Under the pieces are notes generated by a model. The model was given only the letters and a program-made list of their open reading frames with translations, had not been told where the DNA came from and searched no databases. This document shows, piece by piece, positions 1 through 64,000 of a stretch of 64,000 nt of DNA; within the stretch, counting starts at the first letter, position 1, and each line of letters begins with the position of its first letter. Location: assembly GCA_958296105.1 (NCBI GenBank), contig OY282441.1, positions 1,941,800-2,005,799 of the forward strand, written 5' to 3'. The DNA is from an uncultured Dehalococcoidia bacterium (GTDB taxonomy: Bacteria; Chloroflexota; Dehalococcoidia; Lucifugimonadales; UBA1123). The translations under genes and the position numbers were made by a program.

Positions 1-43
1 TAACGATTTCTCGGAGCTTGGCCTGCCGTTCTGCGGCAATTGA
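1..43 (+). CDS. 3' end of an upstream LRR-protein paralog (partial, runs off the window)
   Basis: Frame 2 reads NDFSELGLPFCGN-stop. This is near-identical to the C-terminus VDFSRLGLPFCGN-stop of the LRR gene ending at 1668, and the downstream flank is also duplicated. Confidence 0.5.
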   Translation, partial: NDFSELGLPFCGN

Positions 44-223
44 GACCGCCATGCCCGCGCCCGCGTCAGCTGCGGATTCGGAGATATGCCGAGCCTAGCC
101 GTCAGCCTCGGCATGTCGTGGCGTCAGCTGCGGGGGCGTGCCATAGAGTCACGTTCTCTGAGCGCTGAAGCGGTTCGCTCTCGATGGCGTGAGAGGAACA
201 CCGGCGCGCGGCCTCGTAGATTG
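1..223 (+). repeat. Copy A of a duplicated LRR-gene 3' end plus about 180 nt of downstream flank (pairs with 1626..1860)
   Basis: Direct alignment by eye: gaccgccatgcccgcgcccgcgtcagctgcggattcgg... through ...ggcctcgtagattg is shared, apart from a few substitutions and a short indel. It contains the hairpin atgccgag/ctcggcat (86-114). Confidence 0.85.
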
Positions 224-288
224 AGCTGAGCGGCTGGGGATATAATGCTTTGACTTTGGGGCCGTGCTTGGCAGTTTGGGAGCATAGT

Positions 289-1668
289 ATGAAGCTAATG
301 GCAGTCATGGCATCAGCGCTTGCAGTCGCGCTGGTATTTGCCGCGGGCTGTACCGATGGATCGCAGCCGACGCCTGAGCCGCTACCACGATACGCGCCGC
401 CAACGGCGACGCCTGAGTCGTCCCCACTCGATACATCCACGCCGGCACCTACCGCCGCACCTATCGCAACTCTCACGCTCGCGCGCACATCGACGCCGCC
501 ACCTACCGCCGCGCGCACATCGACGCCGCCACCTACCCCCGCGCCCACGCCCGCAGCATCAGGCGGAGCTTCGACCGACAGAGCCGCCTTGACAGCGCTC
601 TACAACGCCGCCAACGGCCGCAGCTGGACGAACAACACAAACTGGCTGAGCGACAGGCCAATCGGTGAATGGTACGGCGTCACCACCGACGGCAGCGGGC
701 GCGTCACGGAACTGGACCTCCTCGTCAATCAGTTGAGCGGCGAGATTCCGCCAGAACTGGGCAGCCTCGCCAGCCTGAGAGAGTTGCGGCTCGGCGACAA
801 TAGGTTGAGCGGCGAGATTCCGCCAGAACTGGGCAACCTTACCAACTTGGAGCAGATGCTCCTCAGCGGCAATGAGTTGAGCGGCGAGATTCCGCCAGAA
901 CTGGACAACCTTACCAACTTGGAGCAGATGCTCCTCCGCGCCAATCAGTTGAGCGGCGAGATTCCGCCAGAACTGGGCAGCCTTACCAACTTGGAGCAGC
1001 TGAGGCTCGGCGGCAATGAGTTGAGCGGCGAGATTCCGCTAGAACTGGACAACCTTACTAACTTGGACGTGTTGGGCCTCTCCCAGAATCAGTTGGGCGG
1101 CGAGATTCCGCCGGAGCTGGGCAATCTTACCAACTTGGAGGGGCTGGATCTCGACTACAATCGGTTGAGCGGCGAGATTCCGCCGGAGCTGGGCAGCCTC
1201 GACAATCTGATAGCGCTGGGGATACACTTCAATCAGTTGAGCGGCGAGATTCCGTCAGAACTGGGCAACCTTACCAACTTGGAGGTGCTGCGGCTCAGCG
1301 ATAATGAGTTGAGCGGCGAGATTCCGTCAGAACTGGGCAACCTTACCAACTTGGAGGTGCTGCGGCTCAGCGATAATGAGTTGAGCGGCGAGATTCCGCC
1401 GCAACTGGGCAGCCTCGACAATCTGAGAGAGTTGCGGCTCGTCCGCAATGAGTTGAGCGGCGAGATTCCGCCAGAACTGGGCAGCCTCACCAATCTGATA
1501 GTGCTGTACCTCGATGGCAATGAGTTGAGCGGCGAGATTCCGCCAGAACTGGGCAATCTTACCAACCTGAGAGGGTTGCACCTCGGCGGCAATCATCTGA
1601 GTGGATGTGTGCCTTCGGGCTTGCGGGTGGATTTCTCGCGGCTTGGCCTGCCATTCTGCGGCAATTGA
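289..1668 (+). CDS. Secreted lipoprotein with about 17 plant-type leucine-rich repeats (24-residue LxxLxLxxNxLSGEIPPELGxLxN units)
   Basis: The ORF runs 250..1668. An ATG at 289 is preceded by GGGAG. The signal peptide has the lipobox VFAAGC and is followed by a Pro/Thr-rich linker. An LRRNT-like cap reads DRAALTALYNAANGRSWTNNTNWLSDRPIGEWYGVTTD, followed by a 72-nt periodic LRR array. Confidence 0.85.
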   Translation: MKLMAVMASALAVALVFAAGCTDGSQPTPEPLPRYAPPTATPESSPLDTSTPAPTAAPIATLTLARTSTPPPTAARTSTPPPTPAPTPAASGGASTDRAALTALYNAANGRSWTNNTNWLSDRPIGEWYGVTTDGSGRVTELDLLVNQLSGEIPPELGSLASLRELRLGDNRLSGEIPPELGNLTNLEQMLLSGNELSGEIPPELDNLTNLEQMLLRANQLSGEIPPELGSLTNLEQLRLGGNELSGEIPLELDNLTNLDVLGLSQNQLGGEIPPELGNLTNLEGLDLDYNRLSGEIPPELGSLDNLIALGIHFNQLSGEIPSELGNLTNLEVLRLSDNELSGEIPSELGNLTNLEVLRLSDNELSGEIPPQLGSLDNLRELRLVRNELSGEIPPELGSLTNLIVLYLDGNELSGEIPPELGNLTNLRGLHLGGNHLSGCVPSGLRVDFSRLGLPFCGN

Positions 1669-1860
1669 GACCGCCATGCCCGCGCCCGCGTCAGCTGCGG
1701 ATTCGGGGATATGCCGAGCCTAGCCGTCAGCCTCGGCATGTCGTGGCGTCAGCTGCGGGGGCGTGCTATCCTATAGAGGTAGAGTCACGTTTTCTGAGCG
1801 CTGAAGCGGTTCGCTCTCGATGGCGTGAGAGGAACACTGGGCGCGCGGCCTCGTAGATTG
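1626..1860 (+). repeat. Copy B of the duplicated LRR-gene 3' end plus downstream flank (pairs with 1..223)
   Basis: Same sequence as 1..223, with an extra segment of about 11 nt near 1765. The hairpin atgccgag/ctcggcat lies at 1711-1739. Confidence 0.85.
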
Positions 1861-2026
1861 GCGGTCGCGCATCTACCGCCACGACACCAAATGTCCACAC
1901 TGCGGATCCAACTGGACACCCAAGTATGGATTCTCACGCGGAAAGCAGACCTACCGCTGTGGAGACTGCCGATACCGCTTCACCCCCGACGGCGTCCGCC
2001 ACCAATACCCCGATGTGGTATCGTAA
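1829..2026 (+). pseudogene. Relic of an IS1/IS1595-type transposase N-terminal Zn-ribbon (no start codon, about 65 codons)
   Basis: The frame reads ...YRHDTKCPHCGSNWTPKYGFSRGKQTYRCGDCRYRFTPDGVRHQYPDVVS-stop. The CPxCG...YRCxxC pattern is typical of IS-encoded Zn-ribbon proteins. There is no in-frame ATG/GTG/TTG after the upstream TGA at 1826. Confidence 0.35.
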
Positions 2027-2082
2027 ACCATCCAAGACGCAATCTTTCACAAAGGAGGAGCGACATGAACTCGGTGCCCAGA

Positions 2083-2142
2083 AACTCAGTACCCAACTCA
2101 GTACCCAACTCAGTATCCAACTCAGTATCCAACTCAGTATCC
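2083..2142. repeat. 12-nt tandem repeat x5 (aactcagtaYcc) immediately upstream of the DUF4160 gene RBS
   Basis: Read directly: two aactcagtaccc units then three aactcagtatcc units, followed by agagaggtggcat-ATG (2156). Confidence 0.9.
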
Positions 2143-2155
2143 AGAGAGGTGGCAT

Positions 2156-2395
2156 ATGCCCACAGTTGTCCGCGTTGATGGAATGAGTTTTGTCATCCAC
2201 CCCAACGACCATCCCCCGCCTCATACCCATGTGAAATTGGATGGCGGGCGGGAATACCGGATTAATTTATTGTCAAGGGACTTCATGGATGCCCAGCCGA
2301 AGGGGAAGAAGAGGAGGAAGATTATGAAGGTATATGATGAGAATCTTGAGAAGATATGGAGTGCATGGGAGAAATACCACTCCGATGACCCATGA
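2156..2395 (+). CDS. DUF4160 domain protein
   Basis: 79 aa. MPTVVRVDGMSFVIHPNDHPPPHTHV matches the characteristic DUF4160 N-terminus (..F.I.....DH.PPH.H). The RBS agagagg lies upstream. Confidence 0.8.
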   Translation: MPTVVRVDGMSFVIHPNDHPPPHTHVKLDGGREYRINLLSRDFMDAQPKGKKRRKIMKVYDENLEKIWSAWEKYHSDDP

Positions 2396-2431
2396 TGACC
2401 CATAGATAATAGGCATAGGTGAAACCGGAAC

Positions 2432-2941
2432 ATGGCGCAAGCTGCCAAAGTCCAGAACGCGGACCAGATGATGATAGCCATCGAGACGTCACCCGAAGGG
2501 CTGAACGTCTCTTTCGCGGACGGCCTCGTATCGTCCGTGCCTTGGGAACGCATCCGAGAGGTGCGCGAGCAGTCGGACGTGGCCTCGATCGAGCTCCACA
2601 GCCCCTACGAGGCGATTATCCGAACCACGGAAGGCGAGGCAGCTGAAATCCCGTGGGATTTCGCCAGATATTTCGAGGATTCCGAGTATAGAGACCGCGT
2701 TGACGAGATCGCTGTGGAAGGTCAGCGCAAGTTCGCGCATCGTCTGCGCGGTCTCAGACACAAGTCCAATCTGTCCCAGCAGAAGCTGGCTGATCTGAGC
2801 GGCGTGGGCAGAGTCACCATCGCAAGGATCGAGTCCGCATCCCAGTCTCCGAGGCTGGATACCATCCAGAGACTGGCTGCCGCAATGGGACACCCGATTC
2901 AGGCCCTGATGATGGACGATCAGGCGGAGAGCCATGCGTAA
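2432..2941 (+). CDS. DUF2442-like N-terminal domain fused to an XRE-family helix-turn-helix
   Basis: 169 aa. The N-terminal part is IAIETSPEGLNVSFADGLVSSVPWERI. The C-terminal part LRGLRHKSNLSQQKLADLSGVGRVTIARIESASQSPRLDTIQRLAAAMG is a classic HTH_XRE. It pairs with the upstream DUF4160 gene. Confidence 0.8.
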   Translation: MAQAAKVQNADQMMIAIETSPEGLNVSFADGLVSSVPWERIREVREQSDVASIELHSPYEAIIRTTEGEAAEIPWDFARYFEDSEYRDRVDEIAVEGQRKFAHRLRGLRHKSNLSQQKLADLSGVGRVTIARIESASQSPRLDTIQRLAAAMGHPIQALMMDDQAESHA

Positions 2942-2998
2942 AGCGCAGGCTTCCCCGTCGGCGGCAAGCGGTGAGTTTGGGCCGTGATGCCGTATCAG

Positions 2999-3052
2999 CT
3001 AGGGAAATCCCCCCCTTCCTCGAATGGAGAGGGCTAGGGTGACGTCCCACCC
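2999..3052. repeat. REP-like hairpin element (same family as 20846..21063)
   Basis: cccccttcctcgaatggagagggctagggtgacgtcccaccc resembles cccctctccctttgagggagagggttagggtgagggtaactgc. Confidence 0.5.
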
Positions 3053-3169
3053 GCAAGATTGAAACAGTCCCCCTGCCTGAAGACACCGTCGCGCCGGTTG
3101 ATAATCGAGCGGCTTGGGTGCGACAATTGGGAACACGACCCCAGTATCTCGCAGCATGAGGAGAGCCAC

Positions 3170-3535
3170 GTGCCGAACCCAATCGCATACTTCGAGCTTG
3201 GCGGCAGGGACGCCGCCGGGCTGAGAGACCTCTACGCCAACCTGTTCGACTGGAGCATAGCGCCCTTCGGGAAGTCAGCGGCCGGAACCGACTACTTTCA
3301 CATAGAGCCGAGCGAAGGCGGAATCGCAGGCGGCATCATCCAGACCACGGACAACATGCCGCCCAGCTACGTCATGGCATACGTCAGCGTGGACGACATA
3401 CAGGCGAGCCTCGACAGGGCTGAGAGCCTGGGGTGCGAAACGGTCGTCCCCGCGATGCCGATTCCGAACGGCATGGGACAGATAGCCGTGTTCCGAGATC
3501 CGGCGGGAAACCATATCGGGCTGCACACGTCTTAG
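3170..3535 (+). CDS. VOC/glyoxalase-bleomycin resistance family protein
   Basis: A GTG at 3170 is preceded by gaggag. PNPIAYFELGGRDAAGLRDLYANLFDW...IAVFRDPAGNHIGL is a typical VOC fold pattern. Confidence 0.8.
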   Translation: MPNPIAYFELGGRDAAGLRDLYANLFDWSIAPFGKSAAGTDYFHIEPSEGGIAGGIIQTTDNMPPSYVMAYVSVDDIQASLDRAESLGCETVVPAMPIPNGMGQIAVFRDPAGNHIGLHTS

Positions 3536-3545
3536 GGGGTTGGGC

Positions 3546-4985
3546 ATGTCGAGCATAGACGAAAATCTGGCATTCGCGCCCGCGACCGAGCTGCGGGACA
3601 TGATCGCCCAGAGACGGATAAGCTCGGTGGAGCTTACGGAGCTGTACCTGTCGCGCATCGACAGGCTGGACGCGCAGCTGAACGCCTACCTGACGCTGAC
3701 GCCCGAGATCGCGCTCTCGCAGGCGCGGCGCGCGGACGAGGCAAGCGCAAGGGGCGAAAGCCTGGGCGCGCTTCACGGCCTGCCGGTCTCCATCAAAGAC
3801 CTTCAGATGACGGCGGGCGTTCGCACCACTGGCGGATCGCTCGCGTTCAGGGATCGCGTTCCCGAAGCGAACGCCACCTGCGTTCAGCGCGTTCTGGACG
3901 CGGGCGCCGTGATGCTCGGCAAGACGAACACCCCGGAGTTCGGCCTGCTCGGCGCGAACGAGAACCGTCTTGGCGAGCCGTGCCGCAACCCGTGGAATCC
4001 ACAGCGAACGTCCGGCGGCTCCAGCGGCGGCGCCGGCGCGGCGACTGTCGCCGGACTGTGCGCGCTCGCCACTGGCGGCGACGGCGGCGGCTCCATCCGC
4101 ATCCCCGCCAGCTTCAACGGCATCTACGGAATCAAGCCCACGCAGGGCCGCATCTCCAGCTACACCGGAGCCGCCGCGCCGCTCGCGGCTAACATCACCA
4201 GCCAGCAGGGGCCCATGTCGCGCACGGTGCGCGATGCCGCCGCGCTGCTCGATGTCATGTCCGGATACGACCCCAAAGACGTGGGATCGCTCCGCGAGCC
4301 GACGCCGGACTTCTCGGCGGCCGTCGATCGCGGTGTGGAAGGGCTGAGGATCGGCTGGACGCCGGACTTCGGCTACGCGCCGGCAGACGGCGAGGTGACC
4401 GCGAGCGCAGAGGCAGCGGCGCTGTCGTTCCAAGAGCTTGGATGCTCTGTGGACGAGTCCGACCTCGCGCTCGAATCGCCGTTCGACACGTGGATCGTGT
4501 TCTTCGCCGCCAACTCATACGCCGCCAACGGCCACCTGCTCGAAGACCCGGACGACCCGCTGAGCTGGTATGCGCGCTGGACGATAGAGAAGGGCGCAGC
4601 CATGACTGCGGTGGACTACCTGCGCGCGCTGGGCGAGCGCGACCGCATGATCCAGCAGTTCATGGATCAGCTCGACAAGTTCGACCTGCTGATGTCTCCC
4701 ACCATGGCCACGACCGCATTTCCGGCGGACGGATACGGCTACCCGCAGACTGTGGGCGGCGAGCAGCCCTACCCGAACCCCGCGTGGGGATTCCTGCCCT
4801 ACACCCATCCGATCAACACCATCGGATTCACAGCCGCCAGCGTTCCATGCGGCTTCGACTCGGACGGAATGCCAATCGGCTTGCACGTCATAGGCAGACC
4901 CGGGGACGAGGAGACGGTGCTGGCGGCGTCAGCGGCGTTCGAGCGTGCCAGGCCGTGGGCGCATCACAGACCGCAGGTTTCGTGA
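3546..4985 (+). CDS. Amidase (amidase-signature family)
   Basis: The AS signature GGSSGGAGAATVAGLCALATGGDGGGSIRIPASFNGIYGIKPT is present. An ATG at 3546 lies 6 nt after aggggg. Confidence 0.9.
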   Translation: MSSIDENLAFAPATELRDMIAQRRISSVELTELYLSRIDRLDAQLNAYLTLTPEIALSQARRADEASARGESLGALHGLPVSIKDLQMTAGVRTTGGSLAFRDRVPEANATCVQRVLDAGAVMLGKTNTPEFGLLGANENRLGEPCRNPWNPQRTSGGSSGGAGAATVAGLCALATGGDGGGSIRIPASFNGIYGIKPTQGRISSYTGAAAPLAANITSQQGPMSRTVRDAAALLDVMSGYDPKDVGSLREPTPDFSAAVDRGVEGLRIGWTPDFGYAPADGEVTASAEAAALSFQELGCSVDESDLALESPFDTWIVFFAANSYAANGHLLEDPDDPLSWYARWTIEKGAAMTAVDYLRALGERDRMIQQFMDQLDKFDLLMSPTMATTAFPADGYGYPQTVGGEQPYPNPAWGFLPYTHPINTIGFTAASVPCGFDSDGMPIGLHVIGRPGDEETVLAASAAFERARPWAHHRPQVS

Positions 4986-5106
4986 GCGCCAATCGCGCCG
5001 CCAAATCCATCCTCGCCAGAGGCGCGCTTATCCTGACCCCGACTGACGACAGGGAGAGGGAGCTGCGGGCGGGACGCCCCCGCTCCCACTGCCGCTGTCC
5101 GCGCCG

Positions 5107-5472
5107 CTAGTCGTCGTACTGCGTGGTCACGCTCCCCGTCCCCGTCAGGGAGATGTGGGAGAAGTCTTGGCCGTCCGCCGCGCCGTGCCAGTGCTTTTCG
5201 CCCGCGGGGATGAACGCCGTGTCTCCCTCGCATATCTCGATCTCTTCGTCCTCTGACGCCACGATGCCCGCGCCGCCGGTTACGAACAGTATCTGATCGG
5301 TGGTGTGGGAGTGGAACTTGTTCTTCGCGCCGTCGTAGAAGTTGACCTGCGCGAAGTTGAAGAACCCGCTCTGCGCGCCCACTATCGGCTGTCTGCTCAC
5401 CGGCCCCCCGTAGAACAGGGGCGCGCTGGTGGCGTCCTCTTCGGGAACGGAACCGCTCTTGATTACTTCCAT
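5107..5472 (-). CDS. Cupin domain protein
   Basis: 121 aa. The motifs HSHTTDQILFVTGGAG...GDTAFIPAGEKHWHG are cupin motifs 1 and 2. Confidence 0.8.
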   Translation of the reverse strand: MEVIKSGSVPEEDATSAPLFYGGPVSRQPIVGAQSGFFNFAQVNFYDGAKNKFHSHTTDQILFVTGGAGIVASEDEEIEICEGDTAFIPAGEKHWHGAADGQDFSHISLTGTGSVTTQYDD

Positions 5473-5570
5473 CGAGTCTCCCTCCGTATCTGCTTGGCTT
5501 GCGAAGACGAGTGTACCGGCGCGCCTGTCGCATTACAAGCTCGCACCGTCTGGCCGCGCTTGCTATGCGC

Positions 5571-5945
5571 TCAGGTCGATTTGCCGCTTCTGCCGCGCAG
5601 ATTCGCCGCGCCGCGCAGATAGACGAACTCCATATCCTGCGCCCTCTTGTCCGTGTTGATCAGCAGCATGACGCGAATGCAGCGCTCTTGTCCTCCGGGT
5701 ACTTCCATCTCGTGCGCGCACATCATGGCTACGTTCGTCCAGCCCATGTGAGCGCGAGCGACCACGGCCGGGAACTCCGCGTCCAGGTCTCTGGTGGTGC
5801 TGAACGTCAGCGAGGCGATGTCGTCGGGGTCTACGTCGTTCACCCTGACCAGCTCCTCCAGAAGCTCGCGAGTCGCTTCCAGTATGTCTTCTCTCGTGTT
5901 GCCGTGCGCTGTGGTCGCGCCGCGAAGCCCTCTGACTTTCGACAT
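5571..5945 (-). CDS. aroH: Chorismate mutase, AroH class
   Basis: MSKVRGLRGATTAHGNTREDILEATRELLEELVRVNDVDPDDIASLTFSTTRDL...RVMLLINTD is the monofunctional AroH-type pattern. The ATG overlaps the trpA stop (TAATG at 5943-5947). Confidence 0.8.
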   Translation of the reverse strand: MSKVRGLRGATTAHGNTREDILEATRELLEELVRVNDVDPDDIASLTFSTTRDLDAEFPAVVARAHMGWTNVAMMCAHEMEVPGGQERCIRVMLLINTDKRAQDMEFVYLRGAANLRGRSGKST

Positions 5946-6754
5946 TACAGGCTGCCCTCGCCGTCTGTTCCCTTGATCGAGTGGATGAAGTCTCGCGCGG
6001 CGTCCAGCCTGCCGCCAGCCGGCGCCCTGTCCACCGCGTCGAGCAGCGCGCTTGCCACCACCGCGCCGTCCGCGAATGCGCCGATCTCGTCCACATGCTC
6101 GCGCCGCGACACCCCGAATCCGACCAGTATGGGAAGATCGGTGCGCCGACGGATGCGCTCTACCAGCGCAGAGGTCGAGCTGGACAGCGATCTGCGCGCG
6201 CCGGTCACTCCCGTAAGGCTTACGCAGTATATGAACCCGCCAGCGGCTTTGCAAGCGTCCTCGATCCGCGAGTCCGTGCTGGTCGGCGCGAGCAGCGGGA
6301 TCAGGTGAATGCCGCGCTCGGCTGCCATGCGCCCAAGCTGCGCGCCCTCCTCAGTGGGTACGTCGGGAACGATCATCCCGTCCAGTCCGGCGGCGCTGGC
6401 ATCGTCCAGGAACCCTTCGATTCCGTAGCGCATGTATGGGTTGTAGTAGCCCATGAAGATCAGGGGAGACTCCACCCCGCCATCGCGCAGCCTCCTGACC
6501 ACTCGCAGACATTCGGATACGGTCACGCCGTTCTGAAGCGCGCGGTAGCTCGTCATCTGTATGGTAGGACCGTCCGCCAGCGGATCGCTGAACGGCACGC
6601 CAAGCTCCAGCATGTCGCCGCCCGATTCCAGAACGGTTCGCGCCAGCTCCTCGGACGTCTCCACGTCCGGAAATCCCACCGTCACGAACGGGACGAGCGC
6701 CGGCCGGCCGGACTCGCGTATGCGGCGGAGAGTCGCGTCTATTCGATTCGTCAT
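5945..6754 (-). CDS. trpA: Tryptophan synthase alpha chain
   Basis: 269 aa. LVPFVTVGFPD...LELGVPFSDPLADGPTIQ...GFIYCVSLTGVTGAR are canonical TrpA motifs. Confidence 0.93.
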   Translation of the reverse strand: MTNRIDATLRRIRESGRPALVPFVTVGFPDVETSEELARTVLESGGDMLELGVPFSDPLADGPTIQMTSYRALQNGVTVSECLRVVRRLRDGGVESPLIFMGYYNPYMRYGIEGFLDDASAAGLDGMIVPDVPTEEGAQLGRMAAERGIHLIPLLAPTSTDSRIEDACKAAGGFIYCVSLTGVTGARRSLSSSTSALVERIRRRTDLPILVGFGVSRREHVDEIGAFADGAVVASALLDAVDRAPAGGRLDAARDFIHSIKGTDGEGSL

Positions 6755-6779
6755 GTCAGCGCACCTCTTGACGCAGGCG

Positions 6780-7550
6780 TTATCTGCCGAGCGAGACTGC
6801 CAGCAGCGCCAGCAGATTTTGCCCGGCGTGGGCTAATATAGGTATCCACAAGGATTTCGTCTTGCTGTAAGCCCATGCGAACAGCGCTCCGCTGACGAAT
6901 ATCGGGATCATCGTGGCGATGGACACGTGCGCGAGCGCAAAGACCGCCGAGCTTGCGATGACGCCGGCGGGCAGACCGTACCTAGACTCCAGCCCGCCGA
7001 ACAGGAAGCCCCTGAAGAACGCCTCCTCCGCCAGCGGAGTCCATACCACGATGGCAAAGGCGGAGGCGACTAGCAGCCATCCTTCGCCGAACATCTGTCG
7101 CGGCGGGTCTTGCGGGACGAGCGTATCGAAGCCAAGAGCGGACGCGATGGCGGCGTAGACAGCGGTGAATCCCACACTGCCAGCCAGAGCGCCGAGCGCG
7201 AGCCACCAAGCGCGCCCCGCCGCTACGGGCGGGAGCCTGAATCCGAGCGCGTCCCAAGACAGTCCGTACTTGCGCGCTCCCATCCGCCACACGACCCAGA
7301 TCATCGCGCCGCCGCTGACCAGCGCGGCGGCGGAAACCGCCGCGGGCGATATGCCGCCTCGACCTGTCGCTATCTGCGTGACAGCTACGATCGCCGCGCC
7401 GACCACGATCGCCAGAGCCGCCGCAAGAGAGCCTGCGATCATGTCCCACGCAGTCCAGGGGGCTTTCTGGCGGAGAGGATCTCCCCCCTGCCGAGACAGG
7501 CTGCCTGCCGAGATCGAGCCGTCTCCCGAAGGCGTATCGAGTGGCGGCAT
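6780..7550 (-). CDS. CPBP (CAAX/Abi) family intramembrane glutamic endopeptidase
   Basis: Multi-TM protein carrying the EEAFFRGFLF and FALAHV motifs. The ATG overlaps the stop of the upstream MBL gene (TAATG at 7548-7552). Confidence 0.85.
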   Translation of the reverse strand: MPPLDTPSGDGSISAGSLSRQGGDPLRQKAPWTAWDMIAGSLAAALAIVVGAAIVAVTQIATGRGGISPAAVSAAALVSGGAMIWVVWRMGARKYGLSWDALGFRLPPVAAGRAWWLALGALAGSVGFTAVYAAIASALGFDTLVPQDPPRQMFGEGWLLVASAFAIVVWTPLAEEAFFRGFLFGGLESRYGLPAGVIASSAVFALAHVSIATMIPIFVSGALFAWAYSKTKSLWIPILAHAGQNLLALLAVSLGR

Positions 7551-8191
7551 TAGCTGTTCAGCCAGTCCACGTCGCCCTGAAGGTCGGAGGGATGGTCTTT
7601 GGACGCGAACACCTCGTACTTGCCCATCTCCGTCTTCAGATTGCCGTCGTCGCCGTGCCCGGGGTAGAAGTCGTCTATCTGGTCGAGTGTGAACAGCCTC
7701 TCGGAGATGCTGCCGATCAGCTGCTGGAGCTTCTCGGGGCTGCCCGACCTTCCGGGCCCGTTGGGAAACAGCGTGTCTCCCGTGAACAGGTGCTGACGGA
7801 ACGAGAAGCAGGTTGAGCCGGGCGTATGCCCCGGCGTGAAGATCGCGGTGAGCGTGACCGAACCCGCGCTTATCTCGTCTCCGTCGTGTACGAGTATGGA
7901 AGGCGGAGTGGGTAGCCCGTCCGCATCCTCCGCGCCGATGCCGACCGGAGCGCCGATGGCGTCGCTGACCTCCTTCAGCCCTTCGATGTGGTCCCAGTGG
8001 TTATGTGTAATGAGAATCGCCTGAACGTCCGTCCCGCGCGCCGCCTCTATCAGCGCGCCGGGGTCGGGGGGCGTGTCTATGACGATGCTGCGGTTCGTCT
8101 GCGGGCAGACCACCAGATAGGCGTTGTTCCCATACGGTCCGCACTGAATCTTGTGTATGACGATCGAGTCGTCCTGAAAGTGGGCCGCCAT
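7550..8191 (-). CDS. MBL-fold metallo-hydrolase (glyoxalase II-like)
   Basis: The ILITHNHWDHIEG metal-binding motif is present. An ATG at 8191 (MAAHFQDD...) is preceded by aggagga. The longer ORF reaching 8401 is probably a 5' over-extension. Confidence 0.85.
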   Translation of the reverse strand: MAAHFQDDSIVIHKIQCGPYGNNAYLVVCPQTNRSIVIDTPPDPGALIEAARGTDVQAILITHNHWDHIEGLKEVSDAIGAPVGIGAEDADGLPTPPSILVHDGDEISAGSVTLTAIFTPGHTPGSTCFSFRQHLFTGDTLFPNGPGRSGSPEKLQQLIGSISERLFTLDQIDDFYPGHGDDGNLKTEMGKYEVFASKDHPSDLQGDVDWLNS

Positions 8192-8448
8192 CCGTTCCTC
8201 CTGCTCATGTCCTGAAGGCGTGGCTTCGGGTTCGAGTGTGATTATGTGATTATAGGGGAATTTGTATCGGGAGTGTGCATAACTGCGCCGAGCCGCTGCG
8301 CGCCCCTCGCATTGTACACAGTATGCCAGCGCCGCGCAGTCAGCGAGAATCTGTATCGACTCTGCCGACGCGCCAGCAGAATGTCGCGGATGCCGCTTCA
8401 CGGGTTTCGTCTTCTGTACAGATGCGGGGCTTGTTCACTATGCTTTAG

Positions 8449-10235
<1,787 letters not shown>

Positions 10236-10236
<1 letters not shown>

Positions 10237-10258
10237 GGGCGGCTCTCAGAACCGCCCC
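10236..10258. terminator. GC-rich hairpin between convergent sat/cysC and E2 genes (possible bidirectional terminator)
   Basis: ggggcgg-ctctcagaa-ccgcccc. There is no clear U-tract on either strand. Confidence 0.3.
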
Positions 10259-10311
10259 TGTCAAGCACGACCCGCGCCGGAACGCCAGCCTGCCGGATCG
10301 CCCACACTCGA

Positions 10312-12159
10312 TTACAGGATTATGCTGAGAGGGTTCTCCAGAAGGTCTTTGATGGCGTTGATGAACATGGCCCCCTCCGCGCCGTCGACTATGCGATGGT
10401 CTGCCGAGAGCGTAGCGGTCATCATCTGGCGGACGACTATCTGGTCGTCGTCCGTCACCACCGCGCGCTTCTGCACCGCGCCGATGGCTAACACCGCCGA
10501 CTGCGGCGGCTGGATTATGGCTACGAAGCTCGTCACCCCCATCATGCCCATGTTGGATATTGCGAACGTCCCTCCGGAGTATTCCTGAGCGCTCAGTATG
10601 CCCTGCTGCGCGCGCGCGGCGATGTCCTTGCTCGCTTGGGCGATCTCCTTTAGCGACATGTTGCCGGCGCCGACGATCGCGGGCATTATCAGCCCTTCTT
10701 CGACTGCCATCGCCACGCCCACGTTGACCTCGTCATTCATGCGGATGCCGCTGTCCCTGTAATAGGCGTTGAACTTGGGGAATCGCTTCAGCGCGAGTAC
10801 GCTGGCGGCGATTATCATGTCGTTGACCGTGGCGCGCACGCCCTCGCCTGCCATCGCCTCGTTGACCTGCGCGCGCAGCGCCATAGCCTTGCTCATGTCC
10901 ACGTCCGTATTGACGTAGAAGTGCGGCTTTTCGTTCTTGGAGCGAATCGTGACGCGCGCTATCTGCTGCCGCGTCCGCGAAAGCGGGAGAAGATATTCCG
11001 CCCTGACTTCAGAGTCAGCCACCCCTACGGCAACGGGTTCGACGAATACCACTTCGTCCACTGGATACTCGTCAGCCACCGGCTCGTCGTCTTCGTCCAC
11101 CGCTTCGATGGTGACGGCTTCGGCTGACGGCTCTTCGCCAGTTTCCGGTTCGACTTCTTCGTCTACCGCTTCAGCCTCGACCGGTTCGGCTGTCGGCTCT
11201 TCGCCAGTTTCCGGCTCGACTTCTTCGTCTACCGCTTCGGCTTCGACCGGTTCGGCTGTCGGCTCTTCGCCAGTTTCCGGTTCGATTTCTTCGTCTACCG
11301 CTTCGGCGATGATGGTTTCGGCTGTCGGCTCTTCGCTAGTCTCCGGTTCGGCTTCTTCGTCTACCGCTTCGGCGATGATGGTTTCGGCTGTCGGCTCTTC
11401 GCCAGTCTCCGGTTCGACTTCTTCGTCCACCGCTTCGGCCTCGACCGGTTCGGCTGTAGGTTCCTCTTCAGCGCTGGTTTCGGCTGTCGGCTCCTCGCCA
11501 GTTTCCGGTTCGGCTTCTTCGTCCACCGCTTCGGCGATGATGGTTTCGGCTGTCGGCTCCTCGGCAGCCACCGCTTCGACTGCTGGTTCGGCCATCGCCT
11601 CGCTCTCGACAGGCTCCGGGTCTGGCGTCGAGGATGCTTCGACTATTTTGAGGATATCCTCCTTGACGATCCGCCCGCCCGGCCCCGTGCCTTCGACATC
11701 GGCTAGGTCGATGCCCGCATCCTGCGCCATCTGGCGCGCGACTGGAGTGGCGAACACGCGCCTGCCCGCGCTCGGCGTCTGTCGTGACGCGCCGTTCCCG
11801 CCGACTTGGGTCGCCGCTCCGAGCGGTATGGCGGCGCGCAGCTCTTCCGAGCGGACTTCGGGCTGCGCCTCCACCGCCGAATCGGGGGCGGCAGGCTCTG
11901 CCTCGGGGGGCGGAGCCGCGATCACGTCTCCAACGAGAGCGATGGCTTCCCCAACCGGAACGGTCGAGCCTTCGGTCACCAGTATCTTTTGCAGCACGCC
12001 GGAGGCGTAGGACTCGAACTCCACAACCGCCTTGTCTGTCTCGATCTCTGCGACAGGCTCGCCCAACTCGACGTTGGACCCCTCCGCCTTCAGCCATCTA
12101 ACCAAGGTGCCTTCCTGCATGTCGTAGCCCATCTGGGGCATGGTCAGTTCAGTAGCCAA
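10312..12159 (-). CDS. pdhC: Dihydrolipoamide acyltransferase (E2) of a 2-oxoacid dehydrogenase complex, with an expanded acidic repeat linker
   Basis: The lipoyl domain has IETDKAVVEFES and the PSBD has ATPVARQMAQDAGIDLADVEGTGPGGRIVKEDI. The catalytic domain ends with ATLSADHRIVDGAEGAMF. A TTG at 12159 follows gagggaag. Alternative starts are at 12174 and 12141. Confidence 0.9.
   Translation of the reverse strand: MATELTMPQMGYDMQEGTLVRWLKAEGSNVELGEPVAEIETDKAVVEFESYASGVLQKILVTEGSTVPVGEAIALVGDVIAAPPPEAEPAAPDSAVEAQPEVRSEELRAAIPLGAATQVGGNGASRQTPSAGRRVFATPVARQMAQDAGIDLADVEGTGPGGRIVKEDILKIVEASSTPDPEPVESEAMAEPAVEAVAAEEPTAETIIAEAVDEEAEPETGEEPTAETSAEEEPTAEPVEAEAVDEEVEPETGEEPTAETIIAEAVDEEAEPETSEEPTAETIIAEAVDEEIEPETGEEPTAEPVEAEAVDEEVEPETGEEPTAEPVEAEAVDEEVEPETGEEPSAEAVTIEAVDEDDEPVADEYPVDEVVFVEPVAVGVADSEVRAEYLLPLSRTRQQIARVTIRSKNEKPHFYVNTDVDMSKAMALRAQVNEAMAGEGVRATVNDMIIAASVLALKRFPKFNAYYRDSGIRMNDEVNVGVAMAVEEGLIMPAIVGAGNMSLKEIAQASKDIAARAQQGILSAQEYSGGTFAISNMGMMGVTSFVAIIQPPQSAVLAIGAVQKRAVVTDDDQIVVRQMMTATLSADHRIVDGAEGAMFINAIKDLLENPLSIIL
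11077..11565 (-). repeat. In-frame 66-nt tandem repeat (about 7 units) encoding EEPTAE(TII/PVE)AEAVDEE(A/V/I)EPETG inside the E2 linker
   Basis: Read from the translation at residues about 204-366 of the 620-aa ORF. The DNA shows the same periodicity. Confidence 0.85.
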
Positions 12160-12267
12160 GTACTTCCCTCTCAATCAAAAGTCCAGTCAATAATGCAGCC
12201 GCAGGCGGGGATTTGGCTAGCGAAGTAGCGGCCTGTTTTCCAAGCGATGAGAGCGGCCGGGAGCGGG

Positions 12268-13245
12268 CTAGATGCCAAAGCTCCGGGCTATCTCGTCGAC
12301 TACGCGGTCGGCGTTCGGGATCGTAGCGGCTTCCAGCGGCCCCGAGTACGGCGCTGGGACGTCCAGCCCGCCCACGCGCGCGACTGGGCCGTCGAGATGG
12401 TAGAAAGCCTCTTCCTGCACCGCGCTGGCGATCTCTCCCGCGAACCCTCCCGTCCGCCACGTCTCCTCGACGACCACGGCGCGGTTGGTCTTCTTCACCG
12501 ACTCTACCACCGTGTCGATATCGAGCGGCCTGAGCGTGCGCAAGTCTATGACCTCCGCCTGCCGACCCCTCTCCGCCAGCTTGTCGGCGGCTTGCTCGGC
12601 AACGTGCGACATGCGCGAATAGCCGATGATCGTTACGTCCGCGCCCTCTCGCCTGACCGCCGCCTTTCCGAACGGCACCTCGTAATGCTCGTCCGGCACC
12701 TCGCCCCTTACCCCATAGAGCAGCGCATGTTCGGCGAACAGTATCGGGTTGTCGTCCTTCAGCGCCGTTCTCAGCAGGCCGAGAGCGTCATACGGAGTCG
12801 AAGGCGCGACGACCTTCAAGCCTGGCACCGATGCGTACCAGCCCTCGAAGCTCTGGGAGTGGGTGGCTGCCAGCTGCGCGCCGCCGCCGGTGACCGTTCT
12901 AATCGTCACTGGCACCGTGAGCTGCCCATCGGACATGTAGCGCAGCTTGGCGGCGTGGTTGACGATCTGGTCCATAGCCAGCAGCGAGAAGTTGATGGTC
13001 ATTATCTCGACTATGGGCCTCATGCCCACGAGCGCCGCGCCAACGGCTGCGCCCACGAAGCCCGCTTCCGATATCGGCGTATCTCGAATGCGCTCCGGCC
13101 CGAACTCCTTGAGGAACCCGCGCGTGACGGCGTATGCGCCATCGTATGCGCCGATGTCCTCGCCCATCATAAATACGCGCTCGTCCCTTTCGAGCGCCTC
13201 TCGCAGCCCCTGCGCGATGGCTTCTCTGACTATGATTTCGGCCAT
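12268..13245 (-). CDS. pdhB: 2-oxoacid (pyruvate/acetoin-type) dehydrogenase E1 beta subunit
   Basis: 325 aa. MAEIIVREAIAQGLREALERDERVFMMGEDIG is a typical E1-beta pattern, with transketolase-like Pyr and C-terminal domains. Confidence 0.93.
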   Translation of the reverse strand: MAEIIVREAIAQGLREALERDERVFMMGEDIGAYDGAYAVTRGFLKEFGPERIRDTPISEAGFVGAAVGAALVGMRPIVEIMTINFSLLAMDQIVNHAAKLRYMSDGQLTVPVTIRTVTGGGAQLAATHSQSFEGWYASVPGLKVVAPSTPYDALGLLRTALKDDNPILFAEHALLYGVRGEVPDEHYEVPFGKAAVRREGADVTIIGYSRMSHVAEQAADKLAERGRQAEVIDLRTLRPLDIDTVVESVKKTNRAVVVEETWRTGGFAGEIASAVQEEAFYHLDGPVARVGGLDVPAPYSGPLEAATIPNADRVVDEIARSFGI

Positions 13246-13272
13246 GGAGTTCTTGCCCTTTGTGTGTATCTT

Positions 13273-14247
13273 CTAAGCGTAGATGTTGTCGTAGATGGCT
13301 TCGGCTTTGGGGAACGGGCTTTCACGGGCGAACTCGACGGCATCGGCGATAAGCTCCGCCACCTCGGACTCGATCCGCTCCACCTCGGACGGCGTGATCA
13401 GCCCCTCGCCCATGGCGAACATCTTGAACCTGTTGATCGGGTCGTTGATTCGCCACTCCTCGACCTCGGAGTTATCACGATAGTTGACCGGATCCGCCAT
13501 GGAGTGACCCCGATACCTGTAGGTCATCGCTTCCAGGAACACCGGCCCTTGCCCTGCCCTGACGTGGCGAAGCGCCTCGATGGTGGCTTCATGCACCTCC
13601 ATGAGGTCCATTCCGTCCACCTGTACGGAGGGTATCTTGTAGTACTCGGCGAAGTTGTAGATGTCCCGTCCCGCGGCGTGGGTGCGCTCCACGTGGGTTC
13701 CCATTCCGTATAGATTGTTCTCTAGGAAGAACACTACGGGCAGCTTCCACAGCGAAGCCAAGTTGAGCGACTCGTGGAACTCGCCCTCGTTCACCGCGCC
13801 GTCTCCAAAGAAGACCATGACGACGCCGTTCTCCCGTTTCAGCTTGATGCCCAAGCCCATGCCCACGCCAATGGGCATCTGTCCGCCGACTATCGCGTGT
13901 CCGCCCATGAAGTGCAGCTTCGCGTTGAACAGGTGCATGGATCCGCCCTTGCCCCCGCTCGATCCGGTGGCTCTGCCGCACAGCTCTGCCATACACGCCT
14001 TGGGGTCCATCCCCCGGGCTAGGGCGTGTCCGTGATCGCGGTAGTGGGTGATGACGTAGTCCTGCGGCCCCAGCGCGCTGATCGCGCCCACGGCTACGGC
14101 CTCCTCCCCGATGTACAGGTGCAGGAAGCCCCTGATGAGACTCTGCATGTAGAGCCTTGCGCTGGCCTCCTCGAATCTGCGGATGACGAGCATCTTACGG
14201 TAGAACTCTGCCACCTGCGCCTTGTCGATGTTCACGGCTGCTTTCAT
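13273..14247 (-). CDS. pdhA: 2-oxoacid dehydrogenase E1 alpha subunit (TPP-dependent)
   Basis: 324 aa. A YRGHSMADP phospho-loop-like motif is present, and the TPP-binding motif is GDGAVNEGEFHESLNLA. Confidence 0.93.
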   Translation of the reverse strand: MKAAVNIDKAQVAEFYRKMLVIRRFEEASARLYMQSLIRGFLHLYIGEEAVAVGAISALGPQDYVITHYRDHGHALARGMDPKACMAELCGRATGSSGGKGGSMHLFNAKLHFMGGHAIVGGQMPIGVGMGLGIKLKRENGVVMVFFGDGAVNEGEFHESLNLASLWKLPVVFFLENNLYGMGTHVERTHAAGRDIYNFAEYYKIPSVQVDGMDLMEVHEATIEALRHVRAGQGPVFLEAMTYRYRGHSMADPVNYRDNSEVEEWRINDPINRFKMFAMGEGLITPSEVERIESEVAELIADAVEFARESPFPKAEAIYDNIYA

Positions 14248-14350
14248 GGAATCCTCGGACTGATGCGCTGATGCTGATGCGGGGGTTGCGGGCTGAAGCT
14301 CGATGTTCGAGAAGGCAGACCGCCTCTCTCCCGATCCGTCTGCCTCCAGC

Positions 14351-15733
14351 CTACACGTGTACCGCCTCCCCTTCTGCTGCGAGGGCGGCCTCTTTTATCG
14401 TCTCGGATATGGTCGGATGAGGATGCACGAGCCATCCCAGCTCACTCGTGGTCGCCTCCAGCAGCTTGGTCATGCCAAGCTCTCCCAGAAGCTCCGTGAC
14501 CTCCGCCCCGATCATGTGTCCGCCGAGTATCTCGCCGATCTCGGCATCGACCACCAGCTTGACCATGCCCTCCGGCTCGTTCATCGCCAGCGCTTTGCCG
14601 CTGGCGGCCATTGGGAATCTGCCGACCTTGACCGAGCGCCCCGCCGCCTTCGCCTGCGCCTCCGTCAGCCCGAAGCTCGCCACCTGCGGGCGGCAGTAGA
14701 TCGCTCTGGGAATCTGCTCGTAGGCGAGCGGCTGAGGGTCTAGGCCAGCCATATGCTCGACTGCGGTCACGCCCTGCGCCGATGCCACGTGCGCAAGCAG
14801 CATCTTGCCCGTCACGTCCCCTATGGCGTATATACCCGTCGCGCTCGTTTGCATCGAGTCATCCACTTGGACGAAATCCCGTTCGGTGCGAACGCCCACG
14901 TGTTCCAGTCCGATGCCGTCCACGTTGCCCTGCACTCCGACAGCCACCAGCACGGTGTCGTACTCGGAGACAGAGCTTCCCCCGTTCGATGCGATGGAGA
15001 CTTTGGCAGTGTCGCCGTCCAGCCCGATTCCCTGCACCTGCGCGCCGGTCAGTATCTGGATGCCCTGCCGTCGGAACGAGCGCTCCAGCTGCGCGCTGAT
15101 CTCCTCGTCCTCGTTTGGGATCAGGCGCGGCAGCAGCTCGACTATCGTAACCTCTGCCCCGTAAGTGCGCCATACGTAGGCGAGCTCGCATCCGGTGGCG
15201 CCTCCCCCGATGATCACCGCGTTTCGCGGCACTTCCCGACGTTCAAGCGCCTCGCGGCTGGTTATCACGATTTCGCCGTCTATGGGGATGGTGGGAATGC
15301 GCCGCTGTCGCGCTCCGGTTGCCACGATGATGTTGTCCGCCGACAGCCGCCTGCCGCTGTCCACGACCTCGACGGTGTTGGCGTCTCTGATGACGCCGGA
15401 TCCCTCGACGTGCCGCACCCCGTTCTTGCGGAGCAGCATAGACACCCCGCGGGTCAGCTGCCTGACCACCTGTCGACTGCGGTCGACCGCCTTGCCGAAA
15501 TCCGGTCTCACGTCATGGACGCTGATGCCATACTCGTCGGCGCGCTGAATTAGGCTCAGCACCTCGGCATTCCTGAGAAGCGCCTTCGAGGGTATGCACC
15601 CCCAGTTGAGACAGATTCCGCCAAGCGCGTCCCGCTCCACGACGGCGGCTTTCATGCCGAGCTGTCCGGCGCGAATTGCGGCTACATATCCACCCGGACC
15701 CGAGCCGAGTACCACTACGTCATAGTCTGCCAA
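14351..15733 (-). CDS. lpdA: Dihydrolipoyl dehydrogenase (E3)
   Basis: 460 aa. The FAD motif is VLGSGPGGY and the redox disulfide is GGICLNWGCIPSK. The C-terminal dimerisation domain has HPHPT. Confidence 0.93.
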   Translation of the reverse strand: MADYDVVVLGSGPGGYVAAIRAGQLGMKAAVVERDALGGICLNWGCIPSKALLRNAEVLSLIQRADEYGISVHDVRPDFGKAVDRSRQVVRQLTRGVSMLLRKNGVRHVEGSGVIRDANTVEVVDSGRRLSADNIIVATGARQRRIPTIPIDGEIVITSREALERREVPRNAVIIGGGATGCELAYVWRTYGAEVTIVELLPRLIPNEDEEISAQLERSFRRQGIQILTGAQVQGIGLDGDTAKVSIASNGGSSVSEYDTVLVAVGVQGNVDGIGLEHVGVRTERDFVQVDDSMQTSATGIYAIGDVTGKMLLAHVASAQGVTAVEHMAGLDPQPLAYEQIPRAIYCRPQVASFGLTEAQAKAAGRSVKVGRFPMAASGKALAMNEPEGMVKLVVDAEIGEILGGHMIGAEVTELLGELGMTKLLEATTSELGWLVHPHPTISETIKEAALAAEGEAVHV

Positions 15734-16133
15734 CGTAAGATCACCTTCCGAACAGCCGCATCCTCATCATGGGATACGCAAGTCATCGAAATCATTCTAC
15801 ACCAAACCAAACTCAGCCGTAAAAGATGCTGTTCGGTCTGAACCTGCGCCAATACAGCGCTTGGGCAGCCCGTAGGCGCGAAGACGATCCGCTAACCAGT
15901 CGAAACGAGCGGATTTCAGCGTGCGCGGCTGTCTCCCTAGCCGCGAGCCTGCCGAAGAGCGGCGCAATCCCGCCATCTCGTGACCGCCCCGCGAGCGCTG
16001 GAAACTCAAAAAGCGCCGCGCGAGGACTGCCCCGCCCCGCCTCGCCTTTAATATCCTACTGGGGTATGGCAAAATAGAAGCGTTGCCCCTAGCGGCAGCT
16101 CTTGATTCTTATGAGACCTGAGGTAGCCTTGCC

Positions 16134-16697
16134 ATGCGAGTCGTGTTCTTGGAAGATGTCCCCGGAGTCGCGCAGGGGGGAGATGTCAAAGAGGTGAAGA
16201 ACGGCTTCGCCCGTAACTACTTGATTCCCAAAAATCTGGCGACCCCCGCTACCCACAACGCGCTTCAGCGCATCCGGAAGCTCCGCCGCCAGTCGGATGT
16301 TACGCGGCTGCGGCGGCTGGAAGACATGAAGGAGCTGGCATCGGAGCTGTCTGGATCCCAGATCAGCGTCGAGATGAGAGCCGGAAGCTCCGGGCGGCTG
16401 TACGGCTCGGTCACGACCGCCATAATAGCCGAACGGCTCGGCGAGCTGACCGACAGGGAGATCGACAGGCGCATGGTGGAGCTGGCAGACCCGATCCGAG
16501 ACATCGGAGTCCATGAACTCACGCTCAGGCTGCACCCTGACGTTCAAGCCAGCGTCTCGGCGCTGGTGCATCCGATGGGCACCACTCCGGAGGAGTTCAT
16601 GGAGTCGCTGAGGGCAGCGGAGGAGGCGCGCGAGCAGGCCGAGGCGGAAGAGTACGACGAAGACGACTTGGAAGACTCAGAAGAAGATCAGGGCTGA
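16134..16697 (+). CDS. rplI: 50S ribosomal protein L9 with an acidic C-terminal extension
   Basis: MRVVFLEDVPGVAQGGDVKEVKNGFARNYLIPKNLA is the canonical L9 N-terminus. The tail is EAEEYDEDDLEDSEEDQG. Confidence 0.93.
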   Translation: MRVVFLEDVPGVAQGGDVKEVKNGFARNYLIPKNLATPATHNALQRIRKLRRQSDVTRLRRLEDMKELASELSGSQISVEMRAGSSGRLYGSVTTAIIAERLGELTDREIDRRMVELADPIRDIGVHELTLRLHPDVQASVSALVHPMGTTPEEFMESLRAAEEAREQAEAEEYDEDDLEDSEEDQG

Positions 16698-16769
16698 CCG
16701 CGCTGCCCCCAGCGGGCGCTGCGCAGCGCCCCCAGCTCATGGGGACGGGTCGGCCAACCGGAGGCAGGC

Positions 16770-18161
16770 TTGGTTAGCGACCGTCTTCAACCCCACGACA
16801 TAGGCGCGGAAGAGTCCGTCATCGGCTCCATCCTGATAGATGGCGAGTCCCTCACCCGCATCACCACGTTTCTCAGGCCCGGCGATTTTTACAGCCAGCG
16901 CAATCGCAAGTGCTACGAGGCCTGCCTGGCCCTCTTCGACAGGAGCGGCGCCATCAATCAGGTGACAGTCGCGCATGAGCTTTCGATGGAAGAGGGAACC
17001 CTCGAGTCCATCGGAGGCGCGGCATACCTGAGCCAGATGGTGTCGGGCGTTCCGACCTCGGTCCACATCGAACACTACGCGCGCATCGTCCACACCACGT
17101 CGGTTCTGCGCCAGATCATACGCGCGGGCGGTCAGATAGCCGAGATGGGCTACGAGGGCGGGCCGGATGAGGAGATAGTTCTAGGCAAAGCCGAAGAGCT
17201 GCTGTACGGCATTCGCAGCGGGCGCGCCTCCAGAGACTTCACGCATATCCGCTACTTCATGGACAGCTACATGGAGCATAGCGGCGCGATGCAGGACCCC
17301 GGAGCCGTGGCGCTGTCGCCCGTGATAACGGGCTTTCCCAAGTTCGATGAGCTGCTCGGCGGCGGACTCCAGCGCTCCGATCTGGTGATACTGGCGGCGC
17401 GTCCCAGCCTCGGCAAGAGCACCCTCGCGCTGAACATGGCGCGCCACGCCGCCGCAGACGGCTTCTACGCAGGCGTCTTCAGCCTTGAAATGAGCGGAGA
17501 GCAGATAGCGGTGCGGCTTATCGCTGCGGAGGCAGACGTAGACGGCCATCGCCTGCGTATGAACCTGCTGCGAGACCACGAGGAGCAGAGGGTTCTGGAC
17601 GCCATCGGCCTGCTGTCGGACCTGCCCATATACATAGACGAAACCCCCTTCCAGTCGACCATGGACGTTCGCAGCAAGGCGCGAAGGCTCCAGCAGGAGA
17701 GGGGGCTGGACCTTCTCGTGATCGACTACCTCCAGATAATGGACCTCGGCGGCAACGACAACCGCGCCGTGGCGCTGGGAGACGCCACCCGGGCGCTCAA
17801 GGGCCTTGCGCGCGAGCTGGATATACCAGTCCTCGCCTGCTCGCAGCTGAGCCGCGCCGTCGAGCAGAGACCCAGCCATAGGCCGCTGCTGTCCGACCTG
17901 CGCGAAAGCGGGGCGATAGAGCAGGACGCGGACGTGGTCGCCTTCATCCACCGCGAAGACCACTACACCAGCCGCGAAGAGTGGCAGCGCAAGTACCCAT
18001 CGGGCCCCGAGTACCCGGAGAACATCGCCGAGATCGTAGTGGCAAAGCACCGCAACGGCCCGGTGGGGTCGGTGGAGCTGCTGTTCCGAAACGACATGGT
18101 GCGCTTCGAGACGCCGACCGACTTCAGCCCGGCAAGGTCCATGGAGTACGCGCCCGGATGA
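16770..18161 (+). CDS. dnaB: Replicative DNA helicase DnaB
   Basis: 463 aa. The N-terminus has PHDIGAEESVIGSILID and the Walker A is ARPSLGKST. It also carries ...IDYLQ... and SQLSRAVEQR. rplI-dnaB synteny is present, and a TTG start follows ggagg. Confidence 0.93.
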   Translation: MVSDRLQPHDIGAEESVIGSILIDGESLTRITTFLRPGDFYSQRNRKCYEACLALFDRSGAINQVTVAHELSMEEGTLESIGGAAYLSQMVSGVPTSVHIEHYARIVHTTSVLRQIIRAGGQIAEMGYEGGPDEEIVLGKAEELLYGIRSGRASRDFTHIRYFMDSYMEHSGAMQDPGAVALSPVITGFPKFDELLGGGLQRSDLVILAARPSLGKSTLALNMARHAAADGFYAGVFSLEMSGEQIAVRLIAAEADVDGHRLRMNLLRDHEEQRVLDAIGLLSDLPIYIDETPFQSTMDVRSKARRLQQERGLDLLVIDYLQIMDLGGNDNRAVALGDATRALKGLARELDIPVLACSQLSRAVEQRPSHRPLLSDLRESGAIEQDADVVAFIHREDHYTSREEWQRKYPSGPEYPENIAEIVVAKHRNGPVGSVELLFRNDMVRFETPTDFSPARSMEYAPG

Positions 18162-18390
18162 GCGGCGGGCTAGGATTAGGATTAGGATTAGAGTACGCGC
18201 CCGGATGAGCGGCGGGCTAGGATTAGGATATAGATTACGCGCCCTGATGAGCGGCGGACTAGGATTAGGATATAGAGACGCGCCCGGATGAGTGGCGGAC
18301 TAGGATTAGAATATAGATTACGCGCCCGGATGAGTGGCGGACTAGGATTAGAATATAGATTACGCGCCCGGATGAGCGCGGCTAGGATAT
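18147..18390. repeat. Tandem array of about 6 units (47 nt, then 41-42 nt) that reiterates the last codons and stop of dnaB (tacgcgcccggatgag) plus ctaggattaggatatagat
   Basis: Unit starts were read at 18147, 18194, 18236, 18277, 18319 and 18361. The array ends at the ATG (18389) of the DnaD-like gene. Confidence 0.9.
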
Positions 18391-19075
18391 GAGCCGAGAC
18401 GAGAGACAGACCTACGCCGGGTTTCCCAACAGGGTGCGCAGAGTGCCGGTGCCCGCGCCGCTGCTCGGCTCGCTGCTGGAGCGCATAGACGACCTGGCGG
18501 AGCTGAAGTGTACTCTGCGCGTAGTCGGGCTGCTGAGCGAGAAGCGCGGCTATCCCCGATTCGTAACGCTGGGCGAGCTTCAGGCAGATCGCAGCCTCGC
18601 GCTGGCAGTTTCGCCAGACGGCAGCCTAGCGGCGGCGGAACAGATCGAGCAGGCGCTGGGCCGCGCGGTCAAGCGCGGGACGCTGGCTTTCGCAATGGTC
18701 GGATCCGGCAAGAGCAGACAGCCGATCTTCGGACTGAACACCGAGTCCGATAGGTCTGCCCTGTCCGCCATCTCGAAGGAAGGGGCGCGTCCGCATCAGA
18801 TGGACACCGCGCCCGCGCAGCCTCCGACCGAGCGGCTGAACATATTCGCGCTGTACGAGCAGAACATCGGACTGCTCAGCCCGATGATAGCCGACGAGCT
18901 GCGAGAGGCAGAGGGGCTGTATCCCGAGGACTGGGTGGAGGACGCCATCAAAGAGGCGGTGACGAGGAACAAACGGAGCTGGCGATACGTCGCAACCATC
19001 CTCGACAGGTGGGAGCGCGAGGGCAGAGGGTATGGAGAATCTGGACAATATCCTAAGAAGACTGCGAGATTCTAG
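18389..19075 (+). CDS. DnaD/DnaB_2 domain replication protein
   Basis: 228 aa. The C-terminal region NIFALYEQNIGLLSPMIADELREAEGLYPEDWVEDAIKEAVTRNKRSWRYVATILDRWEREG matches the DnaD C-terminal (DnaB_2) domain pattern. Confidence 0.75.
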   Translation: MSRDERQTYAGFPNRVRRVPVPAPLLGSLLERIDDLAELKCTLRVVGLLSEKRGYPRFVTLGELQADRSLALAVSPDGSLAAAEQIEQALGRAVKRGTLAFAMVGSGKSRQPIFGLNTESDRSALSAISKEGARPHQMDTAPAQPPTERLNIFALYEQNIGLLSPMIADELREAEGLYPEDWVEDAIKEAVTRNKRSWRYVATILDRWEREGRGYGESGQYPKKTARF

Positions 19076-20450
19076 GCTCGACCGCGACTACGCGGAGCAG
19101 CCCATCGAGACAGACCCGCCCGACAACGGCTACGCCCGACCGGAGGATTACTGCCCGATCTGCGAAGGTCGGAAGTGGCTGTCGGTCGACGTGCCTGTGG
19201 GTCACCCCGACTTCGGCAGGGCGATTCCGTGCCAATGCCAGATAGACACGTCCTCCAGCGAACGGGAGACGCGGCTGCGGCGCTACTCGAACCTGGGTCC
19301 GCTGTCGCGCATGACGTTCGATTCCATGAACCGCGCGGGCAAGAGCGAAGACCCTGAGAACATGCGCCTGTTCGGCATCGCATACGAAGCCGCCGCCGCA
19401 TACGCCGAGCAGCCGAGCGGATGGCTGACGCTCACCGGTCCGAACGGCTGCGGCAAGACCCATCTGGCGGCGGCAATCGCCAACCGCCGCATCGAGCGGG
19501 GCAGCCTGGCGTTCTTCGTCCACGTTCCCGATCTTCTGGACGACCTGCGCTCCACCTACGCGCCCGCCAGCGAGATATCCTACTCCGACCTGTTCGAGCA
19601 GGTGAGCGATGCGGAGCTTCTCATCTTGGACGGGCTTGGCAGCCATAGTCCGACGCCTTGGGCGCAGGAAAAACTTCAGCAGATATTCAACCGCAGGTCG
19701 AACGCCGAGCTTCCCACCGTCATAACCACCGCCGAAGACATCCAGCGTCTGGACCCATACATAGCCAGCAGGATCACGTATCCGCGACTGGGCAGAACGC
19801 TGGAGGTGTCCGGGCGAGTGGAGCGCGTGGCAAGCCGGTTGGGGCGCATACCGGCCGAGATGATCGAGCGCATGACCTTCGAGACGTTCGACTCGCGGGG
19901 CAACAGCTCATCGGCTTCGCAGCGCGCCAGCCTTCAGTCCGCGCTCAAGGCTGCCAGAGACTACGCCGCCGATCCGCACGGCTGGCTCACCCTGTTCGGC
20001 GATACGGGCGTGGGCAAGACGCACCTCGCCGTCGCCATCGCAGTGGAGCAGCGCAGGCGAGCGCGCGCCGTGTTCTTCACGTTCGTACCGGAGCTTATGG
20101 ACTATCTGCGCCAGACGTTCAGGCCCGATAGCGGCCTAACCTACGACAGCGTGTTCGACCAAGTGAGAAACGCGCCGCTGCTCATATTGGACGACCTCAA
20201 CAACGAACACCTGACGGACTGGGCATACGAGCGGCTGTACCAGATAGTGGTTCACAGACACAACTCGCGGATGCCCACCGTAATCACAAGCCCCGTCGAC
20301 ATTCCAAACACGTCTGGGCCAATAAGCTCGCGCACTCAGGACATGTCTTCAGGCGAGCTTATCCGCATGGAAGCGCCGGACTACCGAGTGGGGCGGCGCG
20401 ATGGCGGCAGGGGCGGCGCCCCCGAGTTCGAACGGCGACGAAGGCGTTAG
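19032..20450 (+). CDS. Tandem-duplicated DnaC/DnaI/IstB-like AAA+ helicase-loader protein with an N-terminal Cys4 cluster
   Basis: 472 aa. The Cys cluster is CPICEGRKW...PCQC. Two loader modules are present: LTGPNGCGKTHLAAAIAN...LLILDGLG and LFGDTGVGKTHLAVAIAV...LLILDDLN. The gene overlaps the DnaD-like gene by 44 nt. Confidence 0.8.
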   Translation: MENLDNILRRLRDSRLDRDYAEQPIETDPPDNGYARPEDYCPICEGRKWLSVDVPVGHPDFGRAIPCQCQIDTSSSERETRLRRYSNLGPLSRMTFDSMNRAGKSEDPENMRLFGIAYEAAAAYAEQPSGWLTLTGPNGCGKTHLAAAIANRRIERGSLAFFVHVPDLLDDLRSTYAPASEISYSDLFEQVSDAELLILDGLGSHSPTPWAQEKLQQIFNRRSNAELPTVITTAEDIQRLDPYIASRITYPRLGRTLEVSGRVERVASRLGRIPAEMIERMTFETFDSRGNSSSASQRASLQSALKAARDYAADPHGWLTLFGDTGVGKTHLAVAIAVEQRRRARAVFFTFVPELMDYLRQTFRPDSGLTYDSVFDQVRNAPLLILDDLNNEHLTDWAYERLYQIVVHRHNSRMPTVITSPVDIPNTSGPISSRTQDMSSGELIRMEAPDYRVGRRDGGRGGAPEFERRRRR

Positions 20451-20453
20451 CCT

Positions 20454-20807
20454 ATGGCTTCGTACTGTACCTTCTGCGAGATAGTCGCAGGGCGGCTCCC
20501 CTCGCAGAAAATCCATCAGGAAGACGGCATACTGGTCTTTCGGAACCGCTTGGACTGGTTCCCCCTCCAGATACTGATTGTGCCGACCGATCACATGACC
20601 CAAGAGGCGTTGTGGACCAGCGGAGACCTGTTCGCCCGAATGGGCAAGCTGGCAGTCGATCTCGGCAGCCAGTCCTGCCCCAACGGATACCGCATAGTGT
20701 CCAACTTCGGCGAGGACGGGCTTCAGACACAGCGCCACGCCCACATACACGTAGTAGGCGGCGAGAAGCTCGGCCTGTACGTCGCCGCCCCCTTGGGGCT
20801 ATACTGA
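20454..20807 (+). CDS. HIT (histidine triad) family protein
   Basis: 117 aa. CTFCEIVAG... and the triad HAHIHVVGG are present. Confidence 0.88.
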   Translation: MASYCTFCEIVAGRLPSQKIHQEDGILVFRNRLDWFPLQILIVPTDHMTQEALWTSGDLFARMGKLAVDLGSQSCPNGYRIVSNFGEDGLQTQRHAHIHVVGGEKLGLYVAAPLGLY

Positions 20808-20845
20808 AGGTTTACACCCGTCAGCCGTCAGCCCCGATCCCCCGC

Positions 20846-21063
20846 CGATAGAATCCCACTCCCTTCAAGGGAGTGGGTGTGACTGCGCCCCGCGCAGGCA
20901 GGCGGATGTCATATCCTGCGCGCCGACTGATTCCCACCAATAGATCCCCTCTCCCTTTGAGGGAGAGGGTTAGGGTGAGGGTAACTGCCAATCTCAGATA
21001 CCCCACCGATAGATCCCCTCTCCCTTTGAGAGGGAGGGCTAGGGAGAGGGTAACTGCGCCCCG
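20846..21063. repeat. Cluster of three REP-like hairpin elements (cccctctccc-tttgag-ggagaggg followed by ttagggtgagggtaactgc)
   Basis: The three copies were read at about 20846-20893, 20940-20990 and 21007-21063. Each contains an 8-9 bp inverted repeat. A related copy lies at 2999-3052. Confidence 0.6.
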
Positions 21064-21094
21064 TCTCCCATATCTTACTCCGGAGGTTTGGACA

Positions 21095-22276
21095 ATGACC
21101 ATCACGCTCGAAAGAGGCGTCAAGAGCTGGGCGAGCATACTAGACGACAACACGCGCAGGCAGGCGGATGTCATATCCCGCGCGCCGGACGTGGCAGGCC
21201 ACGTCGCGCTGATGCCGGATGCCCACCTCGGCATGGGAGCGACCGTAGGCAGCGTCATACCGACTGCGAGCGACCGCATCATCCCCGCCGCCGTGGGCGT
21301 CGACATCGGCTGCGGCATGGTGGCTTGTCGAACGGACATAGAATCGCTGGACGGCGTCGATCTCCAAGCCCTGCACCACCAGATCAGCCGCTCCATCCCG
21401 GCGGGCGTGGCGAGCAGTCACAAGAGGATCGTCGACCGCGCCGAGAAGTGGTTCCAGGACAACCCCATCCCGCACCCCACGGCATTCGATGGCTTCGTCA
21501 AGCGCGGGGCGAGGCGGATGATAAACCGCGCCAAGACCCAGCTGGGGACGCTCGGCTCGGGCAACCACTTCGTGGAAGTCTGCCTCGATGCCGAAGACAA
21601 CGTCTGGTGCGTTCTGCACAGCGGCTCGCGCAGCGTCGGCAACGCCATAGCCAGAGTCTTCATCAAGATCGCCATAGAAGAGCATCGGGAGAATCGGCGC
21701 GAGAAGCTGGAAGACCCCGACACCGCCGCGCTCGTTGGCGAGTCTTTCGATCGCTACATCGCCATGATGGAGTGGGCGCAGGAGTACGCCTACACCAACC
21801 GCGAATTCATGCTGAGCGCGATGCTAGACGATCTCCACAGAGCCGTTGGCAAGTTCGAGATCGAAGAGTCCATCAACTGCCACCACAACTTCGCCGCGCT
21901 CGAAGAACACTTCGGACAGACGCTTTGGATAACCCGCAAGGGAGCGATCAGAGCGCGGGTTGGCGACATGGGGATAATCCCCGGCTCCATGGGCGCGGCT
22001 ACCTACATAGTCGAGGGCAAGGGCAGCGCGGATTCCTACACCTCGTGCGCGCACGGCGCAGGCCGCATGTACAGCCGCGGCGCAGCCCGCCGCATGTTCG
22101 GCGAGGACTCTCTCAGCGAGCTGATGAAGGGCAAGGCGTGGAACGCGAGGCAGGCAAAGAGCCTGCTGGACGAACACCCCCACGCCTACAAAGACATCGA
22201 AACCGTCATGGAAGACCAGAAAGACTTGGTAGAGACCCGCGCCATACTCAGGCAGACGCTGAACTACAAAGGCTAG
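21095..22276 (+). CDS. rtcB: RNA ligase RtcB family protein
   Basis: An ATG at 21095 follows ggagg. The motifs HVALMPDAHLGMGATVGSVIP, GVDIGCGM, GSGNHF, SRSVG and CHHNF are present. The longer ORF from 20873 reads through the REP elements and is rejected. Confidence 0.92.
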   Translation: MTITLERGVKSWASILDDNTRRQADVISRAPDVAGHVALMPDAHLGMGATVGSVIPTASDRIIPAAVGVDIGCGMVACRTDIESLDGVDLQALHHQISRSIPAGVASSHKRIVDRAEKWFQDNPIPHPTAFDGFVKRGARRMINRAKTQLGTLGSGNHFVEVCLDAEDNVWCVLHSGSRSVGNAIARVFIKIAIEEHRENRREKLEDPDTAALVGESFDRYIAMMEWAQEYAYTNREFMLSAMLDDLHRAVGKFEIEESINCHHNFAALEEHFGQTLWITRKGAIRARVGDMGIIPGSMGAATYIVEGKGSADSYTSCAHGAGRMYSRGAARRMFGEDSLSELMKGKAWNARQAKSLLDEHPHAYKDIETVMEDQKDLVETRAILRQTLNYKG

Positions 22277-22282
22277 GGGCGG

Positions 22283-22936
22283 CTAAGCCAGCCGCAGCAC
22301 CCGCGCCAGCCGTATCGCCAGCACCAGAAGCGGCATCAGCAGATCGCGCAGGCGGAATATGACCCACGCGGCGGCGGCGGCTGTCGCCACCCCTCCGAGT
22401 ATGTCCAGCGGGTAGTGGACTCCGGCATACACTCGCGCCAGTCCGTACAGGGACGCGGCGGCTATTGCCGCCCAGCCCAGCTTGCGCTGGACTCCCCAGA
22501 TGGCGAACGCGATGCCGAACACGGCGGCTACCGCGTTGGACGGGAACGACGAGTCCGTTGGCCGGTAGAACAGCAGGTTCACGTCCAGATCCTCGAATGG
22601 ACGAGGCCTGAAGTAGAACATGTTGAGGATGAACACCATCAGGCTGGCAAGCGCCATAGAAGAGAGCGCGGCGAACACGCCGATCTGGTGGCGGATGCGG
22701 ATGTCGCGCTCGCGCTCCATGAACCACATGGCGATAAGCGCCAGAGCCAGCGCCACGGGGACCATGTAGTCGCTCACGACCCCTTCGGCAACCCAGTCTG
22801 CGAAGGGCAGCGTTCCCACGAATCCGTTTATGGCGAGGAACAGCGCCTCGTCCGCCCGCTCGATGATCGAGAAGACGCCCGCCAAGCCGCCCAAGCCGCC
22901 TATGGAGATAGACTGCGCTTCGTCCACGTTCGCCAA
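22283..22936 (-). CDS. PAP2 superfamily phosphatase (membrane)
   Basis: The C-terminal motifs are FPSNAVAAVFGIA and ARVYAGVHYPLDILGG. The start is uncertain (TTG 22936 or GTG 22927). The upstream part of the 390-aa ORF is Arg-rich nonsense that overlaps another gene. Confidence 0.75.
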   Translation of the reverse strand: MANVDEAQSISIGGLGGLAGVFSIIERADEALFLAINGFVGTLPFADWVAEGVVSDYMVPVALALALIAMWFMERERDIRIRHQIGVFAALSSMALASLMVFILNMFYFRPRPFEDLDVNLLFYRPTDSSFPSNAVAAVFGIAFAIWGVQRKLGWAAIAAASLYGLARVYAGVHYPLDILGGVATAAAAAWVIFRLRDLLMPLLVLAIRLARVLRLA

Positions 22937-23340
22937 GTCCTGCGCCAGTATGAGACGGCGCGCGCCAGTGAGACGGCGTAGCTGGTATGCCGCAGCGAGT
23001 CTATCCCCGCTTCCTCGTCCTCCTCGGGGCCGACCATGCGGCGGTTGATAACGGACGTGGCAGCCAGCGTGACTGCGAGCGCCGACGCCGCGCCGAAGAA
23101 GAAGAACAGCGCCTGTGTGGGAGCGTCCAGCCCCCCTTCGTAGTCGTTGATGTTGCGGAAGCCCGTCTCGAAGAACAGCGCGAAGCCGCCCACCGCCAGC
23201 GCCAAGCCGAGACTGCGCGCCACGAGCGCGTTCTGGAATATCAGCAGCGCCCTGAGTCCCCCCACGGAGAAGGCGAACTGAAGAGTGCCGAGCGTGGAGA
23301 CGAACACGCCGATGAAGTAGTCGGTGGCGAATGTGAACAT
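22900..23340 (-). CDS. Hypothetical integral membrane protein
   Basis: MFTFATDYFIGVFVSTLGTLQFAFSVGGLRALLIFQN... contains about 4 hydrophobic helices. The start is uncertain, with in-frame GTGs at 23370, 23385 and 23406. Confidence 0.5.
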   Translation of the reverse strand: MFTFATDYFIGVFVSTLGTLQFAFSVGGLRALLIFQNALVARSLGLALAVGGFALFFETGFRNINDYEGGLDAPTQALFFFFGAASALAVTLAATSVINRRMVGPEEDEEAGIDSLRHTSYAVSLARAVSYWRRTWRTWTKRSLSP

Positions 23341-23381
23341 CGGTGGGCGTTGGTGTCTGGGCGCGGACACGATGCGCGCCG

Positions 23382-24308
23382 TCACTCCATCGGAATCTCG
23401 GTACACCAGTCGCGGTACTTGGGATTTCCGCCCCTGATGAGATCCACGTAGACATCGCTGATCTTCTGGGTGATCGCTCCCACTTCGCCGCTGCCGATGG
23501 GCCGCCTGTCCAGCGAGCCTACGGGCGTGACGTGCGCCGCCGTTCCCGTCAGGAACACCTCGTCTGCCAGATACAGCTCGCTGCGGCGGATGCTGCGCTC
23601 CACGACCTCTATCCCAAGCTCCTCGCGCGCCAGGGTTATGGCGGAGTCTCGCGTGATGCCCGTCAGGTTGTTGTCCGAGACGGGCGGCGTGAATATCTGG
23701 CCGCCCGTTACTAGAAACAGGTTCTCGCCCGACCCCTCGGAGACGTCGCCGTTCGGCGTCAGCATGATCGCCTCGTCGAACCCGGCCAGCGCCGCCTCGG
23801 TCTTGGCTAGGATCGAGTTGACGTAGTGACCGCTGATCTTGACCCTAGGCGGAATTATCGTGTCGTCTATGCGCCGCCAAGAAGACGTGGTGCAGTGGAT
23901 CGCGCCGTCCGCGTCTATGTAGTTGCCGAACGGCACCGCCATCAGCGTAAAGTCGCTGTCCAGCTCGTGCAGCTTCAGATTGGCGACCAGCTCATGGCTC
24001 TTGTAGGCGAGCGGCCTGATGTACAGGTCTTCCCTGTATCCGCAGCTCTGGAGCAGCTCTACGGTGATGTCGCACAGCTGCTCTACGGTGTAGGGAATGT
24101 CCATCAGCATCATGCGGCAGCCCTGAAGAAGCCGCTCGTAATGCTCCCTCATTCGGAACACGTACAGCTTGCGCTGATCTTCGTTCCAGTTGCCCCTGAT
24201 GCCCTCGAACACGGCGGTGCCGTAGTGGAGAGCGTGTGTCATAACGCCAACCTGCGCATCTTCTACCGGAACTATCTTTCCACGGAAGAAGGCAAGCGAC
24301 TTGGGCAT
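23382..24308 (-). CDS. ilvE: Branched-chain amino acid aminotransferase
   Basis: 308 aa. GVMTHALHYGTAVFEGIRG..., ...LTGITRDS... and ...EVFLTGTAA are fold-type IV PLP enzyme patterns. Confidence 0.92.
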   Translation of the reverse strand: MPKSLAFFRGKIVPVEDAQVGVMTHALHYGTAVFEGIRGNWNEDQRKLYVFRMREHYERLLQGCRMMLMDIPYTVEQLCDITVELLQSCGYREDLYIRPLAYKSHELVANLKLHELDSDFTLMAVPFGNYIDADGAIHCTTSSWRRIDDTIIPPRVKISGHYVNSILAKTEAALAGFDEAIMLTPNGDVSEGSGENLFLVTGGQIFTPPVSDNNLTGITRDSAITLAREELGIEVVERSIRRSELYLADEVFLTGTAAHVTPVGSLDRRPIGSGEVGAITQKISDVYVDLIRGGNPKYRDWCTEIPME

Positions 24309-24400
24309 CTGATCATACTCCTTGGATGGCTGGGCTGGCGGACATTATATCCAACTGCCGCTGTTTTGGACAACGACCAGAAAACCGCAAATCCGACGTT

Positions 24401-24856
24401 TTACTCACCCCCGTACTCGGGGCTGGGCGCTGGGGATATGCAGTAGTAGCCGCTGTCGTCGAGCAGCCGCTGTATCACCTGCGGAGACGTGTCGCGCGGA
24501 AAGGGCGTCATAGCCCACTTCTCCTCCAGTACGTCGCTGATCTGCTCGGCGCTCATCGGCTCGTTGCCATGCGCGAGCAGCACCCTGAATATGGACTCTT
24601 TCATTGGGGTGTCCGGCAGCAGATAGTCCTGCTCGCGCGAGCAGTGGGCGGAGACGGTCTCCATGAAGTCCTGCGGGTCTGCGGCGGTGATCTGCTCGTC
24701 CTCCAGCTCCTGCCTGCACATATAGCACTGCCTGCTGGAGATCAAAACCGACAGCGAACGGCTCGCCGCGTCCGCGCTTATGAAGTAAGTTCGGGGCAGG
24801 CGGCCTGCGATCTCTTCGTCCGACTCGGCGGAAATATAGTAGGCGTTGTCAGCCAT
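24401..24856 (-). CDS. Hypothetical protein, translationally coupled to moeA
   Basis: 151 aa starting MADNAYYISAESDEE. The ATG overlaps the moeA stop (TAATG, 24854-24858). I recognise no domain. Confidence 0.6.
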   Translation of the reverse strand: MADNAYYISAESDEEIAGRLPRTYFISADAASRSLSVLISSRQCYMCRQELEDEQITAADPQDFMETVSAHCSREQDYLLPDTPMKESIFRVLLAHGNEPMSAEQISDVLEEKWAMTPFPRDTSPQVIQRLLDDSGYYCISPAPSPEYGGE

Positions 24857-26160
24857 TAAAAAACATCCTCGCTCCAGTCTAGCATCTGCACCTCCACTAT
24901 TTCGCCCGTGTCTTTCATGGGCAGGTCTTCGGGGCATACGGCGAGACCGTTCGCGCTCGACATGGATGTCAGCAAGTTGGAGCTCTGGTTGCCCGTCAGC
25001 CTGGCGTGGTAGGCGCCGTTCTTCTTGGTGACGACGGCGCGGGCGTACACGCGCCGCCCGTCGGTGTTGTATATCGGCTCCTCCAGCACTGCGCTGATTC
25101 GAGGCTTGAGGAGTCCGCCCTTTCCCATCATCTTGCGTATCGCCGCTCGTCCGAACTGCTCGAACGCCACCATCGCGCTCACCGGATTGCCCGGAAGCCC
25201 AAGATGGGGGACGCTTCTGCCATCGTCTGCGCGCAGCGTTCCGAAAGCCAGCGGCTTGGCGGGGCGCATCCGCACAGACCAGAAATCTATCTCCCCGCGC
25301 TGCGCGAGAACGTCCTTGACCATATCGTAGTCGCCCTTCGACACCCCCGCCGAGGTTATGAGCAGGTCGGCGCGAAGGCCCTCCCGCAGCTTGGCGTTCA
25401 TCGAGTCGAGGTTGTCTCGGGCGATGCCCAGCATCTTCGGAACGCCGCCGTATCGCAGAACGCTGGCGGCTATGGAGTAGCTGTTGGAGTCGTAGATCAT
25501 TCCTGCGGCGTAGTCGTCCCCCGCCTCCAGCAGCTCGTCTCCGGTCGAGAGTATGGCGACGTGCGGACGCCGAACCGCGCTCACAGAGTCGAAGCCGAGT
25601 GAGGCGAGAACGCCTATCTCCGAGGGGCGCAGAGTCGCGCCTTTGGCGAGAACCGCCGTCCCGCCGCGCACGTCCTGGCCGGCGGGGCGTATGTCCGATC
25701 CCTCGCGGACGGCTGCCTTGACGCCGATCTCGTCCATGCTGCCGCCAGATTCTCGCCGCTCGATCTCGTCCGTCTCCTCGAACGGAACCACCGAGTCGGC
25801 GCCGGGCGGTATGGGCGCGCCGGTCATTATTCGCGCCGCGCTTCCCGGAGTCACGGTGTGAGTCGGCAGATCGCCCGCCGCGATGCTGCCGATGACTTCG
25901 AGCGTAACGGGCGCGTCCTCGCTCGCGGCGGAGACGCTGGCGGCTTGGATCGCGTAGCCGTCCATAGCCGAGTTGTCCAGCGGCGGGATGTCGTGGGCGG
26001 CGATGGCGTCTTCGGCTAGAACCTGCCCGAGCGCCTCCAGCAGCGGCACGCGCTCGGCGTCCAGTACGTGGAACTGCGCCAGAATGCGCTCCAGCGCCTC
26101 TTCGACGCTCAGCATCGCCTCGCGGTGGTGGTGTCTGTGGCCGTGTTCGCGCGGGTTCAT
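24856..26160 (-). CDS. moeA: Molybdopterin molybdenumtransferase MoeA
   Basis: MLSVEEALERILAQ..., ...DNSAMDGYA... and ...ITSAGVSKGDYD..., ...GLPGNPVSA are MoeA hallmarks. The ATG at 26160 overlaps the upstream stop (TGATG). The 687-aa ORF extension is rejected. Confidence 0.9.
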   Translation of the reverse strand: MNPREHGHRHHHREAMLSVEEALERILAQFHVLDAERVPLLEALGQVLAEDAIAAHDIPPLDNSAMDGYAIQAASVSAASEDAPVTLEVIGSIAAGDLPTHTVTPGSAARIMTGAPIPPGADSVVPFEETDEIERRESGGSMDEIGVKAAVREGSDIRPAGQDVRGGTAVLAKGATLRPSEIGVLASLGFDSVSAVRRPHVAILSTGDELLEAGDDYAAGMIYDSNSYSIAASVLRYGGVPKMLGIARDNLDSMNAKLREGLRADLLITSAGVSKGDYDMVKDVLAQRGEIDFWSVRMRPAKPLAFGTLRADDGRSVPHLGLPGNPVSAMVAFEQFGRAAIRKMMGKGGLLKPRISAVLEEPIYNTDGRRVYARAVVTKKNGAYHARLTGNQSSNLLTSMSSANGLAVCPEDLPMKDTGEIVEVQMLDWSEDVF

Positions 26161-26978
26161 CACTGCTCGTTTCGCTGGTCGCGCAGATACTGGTAGATGC
26201 TCTCCACGGTGCCGTCGTCGCTCACTCGGAACGCCACGCCGCCGCGTTCGGCTTCGATTACGGTCATCGCTATCTCCCAGCCCTGATACGCGGGGCCGAT
26301 GCGGCAGTCGTCCGGCACGAACACGTTGTCGAAGCTCACCCTTCGCTCGCTGCCCATCAGAATCCGCATGGTGCGAATATCTATCCCCGGGCTGTTGGCG
26401 TCCACCATGAACACCCCCAGATTGGCGCGCCTCGGCCTGTCTGGGGCGGTGGTGGCGAGGGTGATCAGGTAGTCCGGGTCGAACCGCCCCGTTATGAACG
26501 CCTTTTCGCCGGATATGCGCCATCCGTCGCCATCCGGAACCGCGAGCGTGCTGACTGCGGCGAAATCCGAGCCGGACTGAGGTTCGTTGAAGCACTGCCA
26601 GGTTATCGTCTCCCCTCGCAGACACGGGGGGATGAAGCGCGTCTTCTGTTCGCCCGTACCCCACACCATCATGGCAGGAACCCAGCGGTTGTTGTCGCCC
26701 ATGCTTGGCAGCGGCAGATTTCGCATCTCCTCCATCAGCACCACGTCGAAGCCGGCGGTCAGCCCGCCGCCGCCGAGATGTCTGGGCCAAGACGGAGCCA
26801 GCCAGCCCTTCTCGCCGAGCTTGCGCCTGAAGTCCTTGACCTTCGCTTGGTTCTCCGCGTCCAGCGGGCTGCCGTCCGGCGGCGCCTTCAGGTCTCGCGG
26901 GAAGTGCTGGATCAGCCACGCGCGCGCGGCGGCGCGGAAGGCTTGCTGCTCCTCTGTGTAAGGCGTTCTGAAATCCAC
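26160..26978 (-). CDS. Acyl-CoA dehydrogenase family protein containing only the N-terminal and middle domains
   Basis: 272 aa. YTEEQQAFRAAARAWL..., ...CFNEPQSGSDFAAVST... and ...WRISGEKAFITG are ACAD N/M domain patterns. No C-terminal helical domain is present. Confidence 0.8.
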   Translation of the reverse strand: MDFRTPYTEEQQAFRAAARAWLIQHFPRDLKAPPDGSPLDAENQAKVKDFRRKLGEKGWLAPSWPRHLGGGGLTAGFDVVLMEEMRNLPLPSMGDNNRWVPAMMVWGTGEQKTRFIPPCLRGETITWQCFNEPQSGSDFAAVSTLAVPDGDGWRISGEKAFITGRFDPDYLITLATTAPDRPRRANLGVFMVDANSPGIDIRTMRILMGSERRVSFDNVFVPDDCRIGPAYQGWEIAMTVIEAERGGVAFRVSDDGTVESIYQYLRDQRNEQ

Positions 26979-27018
26979 GTTTTCCCCCGTTGGCGTTTGT
27001 CCCGTTGGCGTCTGGCGC

Positions 27019-27204
27019 TCAGTGGAATGGGCAGACGAAGAGCGCGCCCTTCTGGAATAGGCTGTCGTCGCTCACTTGCCGCTCGATACCGTATGCCTGC
27101 CGCTCCTCGACCGCGCCCGCGGAGACCGCATACGCGCCCATGAAGAACAGTGCTATTATCAGGACTGCGAGCGATATGGGAAAGATTATAGGAAGATCTC
27201 GCAT
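27019..27204 (-). CDS. Small single-pass membrane protein co-transcribed with the ECF sigma factor
   Basis: 61 aa with the TM segment IIFPISLAVLIIALFFMGAYAV. The ATG lies 4 nt after the sigma stop, and gaggga sits 9 nt upstream. Confidence 0.45.
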   Translation of the reverse strand: MRDLPIIFPISLAVLIIALFFMGAYAVSAGAVEERQAYGIERQVSDDSLFQKGALFVCPFH

Positions 27205-27208
27205 ATCT

Positions 27209-27751
27209 TCAATCCCTCACTTTCAGATACTCTTCGAGCTGCTTCCGCAGAAGAACCCGCCCCCGATGAAGGCGCGACTTCAGAGAAGATACCGTAATAT
27301 CCAGCGCGGATGCGGACTCGGCGGTGGAAAGCCCCTCTACGTCTCTGAGAATCACCGCCGCCTTGAGGTCATGCGGGAGCATGTCCAGCCCCTCCCTGAG
27401 CCTGTCGCCAAGCTCGGAGTTGGACGCGGACACGTCCGGACCTTCGCGCCAGTCCGGTATCTCCACGTCTTCCAGTCCGGTTCTCGTCAGCTCGCGCCCC
27501 CGTTTCTCCTTTCGCAGGCGCATCAGCGCGGCGTTGACGGTGATCCTGTACAGCCACGTGCTGACCTTCGACTCGCCCCGAAAGCGCCCGAAAGCGCGGT
27601 AGGCGGCTAGGAATGCGTCCTGCGCCACGTCCTCGGCGTCCTCCGCCCTGCCCATCATACGCAGCGCGACGTTGTAGACCAAATCCGAGTGGCGCGCTAC
27701 CACCTCCTCGAAGTCGGCTGCCGAGACATCCTCGCGGCTGTTCTGTTGCAT
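27209..27751 (-). CDS. ECF-type RNA polymerase sigma-70 factor
   Basis: Region 2 is FEEVVARHSDLVYNVALRMMGRAEDAEDVAQDAFLAAYRAFGRFRGESKVSTWLYRITVNAAL. Region 4 is LPHDLKAAVILRDVEGLSTAESASALDITVSSLKSRLHRGR. An ATG at 27751 is preferred over the longer ORF. Confidence 0.88.
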   Translation of the reverse strand: MQQNSREDVSAADFEEVVARHSDLVYNVALRMMGRAEDAEDVAQDAFLAAYRAFGRFRGESKVSTWLYRITVNAALMRLRKEKRGRELTRTGLEDVEIPDWREGPDVSASNSELGDRLREGLDMLPHDLKAAVILRDVEGLSTAESASALDITVSSLKSRLHRGRVLLRKQLEEYLKVRD

Positions 27752-28024
27752 CTCTTCGGGCAATGACGCTTCCGGACTGGCGACTAGAGCCGATCGCAAG
27801 ATCGCGCGCGACCAATTTACACCCTCCGCATCTAATTGTAGCCAAGCCTGTGACAATGCGAAAGTCATTGACCAAAACGGGCGGATTCAATTACAGTTAC
27901 AGACGAGGCGCGCTGAGAGATTTGCAGAAGCTCCACAGAAGTTCCAACAGGGCGTCGACGCGCTGACGTCCTCTCCCCACCCTTGTACTCTCACCCCTCG
28001 CACAGTGGATCTGGTATTGTGTGG

Positions 28025-28294
28025 ATGATTTCACGTCTGTTCCAACTATTCAAGAAGCGCTCTCTGGGCTGTCCGGAAGTCCGCGCGCTGGCTTCCGACT
28101 TCATGGATGGCGACCTGAGCAAACGGGTATCCTCCAAGATCGAATCGCACATTGAGCTGTGCGCCGCCTGCGCCGCGTTCGTCAGGACGATGAGAGCCAC
28201 CGTGCAGATGCTGAGCGCGATGCCGCGATCCACACTTCCGCCCGGCTTCGGCGAGCGGCTGTCCGAGCGGCTGAGCGGTGAGCGAGGGCAGTAG
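28025..28294 (+). CDS. Soluble zf-HC2 (ZAS-type) putative anti-sigma factor
   Basis: About 89 aa. GCPEVRALASDFMDGDLS...ESHIELCAACAAF gives the C...HxxxCxxC pattern. There is no TM helix. The gene is divergent from the ECF sigma gene, and its start is uncertain. Confidence 0.7.
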   Translation: MISRLFQLFKKRSLGCPEVRALASDFMDGDLSKRVSSKIESHIELCAACAAFVRTMRATVQMLSAMPRSTLPPGFGERLSERLSGERGQ

Positions 28295-28304
28295 GGATGC
28301 GCCT

Positions 28305-30128
28305 GTGAAGATCGCCGTCTGCATAAAGCAGGTACCAGTCGTCTCGATGCTGAAGTTCGACGGCGAAACGCGGCGAGTGGCGCGCGAGGGTGTGCCGAGC
28401 GAGGTCAACCCCTACGACGTCCTCGCCCTTTCGCTGGCGATGAACCTGAAGGCGCGGCGCGATGTCGAGGTCGTGGCGATCACCATGGGGCCGCCGCAGG
28501 CGAGCGAGGCGCTCACACAGGCGCTCGCGCTGGGAGTGGACAGAGCCATCCACCTGAACGATCGCGCGTTCGCAGGCTCGGATACGCTCGCCACCGCCCG
28601 CGCCCTGTCTCTGGCGCTGGAACGCGAAGCTCCCGACCTCATCGTCTGCGGACGCAACAGCACGGACGCAGAGACCGGACAGGTGGGGCCCGAGATCGCC
28701 GAGATGCTCGGCTTGCCGCAGATTACGGCTGTCTCCGCGCTCGCGCTGAACGGCGACTCGATCAGTGCCACGCGCCTGACCGACGAGGGACATCAGTATC
28801 TCGAATGCCGCCTGCCCGCAGTCGTCACGGTCACGGACGGCGCGGCGGCGGAGGTCTATCCGCGCCGCGAGCGCATGGAGGCGGCGCGCTCCATGCCAAT
28901 CGAGACGCTCGCCGCCGCAGACCTGTCGGACGATCTCAGCGTGTTCGGGCTGGACGGCTCGCCCACGTGGGTGGACGAGATATTCACGCTCGAATCCAGT
29001 CGGCTCGGCTTCGTGGCGCGCGACGTTTCGCCCGAAGATGCCGTGTCGCAGCTCGTGGAGTTCTTGGACGAGCGCGGCGTCCTCAGCGGCGAGCGCGCGT
29101 CCGAGAGCGCGGGCATGGCGAGGGGGCCGAGAGCCGAGCGCGGAGGCACGGCAGCGATCTGGGTGGCGGCCGAGATAATGGGCGGCGAGGTGCGCCCGGT
29201 CACGTTCGAGCTTCTGGGTCGATCCAGAGAGCTTGCGGCGCAGATCGGAGCTTCTGTCGAAGCCGTCCTAATTGGCGAGGCAGACGACGCCCACGTTCGC
29301 CAGCTTACCGCGTATGGCGCGGATACGGTTCACCTAGCCAGCGGATCGGAGCTTGCCGAGTACGATGCGGAGTCGCACACCGCCGCGCTCGCCGCCGCCA
29401 TTCGCCAGCATTCGCCGTTCGCCGTGCTGATCCCATCCACCGCCAACGGGCGCGACTTGGCGGCGAGGCTGGCGGGGCGGCTGAAGCTGGGGCTGACCGG
29501 AGACTGCGTTGGCTTGGACATCGGCGAAGATGGGCGGCTGGCGCAGCTGAAGCCCGCGTTCGGGGGCAGCATAGTCGCTCCGATACTGTCGAGAACGCTC
29601 CCCAACATGGCAACCGTCAGGCCCGGCATACTCACGCCATGCGCGCCGGACTACTCCATCGAGCCTGTGGTCAATCGGCTGGACGTCGGCCACGTCGCGC
29701 GCTCGCGTGTCAGGGTGGTCGGCAGCGTGGCGGACGAGTCCGCCGAGGGCGCGGAGCTGGAACGCGCTTCCCGAATCGTCGCCGTGGGCAAGGGCATAGG
29801 CGGCCCCGACGCCCTCGATACGATGCGCGACTTGGCGGATACGCTCGGCGCGTCCATCGGCGCCACCAGAGACGTGGCAGATCTGGGCTGGCTGCCGCGC
29901 CAGCTTCAGATCGGGCTGTCCGGCAAGGCGGTCGCGCCCGATCTTTACGTGGCAGTTGGCGTTCGCGGCCCATTCAACCACACGGTCGGAATCCAGAGGT
30001 CGGGAACGGTCGTCGCCATCAACAACAGCGCGCGCGCCCAGATATTCCGCGCCTCGGACTTCGGCATACTCGCAGACTGGCGCGAGGTCGTCCCGCCGCT
30101 GATCTCGGCGCTGAAGTCACGCACTTGA
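28305..30128 (+). CDS. Electron transfer flavoprotein beta-alpha fusion (EtfB-EtfA)
   Basis: The N-terminal half is VKIAVCIKQVPVVSMLKFD...NPYDVLALSLAM...GRNSTDAETGQVGP (EtfB). The C-terminal half is IWVAAEIMGGEVRPVTFELLG...AVGKGIGGPD...GLSGKAVAPDLYVAVGVRG (EtfA). The start is GTG at 28305 or 28278. Confidence 0.9.
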   Translation: MKIAVCIKQVPVVSMLKFDGETRRVAREGVPSEVNPYDVLALSLAMNLKARRDVEVVAITMGPPQASEALTQALALGVDRAIHLNDRAFAGSDTLATARALSLALEREAPDLIVCGRNSTDAETGQVGPEIAEMLGLPQITAVSALALNGDSISATRLTDEGHQYLECRLPAVVTVTDGAAAEVYPRRERMEAARSMPIETLAAADLSDDLSVFGLDGSPTWVDEIFTLESSRLGFVARDVSPEDAVSQLVEFLDERGVLSGERASESAGMARGPRAERGGTAAIWVAAEIMGGEVRPVTFELLGRSRELAAQIGASVEAVLIGEADDAHVRQLTAYGADTVHLASGSELAEYDAESHTAALAAAIRQHSPFAVLIPSTANGRDLAARLAGRLKLGLTGDCVGLDIGEDGRLAQLKPAFGGSIVAPILSRTLPNMATVRPGILTPCAPDYSIEPVVNRLDVGHVARSRVRVVGSVADESAEGAELERASRIVAVGKGIGGPDALDTMRDLADTLGASIGATRDVADLGWLPRQLQIGLSGKAVAPDLYVAVGVRGPFNHTVGIQRSGTVVAINNSARAQIFRASDFGILADWREVVPPLISALKSRT

Positions 30129-30183
30129 GAGCGCGGCAGTGGTACAATCTCCGCGAACCCCACCAAATCTAGGAGGCAGACAA

Positions 30184-30387
30184 ATGGCAGACGTAACCAT
30201 CACCCCCCGCGCCAACGGCCCGCTCATGGTGCAGGGCGACTTCAAGATAGTAGACGCGCAGGGCAACGAGTACAGCGTATCCGGAGACGTGGTGACGCTG
30301 TGCCGCTGCGGAGAGAGTAGCGAGAAGCCATTCTGCGACGGCAGCCACAGGCCCGCCGGCTTCGAGGCATCCAGCGAGGCGCGCTAG
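30184..30387 (+). CDS. CDGSH iron-sulfur domain protein
   Basis: 67 aa. An ATG follows aggagg. The CRCGESSEKPFCDGSH motif is present. Confidence 0.85.
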   Translation: MADVTITPRANGPLMVQGDFKIVDAQGNEYSVSGDVVTLCRCGESSEKPFCDGSHRPAGFEASSEAR

Positions 30388-30434
30388 CGGCGATAAGCTG
30401 CCAGAATCGGGATGGGCAGGAATGATCTGATCTA

Positions 30435-30460
30435 GGGGCGGCTTCCAAACCCGCCCCTTT
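30435..30460 (+). terminator. Rho-independent-like terminator after the CDGSH gene
   Basis: ggggcgg-cttccaaac-ccgcccc followed by ttt. Confidence 0.5.
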
Positions 30461-30698
30461 GGGTTCGCCCGCCCGACCTTGCAGGCATCCGCCCGCGCCG
30501 CCGCGCCGTTCCCCAGCTCGCGGATCGTCTTCTCCTCTGAGCAGGCGACGCCCCGCATTGCGAGAACGGCGACGCTTCGGCTGTCGCCGTTTTTGCGCGA
30601 AGATGCCTGTGCGCTCCGGCGCTCGACTCTCTCCAGCGGCATCTCCTCCCTGCGCTCTACCTGCGCCCCAATCTGCGATGGGCTGGATGGGAAACAGG

Positions 30699-32219
30699 TC
30701 AGCCCCACGTTGGAGGGCGGTACTGAAGCGCCTCGGCAACGTGGGATACGCCGATAGTGTCGGCGGCAGACAGGTCTGCGATGGTTCGCGCCAGCTTCAG
30801 CACCCGATGATAGACTCGCGCCGACAGGTGCATCCGCTCCATAGCCGACCTCACCAGCGCAGACGCCTGATCTTCTAGCGCGCAGAACTCGTACACCTCG
30901 TTCGGCCCCATTTCGGAGTTGGTGATCAGGCTCGCATCCTCGAATCGCTTTCTCTGCGCCTCCCTCGCCAGCTCCGTCCTGCGCCGTACAGAGCCGGAAT
31001 TTTCAGCCTGCGCGGGCGTCGCCAGCTTGTCGTACTCCACACGCGGCACACTCACGAAGATGTCGATTCTGTCGAGCATTGGGCCGCTGATGCGCTTGCC
31101 GTATCTGGTCACCTCCGAGGGCGAGCATGTGCATTCTCGATGTTCGTCTCCGAAGTAGCCGCATGGACAGGGATTCATCGCGCCGACCAGCATGAAGTTG
31201 GCGGGGAAGGTCACGGTTCCGCGCGCGCGGCTGATCACAACGCGCTTGTCCTCCAGCGGCTGGCGCATCGCCTCTAGGATGCGATGACCGAACTCCGGCA
31301 GCTCGTCCAAGAACAGCACCCCGCGATGGCTCAGGCTGATCTCGCCCGGCCCGGGTATGTTCCCGCCGCCAACGAGTCCCGCATACGATATCGTGTGGTG
31401 CGGCGACCTGAACGGGCGCGCGGTGATCAGCGGATCGTCCTTCGGCAGCGCCCCGGCCACGGAGTACACCTTCGTAACCTCTATGGCTTCCTCATGGGTC
31501 AGGCGAGGCAGTATAGACGGCAGCGCGCGCGCCAGCAGCGTCTTGCCCGAGCCGGGCGGGCCGCTCATCAGCACGTTGTGGCTTCCTGCCGCCGCTACCT
31601 CCAGCGCGCGCTTGGCGTGTTCTTGGCCTCGCACGCTCGATATGTCGAACGCCGACTCGGGCGGAGCATCCCTCGCCGAAGATCCGTCCAGCTCGACGGG
31701 AGCGATTGGACTCTCCCCGCGCAGGTGTCGGATGAGCGCGCCAAGATTGGCTACCGGCAGCACCTCGATCCCCTCGACCAGCGCGGCCTCGTGGCCGTCG
31801 GACGCGGGGACGAACACGCGCTCTACGCCCGACTCTCTGGCGAGGGCCGCCATAGGAAGAATTCCGTCCGTGTGCAGCACGTCTCCGTTGAGTGAGAGCT
31901 GCCCCATGAACATGGCGTCATTCGGCACGTCTTCGATCTGACCGGAGCTGTTGAGCAGCGCCACTGCCAGCGGCAGATCGTAGGTGGAGCCTGCCTTGCG
32001 CACGTCCGCAGGCGCAAGATTGGCGGTGATGCGCCGAAGCGGGAACTCGCAGCCAGAGTTTCGGATCGCGGCTCGAACCCGCGCCCGCGCCTCCTGCACC
32101 GCCGTATCCGGCAGTCCCACGAGATCGAAGCGGGGCAGACCGGGCGAGATGTCCACCTCCACGTCCACCACGAAGCCATCTAGGCCCACGACTGCGCACG
32201 ACTTGGCTTTCGCCAGCAA
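30699..32219 (-). CDS. comM: YifB/ComM family Mg-chelatase-like AAA+ ATPase
   Basis: 506 aa. The N-terminus MLAKAKSCAVVGLDGFVVDVEVDIS is Lon-like. The Walker A is MSGPPGSGKT, followed by GVLFLDELPEF, and the C-terminal part is LSARVYHRVLKLARTIADL. Confidence 0.92.
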   Translation of the reverse strand: MLAKAKSCAVVGLDGFVVDVEVDISPGLPRFDLVGLPDTAVQEARARVRAAIRNSGCEFPLRRITANLAPADVRKAGSTYDLPLAVALLNSSGQIEDVPNDAMFMGQLSLNGDVLHTDGILPMAALARESGVERVFVPASDGHEAALVEGIEVLPVANLGALIRHLRGESPIAPVELDGSSARDAPPESAFDISSVRGQEHAKRALEVAAAGSHNVLMSGPPGSGKTLLARALPSILPRLTHEEAIEVTKVYSVAGALPKDDPLITARPFRSPHHTISYAGLVGGGNIPGPGEISLSHRGVLFLDELPEFGHRILEAMRQPLEDKRVVISRARGTVTFPANFMLVGAMNPCPCGYFGDEHRECTCSPSEVTRYGKRISGPMLDRIDIFVSVPRVEYDKLATPAQAENSGSVRRRTELAREAQRKRFEDASLITNSEMGPNEVYEFCALEDQASALVRSAMERMHLSARVYHRVLKLARTIADLSAADTIGVSHVAEALQYRPPTWG

Positions 32220-32303
32220 TTCTCACCTCCTGATCGACTCGACAGCGTTCATGCTATATCCTACTCGGCGAGCGGTCAATCGAGTCGATCAGGGGCTAGG
32301 GCG
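32104..32303. repeat. Direct repeat copy A: comM codons about 20-38 plus the comM upstream region (contains a 13-bp inverted repeat gatcgactcga/tcgagtcgatc)
   Basis: It aligns with 33058..33183, except for about 74 nt (the first comM codons) that are missing in copy B between the tccacct and tcacct junctions. Confidence 0.8.
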
Positions 32304-32311
32304 AACCATGA

Positions 32312-32956
32312 ATGAGCGGCGCTGATATCCCCACACAGATCCTTCTGGTTCTCTTCTCGACCATTGTCCTTGGTCCACTCTTCCTAATTGCCGCCATGCC
32401 GCTGGGGGCTTTACTGTCTCCGTTCGCCGCGTTGACATGCGCTCTGCGGGCTCGTTCCATGGGACTGTCGGCGGGACGTTACGCCGCGATTGGAGCTTTG
32501 TATTCGACATTGCTCTTCCTGCCGTTCTGCTACCTCGTACTGCGAATGTACGACAAGACTGTTTCAAGCGCATTCGTCAGGGCAGGCTATTTCATTCTCT
32601 ACACGGTGTGGTTCTTGACATCGATAGTGGGAACTTCGGTGGCAGCGTTTTTCACCGGTCTCACAGCCTTTGGGACTGATCACTCAGCGGGAACTGTAGC
32701 AGCGCTTGGCGGCGATCCCCTAGTCGTTCCCACAGCAGTTGGCGCAGCAGTGTTTTGTACACTAATCATTCTACTCTGCGCCAATACTGCTGCATGGATA
32801 CTGTCGATGACTGGATTAGTGCGTTTCCACAAGAATTCTGCGCAGAACAGCGGAATTCTCCCTCACAGAGCATACATAATGCCCTTTGCATACGCGCTAG
32901 GTTGGATCATAGCAGGCGTAATAGGATTGCTTGCGATGGGAATGCTATTTCGATAG
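32312..32956 (+). CDS. Hypothetical polytopic membrane protein, lower GC, bracketed by the direct repeats
   Basis: 214 aa with about 6 hydrophobic segments. Several 60-nt lines are near 50% G+C. Confidence 0.6.
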   Translation: MSGADIPTQILLVLFSTIVLGPLFLIAAMPLGALLSPFAALTCALRARSMGLSAGRYAAIGALYSTLLFLPFCYLVLRMYDKTVSSAFVRAGYFILYTVWFLTSIVGTSVAAFFTGLTAFGTDHSAGTVAALGGDPLVVPTAVGAAVFCTLIILLCANTAAWILSMTGLVRFHKNSAQNSGILPHRAYIMPFAYALGWIIAGVIGLLAMGMLFR

Positions 32957-33057
32957 ACGAGCGCGCATGACGTTGGCAAACGAGCAAGAAGCAGCATCGC
33001 TATGATTGGCTGCGGGCAGCGCGTTTCGACCAGCGCGATCTCGTGGCAGTCACCACT

Positions 33058-33183
33058 GTATCCCGCAGTCCGACGAGATCGAATCGGGGCAGACAGGGCA
33101 GGATGTCCACCTGATCGACTCGACAGCGTTCATGCTGTGTCCTGCTCGGCGAGCGGTCAATCGAGTCGATCAGGGGCTGGGCG
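33058..33183. repeat. Direct repeat copy B: degenerate partial duplicate of the comM 5' end and upstream hairpin region
   Basis: gtatcccgcagtccgacgagatcgaatcggggcagacagggcaggatgtccacctgatcgactcgacagcgttcatgctgtgtcctgctcggcgagcggtcaatcgagtcgatcaggggctgggcg, compared with 32104..32303. Confidence 0.8.
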
Positions 33184-33213
33184 CAGTGAGCGGGGAGAGT
33201 GAGACCCTCCCCG

Positions 33214-34455
33214 TTACAGAGCGGTCTTGGGCACCTCTTTTGTGGGGTCGTAGAACGGGACGCGCGTCACTTCGGCATCGACTATGCCGTCCGCCGGCAG
33301 CTGTACGCTGGCACGGCTGCCGCGCCGCCAGTGGGAGCGGGGCATCACTGCCAGCGCGATGTTCGATTCCAGATTGGGAGACCAGAACGCGCTGGTGACG
33401 TAGCCCACGTCGTCGCCGGAGTCGCTGTCCTTGACGAGGTAGAAGTCCTCGTTGTACCAGGTGAGCGGCTCGCCGCCGAGCTTCAGTCCGACCAGACGCT
33501 GCTGGACTCCCTCATCCTTGATTCTGGCGAGCGCGTCTTTGCCTATGAAGTCGTCCTTGTTCAGGTCCACCTGCCAGCCGAGCCGCACCTCGAAGGGGTT
33601 GCTCTCGATGTCCATGTCCTGACCGTAGGACAGGATCCCCGCCTCCAGGCGGCGGACGTGGCTGGGCGCGATGACGCGCAGGCCGAACTCCTCCCCCTGC
33701 TCCAGGATGTGCGGCCAGATGTCGTCCGCGTGGATCATCGAGTCGTGCAGGTATATCTCGAACCCGACCTCGGCGGAGAAGCCAGTGCGCGAAATCGTGA
33801 CCGCGTGGCCGTTCAGCGTGTCGTGGATCAGACCGTAGTACGGTATCTCCCTGACGTGGGCGCCGAACATCTTCTCCATGAGCGCCGCGGACTTGGGCCC
33901 CTGTATCTGGACTGGCGACACGTCGAGCTCGTGTATCTCCACGTTGAACTTGCGGAAGGTGTTGACCCCCTGCGCCCAGAGAAGAAGGTCGGAGTCGGAG
34001 ATGCTGAACCAGAACTCGTCCTCCGCCACGCGGAGCAGAACAGGGTCGTTGACCACGCCCCCGTACTGGTTGCACAGTATCACGTAGCGCGCCTTCATCG
34101 GGGGCAGCAGGGAGTGGACGTCTCGCGTGATGAGCAGGTTCACGAACTCCGCGGCGTCCGGCCCCTTGACCTGTATCTGACGCTCCACCGCCACGTCCCA
34201 CATGCTGACATGCTCGGTCAGGAAGCGGTACTCCTCCATCAGCCCGCCGTCTTCGGGCTTGATGTACGCGCGCGGGTGGTACTGGTGGTTGTACGTGGTG
34301 TATGCCCAGCAGCCGGCGGCCTTGGACATGTGCCACCACGGAGACTTGCGGACGCGGGTGGAGATCAGCATCTGCGCGTCGCTGTTTCCGCTCTGGCGCA
34401 GGTTGATCGGCAGCCGCCGACGCTTTAGCCCGTCTATTATCAGAGATTGAGCCAC
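33214..34455 (-). CDS. Aminomethyltransferase (GcvT) family protein, DmdA-like subgroup
   Basis: A GTG at 34455 lies 7 nt after aggagg. The motifs are STRVRKSPWW..., YTTYNH..., HVSMWDVAVERQIQVKGPDAAEFVNLL, DEFWFSISDSD and VSPVQIQGPKS. Confidence 0.85.
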   Translation of the reverse strand: MAQSLIIDGLKRRRLPINLRQSGNSDAQMLISTRVRKSPWWHMSKAAGCWAYTTYNHQYHPRAYIKPEDGGLMEEYRFLTEHVSMWDVAVERQIQVKGPDAAEFVNLLITRDVHSLLPPMKARYVILCNQYGGVVNDPVLLRVAEDEFWFSISDSDLLLWAQGVNTFRKFNVEIHELDVSPVQIQGPKSAALMEKMFGAHVREIPYYGLIHDTLNGHAVTISRTGFSAEVGFEIYLHDSMIHADDIWPHILEQGEEFGLRVIAPSHVRRLEAGILSYGQDMDIESNPFEVRLGWQVDLNKDDFIGKDALARIKDEGVQQRLVGLKLGGEPLTWYNEDFYLVKDSDSGDDVGYVTSAFWSPNLESNIALAVMPRSHWRRGSRASVQLPADGIVDAEVTRVPFYDPTKEVPKTAL

Positions 34456-34528
34456 CTCGAGACCTCCTTGTAGTGTGAATACGCGCAAAGTCGCAGAGCA
34501 AATCCGCAGGCTGGGGTTGGGGCGAACC

Positions 34529-35272
34529 CTACCCCAGTACCTGCTCGAATCTGAACAGGAGCAGCTCCTGCCCTTTGCCCAGCGTCCAGTAGTAGATCAG
34601 ATAGACTCCCGCGCCCACCATGGCGAGATTGCCTATCGGCTCTATGAGGGGAAAGACCTTTCGCATTGCGGCGGTGACTATCCCCTTGAAGAAGACGATT
34701 CCGAGCGTCGCCGCCACCATGACCGCGCCCATCCCCATTCCGTAGGAGACGGAGCCGATCACGGTATCTATCGCGCCTCCGGCGCTCAGGCTCTGTCCCG
34801 CCACGACTCCCACGGCGGCAAGGAAGATCGGCAGCGCGCAGCTCAGCGAGGCGGTGGCGTAGGCTATCCCGAACAGGAACACCTGCCGAAGCCCTCGCCC
34901 GCCGCCGAGGTTCACGCGGCTGGCTGCCATCAGCCCCAGCTTGCGCCGAGACAGCAGAAGCCAAACGCCGAGCGCGGCGATAGCCACGCCGACCCCAAGC
35001 CCGGCGAATGGCAGGAACTGCCCGATGAGCCTGCCGCCAGCGGCAAGAACCAGACCCACCGCGCCGAATACCACGATGAACCCAGCGGTAGTCGACAGCC
35101 CCATGAGAATAGCGCGCAATCCGGAGATCAGCGGGTTGGAATCCACCTCGGAGGCGTCCAGCTGATAGCCCACGTATGCGGGAAACATCGCAGCCCCGCA
35201 TGGGTTGAACGCCGCCACCAGACCGGCGGAGAAGGCAAAAGCGAGCGGAACATCGAACATCGATCCCTCCAC
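34529..35272 (-). CDS. ccdA: Cytochrome c biogenesis CcdA/DsbD-family thiol-disulfide transporter
   Basis: 247 aa with about 6 TM segments. The conserved motif AFNPCGAAMFPAY is present, and a second Cys lies in ATASLSCALPIF. Confidence 0.85.
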   Translation of the reverse strand: MEGSMFDVPLAFAFSAGLVAAFNPCGAAMFPAYVGYQLDASEVDSNPLISGLRAILMGLSTTAGFIVVFGAVGLVLAAGGRLIGQFLPFAGLGVGVAIAALGVWLLLSRRKLGLMAASRVNLGGGRGLRQVFLFGIAYATASLSCALPIFLAAVGVVAGQSLSAGGAIDTVIGSVSYGMGMGAVMVAATLGIVFFKGIVTAAMRKVFPLIEPIGNLAMVGAGVYLIYYWTLGKGQELLLFRFEQVLG

Positions 35273-35436
35273 TGTCGTTTATCTCAAAAATTATACACCC
35301 GCAATCCTTTAGATGTTGTGGAAATTAGATAAGATTCCAGCGAGCTGGGGCGCTGGCGAAAGCGGTTCACAGCTTGGACGACAAGAGATATACTGTGCGC
35401 AGACCGCATCATAGCTCGCACGGGGAGGAGTTTGGC

Positions 35437-36390
35437 ATGACCACCGCAAGGATTCCATCCGAACAGGAAGTACTCGGATATTTCGACTCGCTCTCCAACT
35501 GGGGCAGGTGGGGCGAGGACGACCAGATGGGGACGCTCAACCTCCTCGGCCCCGACAAGGTCAGGCGCGCCGTGTCCCTCGTGGAAGAGGGGACGACCGT
35601 ATCCTGCGCGCGAACGGTGATGTTCGAGCCGGCGCCGGACATCCCCATTCCGCCCATCCACTTTATGACCGAGAGTGGCGAGGGATGGGCGAGCGGCGAG
35701 AAGGTCACCAGCCGAACGGCGCAGGGTTCGACCGACTTCTTCGGGATGATATTCCACGGCTACGCCATTACCCACGTGGACAGCCTCGCCCATTTCTTCT
35801 GGGAAGGCAAGATGTACAACGGCCAGCCCGCCCATCTGGTGGCGACCGGGCTGGGCGCGACTGTGGAGTCCATCGAGCTGGCGAAGGAGGGCATCGTCAC
35901 GCGCGGCGTGCTGGTCGATGCGCCCATGATTCGCGGCGTGGACTGGCTGGAGCGCGGCGAAGGCGTCATGCCCGAAGACATTCTCGCCGCAGAGGAGCGA
36001 TGCGGCTTCCAGATACAGGAGGGAGATGTCTTGCTCGTTCGCACCGGCAACCTGCATCGGCGCAACGTGGAAGGCCCTTGGAATCCGCGAGAGGAGGGGT
36101 CTTCTGCCTGCCAAGCCGCCTGCCTTCCCCTGTTCCACGAGCGCGGAATCGCCATGATCGGCAGCGACACCGGCAACGACGTAATGCCCACCGGCTACCC
36201 GAGCATGACCAACCCGATCCATCAGGTCGGCATAGTCGCCATGGGCCTGTGGATACTGGACAACGCCAACCTCGAGGAGCTGGCGCAGGCGTGCAGGGAG
36301 CGCGGCCGCTGGGAGTTCATGCTCTCCATAGGGCCGCTGCGTCTGCACAACACGACAGGCTCCCCGGTGAACCCCATAGCGATCTTCTGA
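35437..36390 (+). CDS. Cyclase family protein (kynurenine formamidase-like fold)
   Basis: An ATG at 35437 follows ggggaggag. WGRWGEDDQMGTLN..., ...HGYAITHVDSLAHF and ...GSDTGNDV are putative-cyclase motifs. Confidence 0.85.
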   Translation: MTTARIPSEQEVLGYFDSLSNWGRWGEDDQMGTLNLLGPDKVRRAVSLVEEGTTVSCARTVMFEPAPDIPIPPIHFMTESGEGWASGEKVTSRTAQGSTDFFGMIFHGYAITHVDSLAHFFWEGKMYNGQPAHLVATGLGATVESIELAKEGIVTRGVLVDAPMIRGVDWLERGEGVMPEDILAAEERCGFQIQEGDVLLVRTGNLHRRNVEGPWNPREEGSSACQAACLPLFHERGIAMIGSDTGNDVMPTGYPSMTNPIHQVGIVAMGLWILDNANLEELAQACRERGRWEFMLSIGPLRLHNTTGSPVNPIAIF

Positions 36391-36860
36391 TGGCCGCGCT
36401 CTTGCCGCAGACCAAGCCGCCGGAGGAGGTCAGCCGCTATCTGGGCGCGGACGAACGCCTTGTCTCCAGCTTCGGGCCGTACCACGCCACCTCCCGCCGC
36501 GTCATCCTCGTCATCGAGCGGCGCGGCGCGGCGCGGGTTCACGAGCTGCCGTACACGATTCTGGAGAGCATCACTGAGGTTCGAGCGTCCGACCACAAGA
36601 GGATGATGCTGGGGGCTGCCATCGCCGTCTGCGGGCTGCTCACCCTCTTCGCATGGTACCTGATCGTGCCTGTCATAGCGATCACGGTCGGCATTGTCAC
36701 GCTGTTTCATGGTTCGGTGGGCAGGCCCGCGTACTACCAGCTCAAGGGGCGCGGCATAGAGGGCAAGGACCTTCGCAGATGGCAGGTGCGGCACTACGGC
36801 GCCGGCAGCTTCATAGCCTCCATCAGCGCGATCACCGGCGTAGAGCCGTCCACTGCGTGA
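36390..36860 (+). CDS. Hypothetical membrane protein (PH/YdbS-like topology)
   Basis: 156 aa. The ATG overlaps the cyclase stop (TGATG). The central hydrophobic hairpin is MMLGAAIAVCGLLTLFAWYLIVPVIAITVGIVTLF. Confidence 0.55.
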   Translation: MAALLPQTKPPEEVSRYLGADERLVSSFGPYHATSRRVILVIERRGAARVHELPYTILESITEVRASDHKRMMLGAAIAVCGLLTLFAWYLIVPVIAITVGIVTLFHGSVGRPAYYQLKGRGIEGKDLRRWQVRHYGAGSFIASISAITGVEPSTA

Positions 36861-37208
36861 AGCCGGCGAGCTTCTGTCAGACCCCGCTGGCTGCCCCAGC
36901 GTGAAGACGAGCGCGCTGGCGACTGCGTAGAGCAGGATCAGCGCCACCCCTTCGATGGAGTACGGAGCGCGGCTGCGAATGCCTGTGTTGGGTGTGTGGA
37001 CGCCTGCCACCACCACCGCGGACATGATGATGGCGACGACGGCGGTCAGCAGCAGGTACATCGCCGCCATGAACGCTCCGAACAAGACGAAAGACACGGG
37101 GCTGACGCTCAATCCCGCCGCCACGTCCGACATGCCATGAAGTGCGCGCTCACGAGTATCAGCCCAGCCGCAGCCGCGAGCTGAACCCAGTGAAAGACCA
37201 GTTGCAGA

Positions 37209-39425
37209 TCAGCTCCCAGTGCGCTGGCTGCTCACCAGAAGATCCGCGCGGTCCCCCCATTTCTCCAGAAAGCGCCTGTAGTTCTTCAGGCTCATCTCGT
37301 CTCGTTCGCCCTCGGCAAGCTCGTTCCAAACCCGATGCTCGTGCTGGACGATTGGAATGGACTGATCGGCGACTATGCGCTTGCCCCGCTCCTTGAAGTG
37401 GAAGCTGTAATCGATATCCAGGTTGCGGTAGAAGCGGAAGCTCTCGCGCATCAGTCCGACCTGCCCGACCTCCTCTCGACGGAAGGCGAAGCAGTACGCC
37501 TGCATCGCGTCCATATCGCCGGACTCGCCCTCTCCATCGTGGAAGTGGTGCAGGTTGTCGGTGCGAAGCCCGAACGGACCGACAACGCCCACGTCCTCCC
37601 CGTCCAGCAGGCTGTCTATAGGCTGGAGTATGTCCCCGGCGACCTCTACGCTGGTATCCAGCATCACTACGGTTCTGCCGAGACTCTGCTTGATCACGAT
37701 GTTCTTCGCCGCCGCCTCGCCGAGCTTGTGATCGGCGTGAATCACCCTGACCCTAGAGTCCCTCGCAGCCAGATCGTCCAGCCAGTCGCCGGTCGAGTCG
37801 GTCGAGCCGTTATCCAGAACCACCGCTTCTACGTCGCGCCCGCCCGCCCAGCGCAGCGCGCTGGTGACGACCCTCTTGACGTCATCGAGGTAGTTGCAGG
37901 CGACCACGCCTATCGTGGCAGCGTAAGCGCTGTCCGACTCGATGAGAGACGGCACCTCTGCCGCGGAGGATACCACGTCCCTGTGTTCGGTCATCTTCTC
38001 CCAATTGGCCTTCGGCCTGATCCGCGAGCCTCTGGCGTGGTCTTCGACCACGTAGCCCACCTCTTCGAGAGCGGCCCTTATCTGGTCGGCGGCATCGTAC
38101 TCTGCCATGTCGCGCAGGCGCGCCCTTCTCAGAAGCTGCTCCAGCGCTTCGGGCGAGGTCTCGTACTCGTCGCCCACACTGAGCAGGTCCAGCCCCAGAA
38201 CCTCATCGAACCGCTCGATCAGCGCCAGCTTGGTCGATGCGGACAGGTCGGATCGGGCCATCTTCCACGTGAGCGCGAGCGCGCCGGGCATGTCCAGATT
38301 CGAGCTGACCGTTTCGAGGAAGCGCCCGCCCCACTCCTCCATGTCTCCGCCGTCTGGGGCGTCGCCTCCGACTGCGCTTCCCTCACTCTCCATCATCCAC
38401 TCCCATACGCGGTTCTTCAGCCGCTGAAGTCCACGCTGCGCGGCGCGAAGCGAGGTGAACGTGAAGTTCAGACGGGTGTTGTATCGCGCGGTCATGCACA
38501 GGTATCGGAACGCCATCGGATCGAGTCCCTGCGCTTCCAGATCGGACATTATGAACGAGTTGCCGGCAGACTTCGCCATCTTGACGCCATCGGCGAGCAG
38601 GTGCTGGCCGTGAACCCACGATCTGACCACAGGCTCCCCCGTGAAGCCCTCGCTCTGGGCGATCTCGCCCTCGTGATGCGGGAAGATGTTGTCTACCCCC
38701 CCGGTGTGGATGTCGAACTCCTCGCCCAGATACTTGATGGACATGGCGGAGCATTCGATGTGCCAGCCGGGGAACCCTTCACCCCAGGGGCTGTTCCACT
38801 TGACCGTTCGGCCCGGCTCGGCCGCCTTCCACAGCGTGAAGTCCCTCGGATCGCGCTTGAGCGGGTCGGCATCCACCCTGACCGCTTCGAGAAGCTCCGC
38901 CTCGTGGATGTTGCCCGACAGCTTCCCGTAGTCAGGGAAGCGCGACACCTCGAAGTAGACGTTGCCCTCCACCTCGTAGGCGTAGCCCTTCTGCTCCAGC
39001 TTCTCCACTATCTCGATCATCTCTTGGATGTGGTCTGTCGCCTTTGGGAACTCGTGCGCCGGCTGGATGTGGAGCTTGTCCTCGTCTGCGCGGAACCTGC
39101 CTGTGTAGAACTCGGCGATCTCTGCGGGCGTCTTGCCCTCCTCGATCGCCGCGGCGATTATCTTGTCCTCGCCGCGCTCCAGCATCTCTTGGCGCATGTG
39201 GCCCACGTCCGTAATGTTCTTTATGTGGGTGACGCTCATCCCCTGAGCGGCGAGGATGCGGCGGATCCAGTCTGCCATGAGATACGAGCGCAGGTTGCCT
39301 ATGTGGGCGTCCCGATAGACCGTCGGCCCGCAGGTGTACATCTTGACGATGCCCTCCTCTATCGGAGCCACTTCGTCCATGCTCTTGCTGAGGGTGTTGT
39401 ATATCTTCAGCACAGTCCTATACAC
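37209..39425 (-). CDS. cysS: Cysteine--tRNA ligase fused to a C-terminal family-2 glycosyltransferase domain
   Basis: 738 aa. The CysRS part has [19 protein letters not shown] (HIGH-type), [14 protein letters not shown] (KMSKS-type) and a DALR-like helical region. Residues about 505-738 are [12 protein letters not shown]...[15 protein letters not shown]...VMLDTS..., a GT2 pattern. Confidence 0.9.
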
Positions 39426-39458
39426 TCCTGCCGGCTGGTCGAATACGCTGCCGATCTG

Positions 39459-40925
39459 TCAGTCGTTCTTCTGTGGCGCAACATCCATGACGTGGAGGAA
39501 GTTGGTGCTTCCGGACTCCCCGAACGGAAACCCGGCGGTGAGTACCAGCTTTCCGCCCTCCTCGGGCACCAGATCCGAAGATATGGCGTATCTTCTAGCC
39601 ACGTCGAGCAGCTCCCCTACGGTACGGATATCGGGAGCTATTACAGGGTTGACGCCCCAGCTCACCGTGAGAACGCGCGACACCTCCTCGTGAGGCGTGA
39701 GAGCCAGAATCGGCGCTGTGGGCCTGTACTTGGAGACGCGCCTGGCGGTGTTGCCGTACTCGGTGAAGGCGATGATCCCGCAGGCGTCCAAATTGCTGGC
39801 GATGCGGGCGGCGCTAAAGCTGATATCCTCATCGGTCTGCCGCTGAACAAGGCCTATTCTCGCATCCGGCCTCCTCTCGCGGTCGAGCGCCGCTTCCCGC
39901 CTCATGGCGATCCTGCGCATGACGTCTACGGCAGCAGCGGGGGATTTTCCCTGCGCGGTCTCGCCGGAGAGCATGACCGCGTCCGATCCTTCCCGCACCG
40001 CGTTGGAGACGTCTGTGGCTTCTGCCCTCGTTGGACTGCTCGACTTGACCATGGACTCCAGCATCTGAGTCGCGGTGATAACTGGCTTGCCCGCGAGATT
40101 GCACTTCTCGATCATCCTCTCCTGCTCCAGAGGCACCGATTCCAGATCTATGGCGACTCCGAGATCTCCCCTGGCGACCATGATGCCGTCGCTGGCAGCT
40201 AGTATGGCGTCGAAGCTGCCAATGGCTTCGGCGGTTTCGATCTTCGATACGATGAAGGCGCTGCTGCCCATGTTCTTCAGCAGGCCGCGCGCGTGGCCCA
40301 CGTCTTCGGGCTGAGTCACGTTGGACAGAGCTACGAAGTCCGCCCCTGTCTCCGCTGCGAAGGCGAGTCCCTCCATGTCCCTGTCGCTCAGAAATGGCAG
40401 CGAAGGCGCGCGCCCCGGAATGACCACCCCCCGCCTCTCGGTCATTCTCCCTCCTTGGACGATCACGCACTCGACCTCCATGTCCCGCACTTTCAGAACC
40501 CGCAGCTTGATATTCCCGTCGTCCACGAGTATCTCGTCCCCCGGCTGGGCGTCGCTGTGTATACCCGGAGGGGAGACGCTGAGCATCTGGGGACTTCCCA
40601 TCACGTCGTCCTCGCTGGTTAGGATGATCGAGTCTTCCTCTGTGAGGTCGATGGCTCCAGGGCTCTGCGGTCCCGTCCTGTACTTGGGGCCGGGGATGTC
40701 CACCATGATTCCAACGGGCATGTCCAAGCTCTCGGATACTTCGCGAACATTGTCGAATACGCGCTGGTGTTCCTCTATAGTGCCGTGCGAAAAGTTGAGC
40801 CTCGCCACCGTGAGACCTGCAAGCACCAGCTCGGTTATCCTCTCATGCGTCCCAGAGTATTTGAGGCTGAGCGTACCTACGATCTTGGTTTTGGGCCGCT
40901 GTGCTATCTTCACTGTCTGAGTCAT
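39459..40925 (-). CDS. pyk: Pyruvate kinase
   Basis: 488 aa. KTKIVGTLS...ARLNFSHG..., ...MVARGDLGV... and ...ATQMLESM are canonical PK motifs. Confidence 0.93.
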   Translation of the reverse strand: MTQTVKIAQRPKTKIVGTLSLKYSGTHERITELVLAGLTVARLNFSHGTIEEHQRVFDNVREVSESLDMPVGIMVDIPGPKYRTGPQSPGAIDLTEEDSIILTSEDDVMGSPQMLSVSPPGIHSDAQPGDEILVDDGNIKLRVLKVRDMEVECVIVQGGRMTERRGVVIPGRAPSLPFLSDRDMEGLAFAAETGADFVALSNVTQPEDVGHARGLLKNMGSSAFIVSKIETAEAIGSFDAILAASDGIMVARGDLGVAIDLESVPLEQERMIEKCNLAGKPVITATQMLESMVKSSSPTRAEATDVSNAVREGSDAVMLSGETAQGKSPAAAVDVMRRIAMRREAALDRERRPDARIGLVQRQTDEDISFSAARIASNLDACGIIAFTEYGNTARRVSKYRPTAPILALTPHEEVSRVLTVSWGVNPVIAPDIRTVGELLDVARRYAISSDLVPEEGGKLVLTAGFPFGESGSTNFLHVMDVAPQKND

Positions 40926-41101
40926 AAGATACGCCTCCGTGAGTTCCTCGCCAAACTGCGGAAGTTCAATCCCAATGCTACATCAAAAGACCCGCTGCTG
41001 CCATATGACAGGTCCATACGTCTGCGGCTGGCGGCTCGGCTCACTCGGGCATCTACACAGAACGACACAGTTGGATTAGAATGACATCATCCCTTCGGTA
41101 G

Positions 41102-41815
41102 GTGTGGAAGATGCGGTCTGTCAGACAACTCTACGATCTTCAGCTGCTGGATTGGGATATCCAGAATCTGGAAGAGGAGCTGTCCGACGTCCGCGCCAAG
41201 CTCGCCGACGATACGGCGCGCATGAGCGCTCGCAGGCGGCTGGACGCGCTCGAAGCGCGGCTGCAAGAGCTGGCTTCCCCGCGCCGTCAGTCCGAACATG
41301 CGATACAGCAGATGGAGCAGCGAGCCTCTGCAATCGAAGGCCGCCTCTACAGTGGCGCCGTAACCAACCCGAGAGAGCTGGAGGCGTATCAGGACGAGCG
41401 CGCAATGCTCGTTCGCAATCAGCGCGCCGAAGAGGACAGACTTCTGGACCTCATGGTCGAGATGGAGGATGTTCAGGAGCGGCGCGACGAAGCCAGAACG
41501 ACCTTCGAGAAGATCGACGTCGAGCGATCCGGCGAGGTCTCGGAGCTGACATCTAGAGAAGATGCGCTGTCGTCCGAGCTGCCGGGACTCGAAACGAGGC
41601 GGCAGTCTATTTCGGCAGAGTACCCGCCGAACGTGATGGCGGTGTACGAGACCGTGAGGCGCGCGCGCGGGGGACAGGGGGCGGCGCTGGTCGACAGGCG
41701 CGGCCTGTGCCAGGGCTGTCGGCTGACGATTCCCAACGCCGAGCTGAGCAGGGTGCGCTCCGGCGATGGCATCGTGCAGTGCGGCAGCTGCTCGAGAATT
41801 CTAATATACGGCTGA
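41102..41815 (+). CDS. COG1579-type coiled-coil protein with a C-terminal C4 zinc ribbon
   Basis: 237 aa. LYDLQLLDWDIQNLEEEL is followed by long heptad-like regions, then CQGCRLTIPNAE...QCGSCSRILIY. An alternative ATG is at 41111. Confidence 0.8.
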   Translation: MWKMRSVRQLYDLQLLDWDIQNLEEELSDVRAKLADDTARMSARRRLDALEARLQELASPRRQSEHAIQQMEQRASAIEGRLYSGAVTNPRELEAYQDERAMLVRNQRAEEDRLLDLMVEMEDVQERRDEARTTFEKIDVERSGEVSELTSREDALSSELPGLETRRQSISAEYPPNVMAVYETVRRARGGQGAALVDRRGLCQGCRLTIPNAELSRVRSGDGIVQCGSCSRILIYG

Positions 41816-41824
41816 TTTGGGCTT

Positions 41825-43183
41825 ATGAGAGCGCTAGGATACTTCAGGCTGGACGCATACACGCAAGCGTCCGACGAGACGAAGACACTGGACGACTTCG
41901 AGCGGGACTTCATGGAGTTCTGCGATCTCAACCTGCACCAGCCGGTGAGATGCTTCGGTGACCTCAACGCCTCCGCCAGTATGCGCTATCCGCAGTACGA
42001 CAGCATGTTGAAGTACATCGAGGAGTCGGGATCCAACTTTCTCGTGGCGATACCGGACGCCAGCCACCTGGGCGGAGACCTCGAAGCGGTGGCGCGGAGA
42101 TTCTTGGAAGTGGAGAGCGCGGGAGCTAAGGTGGCGTGCCAAGACGAGGATATGCCTGACCCGCTTCAGAACGCCTTCGTAGTGCTGGGCGTAACGGGAG
42201 TGTCGAGAGCAAAGAGCGGCAAGATCAGGCGCTCGATGGAAGACAAGGCGCTTCAGGGCAAAGGGCTTGGACGCCCTCCTTACGGATATCGCAACGGAGA
42301 TGACGGATCCTTCGCCGTCGTCAAAGACGAGGCGGCGGTCGTCCAGCTGATCTTTCGGCTGTACACTAGGGAAGAGATGGGGATGAGGCTCATCGTCCAG
42401 CACCTGAACGAGCGCGGCATCACCACGCGAAGAGGCGGCAAGTGGAACGTGGTCAGCGTCCGAGACATACTGAAGAACCCCGTCTACATGGGCACCTACA
42501 CGCGGTTCGGGCTGCGGCTGCCCCGCAGCCACGAAGCGATCATCGAACCGCGAGAGTACCGCGAGGCGCGCGACATCGTCCGCGAGAGGCGACCGCGCGG
42601 GCGAGTGTCCAGAGCCGAGCCGTATCTGCTGTCCGGCATGGTGTTCTGCGCCTACTGCGGCAACCGCATGATGGGCGTCACCCGCCATCAGCGCTGGCGA
42701 AACAAGAGCGGCAGGCGCAACCGCAAGACGTACAGATACTATCAGTGCCAGTCGCGCAACAACCAGAGCGTATGCGGCTACCACACTTGGCGCGAGGCGG
42801 ATCTGGAGGGCGCGGTGCTGTCCCAAATTCCGCTGGCAGTCAAGGCAAGGGAGCTTCAGCGCCGCAGCGCGCACGACTTGGACCGCGAACCCGATAGCGC
42901 GCTCCGAAAGGTGTGGGACGAACGGATCAGGAACGCCGAGCGCAGATTTCTCTTGGCCATGCGCAAGACCGCTTCAGGCGCTGCCAAGACGGATCACCTA
43001 GAGCAGGCCATAGCGGATCTGGACAAGGCGCGCGCAAGCGCGGAGAGATCGGACACCCCCGCCAACGTGGAAGAGACGCTCGGCAAGTGGGAGGATCTGG
43101 AGTTCGAAGAGAAGCGAGACTTCCTGCTGACGCACGTGGCGCGCGTCGAGGTCCGAGACCACATGGCCACACTGGTGGGGTGA
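41825..43183 (+). CDS. Large serine-recombinase homolog with a degenerate (probably inactive) catalytic domain
   Basis: 452 aa. The recombinase domain has PPYGYRN...VVQLIFRLY...GMRLIVQHLNERGITTRRGGKWNVVSVRDILKNPVYMG. A Zn ribbon (CAYCGNRM...YYQCQSRNNQSVC) and a coiled coil follow. The N-terminus GYFRLDAYTQ has Asp where the nucleophilic Ser sits, and DASHLG replaces the D-R-L-x-R motif. Confidence 0.85.
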   Translation: MRALGYFRLDAYTQASDETKTLDDFERDFMEFCDLNLHQPVRCFGDLNASASMRYPQYDSMLKYIEESGSNFLVAIPDASHLGGDLEAVARRFLEVESAGAKVACQDEDMPDPLQNAFVVLGVTGVSRAKSGKIRRSMEDKALQGKGLGRPPYGYRNGDDGSFAVVKDEAAVVQLIFRLYTREEMGMRLIVQHLNERGITTRRGGKWNVVSVRDILKNPVYMGTYTRFGLRLPRSHEAIIEPREYREARDIVRERRPRGRVSRAEPYLLSGMVFCAYCGNRMMGVTRHQRWRNKSGRRNRKTYRYYQCQSRNNQSVCGYHTWREADLEGAVLSQIPLAVKARELQRRSAHDLDREPDSALRKVWDERIRNAERRFLLAMRKTASGAAKTDHLEQAIADLDKARASAERSDTPANVEETLGKWEDLEFEEKRDFLLTHVARVEVRDHMATLVG

Positions 43184-43340
43184 CGGTGAACTTGACCGCT
43201 CTAATAGTTGCTGTCATACTCCATCACCGTAGGAAAGAATGGTTTATAGTAGGGAAGAATAGTTTCCCGATTCACGAGATGTGCAGCAATGAGGCGCATC
43301 GAAGCGTTGGAATCGGGAAACCGTCAGGTGAGCTAGGAGC

Positions 43341-44420
43341 TTGTCCACAGGTCGAGGCTTGAGCGTCTATCAGAATCTGATACGCCCACTACTGTTCAGG
43401 CTGCCAGCTGAAGATGCGTCTCATCTCGCCGCCCTGACACTCAGACTGTGGCCGATTTGGGGCGCGTTGAGGGCAGTCAACGGCTTCGAGTCGTCGGACT
43501 TGTCCACAGAGATCGCAGGAATCCCAATTGGGAATCCCGTTGGCTTGGCTGCGGGCTTGGATAAGGACTGCGAGATTCTCCCCGCGCTTTCGCGTCTTGG
43601 CTTTGGCTACCTGACCTGTGGAACAGTCACCCTCGACCCCAGACCCGGAAATCCCCAACCGCGTCTGATCAGAGAGCAGGGGCGCGATGCGCTCATAAAC
43701 TCCATGGGCTTCCCGAACAAGGGGCTGGCTTCGGCGGTCGAGAAGATCGAGCGAGACCGTCACCGCTGCGGCGACACTCCGATTGTAGTCAGCGTGTCGG
43801 GAACCGAAGTAGATGACATCGTCGAGTGTCATCGAAAAGTCGAGCCGCTGGCACACGCCGTAGAAATCAACATCAGCTCGCCGAACACCAAAGGACTCAG
43901 GATCTTCCACTCCCCCCACGTACTGGATAGCCTGCTCGGGGCGATTGATGCGGAGCGTTCCAAGAAGCCGCTCTTTGTGAAGATCCCTCCATTCCCCTCT
44001 GAAGGCGAAGATGCCGAGAGCCACGACAGCGCGCTGTCCCTCGTAGACGTCTGTCTCTCGAACCGGGTGGATGCGCTGACTGTGGCGAATACCCACCCCG
44101 TGAACGATGCAAGGCTCAAAGTCGGTTCTGGCGGATCGAGTGGAAAGCCTGTGTACGAGCCGATGCTGAGAATGGTATCCGAGGTGCGGCAGCGTGTCGG
44201 GGATGAGACGTGTATAAACGCATCCGGCGGGATATTCACTGCACAGGACGCTTGGGCTGCCATCGAAGCGGGCGCAAATACGGTTCAGACGCTGACTGGT
44301 CTCGTGTACAGAGGCCCGAACGTCGCGCGCGACATCGCCAAGGGCCTTGCGGAGCTTGTCGAGCGCAGGGGCATTGAGGGGATTGCGCAATTGCGGTACG
44401 ATGGCATGATACGCCTGTGA
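43341..44420 (+). CDS. pyrD: Dihydroorotate dehydrogenase (quinone), class 2
   Basis: LIRPLLFRLPAEDAHxxA-type N-terminus, followed by GLAAGLDKD, NSMGFPNKG, INISSPNT and the C-terminal part LVYRGP. An alternative TTG start is at 43359. Confidence 0.9.
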   Translation: MSTGRGLSVYQNLIRPLLFRLPAEDASHLAALTLRLWPIWGALRAVNGFESSDLSTEIAGIPIGNPVGLAAGLDKDCEILPALSRLGFGYLTCGTVTLDPRPGNPQPRLIREQGRDALINSMGFPNKGLASAVEKIERDRHRCGDTPIVVSVSGTEVDDIVECHRKVEPLAHAVEINISSPNTKGLRIFHSPHVLDSLLGAIDAERSKKPLFVKIPPFPSEGEDAESHDSALSLVDVCLSNRVDALTVANTHPVNDARLKVGSGGSSGKPVYEPMLRMVSEVRQRVGDETCINASGGIFTAQDAWAAIEAGANTVQTLTGLVYRGPNVARDIAKGLAELVERRGIEGIAQLRYDGMIRL

Positions 44421-44456
44421 CTGTAAGCTCGAACATCGGAAGAGGGGTGTTGATCA

Positions 44457-45593
44457 GTGCTAGAAGAAGCGCACGTCGGCGGGCTGAAGTTTCCAGACCT
44501 TTCGATTCAGGGGTTTCGTGGAATTAGAGACCTTTCGATCCCGCATCTGGGCCGCGTGACGCTGATTACCGGGAAGAACAACACTGGGAAATCTTCCATT
44601 CTCGAAGCGCTGCGTCTGCACACCAGTAACGCGGCTCTTGACGTCGTCTATGACGTTTTAGAGTTTCGTGAAGAACAGAGCATAATGGAGAGTGCCGATA
44701 CGAGATTCCCTCATCCCGGCAGCCTGTTCGAGTTCTCGTCGCTCTTTCATGGATTTCCCACGTTTTCGGAAACTTCCGATCCAATCGTTATTTCGACCAG
44801 CGGTAAAACACGTCCCATGAGATTGAATATGCGAATGGAGTGGCTCGCCGAAGAAGAGGACTCTGAGGGAAACACGCGACTTGTTCCACATCGGAACGAC
44901 AGATTCGAGGAATACAGGGATACCTTGCCCTTCTTGGTTGTCGAAACGGAAGATGGAACTCAGAACCGCAGATTGCGAAGACTTCCTGCCCGTCACCCCC
45001 GTTTAGGGCGCAGGTTCGCGGGTAGGGAACGAACGTCGTGCGTACTGGTCAACCCATACGGAGGTGAAAAAACCTATAAGCTGGATTCAATGTGGGGGAA
45101 AACCGCGCTGACAGACAACGAGAAACACGTAATCGAAGCGCTGCGCATCATCGACCCGAAAATATCCGCCGTCTCGATGGTCGCCAGTGAAGTTGACGTG
45201 AGAACTGCCATCGTGCGCTCCAGAGACATTCCGAGACCTGTGCCGCTGCGCTCCTTTGGCGATGGGATGACTCGACTGTTCGCCATAGTCCTGTCACTCG
45301 TCAACGCTCAGGGAGGCCTTCTGTTGATAGACGAGTTCGAGAACGGTCTGCATTACAGCGTACAGCTAGATATCTGGCGCATGATATTTCGATTGGCCCA
45401 AATACTGGACGTTCAGGTCTTCGCCACCTCTCACAGTCGAGACACTGTGGAAGCCTTTCAGACAGCGGCCTCCGAATCTCCCGGAGAGGATGCCCTCGTG
45501 CGCCTGACCCGCCGTGGCGACGACGTCATATCCACCGTGTTTTCGGAACGTGAGTTGGAAATTGCGACCCGCGACGAGATCGAGGTGCGCTGA
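44457..45593 (+). CDS. ABC/SMC-like AAA_21-type ATPase (predicted defence-module ATPase)
   Basis: 378 aa. The Walker A is ITGKNNTGKSSILEAL. A signature-like region reads RSFGDGMTRLF. The Walker B/D-loop is LLLIDEFENGLH and the H-loop is FATSHS. The gene is in a low-GC segment. Confidence 0.85.
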   Translation: MLEEAHVGGLKFPDLSIQGFRGIRDLSIPHLGRVTLITGKNNTGKSSILEALRLHTSNAALDVVYDVLEFREEQSIMESADTRFPHPGSLFEFSSLFHGFPTFSETSDPIVISTSGKTRPMRLNMRMEWLAEEEDSEGNTRLVPHRNDRFEEYRDTLPFLVVETEDGTQNRRLRRLPARHPRLGRRFAGRERTSCVLVNPYGGEKTYKLDSMWGKTALTDNEKHVIEALRIIDPKISAVSMVASEVDVRTAIVRSRDIPRPVPLRSFGDGMTRLFAIVLSLVNAQGGLLLIDEFENGLHYSVQLDIWRMIFRLAQILDVQVFATSHSRDTVEAFQTAASESPGEDALVRLTRRGDDVISTVFSERELEIATRDEIEVR

Positions 45594-46229
45594 TTGGCTA
45601 ACCGGAAGATTCTGATGGTAGAGGGAAGCGACGACGCTCACGTCCTGAAACACATCTGCGGCGCTCATGACATTCCCCTTCTCGATGAAGTAAAGTCACA
45701 CGGTGGCGCATCGGAACTCCTCGAATCCATCCCCGTTCGCCTCAAGGCCAGCAGCGAGGAAGGCGACGTTGTCGGCGTGATCATGGATGCTGACACGAGT
45801 CTGGATGCTCGATGGCAGTCTATCCGCAGCATATTCGTTCAGCTCGGATATCAGAATGTTCCTCCCCAACCCAATCCAGACGGGACGATACTTGAAGCTC
45901 CAAATGGGGGCGCGCTTCTGCCGAGAGCCGGCGTCTGGATAATGCCGGATAACAAGACTCCCGGAATTTTAGAGGACTTCCTCCGGTTCCTAGTCCCTGA
46001 TCAGCCAAACGACCTTTTCGATCACGTTGAGCGCAGCGTGGATTCGATCCCCGATCAGCGTTTTACAGATAACGATAGGCCCAAGGTGATCATCCACACT
46101 TGGCTCGCGTGGCAGAAAGAGCCGGGGAGACCCTACGGCACAGCCATCACCGCTCGTTTCCTCGACTCCAACTTGCCCCAAGCGAGGGTTCTTGCATCTT
46201 GGATTGCTCGGCTGTTCCATCCACTCTGA
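45594..46229 (+). CDS. TOPRIM-like small protein (DUF4435/DUF3226/DUF4276-like) partnered with the ATPase
   Basis: 211 aa. A TTG start lies immediately after the ATPase TGA. KILMVEGSDD supplies the Glu and VGVIMDADTS supplies DxD, giving the TOPRIM E...DxD spacing of about 55 aa. Confidence 0.7.
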   Translation: MANRKILMVEGSDDAHVLKHICGAHDIPLLDEVKSHGGASELLESIPVRLKASSEEGDVVGVIMDADTSLDARWQSIRSIFVQLGYQNVPPQPNPDGTILEAPNGGALLPRAGVWIMPDNKTPGILEDFLRFLVPDQPNDLFDHVERSVDSIPDQRFTDNDRPKVIIHTWLAWQKEPGRPYGTAITARFLDSNLPQARVLASWIARLFHPL

Positions 46230-46293
46230 TCTATACCCCCCATCCCGGTGGTGAGCGCTGCATCCTGCCTGTGCTATAATTTTGCGTGGCCTT

Positions 46294-46383
46294 TGGAGAG
46301 GTGGCCGAGCGGTTTAAGGCGCTGGTCTCGAAAACCAGTATGGGAGCAATTCCATCGTGGGTTCGAATCCCACCCTCTCCGCC
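46294..46383 (+). tRNA. tRNA-Ser (anticodon CGA), CCA encoded
   Basis: Manual fold: acceptor ggagagg/cctctcc, anticodon stem ctggt/accag with loop ctCGAaa, a long variable arm, and T-arm gtggg-ttcgaat-cccac. Confidence 0.9.
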
Positions 46384-46486
46384 AGCAGGCAGGCAGCGCC
46401 TTCGGAAGCCCGTCGACAGTTCGATACGAACGCAAGGCGAGCGCGCCATAGGGGGTTGTCGCTGGCTGGCAAAGTGAATCGCCTCG

Positions 46487-46585
<99 letters not shown>

Positions 46586-46666
46586 CTCTTTCTTCGCCCC
46601 TGTTGCCTTGCGCCCTGAAAAATTGCGCTTTTACAAAACTCGCGCATCCTGTACAATCGACCTTGT

Positions 46667-47785
46667 ATGGAAACGTCTGAGCTAAAATATTGGATCGCTT
46701 TCAACCGTGTATCCCGAGTCGGGCGCGCGCGGATGGCGCTGATGCAGGGCCACTTCGGCGCTCTGGCGGTGGCGTGGCAAGCCAGCGCCGGTCAGCTTCG
46801 GCAGGCTGGGCTGAATGCGCAGACTGCGCGCCACATCGCAGAGTCTCGAAAGAAGATAGACCCTGACGCGGAGATGGAGCGTGTGCAGCGAGCGGGAGTT
46901 CGCGCGCTGACGTGGCACGACGATGACTACCCTCCCCGTCTGAAGGAGATTTACGACAAGCCCCCGGTGCTGTACGTCAAGGGCGACCTTCAGCCGCAGG
47001 ACGAGCGCTCGGTGGCGGTGGTGGGAACGCGCAGACCGACCGCCTACGGACGCGAGGCCGCAAGGCAGCTCACGACCGATCTGGCGAGCGTGGGCGTGAC
47101 GATAGTGAGCGGTCTCGCCAGAGGCATAGACGGCGTGGTTCACCGCGCCGCGCTGGAGTCCGGCGCGCGCACGATCGCGGCGCTGGGCAGCGGAGTGGAC
47201 GTGATCTACCCGCGAGAGCATGGGTCGCTTGCGGCACAGATAGCCCAAAACGGAGCGGTGGTGTCGGAGCATCCGATAGGGGCGCGTCCGGACGCGCAGA
47301 ACTTCCCGAGGCGAAACCGCATAATCAGCGGAATGACTCTCGGCACACTCGTAATCGAGGCTCCGGAGGGCAGCGGGGCGCTGCTGACCGCAAGGCACGC
47401 GCTGGAACAGAACCGTGAGGTGTTCGCGGTGCCGGGCAGCATCCTGTCCCCTGCGTCTAGGGGCGGAAATGGACTGATCCGAGACTCGGGCGCCAAGCTG
47501 GTTGCCGAAGTCGGCGACATTCTCGAAGAGCTGAACCTGTCGGCGGTCGAGCGCCAGATCGAGCTGGCGGCGTTCTTCCCCGAAGACGAAGCGCAGGCGG
47601 CCGTTCTCGGATTCGTCACCTTCGATCCGATACACATAGACGAAATAACCAGAAATTCAGCACTCGCCGCCTCGACAGTGAGCAGCGCCCTCACTATGAT
47701 GGAATTGCGAGGAATGGTGCGTCAGGTTGGCGCAATGAACTACGTGCGGCTGAGGGAAGCTCCGGCCGAGTATAAGACAGTGTAG
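46667..47785 (+). CDS. dprA: DNA-processing protein DprA (Smf)
   Basis: 372 aa. VAVVGTRRPTAYG..., ...IVSGLARGIDG..., ...TIAALGSGVD..YP and the C-terminal winged-helix region are present. Confidence 0.9.
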   Translation: METSELKYWIAFNRVSRVGRARMALMQGHFGALAVAWQASAGQLRQAGLNAQTARHIAESRKKIDPDAEMERVQRAGVRALTWHDDDYPPRLKEIYDKPPVLYVKGDLQPQDERSVAVVGTRRPTAYGREAARQLTTDLASVGVTIVSGLARGIDGVVHRAALESGARTIAALGSGVDVIYPREHGSLAAQIAQNGAVVSEHPIGARPDAQNFPRRNRIISGMTLGTLVIEAPEGSGALLTARHALEQNREVFAVPGSILSPASRGGNGLIRDSGAKLVAEVGDILEELNLSAVERQIELAAFFPEDEAQAAVLGFVTFDPIHIDEITRNSALAASTVSSALTMMELRGMVRQVGAMNYVRLREAPAEYKTV

Positions 47786-47791
47786 GGACAA

Positions 47792-50110
47792 ATGGCTAAA
47801 GACCTTGTAATCGTAGAGTCGCCTGCGAAGGCGAGAACAGTGCAGCGCTTCTTGGGCAGCGGGTACGTGGCGAAGGCTTCGATGGGACACGTCCGCGACC
47901 TGCCCAAGAGCAAGATGGGCGTGGACGTGGACGACGACAGCTTCACACCCACGTACCGCGTCCTGAACGACAAGCGCAAAGTGGTATCCGAGCTGTCGAA
48001 GCAGGCTAGTCAGGCGAACATCGTCTATCTGGCCACAGACCCAGACCGCGAGGGAGAGGCCATTTCGTGGCACCTGATGGCCGCAGCCAAGATACCGCAT
48101 GACAAGGCCAAGCGAGTCGTGTTCCACGAGATCACCCGCGAGGCCATCAGCGAGGCGTTCGACAACCCGCGCGATATAGACCTCTCACTCATAGACGCGC
48201 AGCAGGCGAGGCGCGTGCTGGATCGCGTGGTGGGATACAGGCTCAGCCCCGTCCTGTGGAACAAGGTGCGGCGTGGCCTGTCCGCCGGGCGCGTGCAGTC
48301 GGTCGCGCTCAGACTGGTGGTCGACCGCGAAACGGAGATCCAGGCATTTATCCCGAAAGAGTATTGGACCATAGATGCCACGCTGTCCAAGCGTCCGCAG
48401 AACGGAACCGAGGGGGTGTTCACAGCGCGCCTTCACTCGGTCAAAGGCGTCAAGGGTCGCATCGAGATACCCGATCAGGATTCGAGCGACGGGATCGTCT
48501 CCGACCTGAACGGCACCGACTACGCGGTCACGAACGTCAGGCTGCGCGAGACGCGGAGCCGTCCCGCGCCTCCCTTCATCACCAGCACTTTGCAGCAAGA
48601 AGCCTGGCGCAAGCTGAGGTTCACCGCGCGCAGAACTATGTCCGTAGCGCAGCAGCTGTACGAGGGCTTGTCCATAGGCGACGAAGGCTCGGTGGGACTC
48701 ATCACCTACATGAGAACGGACTCGACCAACGTAGCGGCGCAGGCGCTGAACGAAACCGCCAGCTACATAAGGCGCAGGTACGGCGAAGAGTACGCGCCGC
48801 CCAAGCCGCGCTCGTACACCCGCAAGGTGAAGGGCGCGCAGGAGGCGCACGAGGCCATACGCCCGACGTCCGTAATGCGCGAGCCCGGAGCGATTCGCCG
48901 ACACCTCGACAACGACCAAGCGCGGCTGTACGACCTCATCTGGAAGCGGCTGGTGGCAAGCCAGATGAACGACGCGCTCTTCGACTCCACGTCCGTGTCC
49001 ATTGGCGCCGTCGGCGCAGCCACAGGCAGACAGTATGAGTTCAGGGCGCAGGGATCCGTCCTCAAGTTCGCGGGCTTCCGAGCGGTATATATGGAGGGCA
49101 GCGACGACGCGGACGACGCTGAGGACTCCGCCCGCGCGCCCATACCGCATCTGGAAAAAGGCGAGCCACTAGACTGCCTGAAGATCGCGCCCGAACAGCA
49201 CTTTACACAGCCGCCGCCAAGGTTCACCGAAGCGTCGCTGGTGAAGGCGCTGGAGGAGGAGGGCATCGGAAGGCCCAGCACCTACGCGCCCACGATAGCC
49301 ACCCTGATGGATCGCGACTACGTTCGCAAGGACGGCAGCAGGTTCGTTCCGTCCAAGCTGGGCAAGGCGGTGACGGGGCTGCTCGTAGAGCATTTCCCAG
49401 ACGTCATGGACGTGGGCTTCACCGCCAAGGTCGAGGAGGAGCTGGACGACATCGCCGAGGGCGAGCGCCAGTGGACTCCCGTTATCAGGGAGTTCTACAA
49501 GCCTTTCGACAAGGCGATCGACAAGGCGATGAACGAGGCAGAGCGCGTGCCTAGAGATCAGCTCGACGAGGAGACCGATGAGGTCTGCGAGGAGTGCGGC
49601 AAGCCCATGGTGATCAAGTCCGGGCGTTATGGCCCCTTCATGGCTTGCACCGGCTATCCGGAGTGCAAGAACACACGCCCAGTCGAGACGGACGAGGAGC
49701 GCGCGCTGCGAGAGCGCGTCAGCGAGGATACCGATGAAGTCTGCGACAAGTGCGGCAAGCCGATGGCAGTAAAGACGGGGCGAAACGGACGCTTCCTAGC
49801 CTGCACCGGCTATCCGGAGTGCAAGAACGCCAAGCCCCTGCCTGTCGGCATCGACTGCCCAACCTGCGGCGGCGACCTCGTGGAGCGCAAGCAGCGCGGG
49901 CGCAACGGAAAGATATTCTACGGTTGCTCGAACTATCCCACCTGCAAGTTCGCGGTCAACCCGCTGCCTCAGCCGTGTCCAAGCTGCGGAAAGCTGCTGG
50001 TGACACGCGGACGCGGGCGGCGAAACGCGCGCTGCCTCGATGACGAGTGCGGATGGTCGGGAGCCACGCCGAAGCTCGAGCCGGCTGAGGATCTGGTGCT
50101 TGCCTCGTAG
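47792..50110 (+). CDS. topA: DNA topoisomerase I with C-terminal C4 zinc-finger repeats
   Basis: 772 aa. LVIVESPAKA... is the TOPRIM region and ...ITYMRTDS carries the active-site Tyr. Four CxxC...CxxC zinc ribbons are present (CEECGKPM, CDKCGKPM, CPTCGG, CPSCGK). Confidence 0.95.
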   Translation: MAKDLVIVESPAKARTVQRFLGSGYVAKASMGHVRDLPKSKMGVDVDDDSFTPTYRVLNDKRKVVSELSKQASQANIVYLATDPDREGEAISWHLMAAAKIPHDKAKRVVFHEITREAISEAFDNPRDIDLSLIDAQQARRVLDRVVGYRLSPVLWNKVRRGLSAGRVQSVALRLVVDRETEIQAFIPKEYWTIDATLSKRPQNGTEGVFTARLHSVKGVKGRIEIPDQDSSDGIVSDLNGTDYAVTNVRLRETRSRPAPPFITSTLQQEAWRKLRFTARRTMSVAQQLYEGLSIGDEGSVGLITYMRTDSTNVAAQALNETASYIRRRYGEEYAPPKPRSYTRKVKGAQEAHEAIRPTSVMREPGAIRRHLDNDQARLYDLIWKRLVASQMNDALFDSTSVSIGAVGAATGRQYEFRAQGSVLKFAGFRAVYMEGSDDADDAEDSARAPIPHLEKGEPLDCLKIAPEQHFTQPPPRFTEASLVKALEEEGIGRPSTYAPTIATLMDRDYVRKDGSRFVPSKLGKAVTGLLVEHFPDVMDVGFTAKVEEELDDIAEGERQWTPVIREFYKPFDKAIDKAMNEAERVPRDQLDEETDEVCEECGKPMVIKSGRYGPFMACTGYPECKNTRPVETDEERALRERVSEDTDEVCDKCGKPMAVKTGRNGRFLACTGYPECKNAKPLPVGIDCPTCGGDLVERKQRGRNGKIFYGCSNYPTCKFAVNPLPQPCPSCGKLLVTRGRGRRNARCLDDECGWSGATPKLEPAEDLVLAS

Positions 50111-50204
50111 GGCGAGCGGCTGTAAGTTTCGTCTCACGTCGAGGTGAAACTTCCGCGCCAAGTGGCGAACAGTTTGCCTCGAACGAAAGGAGCTGGCTTA
50201 CTGA

Positions 50205-51161
50205 ATGGAAGACTCAGCGTGGACCGAAACTATGAGCCGCTTCCGAGACCATCTGGTCGCCGAGCGTGACCTCGCGCCGCTGACCGTCCGAAACTACCTG
50301 TCCGACCTGAAGCCGCTGAGAGACTTCATGTCCAGCAGGAACGTCGAGGCGTTCTCCGTTCTCGACCGCCGCGCCATTCGCGGATACCTGTCTTGGCTTC
50401 ACCAGCTCGGATACGAGCGCCCGAGCATATCGCGCAAGCTGAGCGCGCTCAGAACGCTGTTCAGATGGCTGAATCGGGAGGGCATAGCCGAACACGACCC
50501 ACTGCCCCCCAGAGGCTCGTTCAAGCTGGACTCTCGCCTTCCCCGATTCCTGTCCCAAGACGAGGCGGCCAAGCTCATGGACGCGCCAGACCCAACCTCT
50601 CCGAAGGGCATTCGTGACCGCGCCCTGCTGGAGCTGGTTTACGCGACGGGTCTGCGCGTCAGCGAAGTGAGCGGGCTGAACATGGACAGCATCGATCTGG
50701 ACACCCGCGAGCTGAGGATCACAGGGAAGGGGTCCAAAGAGCGCATCGCGCTGATGGGCCTCGCCGCTAGGAACGCGGTCAAGACCTACGTTCAGGAGGT
50801 GCGATCCACCGTGGCATCCCTGGACGCGGGCGGCGCGCTGTTCGTCAACCGCTACGGCGGACGCCTGAGCCAGCGCAGCATACAGAAGGCGGTGAGAGGA
50901 TACGCCGCGCGCGCAGGGCTGGGAACCCGTGTCCACACGCACACGCTGCGCCACTCCTTCGCAACGCATCTGCTCGAAGGCGGCGCCGATCTCAGGGTGG
51001 TTCAGGACCTGCTCGGACACGCCAGCCCGGCTACCACACAGGTCTATACGCACATCACCAAGACAGAGGCGAGAAAGGCGTACATGGCGGCGCACCCGAG
51101 GGCGAGGGGAAGAGCGAGGACAGAGGAGCGGGAATCCCCATCTTCTCCCACTATGCGCTGA
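50205..51161 (+). CDS. xerC: Site-specific tyrosine recombinase XerC/XerD family
   Basis: 318 aa. ...ATGLRVSE..., ...HTLRHSFATHLLEGGADLRVVQDLLGHASPATTQVYTHI carry the R-H-R-Y catalytic pattern. Confidence 0.9.
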   Translation: MEDSAWTETMSRFRDHLVAERDLAPLTVRNYLSDLKPLRDFMSSRNVEAFSVLDRRAIRGYLSWLHQLGYERPSISRKLSALRTLFRWLNREGIAEHDPLPPRGSFKLDSRLPRFLSQDEAAKLMDAPDPTSPKGIRDRALLELVYATGLRVSEVSGLNMDSIDLDTRELRITGKGSKERIALMGLAARNAVKTYVQEVRSTVASLDAGGALFVNRYGGRLSQRSIQKAVRGYAARAGLGTRVHTHTLRHSFATHLLEGGADLRVVQDLLGHASPATTQVYTHITKTEARKAYMAAHPRARGRARTEERESPSSPTMR

Positions 51162-51239
51162 TAGAGGCGGGCGCCGCGCTGTCGAGCATGAGCCACTACC
51201 AGCAGCCCCCTTTCGCTTCCGCCTTCGGGCATGAGGGAG

Positions 51240-52145
51240 TTAGAACGGCACGGGCGGCAGGGGTTTTTCCGTCTGGAGAAAGCTGAGGAACGCGCTCTGG
51301 ATGGTGGTTGGGCGCGAGTCGTCACGGTAGAGGACGGTGAGCGGTCGCTCGCACTTCCAGCCGCGCACCTTCAGCACCTTCAGGTAGCCCGCGGCGACAT
51401 CCGGCCCGACCGAGAACTTGGAGAGCGCTCCAATGCCAAGCCCCGCGGCTGAGGCTCGCTTGACCGCCTCGTTGCTGCCCAGCTCCATCGCCACGCGCGC
51501 GCTCATTCCGCGTTTGGTCAAGGCATCTTCCGCGGCCTTGCGCGTCGCCGACCCCAGCTCCCTCATTATGAAAGACTCTCCGGCGATGTCGTCGAGGGTG
51601 ATACGCCTTCTTCGGGCGAGCGAGTGAGTCGGGGACGCCACCAGCACCACTTCGTCTTTCACGTATGGGAACGAGGCGAGGCCGCTCATGCTCACCGGCG
51701 CGCCCGCCATGCCCAGGTCCAGCTCGCGGCTGAGAATCTGCTCGATCACCTCCTGAGTGTTGGAGATGTCCAGAGACACGTCAACCCCGGGGTGGCACTG
51801 GCAGAAGATGCCTATGGCCAGCGGCAGGATGCACTCTCCCGGCGTTGACGAGGAGCCTATCGTTAGACGGCCGGCGCGCAGGCCTGATGTGTCCTGAATG
51901 GCGAGCTGCATCTCCTCGGCCAATGAGAATATGCGCGTGGTGTACTCGAAGACCACCTCCCCCGTGTCGGTTAGCGTCACGCCCGTTCTCATCCTTTCGA
52001 GCAGCGTGGTCTGGAGGTTGCGCTCCAGCTTTTTGACCTGTATCGAGACGGCCGGCTGGCTGATTTTCAGCTCCGCTGCCGCTCTTGTGAAGCTGCCCAT
52101 CTGAGCCACCGTGTGGAAGATGAACAGGTGGTGGAAATTGATCAT
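51240..52145 (-). CDS. LysR family transcriptional regulator
   Basis: 301 aa. The N-terminal HTH is FHHLFIFHTVAQMGSFTRAAAELKISQPAVSIQVKKLE, followed by a LysR substrate-binding domain. Confidence 0.9.
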   Translation of the reverse strand: MINFHHLFIFHTVAQMGSFTRAAAELKISQPAVSIQVKKLERNLQTTLLERMRTGVTLTDTGEVVFEYTTRIFSLAEEMQLAIQDTSGLRAGRLTIGSSSTPGECILPLAIGIFCQCHPGVDVSLDISNTQEVIEQILSRELDLGMAGAPVSMSGLASFPYVKDEVVLVASPTHSLARRRRITLDDIAGESFIMRELGSATRKAAEDALTKRGMSARVAMELGSNEAVKRASAAGLGIGALSKFSVGPDVAAGYLKVLKVRGWKCERPLTVLYRDDSRPTTIQSAFLSFLQTEKPLPPVPF

Positions 52146-52350
52146 GTGTATAATGGAAATTTATGGATTGGAGGGCTCCGGTATATAGCTACTATATCTC
52201 GAATTGCGACGAATTGCTAGGGAGCGAGTCCCATCCGGGATGGTGCGAAGTATCGCGCTGTCTGATATATTTCCTATTAGATTTCCGTTACTGTAGCAAT
52301 GCGCTGTACTGTACAAAAGACAACCATTTGCGCAGTCTGGATCTCACTGA

Positions 52351-52412
52351 AGATGAGCGCGGCTCGCTCCGCCAGTCGAGACATAGGATGGCTTGAAACC
52401 GCGCTCATCTTG
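52351..52412 (+). promoter_or_regulatory. 13-bp perfect inverted repeat (aagatgagcgcgg ... ccgcgctcatctt) in the leader of the DUF502 gene
   Basis: Read directly. The loop is about 36 nt. The repeat lies in the AT-rich divergent LysR/DUF502 intergenic region, about 50 nt upstream of the ATG at 52465. Confidence 0.3.
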
Positions 52413-52464
52413 GAGATTCGCCACTCCACTTCACGCCTTTCGCACACACATCAGGAGGATACCC

Positions 52465-53238
52465 ATGAGAGGACAGAACGAATCCCCATTCGATCCCAAT
52501 GGAGAGTCGGAGAAAGAGCCGAACCCGTTTCAGCGCGGAGGACAGCACTTTAGAAGCAAGACTGTTAGCGGGCTGATCGAGCTTCTGCCCGTGATGATCA
52601 GCATCATCGTAATCGTGTACATCATCAATTTCGTGGACGATCTCATCAAGCCCTTGCTGGAGTTCCTAGCGAGCCGGGGGCTGGAATTTCCCGGCATGGA
52701 CGCCGTCTCCGCCTTCCCCGGCACCGGCTTGATACTGTCCATCATCGTATTCTACATCGTCGGCATTGTATGCTCTATGAAGTGGGGCAGAAATGGGCTG
52801 ATGTGGATACTCGAGATGTTCGCTCGCATACCCATCCTAAGCGGCATATTCGGGGTGACCAAGCAGGTCTCATCGATGCTCACTTCACAGTTCAACTTCA
52901 GCAGAGTGGTCTTCTTGGAGTGGCCGCGAGAGGGCATGATCGCCATGGGATTCGTGACGGCTCGCGTGCAGGCTCGCGGGCGCGAAAAGTCGCTGGCCAT
53001 CGTGTACATCCCCACCATCCCCAACCCGACCTCCGGGAACATGGCAGTGGTGGTCGAAGACGACCTTCTGGAGACCGACCTGTCCGTGGAGGACGCGATG
53101 AAGCTCATCTTCTCCGGCGGGATAGTGCCGCCCGAAAAGCTGTCGATGGCGAGGGTCCCCGGCGATCGAGGCAACATCGAGCCTGACTTCCTCGGCCAGT
53201 TCGAGACAGACAGCCGCCGAGACGGGGATACACCCTAG
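52465..53238 (+). CDS. DUF502 domain membrane protein
   Basis: An ATG at 52465 follows aggagga. Two N-terminal TM helices are followed by VVFLEWPREGMIAMGFVT...VYIPTIPNPTSG, a DUF502-type pattern. Confidence 0.85.
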   Translation: MRGQNESPFDPNGESEKEPNPFQRGGQHFRSKTVSGLIELLPVMISIIVIVYIINFVDDLIKPLLEFLASRGLEFPGMDAVSAFPGTGLILSIIVFYIVGIVCSMKWGRNGLMWILEMFARIPILSGIFGVTKQVSSMLTSQFNFSRVVFLEWPREGMIAMGFVTARVQARGREKSLAIVYIPTIPNPTSGNMAVVVEDDLLETDLSVEDAMKLIFSGGIVPPEKLSMARVPGDRGNIEPDFLGQFETDSRRDGDTP

Positions 53239-55559
53239 ACCGCCTCCTCCAACTGCACCGCGGGCGGCTCCAGCGGTATCTGCACTGTCATCTCGGTGTA
53301 CTCGCCCGGCTGCGTGTCCACGCTGATCGTCCCGCCATGCTCGCGGACTATGTCGCTGCACATGGCGAGTCCCAGCCCGGTGCCCATGTTGGTGGGCTTG
53401 GTGGTGAAGAACGGGTTGAATATCTTGTCCACCACCTCGGAGGGTATGCCCATGCCGTTGTCGCGTATGCGTATCTCGGCGTACTCATCGCCTCGCCGCG
53501 TGGATATCCACAGCGTGGGCATGTAGGAGCGGTCGCCGTTCGGACTCTCGACGAGCTCGCGTCGCTTCTGGTCGGTGGCGTAACCCGCATTGCTCACCAT
53601 GTTCAGGAACACGCGGCCCAGATCCTGCGGAACGATCGATATCTCGCCCATGTCGGGGTCCAGGTCCTGCAGCATGTTCAGCTGGAAATCCGGGTCTGTG
53701 GCGCGCGCGCTGTGGTAGGCTAGGCGCGCGTGTTCGTCCACTATGCTGTTGAGATCGGTGAGCAGGTGATCTCCGCTGCCCCGCCCCATCATCAGCATGT
53801 CGTGGACGATGCGGTCGGCTCGGTTCCCGTGCGAGCGGATGCGCTCCAGGTTCGAGCTGAGGTCTTCGGTTATCTCTTTGATCAGCCCGCGCTGCTCATC
53901 GTCCAGCGCCCCGTCTTCTCCTTCGTCCATGATCTCGGTCATCTCTTCGAGAAGCTCGTCCGAGACCTCCGCGAAGTTCTTGACGAAGTTGAGCGGGTTC
54001 CTGATCTCGTGGGCCACGCCCGCGGTCAGCTCGCCGAGCGCGGCCAGCTTCTCCCGCGCCACGATCTGATCCTGCGCCAGCCGCAGGTCGGTGAGAACGC
54101 TTTCCAGCTCCTCGTTCTTGACCTCCAGCTCTTGGGCGAGCTTCTCGACGAGATTGAGGCGCTGGACTTCTAGGGCGTGCTGCCGAAAGACTTCCAGCGC
54201 CGCGGCCATGTCCGCAATCTCATCGCGTCCGCTCATCTCCACCTCGGTCTCCAGATCTCCGCCTGCCATCCCGCGCATTCGCACGGACAGATGGTCGAGC
54301 CGCCTCAGCAGCACCCTGCCTATGAAAAGCGTGGCGATGAGCAGCGCCCCGCCCACGCTGATGGCGCTGAGCGCGGCCAGAAGCACCTTGCCCGTCAGGA
54401 CGGCCTGGCTGGATTCGAGCGTCGCATCCTCCACGTTGGCGTTGGTGATTCCCACGAACGCATCCACTTCCTCGAGCAGATTGACCGCTATACTGCGGTT
54501 CTGCGCCAGCAGGTCGCGCTGCTGCTCGGCAACGGTGAGCTGCTGTTCGAGCAGTCCCAGCGCCCCCTGTTCGCCGTCACCAAGCTCGAACAGGTTGGTG
54601 AGCAGCGGATCGACTCTCTCCACCACCTTCGCGCCCTTGTCCCCGGACGCATTGACGTCGTCCAGCTCCCTGGCTATGCGCGCCCTAGCCGCGTCGAGCC
54701 GCTGGCGCAGCGGACCGATCGAAGTGGGATCGGAGAATCCGAAGGCGCTCTGGAGCAGCTGCGCCGCCAAGCTGGCGTTTCCCTGAAGCTCCTCCAGCAG
54801 GTGGTACTTGGTGAACTCTTCAGTAGTGAAGTGGAGCGAGCGAGCTTCCGGCGGCTCGTCGAGCTCTTGATAGCCGGTGATGGTGTAGAATATCTGGTCG
54901 TCCACCGCCTCGAGCAGAGCCCTGTCTATCTGCCTGCCGAGCTCCGAGATTTCAGTCTGCAAGGACGAAAGGCGGGTGCCCCTAGGGAACGATTCGACCA
55001 TTCCAGATTGGATCGTATGGATGTTGGCGGTAATGGAGTCCACGTCCGCTCTCATGCGAGAATAGCGCTCGTCAGTCGCATTCAGCCCCTGAAGCAGCGC
55101 CAGCTGGTTGACGAGAGCTACGTTTGCCGCCCCAACTCCCTCGGATGCGAGGTTGAATTCGTCTGGGTTGTCGGTGGTGGTCAGCCTGGGCGCGGCGTCC
55201 ACCAGCGTGTTGGCGCGCTGCGCCATGCCGAACGCGGCGGCCATGTCCGGCACGCTGCCCTCGTTGACGCGGCTCTGGACTTCTCCCACGCTGTTGAACG
55301 AGGACCAGCCCACGAGGCTCGCGGCGATCGTGAGGGAGACCGCCACGGCGAAGGCGAGGTATATCTGCGTAGAGATGCGGTTGCGGCTTGCGAGAACGCG
55401 CCGCAGCCACCCGGATACAACGGCCCTGTTTCCGGCGATGTCTTTGACGTCGACTCGCGACAGGGCCTCTCGGCTCCCGCGAAGCATGCCCTTGTACACG
55501 TCGGTGAGCGCGGTTCTCGGCTCCTCCGTGTTGCTTGGTCGTTCTGGCTTCTCGGTCAC
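53235..55559 (-). CDS. Sensor histidine kinase (two TM segments, large extracytoplasmic domain, HAMP, HisKA, HATPase_c)
   Basis: 774 aa. The HAMP region is RMRGMAGGDLETEV...DEIADMAAALEVF, the H-box is AGVAHEIRNPLN, the N-box is NMVSNAGYA, and the G-boxes are DNGMGIP and GTGLGLAM. Confidence 0.9.
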   Translation of the reverse strand: MTEKPERPSNTEEPRTALTDVYKGMLRGSREALSRVDVKDIAGNRAVVSGWLRRVLASRNRISTQIYLAFAVAVSLTIAASLVGWSSFNSVGEVQSRVNEGSVPDMAAAFGMAQRANTLVDAAPRLTTTDNPDEFNLASEGVGAANVALVNQLALLQGLNATDERYSRMRADVDSITANIHTIQSGMVESFPRGTRLSSLQTEISELGRQIDRALLEAVDDQIFYTITGYQELDEPPEARSLHFTTEEFTKYHLLEELQGNASLAAQLLQSAFGFSDPTSIGPLRQRLDAARARIARELDDVNASGDKGAKVVERVDPLLTNLFELGDGEQGALGLLEQQLTVAEQQRDLLAQNRSIAVNLLEEVDAFVGITNANVEDATLESSQAVLTGKVLLAALSAISVGGALLIATLFIGRVLLRRLDHLSVRMRGMAGGDLETEVEMSGRDEIADMAAALEVFRQHALEVQRLNLVEKLAQELEVKNEELESVLTDLRLAQDQIVAREKLAALGELTAGVAHEIRNPLNFVKNFAEVSDELLEEMTEIMDEGEDGALDDEQRGLIKEITEDLSSNLERIRSHGNRADRIVHDMLMMGRGSGDHLLTDLNSIVDEHARLAYHSARATDPDFQLNMLQDLDPDMGEISIVPQDLGRVFLNMVSNAGYATDQKRRELVESPNGDRSYMPTLWISTRRGDEYAEIRIRDNGMGIPSEVVDKIFNPFFTTKPTNMGTGLGLAMCSDIVREHGGTISVDTQPGEYTEMTVQIPLEPPAVQLEEAV

Positions 55560-55585
55560 GGCTCAGTTCCCTCGATGGTTTTCAT

Positions 55586-56308
55586 TCAGCCCGTCAGCTT
55601 CAGGAATGCCACGCCCGCGCTGACGAACACCCCCACCACTGCGACCTGAAGAATGGCTACTTGAATGATCATTCGGCTCATATCCGACCGGACACGCTCC
55701 ACGTCGGACTTGGTTTCCAAGCGCGCTCCATCCACCTTGGCATTGATCTCCATGCGCAGGTTTTCTATGTTGGCGGCCGTCTCCAAACGCATACGCTCCA
55801 TATTGGAGTCTATGCGTTTCACGCTAGCGTTCATTTCCGAGCGCAGGCCTTCTATGTTGGCGTTCATTTCCGAGCGCAGGCCTTCTATGTTGGCGTTCAT
55901 TTCCGAGCGCAGGCCTTCTATGTTGGCGTTCATTTCCGAGCGCAGGCCTTCTATGCTGGCGGCCGTCTCCAAACGCATACGTTCCATATTGGAGTCTATG
56001 CGTTTCACGCTGGCGTTCATTTCCGAGCGCAGGCTTTCTATGCTGGCGGCCGTCTCCAAACGCATACGTTCCATATTGGAGTCTATGCGTTTCACGCCGG
56101 CGTTCATTTCCGAGCGCAGGCCTTCTATGTTGGCGTTCATTTCCGAGCGCAGGCCTTCTATGTTGGCGGCCGTTTCTATGCGCAGGCGCTCCACGTTGTC
56201 GTTGGCGGATTCCACCCTGCCGTTGAGACGCTCGATGTCGGCCTTCGTCGCCAGGTGTTCGGATCCACCTTCGAGCCTGCTGATTCTCTCCTCGATGTTC
56301 GTTACCAT
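55586..56308 (-). CDS. C-terminally membrane-anchored coiled-coil protein built from 11-residue repeats (DUF1640/XhlA-like organisation)
   Basis: 240 aa. The NIEGLRSEMNA unit is reiterated and nested in the 33-aa unit SVKRIDSNMERMRLETAASIEGLRSEMNA. The C-terminal TM is IIQVAILQVAVVGVFVSAGVAFL. Confidence 0.8.
   Translation of the reverse strand: MVTNIEERISRLEGGSEHLATKADIERLNGRVESANDNVERLRIETAANIEGLRSEMNANIEGLRSEMNAGVKRIDSNMERMRLETAASIESLRSEMNASVKRIDSNMERMRLETAASIEGLRSEMNANIEGLRSEMNANIEGLRSEMNANIEGLRSEMNASVKRIDSNMERMRLETAANIENLRMEINAKVDGARLETKSDVERVRSDMSRMIIQVAILQVAVVGVFVSAGVAFLKLTG
55764..56185. repeat. Near-perfect nested tandem repeats (33-nt unit and 99-nt higher-order unit) inside the coiled-coil gene
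   Basis: gcgttcatttccgagcgcaggccttctatgttg recurs back-to-back (four consecutive copies from 55827). The ggcggccgtctccaaacgcatacgttccatattggagtctatgcgtttcacgc blocks recur three times. Confidence 0.9.
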
Positions 56309-56380
56309 GCAGCCTGCCTCCTAAATCAGGGCGAGCATTGCGCATAGAGTACCATTATCGGCGTTCTGCGGGCCTCTCGG

Positions 56381-57706
56381 TCATCGCCCTGAGTCTTCGA
56401 GCGCTTCCGGTGGGAGAGTCTTTATGGAATGGTAGCTGCCATCTTTGCTTATCATGGTCAGAAACACTGTGTCCGATCCTTGGCTGTCGTCTCCGAAGGA
56501 GAGACTGAATCCGTCTATGTCTATCGCCTCCGCGCCTCGGATGGCGTCCATGAAGCACTCTCTAGTTACCCTCGGCGCGCACTCCTCCACGCCCAAGATC
56601 GCTAGGCGTCCCGCCAAGTACCCCTCGAGGGATACGAAGTTGGGGACAGCTTCAGAGTCGTAGGCAGACAGCGCGCTCATGTACGAAGAGACGGCGGGGT
56701 GGGATGAATCGGTGGGCAGAGGCACGACCTGGGTGACGAACACACCTTCCGCGTCCTTGCCAAGCGCCTGCGCCAGCTCGTTCCCGCCCGTGAAGGATAT
56801 GGCTATGAACACCAGGTTCATCCCTATGTGGCGCGCCCAAGCTATCGCCGATGCCACAGGCTGGTATGCGCCAATCAGGACAACCGCTTCGGGGTCTCCG
56901 CGCCTGAGGTCCAGAAGCCCGCGCTTGACGGCTGTGGTGTTGCGCGGGTAGATGCCCACCGCCGCGACTTCCATGCCGCGCCTATCCAGCGCTTCCTGCA
57001 CGCCACTGTAGCCGGCGCGCCCAAACGAGTCGTCTTGGTACATGACGCCTATCCGTGTAATGCCCAGATCGGTGGTGAGGCGCTCGACCATCTCCTCGGT
57101 CTCCTGATAGTAGCTGGCGCGCAGGTGGATGATGTGTTCCAGCTTCGGATCGCGCAGGAACTCGGCGCCCGTAAAGGGGGCGATGTAGGGAACGCCTGCG
57201 GCATCGGCCACTGGAACGGCGGCCCGAGAGGTGGGAGTGCCAACCGCGCCGATGAGCGCGAACACCTTTTCGACCTCGATCAGGTCCTGCGTGTTGGAGA
57301 GCGAAGCCTCCGGCTCGTAGGCATCGTCGAGAGATACCAAGTCGATCCGCAACCCCTTGACTCCGCCATTCGCGTTGGCCTCGTAGAAGGCAGCCTCGAC
57401 GCCGCGCCGCATCTCGATGCCCAGCCGCTGGGTGGGCCCGCTGAAGGCTGCGGACTGGCCGAACAGCACGCGCTCGTCGGTCACCCCTATGAGGTCGGGA
57501 GTGGATGGCGCGGTCTCGACCTCGGCGACTGCTTCAGGCTCGGCCTCTTGGTCGCCGCGGTCGAGCAGCGTCAGATATAGCGCGACCGATATCAGCGCAG
57601 CCAAGACGAGCGCCGCGCCAATGCCGGCCAGCAGACGCGGCCTCGATTTGAGATTGAGACTCTGTCGGAGATTGAGACTCTGTCGGATGAGCTGGAGCTG
57701 TTTCAT
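56381..57706 (-). CDS. Periplasmic/extracytoplasmic substrate-binding protein, LivK (Peripla_BP_6) type
   Basis: 441 aa with a signal/anchor helix. FGQSAAFSGPTQRLGIEMRRGVEAAF...GGVKGLRIDLVSLDDAYEP...VFALIGAVGTP is a typical branched-chain/urea-type SBP pattern. Confidence 0.88.
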   Translation of the reverse strand: MKQLQLIRQSLNLRQSLNLKSRPRLLAGIGAALVLAALISVALYLTLLDRGDQEAEPEAVAEVETAPSTPDLIGVTDERVLFGQSAAFSGPTQRLGIEMRRGVEAAFYEANANGGVKGLRIDLVSLDDAYEPEASLSNTQDLIEVEKVFALIGAVGTPTSRAAVPVADAAGVPYIAPFTGAEFLRDPKLEHIIHLRASYYQETEEMVERLTTDLGITRIGVMYQDDSFGRAGYSGVQEALDRRGMEVAAVGIYPRNTTAVKRGLLDLRRGDPEAVVLIGAYQPVASAIAWARHIGMNLVFIAISFTGGNELAQALGKDAEGVFVTQVVPLPTDSSHPAVSSYMSALSAYDSEAVPNFVSLEGYLAGRLAILGVEECAPRVTRECFMDAIRGAEAIDIDGFSLSFGDDSQGSDTVFLTMISKDGSYHSIKTLPPEALEDSGR

Positions 57707-57709
57707 CCA

Positions 57710-58123
57710 TCACCTGCGCGCGACAAGCGTCAGTCGGTTCTTGCCCTCGCGCCTTTGGTAGGAGGACTCATCCGCCATGGTGCGCACGAGGTGTAGGCCT
57801 AGCCCTCCGATGTCCCGTCCCTCGACTGTGGAGTCCAAGTCAGGTATGGGAGCGTCTTCCAGCGGATCGAACGGCTGTCCGTCATCCAGTATCTCGATGG
57901 TTACGGCGTCGGCTTCGGACGTGAGAGTAACTTCGAACTCGCCCTCGGAGTCGAGGTAGGCGTGATCCATGATGTTGATGCCGATCTCCTCGATGAGGAG
58001 TTTCACCTTGAAGGTGAGATCGCTGGGCCAGCGCTCCCTTTGTCCGACGTCCTCAATGGCGGCGAACACGCGATCGAGCTCCTCACGTCTCGACTCTACT
58101 TTGAGTGAGAGTTTCACACCCAA
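57710..58123 (-). CDS. RsbW/SpoIIAB-like anti-sigma-type serine kinase (HATPase_c_2)
   Basis: 137 aa. ...LLIEEIGINIMDHAY... and ...GGLGLHLVRTMADESSY are present. Confidence 0.85.
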   Translation of the reverse strand: MGVKLSLKVESRREELDRVFAAIEDVGQRERWPSDLTFKVKLLIEEIGINIMDHAYLDSEGEFEVTLTSEADAVTIEILDDGQPFDPLEDAPIPDLDSTVEGRDIGGLGLHLVRTMADESSYQRREGKNRLTLVARR

Positions 58124-58135
58124 GCCTCAGCCTCT

Positions 58136-59293
58136 TCATCCTATGCACAGAGTCAGGCAGGTAACGTCATCGAACTGTGGGTTGTCTCCTGCGAAGGCAT
58201 CCACAGCCTTGAAGATTATTTCTGAAGCCTTTTCGGGGTCTGTGGGCGACGATCCCCCGAAGACCGACAGCAGCCGATCCATGCCGAACTCCTCGCCCTC
58301 GGAGTCGACCGCCTCGGTGACGCCGTCTGTGTACATGACTATGGTGTCGCCTTCGGAGAGGGTGATCGTATTCTGCTGGTATTCCATGTCCTCCACCACC
58401 CCGAGCGCTATGCCGTTGGTGGATGGGAGTACAGCAGAGCTGCCGTCAGCATGTATTACGAAAGGGAAGTTGTGGCCGCCGTTGGAATACGTAAGCCGCC
58501 TGCTTTCAGGGTCGTACTCCGCGTAGAGCAGTGTGACGAACATGGACGCCTCGTTGTCCTCTACGAGCAGGTCATTGACGGTCTTGACCACATCGCTGGG
58601 CTTGCCCTGCCCAATGGCCGCGCCCTTGAGCAGGGTGCGGCAGGACATCATGAACAGAGCGGCCGGAACGCCCTTGTCCGATACGTCGGCTATGGCAAGT
58701 CCGATCTTGCCATTGGCGAGGCGCATGACGTCGAAGAAGTCGCCTCCCACGTTGCGCGCAGAGCGCATATGTCCGAAGACTTTATAGTCCAGCCCCTCCG
58801 GGAACTGGGTTGGAAGGATGGACTGCTGCATCTTGCTGGCGACGTCCAGCTCGTTCTCCAGAGCGACGAGCCTGTCTCGGGACGAGAGCGCGTCCTTCCA
58901 CTCCTCGATGTGCTGGAGCGTGCGCTCCATGGTTATCTGGAGGTCCTTGAAGTCGAGCGGCTTGGTCACGAAGTCGAATGCGCCGCGGTTCATGGCAGTG
59001 CGTATGTTCTGCATGTCGCCATAGGCGGAGATGATCACGGCGCGCATGTTCGGGTCTATCTTGGGGATCTGCTCCAAGAGGGTGAGACCGTCCATCTGCG
59101 GCATGTTGATGTCCGAGAGCACCATGTCGATGTCCGAATCCTCGCTCAGCTTGTCCAGCGCCTCCAGTCCGTTGTGCGCAAAGACGAAGGTATAGCGCTT
59201 GGACCGAATGAGACGGCGCATACGCTGTAGAAAGAGGGGTTCGAGATCCACCTCGTCATCTACCACGAGGATCTTGTATGGCCCCTGTTGCAT
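58136..59293 (-). CDS. Response regulator receiver fused to a PP2C/SpoIIE phosphatase (RsbU-like)
   Basis: 385 aa. The REC domain is ILVVDDEVD...DMVLSDINMPQMDG...KP. The PP2C domain is GGDFFDV...AIADVSDKG...YSNGGH...TDGVTEA. Confidence 0.9.
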   Translation of the reverse strand: MQQGPYKILVVDDEVDLEPLFLQRMRRLIRSKRYTFVFAHNGLEALDKLSEDSDIDMVLSDINMPQMDGLTLLEQIPKIDPNMRAVIISAYGDMQNIRTAMNRGAFDFVTKPLDFKDLQITMERTLQHIEEWKDALSSRDRLVALENELDVASKMQQSILPTQFPEGLDYKVFGHMRSARNVGGDFFDVMRLANGKIGLAIADVSDKGVPAALFMMSCRTLLKGAAIGQGKPSDVVKTVNDLLVEDNEASMFVTLLYAEYDPESRRLTYSNGGHNFPFVIHADGSSAVLPSTNGIALGVVEDMEYQQNTITLSEGDTIVMYTDGVTEAVDSEGEEFGMDRLLSVFGGSSPTDPEKASEIIFKAVDAFAGDNPQFDDVTCLTLCIG

Positions 59294-59434
59294 GGTTACA
59301 GTCCTAGCGATGTGCGGGATTCAGATAGATGTCCAGCCACGCTCCACCGGACCCTGCTCACTCTGTAAGCGCTGGGGTGTCTCCGCGCCCCGCTGGATGC
59401 GGACGGGCGCGGAGTGGCGGATGGGAGATCGCTC

Positions 59435-59773
59435 TCAGGCATTGAGTGTGGCGATCGCCTCGGCTTGGGTGGATTGAACTTGTATGATCTGGTCGAATCC
59501 GCTGATTTGGAAGACCTCTCGTATAGGGTCGGACAGGGAACAGACGACCAGCTGCGCGTCCCGTCTGCGCAGCGTCTTAGCCGCGATCAGGATTACGCGG
59601 AGGCCTGCACTGCTGATGTACGAGAGATGCTCGAAGTTCAGCACCACGGCGCGGTCGTTCTCGTCGAGCGCGCCGGTGAAGTAGCCCTGGAATTGCTGGG
59701 CGTTGGCGCCGTCGAGACGGCCGTCTACCGTGACGATCACGGTTTGGTCTTGGCGTTCTATGTTGAAACCCAT
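59435..59773 (-). CDS. STAS-domain anti-sigma-factor antagonist (RsbV/SpoIIAA-like)
   Basis: 112 aa. An ATG at 59773 lies 8 nt after aggag. ...VLNFEHLSYISSAGLRVILIAAK carries the conserved phosphorylatable Ser context. Confidence 0.88.
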   Translation of the reverse strand: MGFNIERQDQTVIVTVDGRLDGANAQQFQGYFTGALDENDRAVVLNFEHLSYISSAGLRVILIAAKTLRRRDAQLVVCSLSDPIREVFQISGFDQIIQVQSTQAEAIATLNA

Positions 59774-59929
59774 TCCCCAATCTCCTAAAAAGGTCAACTC
59801 CAAGGAGCGAAATGCAAGGCAGAGTCACAGCGCAACAGGGCGCGGCTTGGAATTTGTTACGATGACAGTGATGCTACACATGGTTGGAGGATAAGTCAAC
59901 GCTGTCTAATACGTTTCCTTGGATCTGCG

Positions 59930-61192
59930 TCAGATATCCCGCCCCAGGTTCGTCAGGAAGTCGTTGTTGTTCTTGGACCTCCGCAGGTGGCCCAGCAGCT
60001 TTTCGCTCGACTCGCCGGGGTACTTCTCATCGGAGGAGATCACCGAGACCATCCGGCGCAGCAGCCAGACCTGCTTGAGCGTCGCTTCGTTGAGCAGCAG
60101 CTCCTCGCGCCTGGTGCCGCTACGAGCCACGTCTATCGACGGGTATATCCTGCGCTCTGCCAAGCGGCGGTCGAGATGCACTTCCATGTTTCCGGTGCCC
60201 TTGAACTCCTCGTAGATCACATCGTCCATGCGGCTGCCCGTATCCACCAAGCAGGCGGCCAGGATCGTCATGCTCCCGCCCTCCTCCGTGTTGCGCGCCG
60301 CGCCGAAGAACCTCTTGGGCGGGTACAGCGCCACCGGGTCAATGCCGCCCGAGAGCGTGCGCCCACTCGTCGGAAGCGCCAAGTTGTACGCCCTCGTGAG
60401 TCGGGTTATGCTGTCCAGCAGCACCAGCACGTCCTTTCCCGCCTCCACGAGGCGCTTGGCGCGCTCCAGCACCATCTCCGCAACGCGGCAGTGGTCTTCC
60501 ACAGGCTCGTCGAAGGTGGAGCTGTACACCTCCCCGTCGATCGAGCGGCGCATGTCCGTCACCTCCTCGGGGCGTTCGCCTATCAGTGCGACCATGATGT
60601 GAACGTCCGTGTGGTTGGTGGTCACGCCGTGCGCGATATCCTTGAGGACGGAGGTCTTTCCCGCCTTGGGAGGGGATACGATCAGGCCGCGCTGTCCGCG
60701 TCCAATCGGGGCGAGAAGGTCGATGAGACGGGTAGAGAGGTTGCGGGGGACGGTTTCGAGCTGGAGGCGCTCTATGGGGAAGATCGGTGTGAGAGTCTCG
60801 AACTTGGGCCGGTTTCGCGCCGCGTCCGGCTTCACGCCGTTCACCTCCTCCACTCGGACGAGGCCGAAGTATCGCTCCCCATCCTTTGGAGGCCGCACCT
60901 GCCCGAGCATCTGGTCTCCGGTTCGCAGCCCGAAGCGCCGTATCTGAGACTGCGACACGTACACGTCGCTCACGCCGGAGTTCGCCCTGTCCTGGCGCAG
61001 GAAGCCGTAGCCGTCGTTGACTATCGACAGAATGCCGCCCGCCTTTATCGGCCCTTCGCGCTCGGCAACGGCCTTCGCCACGCGCGTAACGAGGTCATGG
61101 CGCCTGTTGGAACCGTTGACGCTCGCACCCAGATTGTCGGCGATCTTCACCAACTCGTCGTTGGATTTGGTCATGATTTCTGCAAGATTCAT
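59930..61192 (-). CDS. rho: Transcription termination factor Rho
   Basis: 420 aa. The RNA-binding region is GYGFLR...DVYVSQSQIRRFGLRTGD and the Walker A is PPKAGKT. ...LLDSITRLTRAYN and ...LVDTGSRMD are also present. Confidence 0.95.
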   Translation of the reverse strand: MNLAEIMTKSNDELVKIADNLGASVNGSNRRHDLVTRVAKAVAEREGPIKAGGILSIVNDGYGFLRQDRANSGVSDVYVSQSQIRRFGLRTGDQMLGQVRPPKDGERYFGLVRVEEVNGVKPDAARNRPKFETLTPIFPIERLQLETVPRNLSTRLIDLLAPIGRGQRGLIVSPPKAGKTSVLKDIAHGVTTNHTDVHIMVALIGERPEEVTDMRRSIDGEVYSSTFDEPVEDHCRVAEMVLERAKRLVEAGKDVLVLLDSITRLTRAYNLALPTSGRTLSGGIDPVALYPPKRFFGAARNTEEGGSMTILAACLVDTGSRMDDVIYEEFKGTGNMEVHLDRRLAERRIYPSIDVARSGTRREELLLNEATLKQVWLLRRMVSVISSDEKYPGESSEKLLGHLRRSKNNNDFLTNLGRDI

Positions 61193-61683
61193 CGTCTGCT
61201 CCGGGAAGTGTACAGTTCAGGCGCCTCTTTTCGCTTCATTGCCTGAAGGTTTGGATTGCACGTGAACCCTGCGCGCATACACGCAGAGGGTGGAAGGGTG
61301 AGAGTGTCTTTGTGCGCAAGTGGCCTTCGATAAGCCGTCCAAATGCCTGTAATCTGCCGTACACAACTCTGTTTATAGTGAGCCGAGCGCCTAGGAGGGG
61401 CTGCGGGAGGAGCGAAATGATTTGCTATATTATACACATGCGCGCGGTGGAGTCCAATGGGTGAGCGTGGCGTAACCGCTCTATATATTGTATATGGTGG
61501 AAGTTCATAAAAAGCGCATCAGCTCCCCGCTGCCCATGTTTGTCCATTTCGGCAAGCCCCTCGCCCACCGAAAGTTTCACGAGCGCAATTTTCCGGGCTG
61601 CCTGCATGAATCGGCTCGGCTGGCGTATAATGACCCAGTGGAGCCGCGGACAAAGCTCACAGATCACCAAGGCGGGATGAGAC

Positions 61684-62445
61684 ATGGACTTTAGCTTCGA
61701 GCGAGGTTCAGCCGAAAGTCCGAGAGGACACGCGCTGATCTACTTCCAAAACTCGCAGGACGCCGCTGAGCTTTTGGCGACGTACTTGGTGATTCTCCCG
61801 ATTCAGGTGGACGTGTCCAAGTACGTCCCGCCTTTCCTGATGAATCAGCTCGGCGATGCGGGAGCCAAAGATCTGTCTGCGTTCGCCTTCCCGCCAGCGC
61901 CGGAGCCGGTAAGCGGGCTGGAGTACATTCAGAGCCTGGCCGAGACGCGCGAAGACGACGTCATCTTCGGCGGCTCGATCTCCACATCGGACGTAACCCT
62001 GCTTCTGGGCATGATCAATGCGGCGATTGGATGGTACTCCGAGCTTTGCTCAGACCACACCGATCAGGCAATTTCGGCGGAAGGCGAGACCGCCAGCGCG
62101 GACGCGGACGGCCTGAGCGTCAACGACGTGCTGTACGGGCTGATGAGCGATCAGGACAAGCTGAGCGAGCTGACCAGGCTGGTCGGCCGGCTGAGAGATG
62201 CCGTGGGATCCGGGGATCTCGGACTTGCCAGCGAAACGCGGATGGAGATTATGACGCTGGGGCGGCATCTGCCGGAGAGTCATCAGGTCACCCGTCTGGC
62301 GGACACCGCCGGTACGGTGGGAGAGAACGCGGGCTATCTTGCGAACCTCTACCTTCAGCGCTGCTTCCACCTCATGGCAGAGGAGTACGTGATGCTCGGC
62401 AAAGTGGAAGACGAGATACGGGTGATCGAGGAGAGGGGCGGGTGA
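61684..62445 (+). CDS. Hypothetical protein
   Basis: 253-aa ORF with coding-like composition and no recognisable motifs. It is divergent from rho across an AT-rich region. Confidence 0.55.
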   Translation: MDFSFERGSAESPRGHALIYFQNSQDAAELLATYLVILPIQVDVSKYVPPFLMNQLGDAGAKDLSAFAFPPAPEPVSGLEYIQSLAETREDDVIFGGSISTSDVTLLLGMINAAIGWYSELCSDHTDQAISAEGETASADADGLSVNDVLYGLMSDQDKLSELTRLVGRLRDAVGSGDLGLASETRMEIMTLGRHLPESHQVTRLADTAGTVGENAGYLANLYLQRCFHLMAEEYVMLGKVEDEIRVIEERGG

Positions 62446-62464
62446 GAGTGTTTCATCGTCAGTC

Positions 62465-64000
62465 TCACCGAATCCCAAACCAGCGGCGGGGCGGTCTGAT
62501 CCGCCTGTTCAGGAAGTTTTCCAGCTCTCCACGCTTGAGCGCGATGTGGCCAGACACGCTCGCGGTGTCGTCTACTATCCAGTCCGGTATGTCTGCCATC
62601 ACCCTAGAGAAGCCCATGACAGGCGCTGACACTATGATGGAATCTCCTGACACTGTCCAGCAGCCGTCCGGAGGTCTGCGCTCCCGCGAATGCTTGTCTC
62701 GATGGAGCATGTTTGTCAGAATGCGCTGCGGTCTCTCGAATGCTGTCTCTTGGTACTCATCCAGCGTCATTACCCTGCACCAGCCCGGCAGTTTGGCGCC
62801 ATTGGGAAGGTTCTCTCTGAAAATTCCACACAGTATGGTCGAAGACAGTTCCAGCATGTCCATGTCGCCGGTTCCGGTATCGCTTCCATTCGCTTCACGT
62901 TCCGGCGCGTGCGCCGCGCCTACCTCCTCGAGCGCCCGCGCCAGATATTCGTGATAGAGCGCGGTGGTTATCCTGCCCTGTATGCTCGACACGGATCGCC
63001 TGAGTCTGCGCCGCGCTGCGGTCTCATTGCCCGGCAATGAAGTTCTGGTGTAGAACATCAGGCATCGTTTTATTATCTCGGGCGGGAAGCTGCGCGTCTC
63101 AGCATTCATAGACAGCGCGAAGCATGGATACTCCGAATATGGAATCGACTCGTCCTTTATGATCTCCTGAGCGTGTCTGCTGAACCTGTCCCTAGTGACG
63201 TCGTCGAACACCACAGGGAATCTCTTGTACGCCTGCTGAAGCCCGCGCAGCTTGCTTCTCGTAAAGTCCCTTGTGTCTATTTCTGGCATGTAGCTGAACA
63301 TAGAGCGGGTTAGCGTATCGACTAGACTGGTCTTGCCGCAGTTGCTCGACCCGTACAGTATGGCGAACATTGGCTGATCGAAGCTGAACGTGTTTCTGCG
63401 AAGAGCAGCGTTACGGAAATCGCACATGAGCGGTGAGAAATAGAACCAGCACATGAAAGTGTAGTAATCGCGCTGAAGCCTGGGCACATCCCCCGCAAAG
63501 CCATTTTCGTAGTTTCCAAAGAACTCCAGCCAGCTTGCTGCATCGGATCGCACGTCTGATTCGTCCGCGTCGAGACTCATCGGCTTGCCGGAAAGTGTGA
63601 ACTGGCCATTTTCGAGGGACAGCCAAGTCTGCGGCCCGTCCTCGTTCCCCTTTCTGGATAGATTGATGCGTGTCATCTGCCTGACGATGCTGGGTGTGAT
63701 TTTGAGACGCCCGGATCTGTCCGGTTTCATGTCCGCGAGAGCGCGCTTGAACGCAGGCTTGACAGTCTCGATTCTGGCCCTGACGGACGGAATGGAGAAA
63801 TTCGACTCTTCGGCACTCTCTGACGGCGTGAAGATGATTACGTCAGCCCCGCTCGCCTCCTTTACAGACGGGGTTTCCTCGATCCGAATTGGCTCTATCC
63901 CCACTGGGACAGGTTCCTTTCGGGGTTCCAGCTTACTGGTCGACAGGTCACGCACCGCTTCGTACTGGCCAGAGTAGTGTTCCCACGCGGCCGAGTCGTC
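62465..64000 (-). CDS. Large P-loop NTPase of unknown function (possibly SF3-helicase/VirE/primase-C-like); the reading frame stays open to the window edge
   Basis: The Walker A is ILYGSSNCGKTSLVDTL and the Walker B-like motif is FPVVFDDV. The listed ORF starts at GTG 63955, but the same frame (DDSAAWEHYSGQYEAV...) is open through 64000. A sampled line at 63421 has 30/60 G+C. Confidence 0.65.
   Translation of the reverse strand, partial: DDSAAWEHYSGQYEAVRDLSTSKLEPRKEPVPVGIEPIRIEETPSVKEASGADVIIFTPSESAEESNFSIPSVRARIETVKPAFKRALADMKPDRSGRLKITPSIVRQMTRINLSRKGNEDGPQTWLSLENGQFTLSGKPMSLDADESDVRSDAASWLEFFGNYENGFAGDVPRLQRDYYTFMCWFYFSPLMCDFRNAALRRNTFSFDQPMFAILYGSSNCGKTSLVDTLTRSMFSYMPEIDTRDFTRSKLRGLQQAYKRFPVVFDDVTRDRFSRHAQEIIKDESIPYSEYPCFALSMNAETRSFPPEIIKRCLMFYTRTSLPGNETAARRRLRRSVSSIQGRITTALYHEYLARALEEVGAAHAPEREANGSDTGTGDMDMLELSSTILCGIFRENLPNGAKLPGWCRVMTLDEYQETAFERPQRILTNMLHRDKHSRERRPPDGCWTVSGDSIIVSAPVMGFSRVMADIPDWIVDDTASVSGHIALKRGELENFLNRRIRPPRRWFGIR

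Follow-up and report, generated by a model that had tools for sequence, protein, structure and literature searches.

A horizontally acquired PDC-M38 cassette pairs a predicted SMC/Rad50-type ATPase with an OLD-like DUF3226 protein: a candidate split ATPase−nuclease defence module

A two-gene cassette between pyrD and two tRNA-Ser genes

The window, by which we mean the whole 64-kb stretch of DNA that was analysed, carries two adjacent genes on the forward strand, preceded by pyrD and followed by a pair of tRNA-Ser genes. The parts of this cassette and its immediate surroundings are the following.

44421..44456, + strand: spacer of 36 nt from the pyrD stop to the ORF1 start, with the purine-rich Shine-Dalgarno-like sequence GGAAGAGGGG ~10 nt before the GTG
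44457..45593, + strand: ORF1, GTG start, 378 aa; predicted SMC/Rad50-type ABC ATPase, PDC-M38A, AAA_21/AAA_15, AbiLi-like
45591..45596, + strand: TGA−TTG junction, in which the ORF1 stop TGA (45591-45593) abuts the TTG of ORF2 with no spacer
45594..46229, + strand: ORF2, TTG start, 211 aa; DUF3226/PDC-M38B, predicted free-standing Toprim-plus-helical-domain protein
46230..46294, + strand: right border of the cassette, from alignment of the window with its relatives L082 and L084
46295-46384, + strand: tRNA-Ser(cga), from the Rfam scan
46488-46580, + strand: tRNA-Ser(gga), from the Rfam scan

The features on which the initial annotation rested, namely both ORFs, five motifs within them, the TGA−TTG junction, the tRNA-Ser genes directly downstream of the cassette and its low G+C content, were all confirmed. 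The same two ORFs were called by an independent gene caller on a ~99%-identical strain contig, and strain contig L001 encodes the ORF1 counterpart at ~99% identity. ORF2 and its homologs begin at the same position when aligned (M1 on M1), and a GAGG lies ~8 nt before the TTG start. In most relatives, too, the ATPase stop and the DUF3226 start lie no more than a few nucleotides apart, and the TGA−TTG arrangement suggests that translation of ORF2 may be coupled to that of ORF1. A scan for promoters and terminators detected no promoter-like site in the 36-nt spacer; terminator-like sites were absent from 44200-46700, and promoter-like sites inside the cassette were weak and not above shuffle expectation. 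The cassette is probably transcribed by read-through from pyrD or from a start inside the pyrD 3′ end. In an Rfam scan of 42900-46800, the two tRNAs alone were above the gathering scores.

ORF1 has the motifs and predicted fold of an SMC/Rad50-type ABC ATPase

As noted initially, ORF1 contains GKNNTGKSS from residue 39, LLLIDEFENGLH at 288 and FATSHS at 322. Catalytic elements of an ABC ATPase could be assigned to Walker A (G39-S47), a signature-like motif (R265-S-F-G-D-G270), Walker B with the catalytic base (D292-E293) and the H-loop (H326). G39, N41, G44, K45, S47, R265, S266, G268, D269, G270, D292, E293 and H326 are invariant across 45 homologs. Among Pfam models, AAA_21 (1.9e-20) and AAA_15 (8.2e-20) both scored above cutoff. 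PADLOC models aligned over the full length: PDC-M38A (PDLC04611) matched residues 14-378 over profile positions 4-383 of 383 (1.3e-89, 299 bits), four more PDC-M38A models also matched, and AbiLi (PDLC02336) aligned with the same residues, 14-378, over positions 4-340 of 340 (1.3e-63). In NCBIfam, neither ORF1 nor ORF2 has a model that scores above its cutoff.

The AF2 model of ORF1 (pLDDT 81.2, pTM 0.84) retrieved Rad50, SMC heads, PtuA and GajA in Foldseek searches at E-values of 1e-10 to 1e-13. Conservation amounts to 0.73-0.87 in the core and to 0.54-0.60 in an insert (approximately residues 95-200), which is β-rich and presumably serves as a sensor or partner-binding module. Judging by motifs and modelled fold, ORF1 is an SMC/Rad50-type ABC ATPase with intact catalytic motifs in the insert-split layout. 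The split ABC/SMC-type (AAA_21-like) ATPase proposed at the outset is thus borne out by both the Pfam matches and the Rad50/SMC/PtuA/GajA-like fold.

ORF2 belongs to DUF3226 and resembles the C-terminal region of OLD nucleases

ORF2 matched DUF3226 (PF11536), one of the Pfam families listed for checking in the initial annotation, with an alignment that spans positions 2-207 of the 208 in the profile (3.1e-64; 217 bits, the cutoff being 27). PADLOC PDC-M38B models gave full-length matches as well, with residues 4-208 aligned to positions 13-218 of 220 in PDLC04624 (3.5e-49), and PDLC04623 scoring 1.1e-37.

The acidic residues proposed as a TOPRIM signature, E10 and D65-x-D67, were located within KILMVEGSDD (from residue 5) and VIMDADTS (from residue 62), and they are conserved across diverse homologs. 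In an alignment of 61 sequences with 36-67% identity, E10, E127 and K164 are present in all (61/61) and D65 in 60/61, whereas position 67 is either D (49/61) or N (11/61) and position 14 is D (55/61) or E (4/61). Other invariant residues are G113, W115, P118, N120, G124 and P177, and the TWLAWQ motif (169-174) is kept in at least 90% of sequences. E10, D14, D65, D67, E127 and K164 are candidate metal ligands and catalytic residues.

In the AF2 model of ORF2 (pLDDT 77.8), a β-α-β-α-β-α-β-β arrangement is followed by four helices, a pattern that would fit a Toprim fold with a helical domain behind it; β1 spans residues 5-9 and β3 residues 59-65, so that E10 comes just after β1 and D65 closes β3. 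G37-G38 follow a strand at 32-35, and G38 is the majority residue, although it is below 90% in the diverse alignment. The five best PDB matches found with Foldseek are all C-terminal regions of OLD proteins, with probabilities of 0.95-0.99, yet TM-scores of 0.34-0.45 and E-values of ~4e-3; a chain of the retron Eco2 complex was also retrieved (probability 0.75). The fold match to OLD is therefore no more than moderate. At the profile level, hhalign aligned the ORF2 profile with a DUF4276 protein at 98.7% probability (E-value 3.8e-16, 19% identity); DUF4276/Mad4 has been assigned to the Toprim superfamily (PMC12065111). A weak hhalign match to P2 Old (41 columns, 35% probability) falls on the TOPRIM β1 motif LLVEG, at residues 392-436, and is consistent with a link to OLD, though no proof of it. 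Searches against sequences of PDB chains, using either ORF2 or the 61-sequence profile, returned antibody light chains and designed proteins alone (E > 0.01). The OLD relationship of ORF2 is visible solely at the levels of fold and profile−profile comparison.

Mapping of the ORF2 residues onto Bp OLD's active site was done by order and spacing, taking E404, T506/E508 and K562 as the second-metal ligands and catalytic lysine. The spacing of E10 and the residues at +4, +55 and +57 equals that of E400, E404, D455 and D457 in Bp OLD. E127, on the first helix after β4, and K164, in the helical part, occur in the same order as E508 and K562. Thus, from its residue pattern and model, DUF3226 looks like a free-standing C-terminal region of an OLD nuclease, with residues laid out as in a two-metal site. 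We read ORF2 as a putative Toprim/OLD-like nuclease because of its invariant acidic residues, its fold matches to OLD and its homology to DUF4276.

The pair is a member of the PDC-M38 family

The adjacent genes of PDC-M38 occur in the order A, then B on the same strand, and this is the layout of ORF1 and ORF2. By profile matches and gene order, the cassette is a member of the PADLOC candidate family PDC-M38, with ORF2 in Pfam DUF3226. Payne et al. (bioRxiv 10.1101/2024.01.29.577857) list PDC-M38 in their supplement as an assigned candidate, predicted by "guilt-by-embedding". No paper in the library searched mentions "DUF3226" or "PDC-M38" in its text, the name PDC-M38 appearing in that supplement alone; the family is absent from the cold-seep validation set, and no published defence assay of it was found. 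HEC-01, a related candidate that combines an ABC ATPase with a TOPRIM protein, did not provide defence in the assays of Payne et al. and did so in another study. The PDC-M38/DUF3226 family is large, comprising ~2,350 clusters at 50% identity from many phyla. The initial annotation had suspected a distinct, minimal family: the pair is indeed shorter than PARIS and distinct from it, but it had already been catalogued, both as DUF3226 and as PDC-M38.

The cassette replaced a HAD hydrolase gene in a conserved housekeeping block

The G+C content of the cassette is 54.7%, compared with a window mean of 62.1% (SD 2.5, sliding windows of equal length). It is the lowest-G+C stretch of 1.77 kb in the 64 kb, just 0.24% of sliding windows being as low, and its GC3 is 0.61, whereas neighbouring genes have 0.68-0.82. 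The values first read from single 60-nt lines (26/60 at 44641 and 31/60 at 45841) were reproduced, as was the contrast with the neighbours, and the dip exceeds chance.

Comparison with distant relatives shows that the surroundings of the cassette are conserved and its slot is variable. The block CT398−recombinase-like gene−pyrD is conserved, the recombinase-like gene adjoining pyrD in all three relatives checked, and in two of the three the block continues with the tRNA-Ser pair, dprA and topA. Between pyrD and the tRNAs these relatives have a gene for a HAD hydrolase in place of the cassette. Similarity to the HAD-carrying L082 and L084, which keep the tRNA pair, resumes at the TATAAT-like box ~35 nt upstream of tRNA-Ser(cga); therefore, the acquired segment ends no more than ~30 nt past the ORF2 stop.

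An integrative island at the tRNA genes, marked by a recombinase relic, was considered and rejected, since the recombinase-like gene is syntenic in all three relatives checked and the tRNAs in two of them, and since a search for att-like direct repeats on either side of the cassette yielded just chance repeats of 12-18 nt. The recombinase-like gene also has no match to the Pfam resolvase domain and seems to lack the catalytic serine. This gene (452 aa) does end at 43183, 1.27 kb upstream of the cassette, close to the ~1.3 kb given initially; rather than a relic marking a hotspot, it belongs to the conserved core. Acquisition of the cassette is nevertheless upheld on different evidence, namely the variability of the slot and the HAD gene found there in relatives. 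Nor is the pair a syntenic core component of the relatives checked. These comparisons show the cassette to be horizontally acquired, having replaced a HAD hydrolase gene within a conserved housekeeping block and left no integrase or att scar.

Relatives of the pair are strictly linked, widely scattered and in part carried on mobile elements

Among 80 genomic relatives, the ATPase gene lies directly upstream of the DUF3226 gene in 74, and in most of the remaining six the end of a contig truncates the locus; the two genes are strictly co-inherited. At least eight phyla contain relatives of 45-75% identity, in a scattered distribution, and the family has spread horizontally. The neighbourhood survey revealed that 15 of the 80 lie inside Hma defence systems, arranged as HmaA−pair−HmaB−HmaC. 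Other neighbours include HEPN, PIN and pairs of AAA_21 and DUF4276 proteins, and in one case (L003) a PDC-M38 pair and an AAA_21+DUF4276 pair reside inside the same Hma system. About 80% of the relatives, as well as the copy in the window, have no recognisable defence genes alongside; the window contains no Hma genes, and the cassette is neighboured by housekeeping genes.

The family is also associated with mobile elements. The pair is essentially the sole cargo of a 6.4-kb ColE-type mobilizable plasmid, and the same holds for distant members on plasmids of 4-14 kb in Citrobacter, Acinetobacter and Klebsiella. In Plesiomonas, a cluster of phage tail genes lies ~3.3 kb upstream of the pair. Distant relatives were found on five viral contigs in IMG/VR, and none in the phage genome collection that was searched.

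Proposed function and its alternatives

Taken together, the locus is probably an acquired two-gene PDC-M38 cassette encoding a "split OLD", in which an ATPase-gated nuclease would cause abortive infection. The core of the initial proposal, a candidate OLD/PARIS-like defence module split into an ABC ATPase plus a TOPRIM-like nuclease, therefore stands. Taking PARIS, Septu, Gabija and OLD as models, we infer that the two products form a complex, that the pair responds to a trigger and acts on a nucleic acid substrate, and that its phenotype is defence. An ATPase oligomer would bind the nuclease and keep it inactive, and a phage-derived cue would be sensed by way of the variable β-rich insert together with the ATP cycle. 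As the pair is often embedded in restriction-like Hma systems, an anti-restriction protein is one candidate for this cue and a replication/recombination intermediate another. The nuclease might then be released or switched on and cut nucleic acid (DNA or tRNA), and phage replication would be stopped by abortive infection or growth arrest.

Alternatively, the pair might be a toxin−antitoxin-like module for addiction or stabilisation, with ORF2 as the nuclease toxin, the ATPase as antitoxin, no dedicated phage sensing, and chromosomal copies persisting as selfish passengers. Small plasmids of 4-14 kb with little else as cargo are what such a module would lead one to expect, PARIS has been described as acting like a type II toxin−antitoxin system, and in the window the cassette stands alone among housekeeping genes. 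We nevertheless consider this unlikely: repeated insertion into Hma systems (15/80) is the kind of pattern from which defence genes are predicted and would be unexpected for a plain addiction module, and an ABC ATPase whose catalytic site is intact would be unusually elaborate as an antitoxin. Moreover, toxin−antitoxin-like and defence roles are compatible, as PARIS shows. A function in housekeeping or stress-related DNA repair, comparable to RecF with RecR or to SbcCD/Rad50−Mre11 and unrelated to phage conflict, is hardly credible given the sporadic spread across phyla at 45-75% identity, the atypical G+C content and the closest syntenic relatives, which lack the pair and have the HAD gene instead. 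The cassette does adjoin dprA and topA, genes of DNA transactions, but this pyrD/dprA/topA neighbourhood recurs in none of the 80 relatives; similarly, the ORF1 N-terminus weakly matches RecF, RecN/SMC and Rad50 models, and Rad50 is among its best fold matches, but the RecF/Rad50 matches are far below their cutoffs (28 bits versus at least 172).

The cassette could also be left over from a past transfer, inert or decaying, and neither expressed nor functional at present. This is very improbable, since it occurs in both ~99%-identical strains with the two frames full length and intact, none of the catalytic and motif residues that the family conserves is missing, and Shine-Dalgarno-like sequences precede both starts. 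Neither gene begins with ATG (GTG and TTG are used), which might hint at decay, but such starts are common in high-G+C genomes. The spacer of 36 nt, in which no promoter-like site was detected, and the lack in the window of a partner defence system such as Hma would fit a remnant as well. Ten codons differ between the strains, five of them nonsynonymously, a proportion that could also point to decay; however, those in ORF1, four in number, are confined to its variable region (61-208), outside the core motifs. Purifying selection cannot be shown within the species because just ten codons differ.

Beyond the preferred reading of an acquired, ATPase-gated nuclease, a broader one is possible, if doubtful: DUF3226/PDC-M38 would constitute a fifth, minimal class of OLD-like immunity, with the OLD nuclease split exactly at the boundary between the ATPase and the C-terminal region. 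Its repeated occurrence between HmaA and HmaB would, in that case, make the pair a guard of Hma-type restriction, firing when a phage disables Hma (cf. the sensing of Ocr by PARIS), with a β-rich sensor insert in place of the coiled coil and possibly another substrate. On the same tentative reading, DUF3226 would add to the Toprim superfamily a member not described before; the PARIS and Menshen papers do not name it as one.

Pairings of an ABC ATPase with a TOPRIM protein (OLD, Gabija, PARIS, AbiL, MADS3-4) recur in bacterial immunity, and few of their triggers and targets are known. The OLD-like layout of DUF3226, its homology to Mad4/DUF4276 and the repeated embedding in Hma systems underlie a list of residues ready for mutation (E10, D14, D65, D67, E127 and K164 in ORF2; K45 and E293 in ORF1), which makes PDC-M38 a testable system. 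For the genome of the window, the practical result is modest, namely an accessory cassette of the defence type.

Comparison with known systems

With PDC-M38 itself, the cassette shares full-length matches to both HMMs, gene order, orientation and the tight junction, in a family whose relatives occur in defence systems. There is no structural difference; the copy in the window is set apart by standing alone among housekeeping genes in a Dehalococcoidia-like genome.

OLD proteins (class 1, P2 Old and Ts OLD; class 2, Bp and Xcc OLD and GajA) likewise combine an ABC ATPase with a nuclease consisting of Toprim and helical parts. Bp OLD is the best fold match; its C-terminal region has 205 aa, compared with 211 aa of ORF2, and, judged by order and spacing, contains the same ordered set of a glutamate, an acidic residue at +4, DxD, another acidic residue in the first post-β4 helix and a lysine. 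Whereas OLD and GajA are single fused polypeptides, two separate genes are present here. Old and GajA models matched just parts of ORF1 (5e-10 and 4e-14) and not ORF2, no Pfam Toprim_OLD match to ORF2 was obtained, and the sequence similarity of ORF2 to OLD is essentially undetectable. In addition, the ORF1 insert is β-rich, in contrast to the dimerisation/coiled-coil element of OLD, and the UvrD-like partner GajB of Gabija has no counterpart here.

AbiL of Lactococcus is also a two-gene system, and its AbiLi model matches ORF1 from end to end. AbiLii is predicted to be an OLD-type Toprim protein, with 6NJV as the best structural match (PMC13064643), and ORF2 is likewise OLD-type Toprim-like. 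At E ≤ 0.1, AbiLii models did not match ORF2, PDC-M38B models alone doing so; therefore, the ORF2 effector belongs to a different sequence family. An abortive-infection phenotype has been demonstrated for AbiL, whereas for PDC-M38 it is a prediction.

In the case of Mad3/Mad4 of MADS, homology between DUF3226 and DUF4276 (Mad4) is clear and extends along the entire length of both, and both are accompanied by an AAA_21-type ATPase. However, they are separate Pfam families, Mad3 models are weak on ORF1 (PADLOC, 3.8e-12; NCBIfam, 28 bits versus a cutoff of 420), and neither a methylase nor any other MADS component is found next to the pair in the window.

Membership in PARIS was rejected, because ORF2 had no match to AriB/DUF4435 models at E ≤ 0.1, AriB was not among the best 50 fold matches of ORF2, and the AriA matches to ORF1 were weak and partial (6.3e-26 and 1e-19, in two partial stretches, versus 1.3e-89 for PDC-M38A). 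AriB is a DUF4435 protein of ~35 kDa, whereas ORF2 is a DUF3226 protein of 24 kDa. AriA has ~53-55 kDa and a helical coiled-coil insert (PMC11464382); ORF1, with 378 aa (an estimated ~42 kDa), is smaller and its insert is β-rich. PARIS is triggered by Ocr and targets tRNA-Lys. Nevertheless, PARIS ("class 4 OLD") shares with the PDC-M38 family the two-gene split into an ABC ATPase sensor and a TOPRIM effector, carriage on mobile elements and a tie to restriction-type defences. By analogy, PDC-M38 likely follows a PARIS-like logic, in which the ATPase would sequester the nuclease until the trigger appears.

Organization of the two-gene cassette

The ORF table gives the ATPase gene (ORF1) and the DUF3226 gene (ORF2) the overall extent, lengths and ORF2 start codon proposed in the initial annotation, and automated gene calling on the public contig of a ~99%-identical strain returned this pair of ORFs as well. 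The two tRNA-Ser genes expected downstream were also found:

44457..45593, + strand, ORF1, GTG start, 378 aa
45594..46229, + strand, ORF2, TTG start, 211 aa
46295-46384, tRNA-Ser(cga), downstream of the cassette
46488-46580, tRNA-Ser(gga), downstream of tRNA-Ser(cga)

The stop codon of ORF1 directly abuts the start codon of ORF2 (...CGC TGA TTG GCT...), as had been described, and the two genes are probably translationally coupled. A promoter/terminator scan revealed neither a promoter-like site in the 36-nt spacer upstream of ORF1 nor a terminator-like site at the cassette; the pair is probably transcribed by read-through from pyrD. With a G+C content of 54.7% versus a mean of 62.1% (SD 2.5) for the window, the cassette has the lowest G+C of any segment of equal length in the 64 kb, only 0.24% of sliding windows being as low, and its GC3 is ~0.61 compared with 0.68-0.82 in flanking genes. 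The low G+C previously noticed in two sampled lines (26/60 and 31/60) and the higher values of the neighbours are thus both confirmed.

ORF1 is an ABC ATPase

The pair is almost certainly PDC-M38, a PADLOC candidate defence family from the supplementary list of Payne et al. (bioRxiv 10.1101/2024.01.29.577857), which was not among the eight candidates tested in a later study. ORF1 matches PDC-M38A best (1.3e-89) and AbiLi second (1.3e-63), both over the full length, while matches to AriA, NsnB, HEC-01A, GajA, Mad3, PtuA and Old are only partial. The motifs reported from the sequence are all at the indicated residues, namely, GKNNTGKSS at 39, LLLIDEFENGLH at 288 and FATSHS at 322 of ORF1, and two further ones in ORF2. 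ORF1 also exceeds the Pfam thresholds for both AAA_21 and AAA_15. Across 45 homologs there is no variation in the residues of Walker A, in a signature-like motif (RSFGDG), in D292-E293 of Walker B or in H326 of the H-loop. The AlphaFold model (pLDDT 81.2, pTM 0.84) displays an ABC head with a beta-rich insert at approximately residues 95-200, and Foldseek links it to Rad50 and SMC heads, Septu and retron PtuA, and GajA (E-values of 1e-10 to 1e-13). The insert is the least conserved part of the protein, having a mean column identity of 0.54-0.60 versus 0.73-0.87 in the core. ORF1 is therefore an ABC ATPase whose catalytic site is intact, and the split ABC/SMC-type (AAA_21-like) layout initially assigned to it holds.

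ORF2 is a probable Toprim-like protein with a putative OLD-type active-site layout

ORF2 matches Pfam DUF3226 over its full length (217 bits versus a 27-bit cutoff) and PADLOC PDC-M38B (3.5e-49); searches of Pfam, PADLOC and NCBIfam produced no match to AriB, DUF4435, AbiLii, Toprim_OLD or NCBIfam models. The DUF3226 family comprises 1,256 clusters at 90% identity in a word-indexed search and 2,350 representatives at 50% identity in an exhaustive one; nearly all of the best-scoring 150 of the latter are stand-alone proteins of ~200-240 aa.

The motifs KILMVEGSDD at residue 5 (E10) and VIMDADTS at residue 62 (D65, D67) had suggested a TOPRIM nuclease. Among 61 homologs (36-67% identity), E10 is present in all and D65 in 60; position 67 is occupied by D in 49 and by N in 11, D14 is found in 55, and E127, N120 and K164 are each conserved in 61/61. 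In the structural model (pLDDT 77.8, pTM 0.69), E10 follows strand 5-9, D65 ends strand 59-65 and D67 lies in the next loop, so that all three occupy canonical Toprim positions in the predicted structure; four helices follow the last strand. The top five PDB fold hits are C-terminal regions of Xanthomonas and Burkholderia OLD (probability 0.95-0.99, ~220 aligned columns), with TM-scores of just 0.34-0.45 and E-values of ~4e-3; a chain of the retron Eco2 complex is also retrieved (probability 0.75). Sequence searches of ORF2 against the PDB returned nothing. The profile of DUF3226 can be aligned over its entire length with a DUF4276 protein (98.7%, E = 3.8e-16), with E10, D65 and E127 opposite identical residues, and DUF4276 (Mad4) has recently been assigned to the Toprim superfamily (PMC12065111). 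Against P2 Old, the sole hit of this profile is weak (35%) and falls on the TOPRIM "LLVEG" strand. Conservation, model, fold search and profile comparison are four independent lines which agree on a TOPRIM nuclease, although none is decisive alone.

The catalytic layout of Bp OLD consists of E400, E404, D455-x-D457, T506/E508 on the first helix of the helical domain, and K562 (PMC6755086). ORF2 matches this layout in order and almost in spacing.

Table. Residues of Bp OLD and their counterparts in ORF2 (comparison by order and spacing)
Bp OLD E400; ORF2 E10; offset 0
Bp OLD E404; ORF2 D14; offset +4
Bp OLD D455; ORF2 D65; offset +55
Bp OLD D457; ORF2 D67; offset +57
Bp OLD E508 (first helix of the helical domain); ORF2 E127 (first helix after the last strand); offset +117 (+108 in OLD)
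Bp OLD K562; ORF2 K164 (helical part); offset +154 (+162 in OLD)

Based on this layout and on the similar size (205 aa for the OLD C-terminal region, 211 aa for ORF2), we read ORF2 as a putative free-standing OLD-type catalytic region. It would thus be a Toprim-like partner of the ATPase, its residues being laid out as in a complete two-metal site.

Obligate pairing and horizontal spread

Scanning one genome per species yielded 392 relatives, of which the best 80 (45-75% identity) were used for locus counts. These come from Dehalococcoidia, other Chloroflexota, Latescibacterota, Spirochaetia, Planctomycetota, Verrucomicrobiota, Lentisphaerota, Acidobacteriota, several Pseudomonadota and others. 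At 74 of these loci an ORF1-type ATPase gene lies immediately upstream, its end only a few nucleotides from the start of the DUF3226 gene; the six remaining loci comprise four cut by contig ends, one partial gene and one with a 1.7-kb gap. None of the 80 loci shares pyrD, dprA or topA with the window. More distant pairs (27-35% identity) reside on small plasmids of Acinetobacter, Citrobacter and Klebsiella, and the pair makes up essentially all the cargo of a 6.4-kb mobilizable plasmid of ColE type. GenBank phage genomes contained no relatives; IMG/VR contained five. Pairing is thus obligate and the pair has spread horizontally.

Several individual loci deserve mention. On a Plesiomonas shigelloides megaplasmid (NZ_CP027853.1, 7856-9600), an AAA ATPase and DUF3226 pair is separated by two hypothetical genes from a phage tail gene cluster ~3.3 kb upstream of it, which encodes a tape measure protein, tail protein X and a VgrG/Pvc8-family protein; the position recalls the P2-type hotspots of OLD and PARIS-like systems. 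The gapped locus, from Spirochaetia (7269-10612), is unique among the best 80 of 392 relatives in having its genes ~1.7 kb apart; its ATPase alignment ends at residue 338, and an insertion may have disrupted the pair. Six Latescibacterota loci (L006, L007, L011, L012, L016 and L020) share the same upstream housekeeping neighbours (GFO/IDH/MocA oxidoreductase gene). In this phylum, in contrast to the scattered locations found elsewhere, inheritance of the cassette seems to have been vertical, at a single site.

The cassette replaced another gene in a conserved block

The public contig encoding a near-identical ORF2 (210/211 residues) belongs to a sister strain (L001) with ~99% nucleotide identity and the same cassette. 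Cassette divergence between the two strains (0.5-0.6%) is within the range of flanking genes, and the 10 codons by which the two genes differ are too few for a selection test. The three next-closest genomes (pyrD 62-66% identical) have CT398, a 452-aa recombinase-like gene and pyrD, followed by a HAD hydrolase gene in the cassette slot. In two of them the block goes on with tRNA-Ser(cga), tRNA-Ser(gga), dprA, topA and xerC, and the window becomes similar to them again ~35 nt before the first tRNA; the third loses synteny beyond the HAD gene. Because these relatives keep the block but carry HAD in the slot, the cassette can be regarded as acquired, having replaced the content of a variable position within a housekeeping block that is otherwise conserved.

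The island hotspot initially proposed, formed by a recombinase relic and the tRNA-Ser pair, did not withstand this comparison: the recombinase-like gene belongs to the conserved core, both syntenic relatives carry the tRNAs within the conserved block, and no att-like repeats were detected at the cassette.

41825-43183, + strand, serine-recombinase-like gene, 452 aa, Recombinase and Zn_ribbon_recom domains

This gene has no Pfam resolvase-domain hit. Its N-terminus, MRALGYFRLDAYTQ, has D/A where the catalytic Ser is expected, a site that we take to be the catalytic Ser position of the serine-recombinase motif; the protein thus appears to lack the catalytic serine. Its length and position (between CT398 and pyrD) are the same in the relatives with 62-66% identical pyrD. 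It thus resembles a domesticated recombinase that has been conserved and has probably lost its catalytic activity, rather than a mobile-element relic.

Other differences between the two strains were observed in the window. A segment of ~95 nt upstream of pyrD (43239-43333), missing from the sister strain, contains a perfect 12-nt inverted repeat (43262-43273 / 43310-43321) with a 36-nt loop and could represent a small hairpin element, either mobile or regulatory. pyrD itself (43362-44420) is 2.46% diverged, versus 0.1-0.6% in neighbouring genes, with differences clustered at 43954-43970 and 44084-44141, a pattern suggestive of a recombination tract that lies just upstream of the cassette. A tandem repeat array at 55827-56187, inside an unannotated ORF, also differs between the strains; its unit is 33 nt (also periods 66, 87 and 120; up to 99-100% copy matches), corresponding to an 11-residue repeat if translated.

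Association with defence and possible mechanism

The two nearest genes on each side of the relatives' loci are mixed, many being housekeeping. Recurrent neighbours also include DUF1156, DUF499, SNF2/ResIII helicase and NOV_C genes, as well as HEPN and PIN genes and additional AAA_21+DUF4276 pairs, the large flanking genes being HmaA, HmaB and HmaC according to PADLOC. By tblastn, the pair is embedded in an Hma system in 15 of the best 80 of 392 relatives, usually in the order HmaA-pair-HmaB-HmaC, including a close Dehalococcoidia relative (L003, ORF2 70% identical); the window has no Hma genes. The pair is thus associated with both Hma systems and plasmids. In L003 (OY760867.2, 5494-18565), a single Hma system hosts two ATPase + Toprim-like pairs, in the order HmaA, PDC-M38 pair (8877-10609), HmaB, AAA_21 + DUF4276 pair (13511-15191), HmaC, so that homologous effector families are stacked in one defence locus.

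We consider a defence role with an ATPase-gated nuclease to be probable. By analogy with PARIS (PMC11464382), Septu, Gabija and OLD, an ATPase oligomer would keep the nuclease inactive, a phage cue acting via the variable insert and the ATP cycle would release or activate it, and cleavage of DNA or tRNA would stop infection. From the embedding of relatives in a methylase-containing restriction-like system, one may speculate that the pair has a back-up role against anti-restriction, as PARIS does.

A plasmid addiction module would fit the occurrence on small plasmids but not the embedding in Hma systems; we regard it as unlikely, and it would not exclude defence. That the cassette is an inert remnant is very improbable, considering that frames and motifs are intact in two strains. 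A RecF/RecR-like repair pair is likewise very improbable, because the distribution is sporadic, syntenic relatives lack the pair and the scores fall far short of the family cutoffs.

Relationship to known systems

The architecture of the pair would not surprise a specialist. What is added is the placement of DUF3226 in the OLD-type Toprim group, together with an active-site hypothesis, its homology to Mad4/DUF4276, and the location of about one-fifth of close relatives inside Hma systems; we did not find these points under the name DUF3226 in the searchable literature.

The OLD/PARIS-like reading of a split ATPase and TOPRIM-like protein stands as regards the ABC head and the OLD-type layout of ORF2, but not as regards PARIS itself, with which the pair shares the two-gene sensor/effector split but not an AriB/DUF4435 effector. 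Like OLD classes 1-3, the pair combines an ATPase with an OLD-type catalytic region, but it is split into two genes and escapes detection by OLD models. Its ATPase is AbiLi-like over the full length, whereas the effector is not AbiLii by sequence, which separates it from AbiL. DUF3226 is a sister family of DUF4276/Mad4, yet the Mad3 match is weak and other MADS genes were not seen next to the pair in the window, so the pair is not a member of MADS either. The distinct, minimal family suspected at first proves to be the already catalogued PDC-M38 / DUF3226, all three defining features of which the pair displays, with the copy in the window standing alone.
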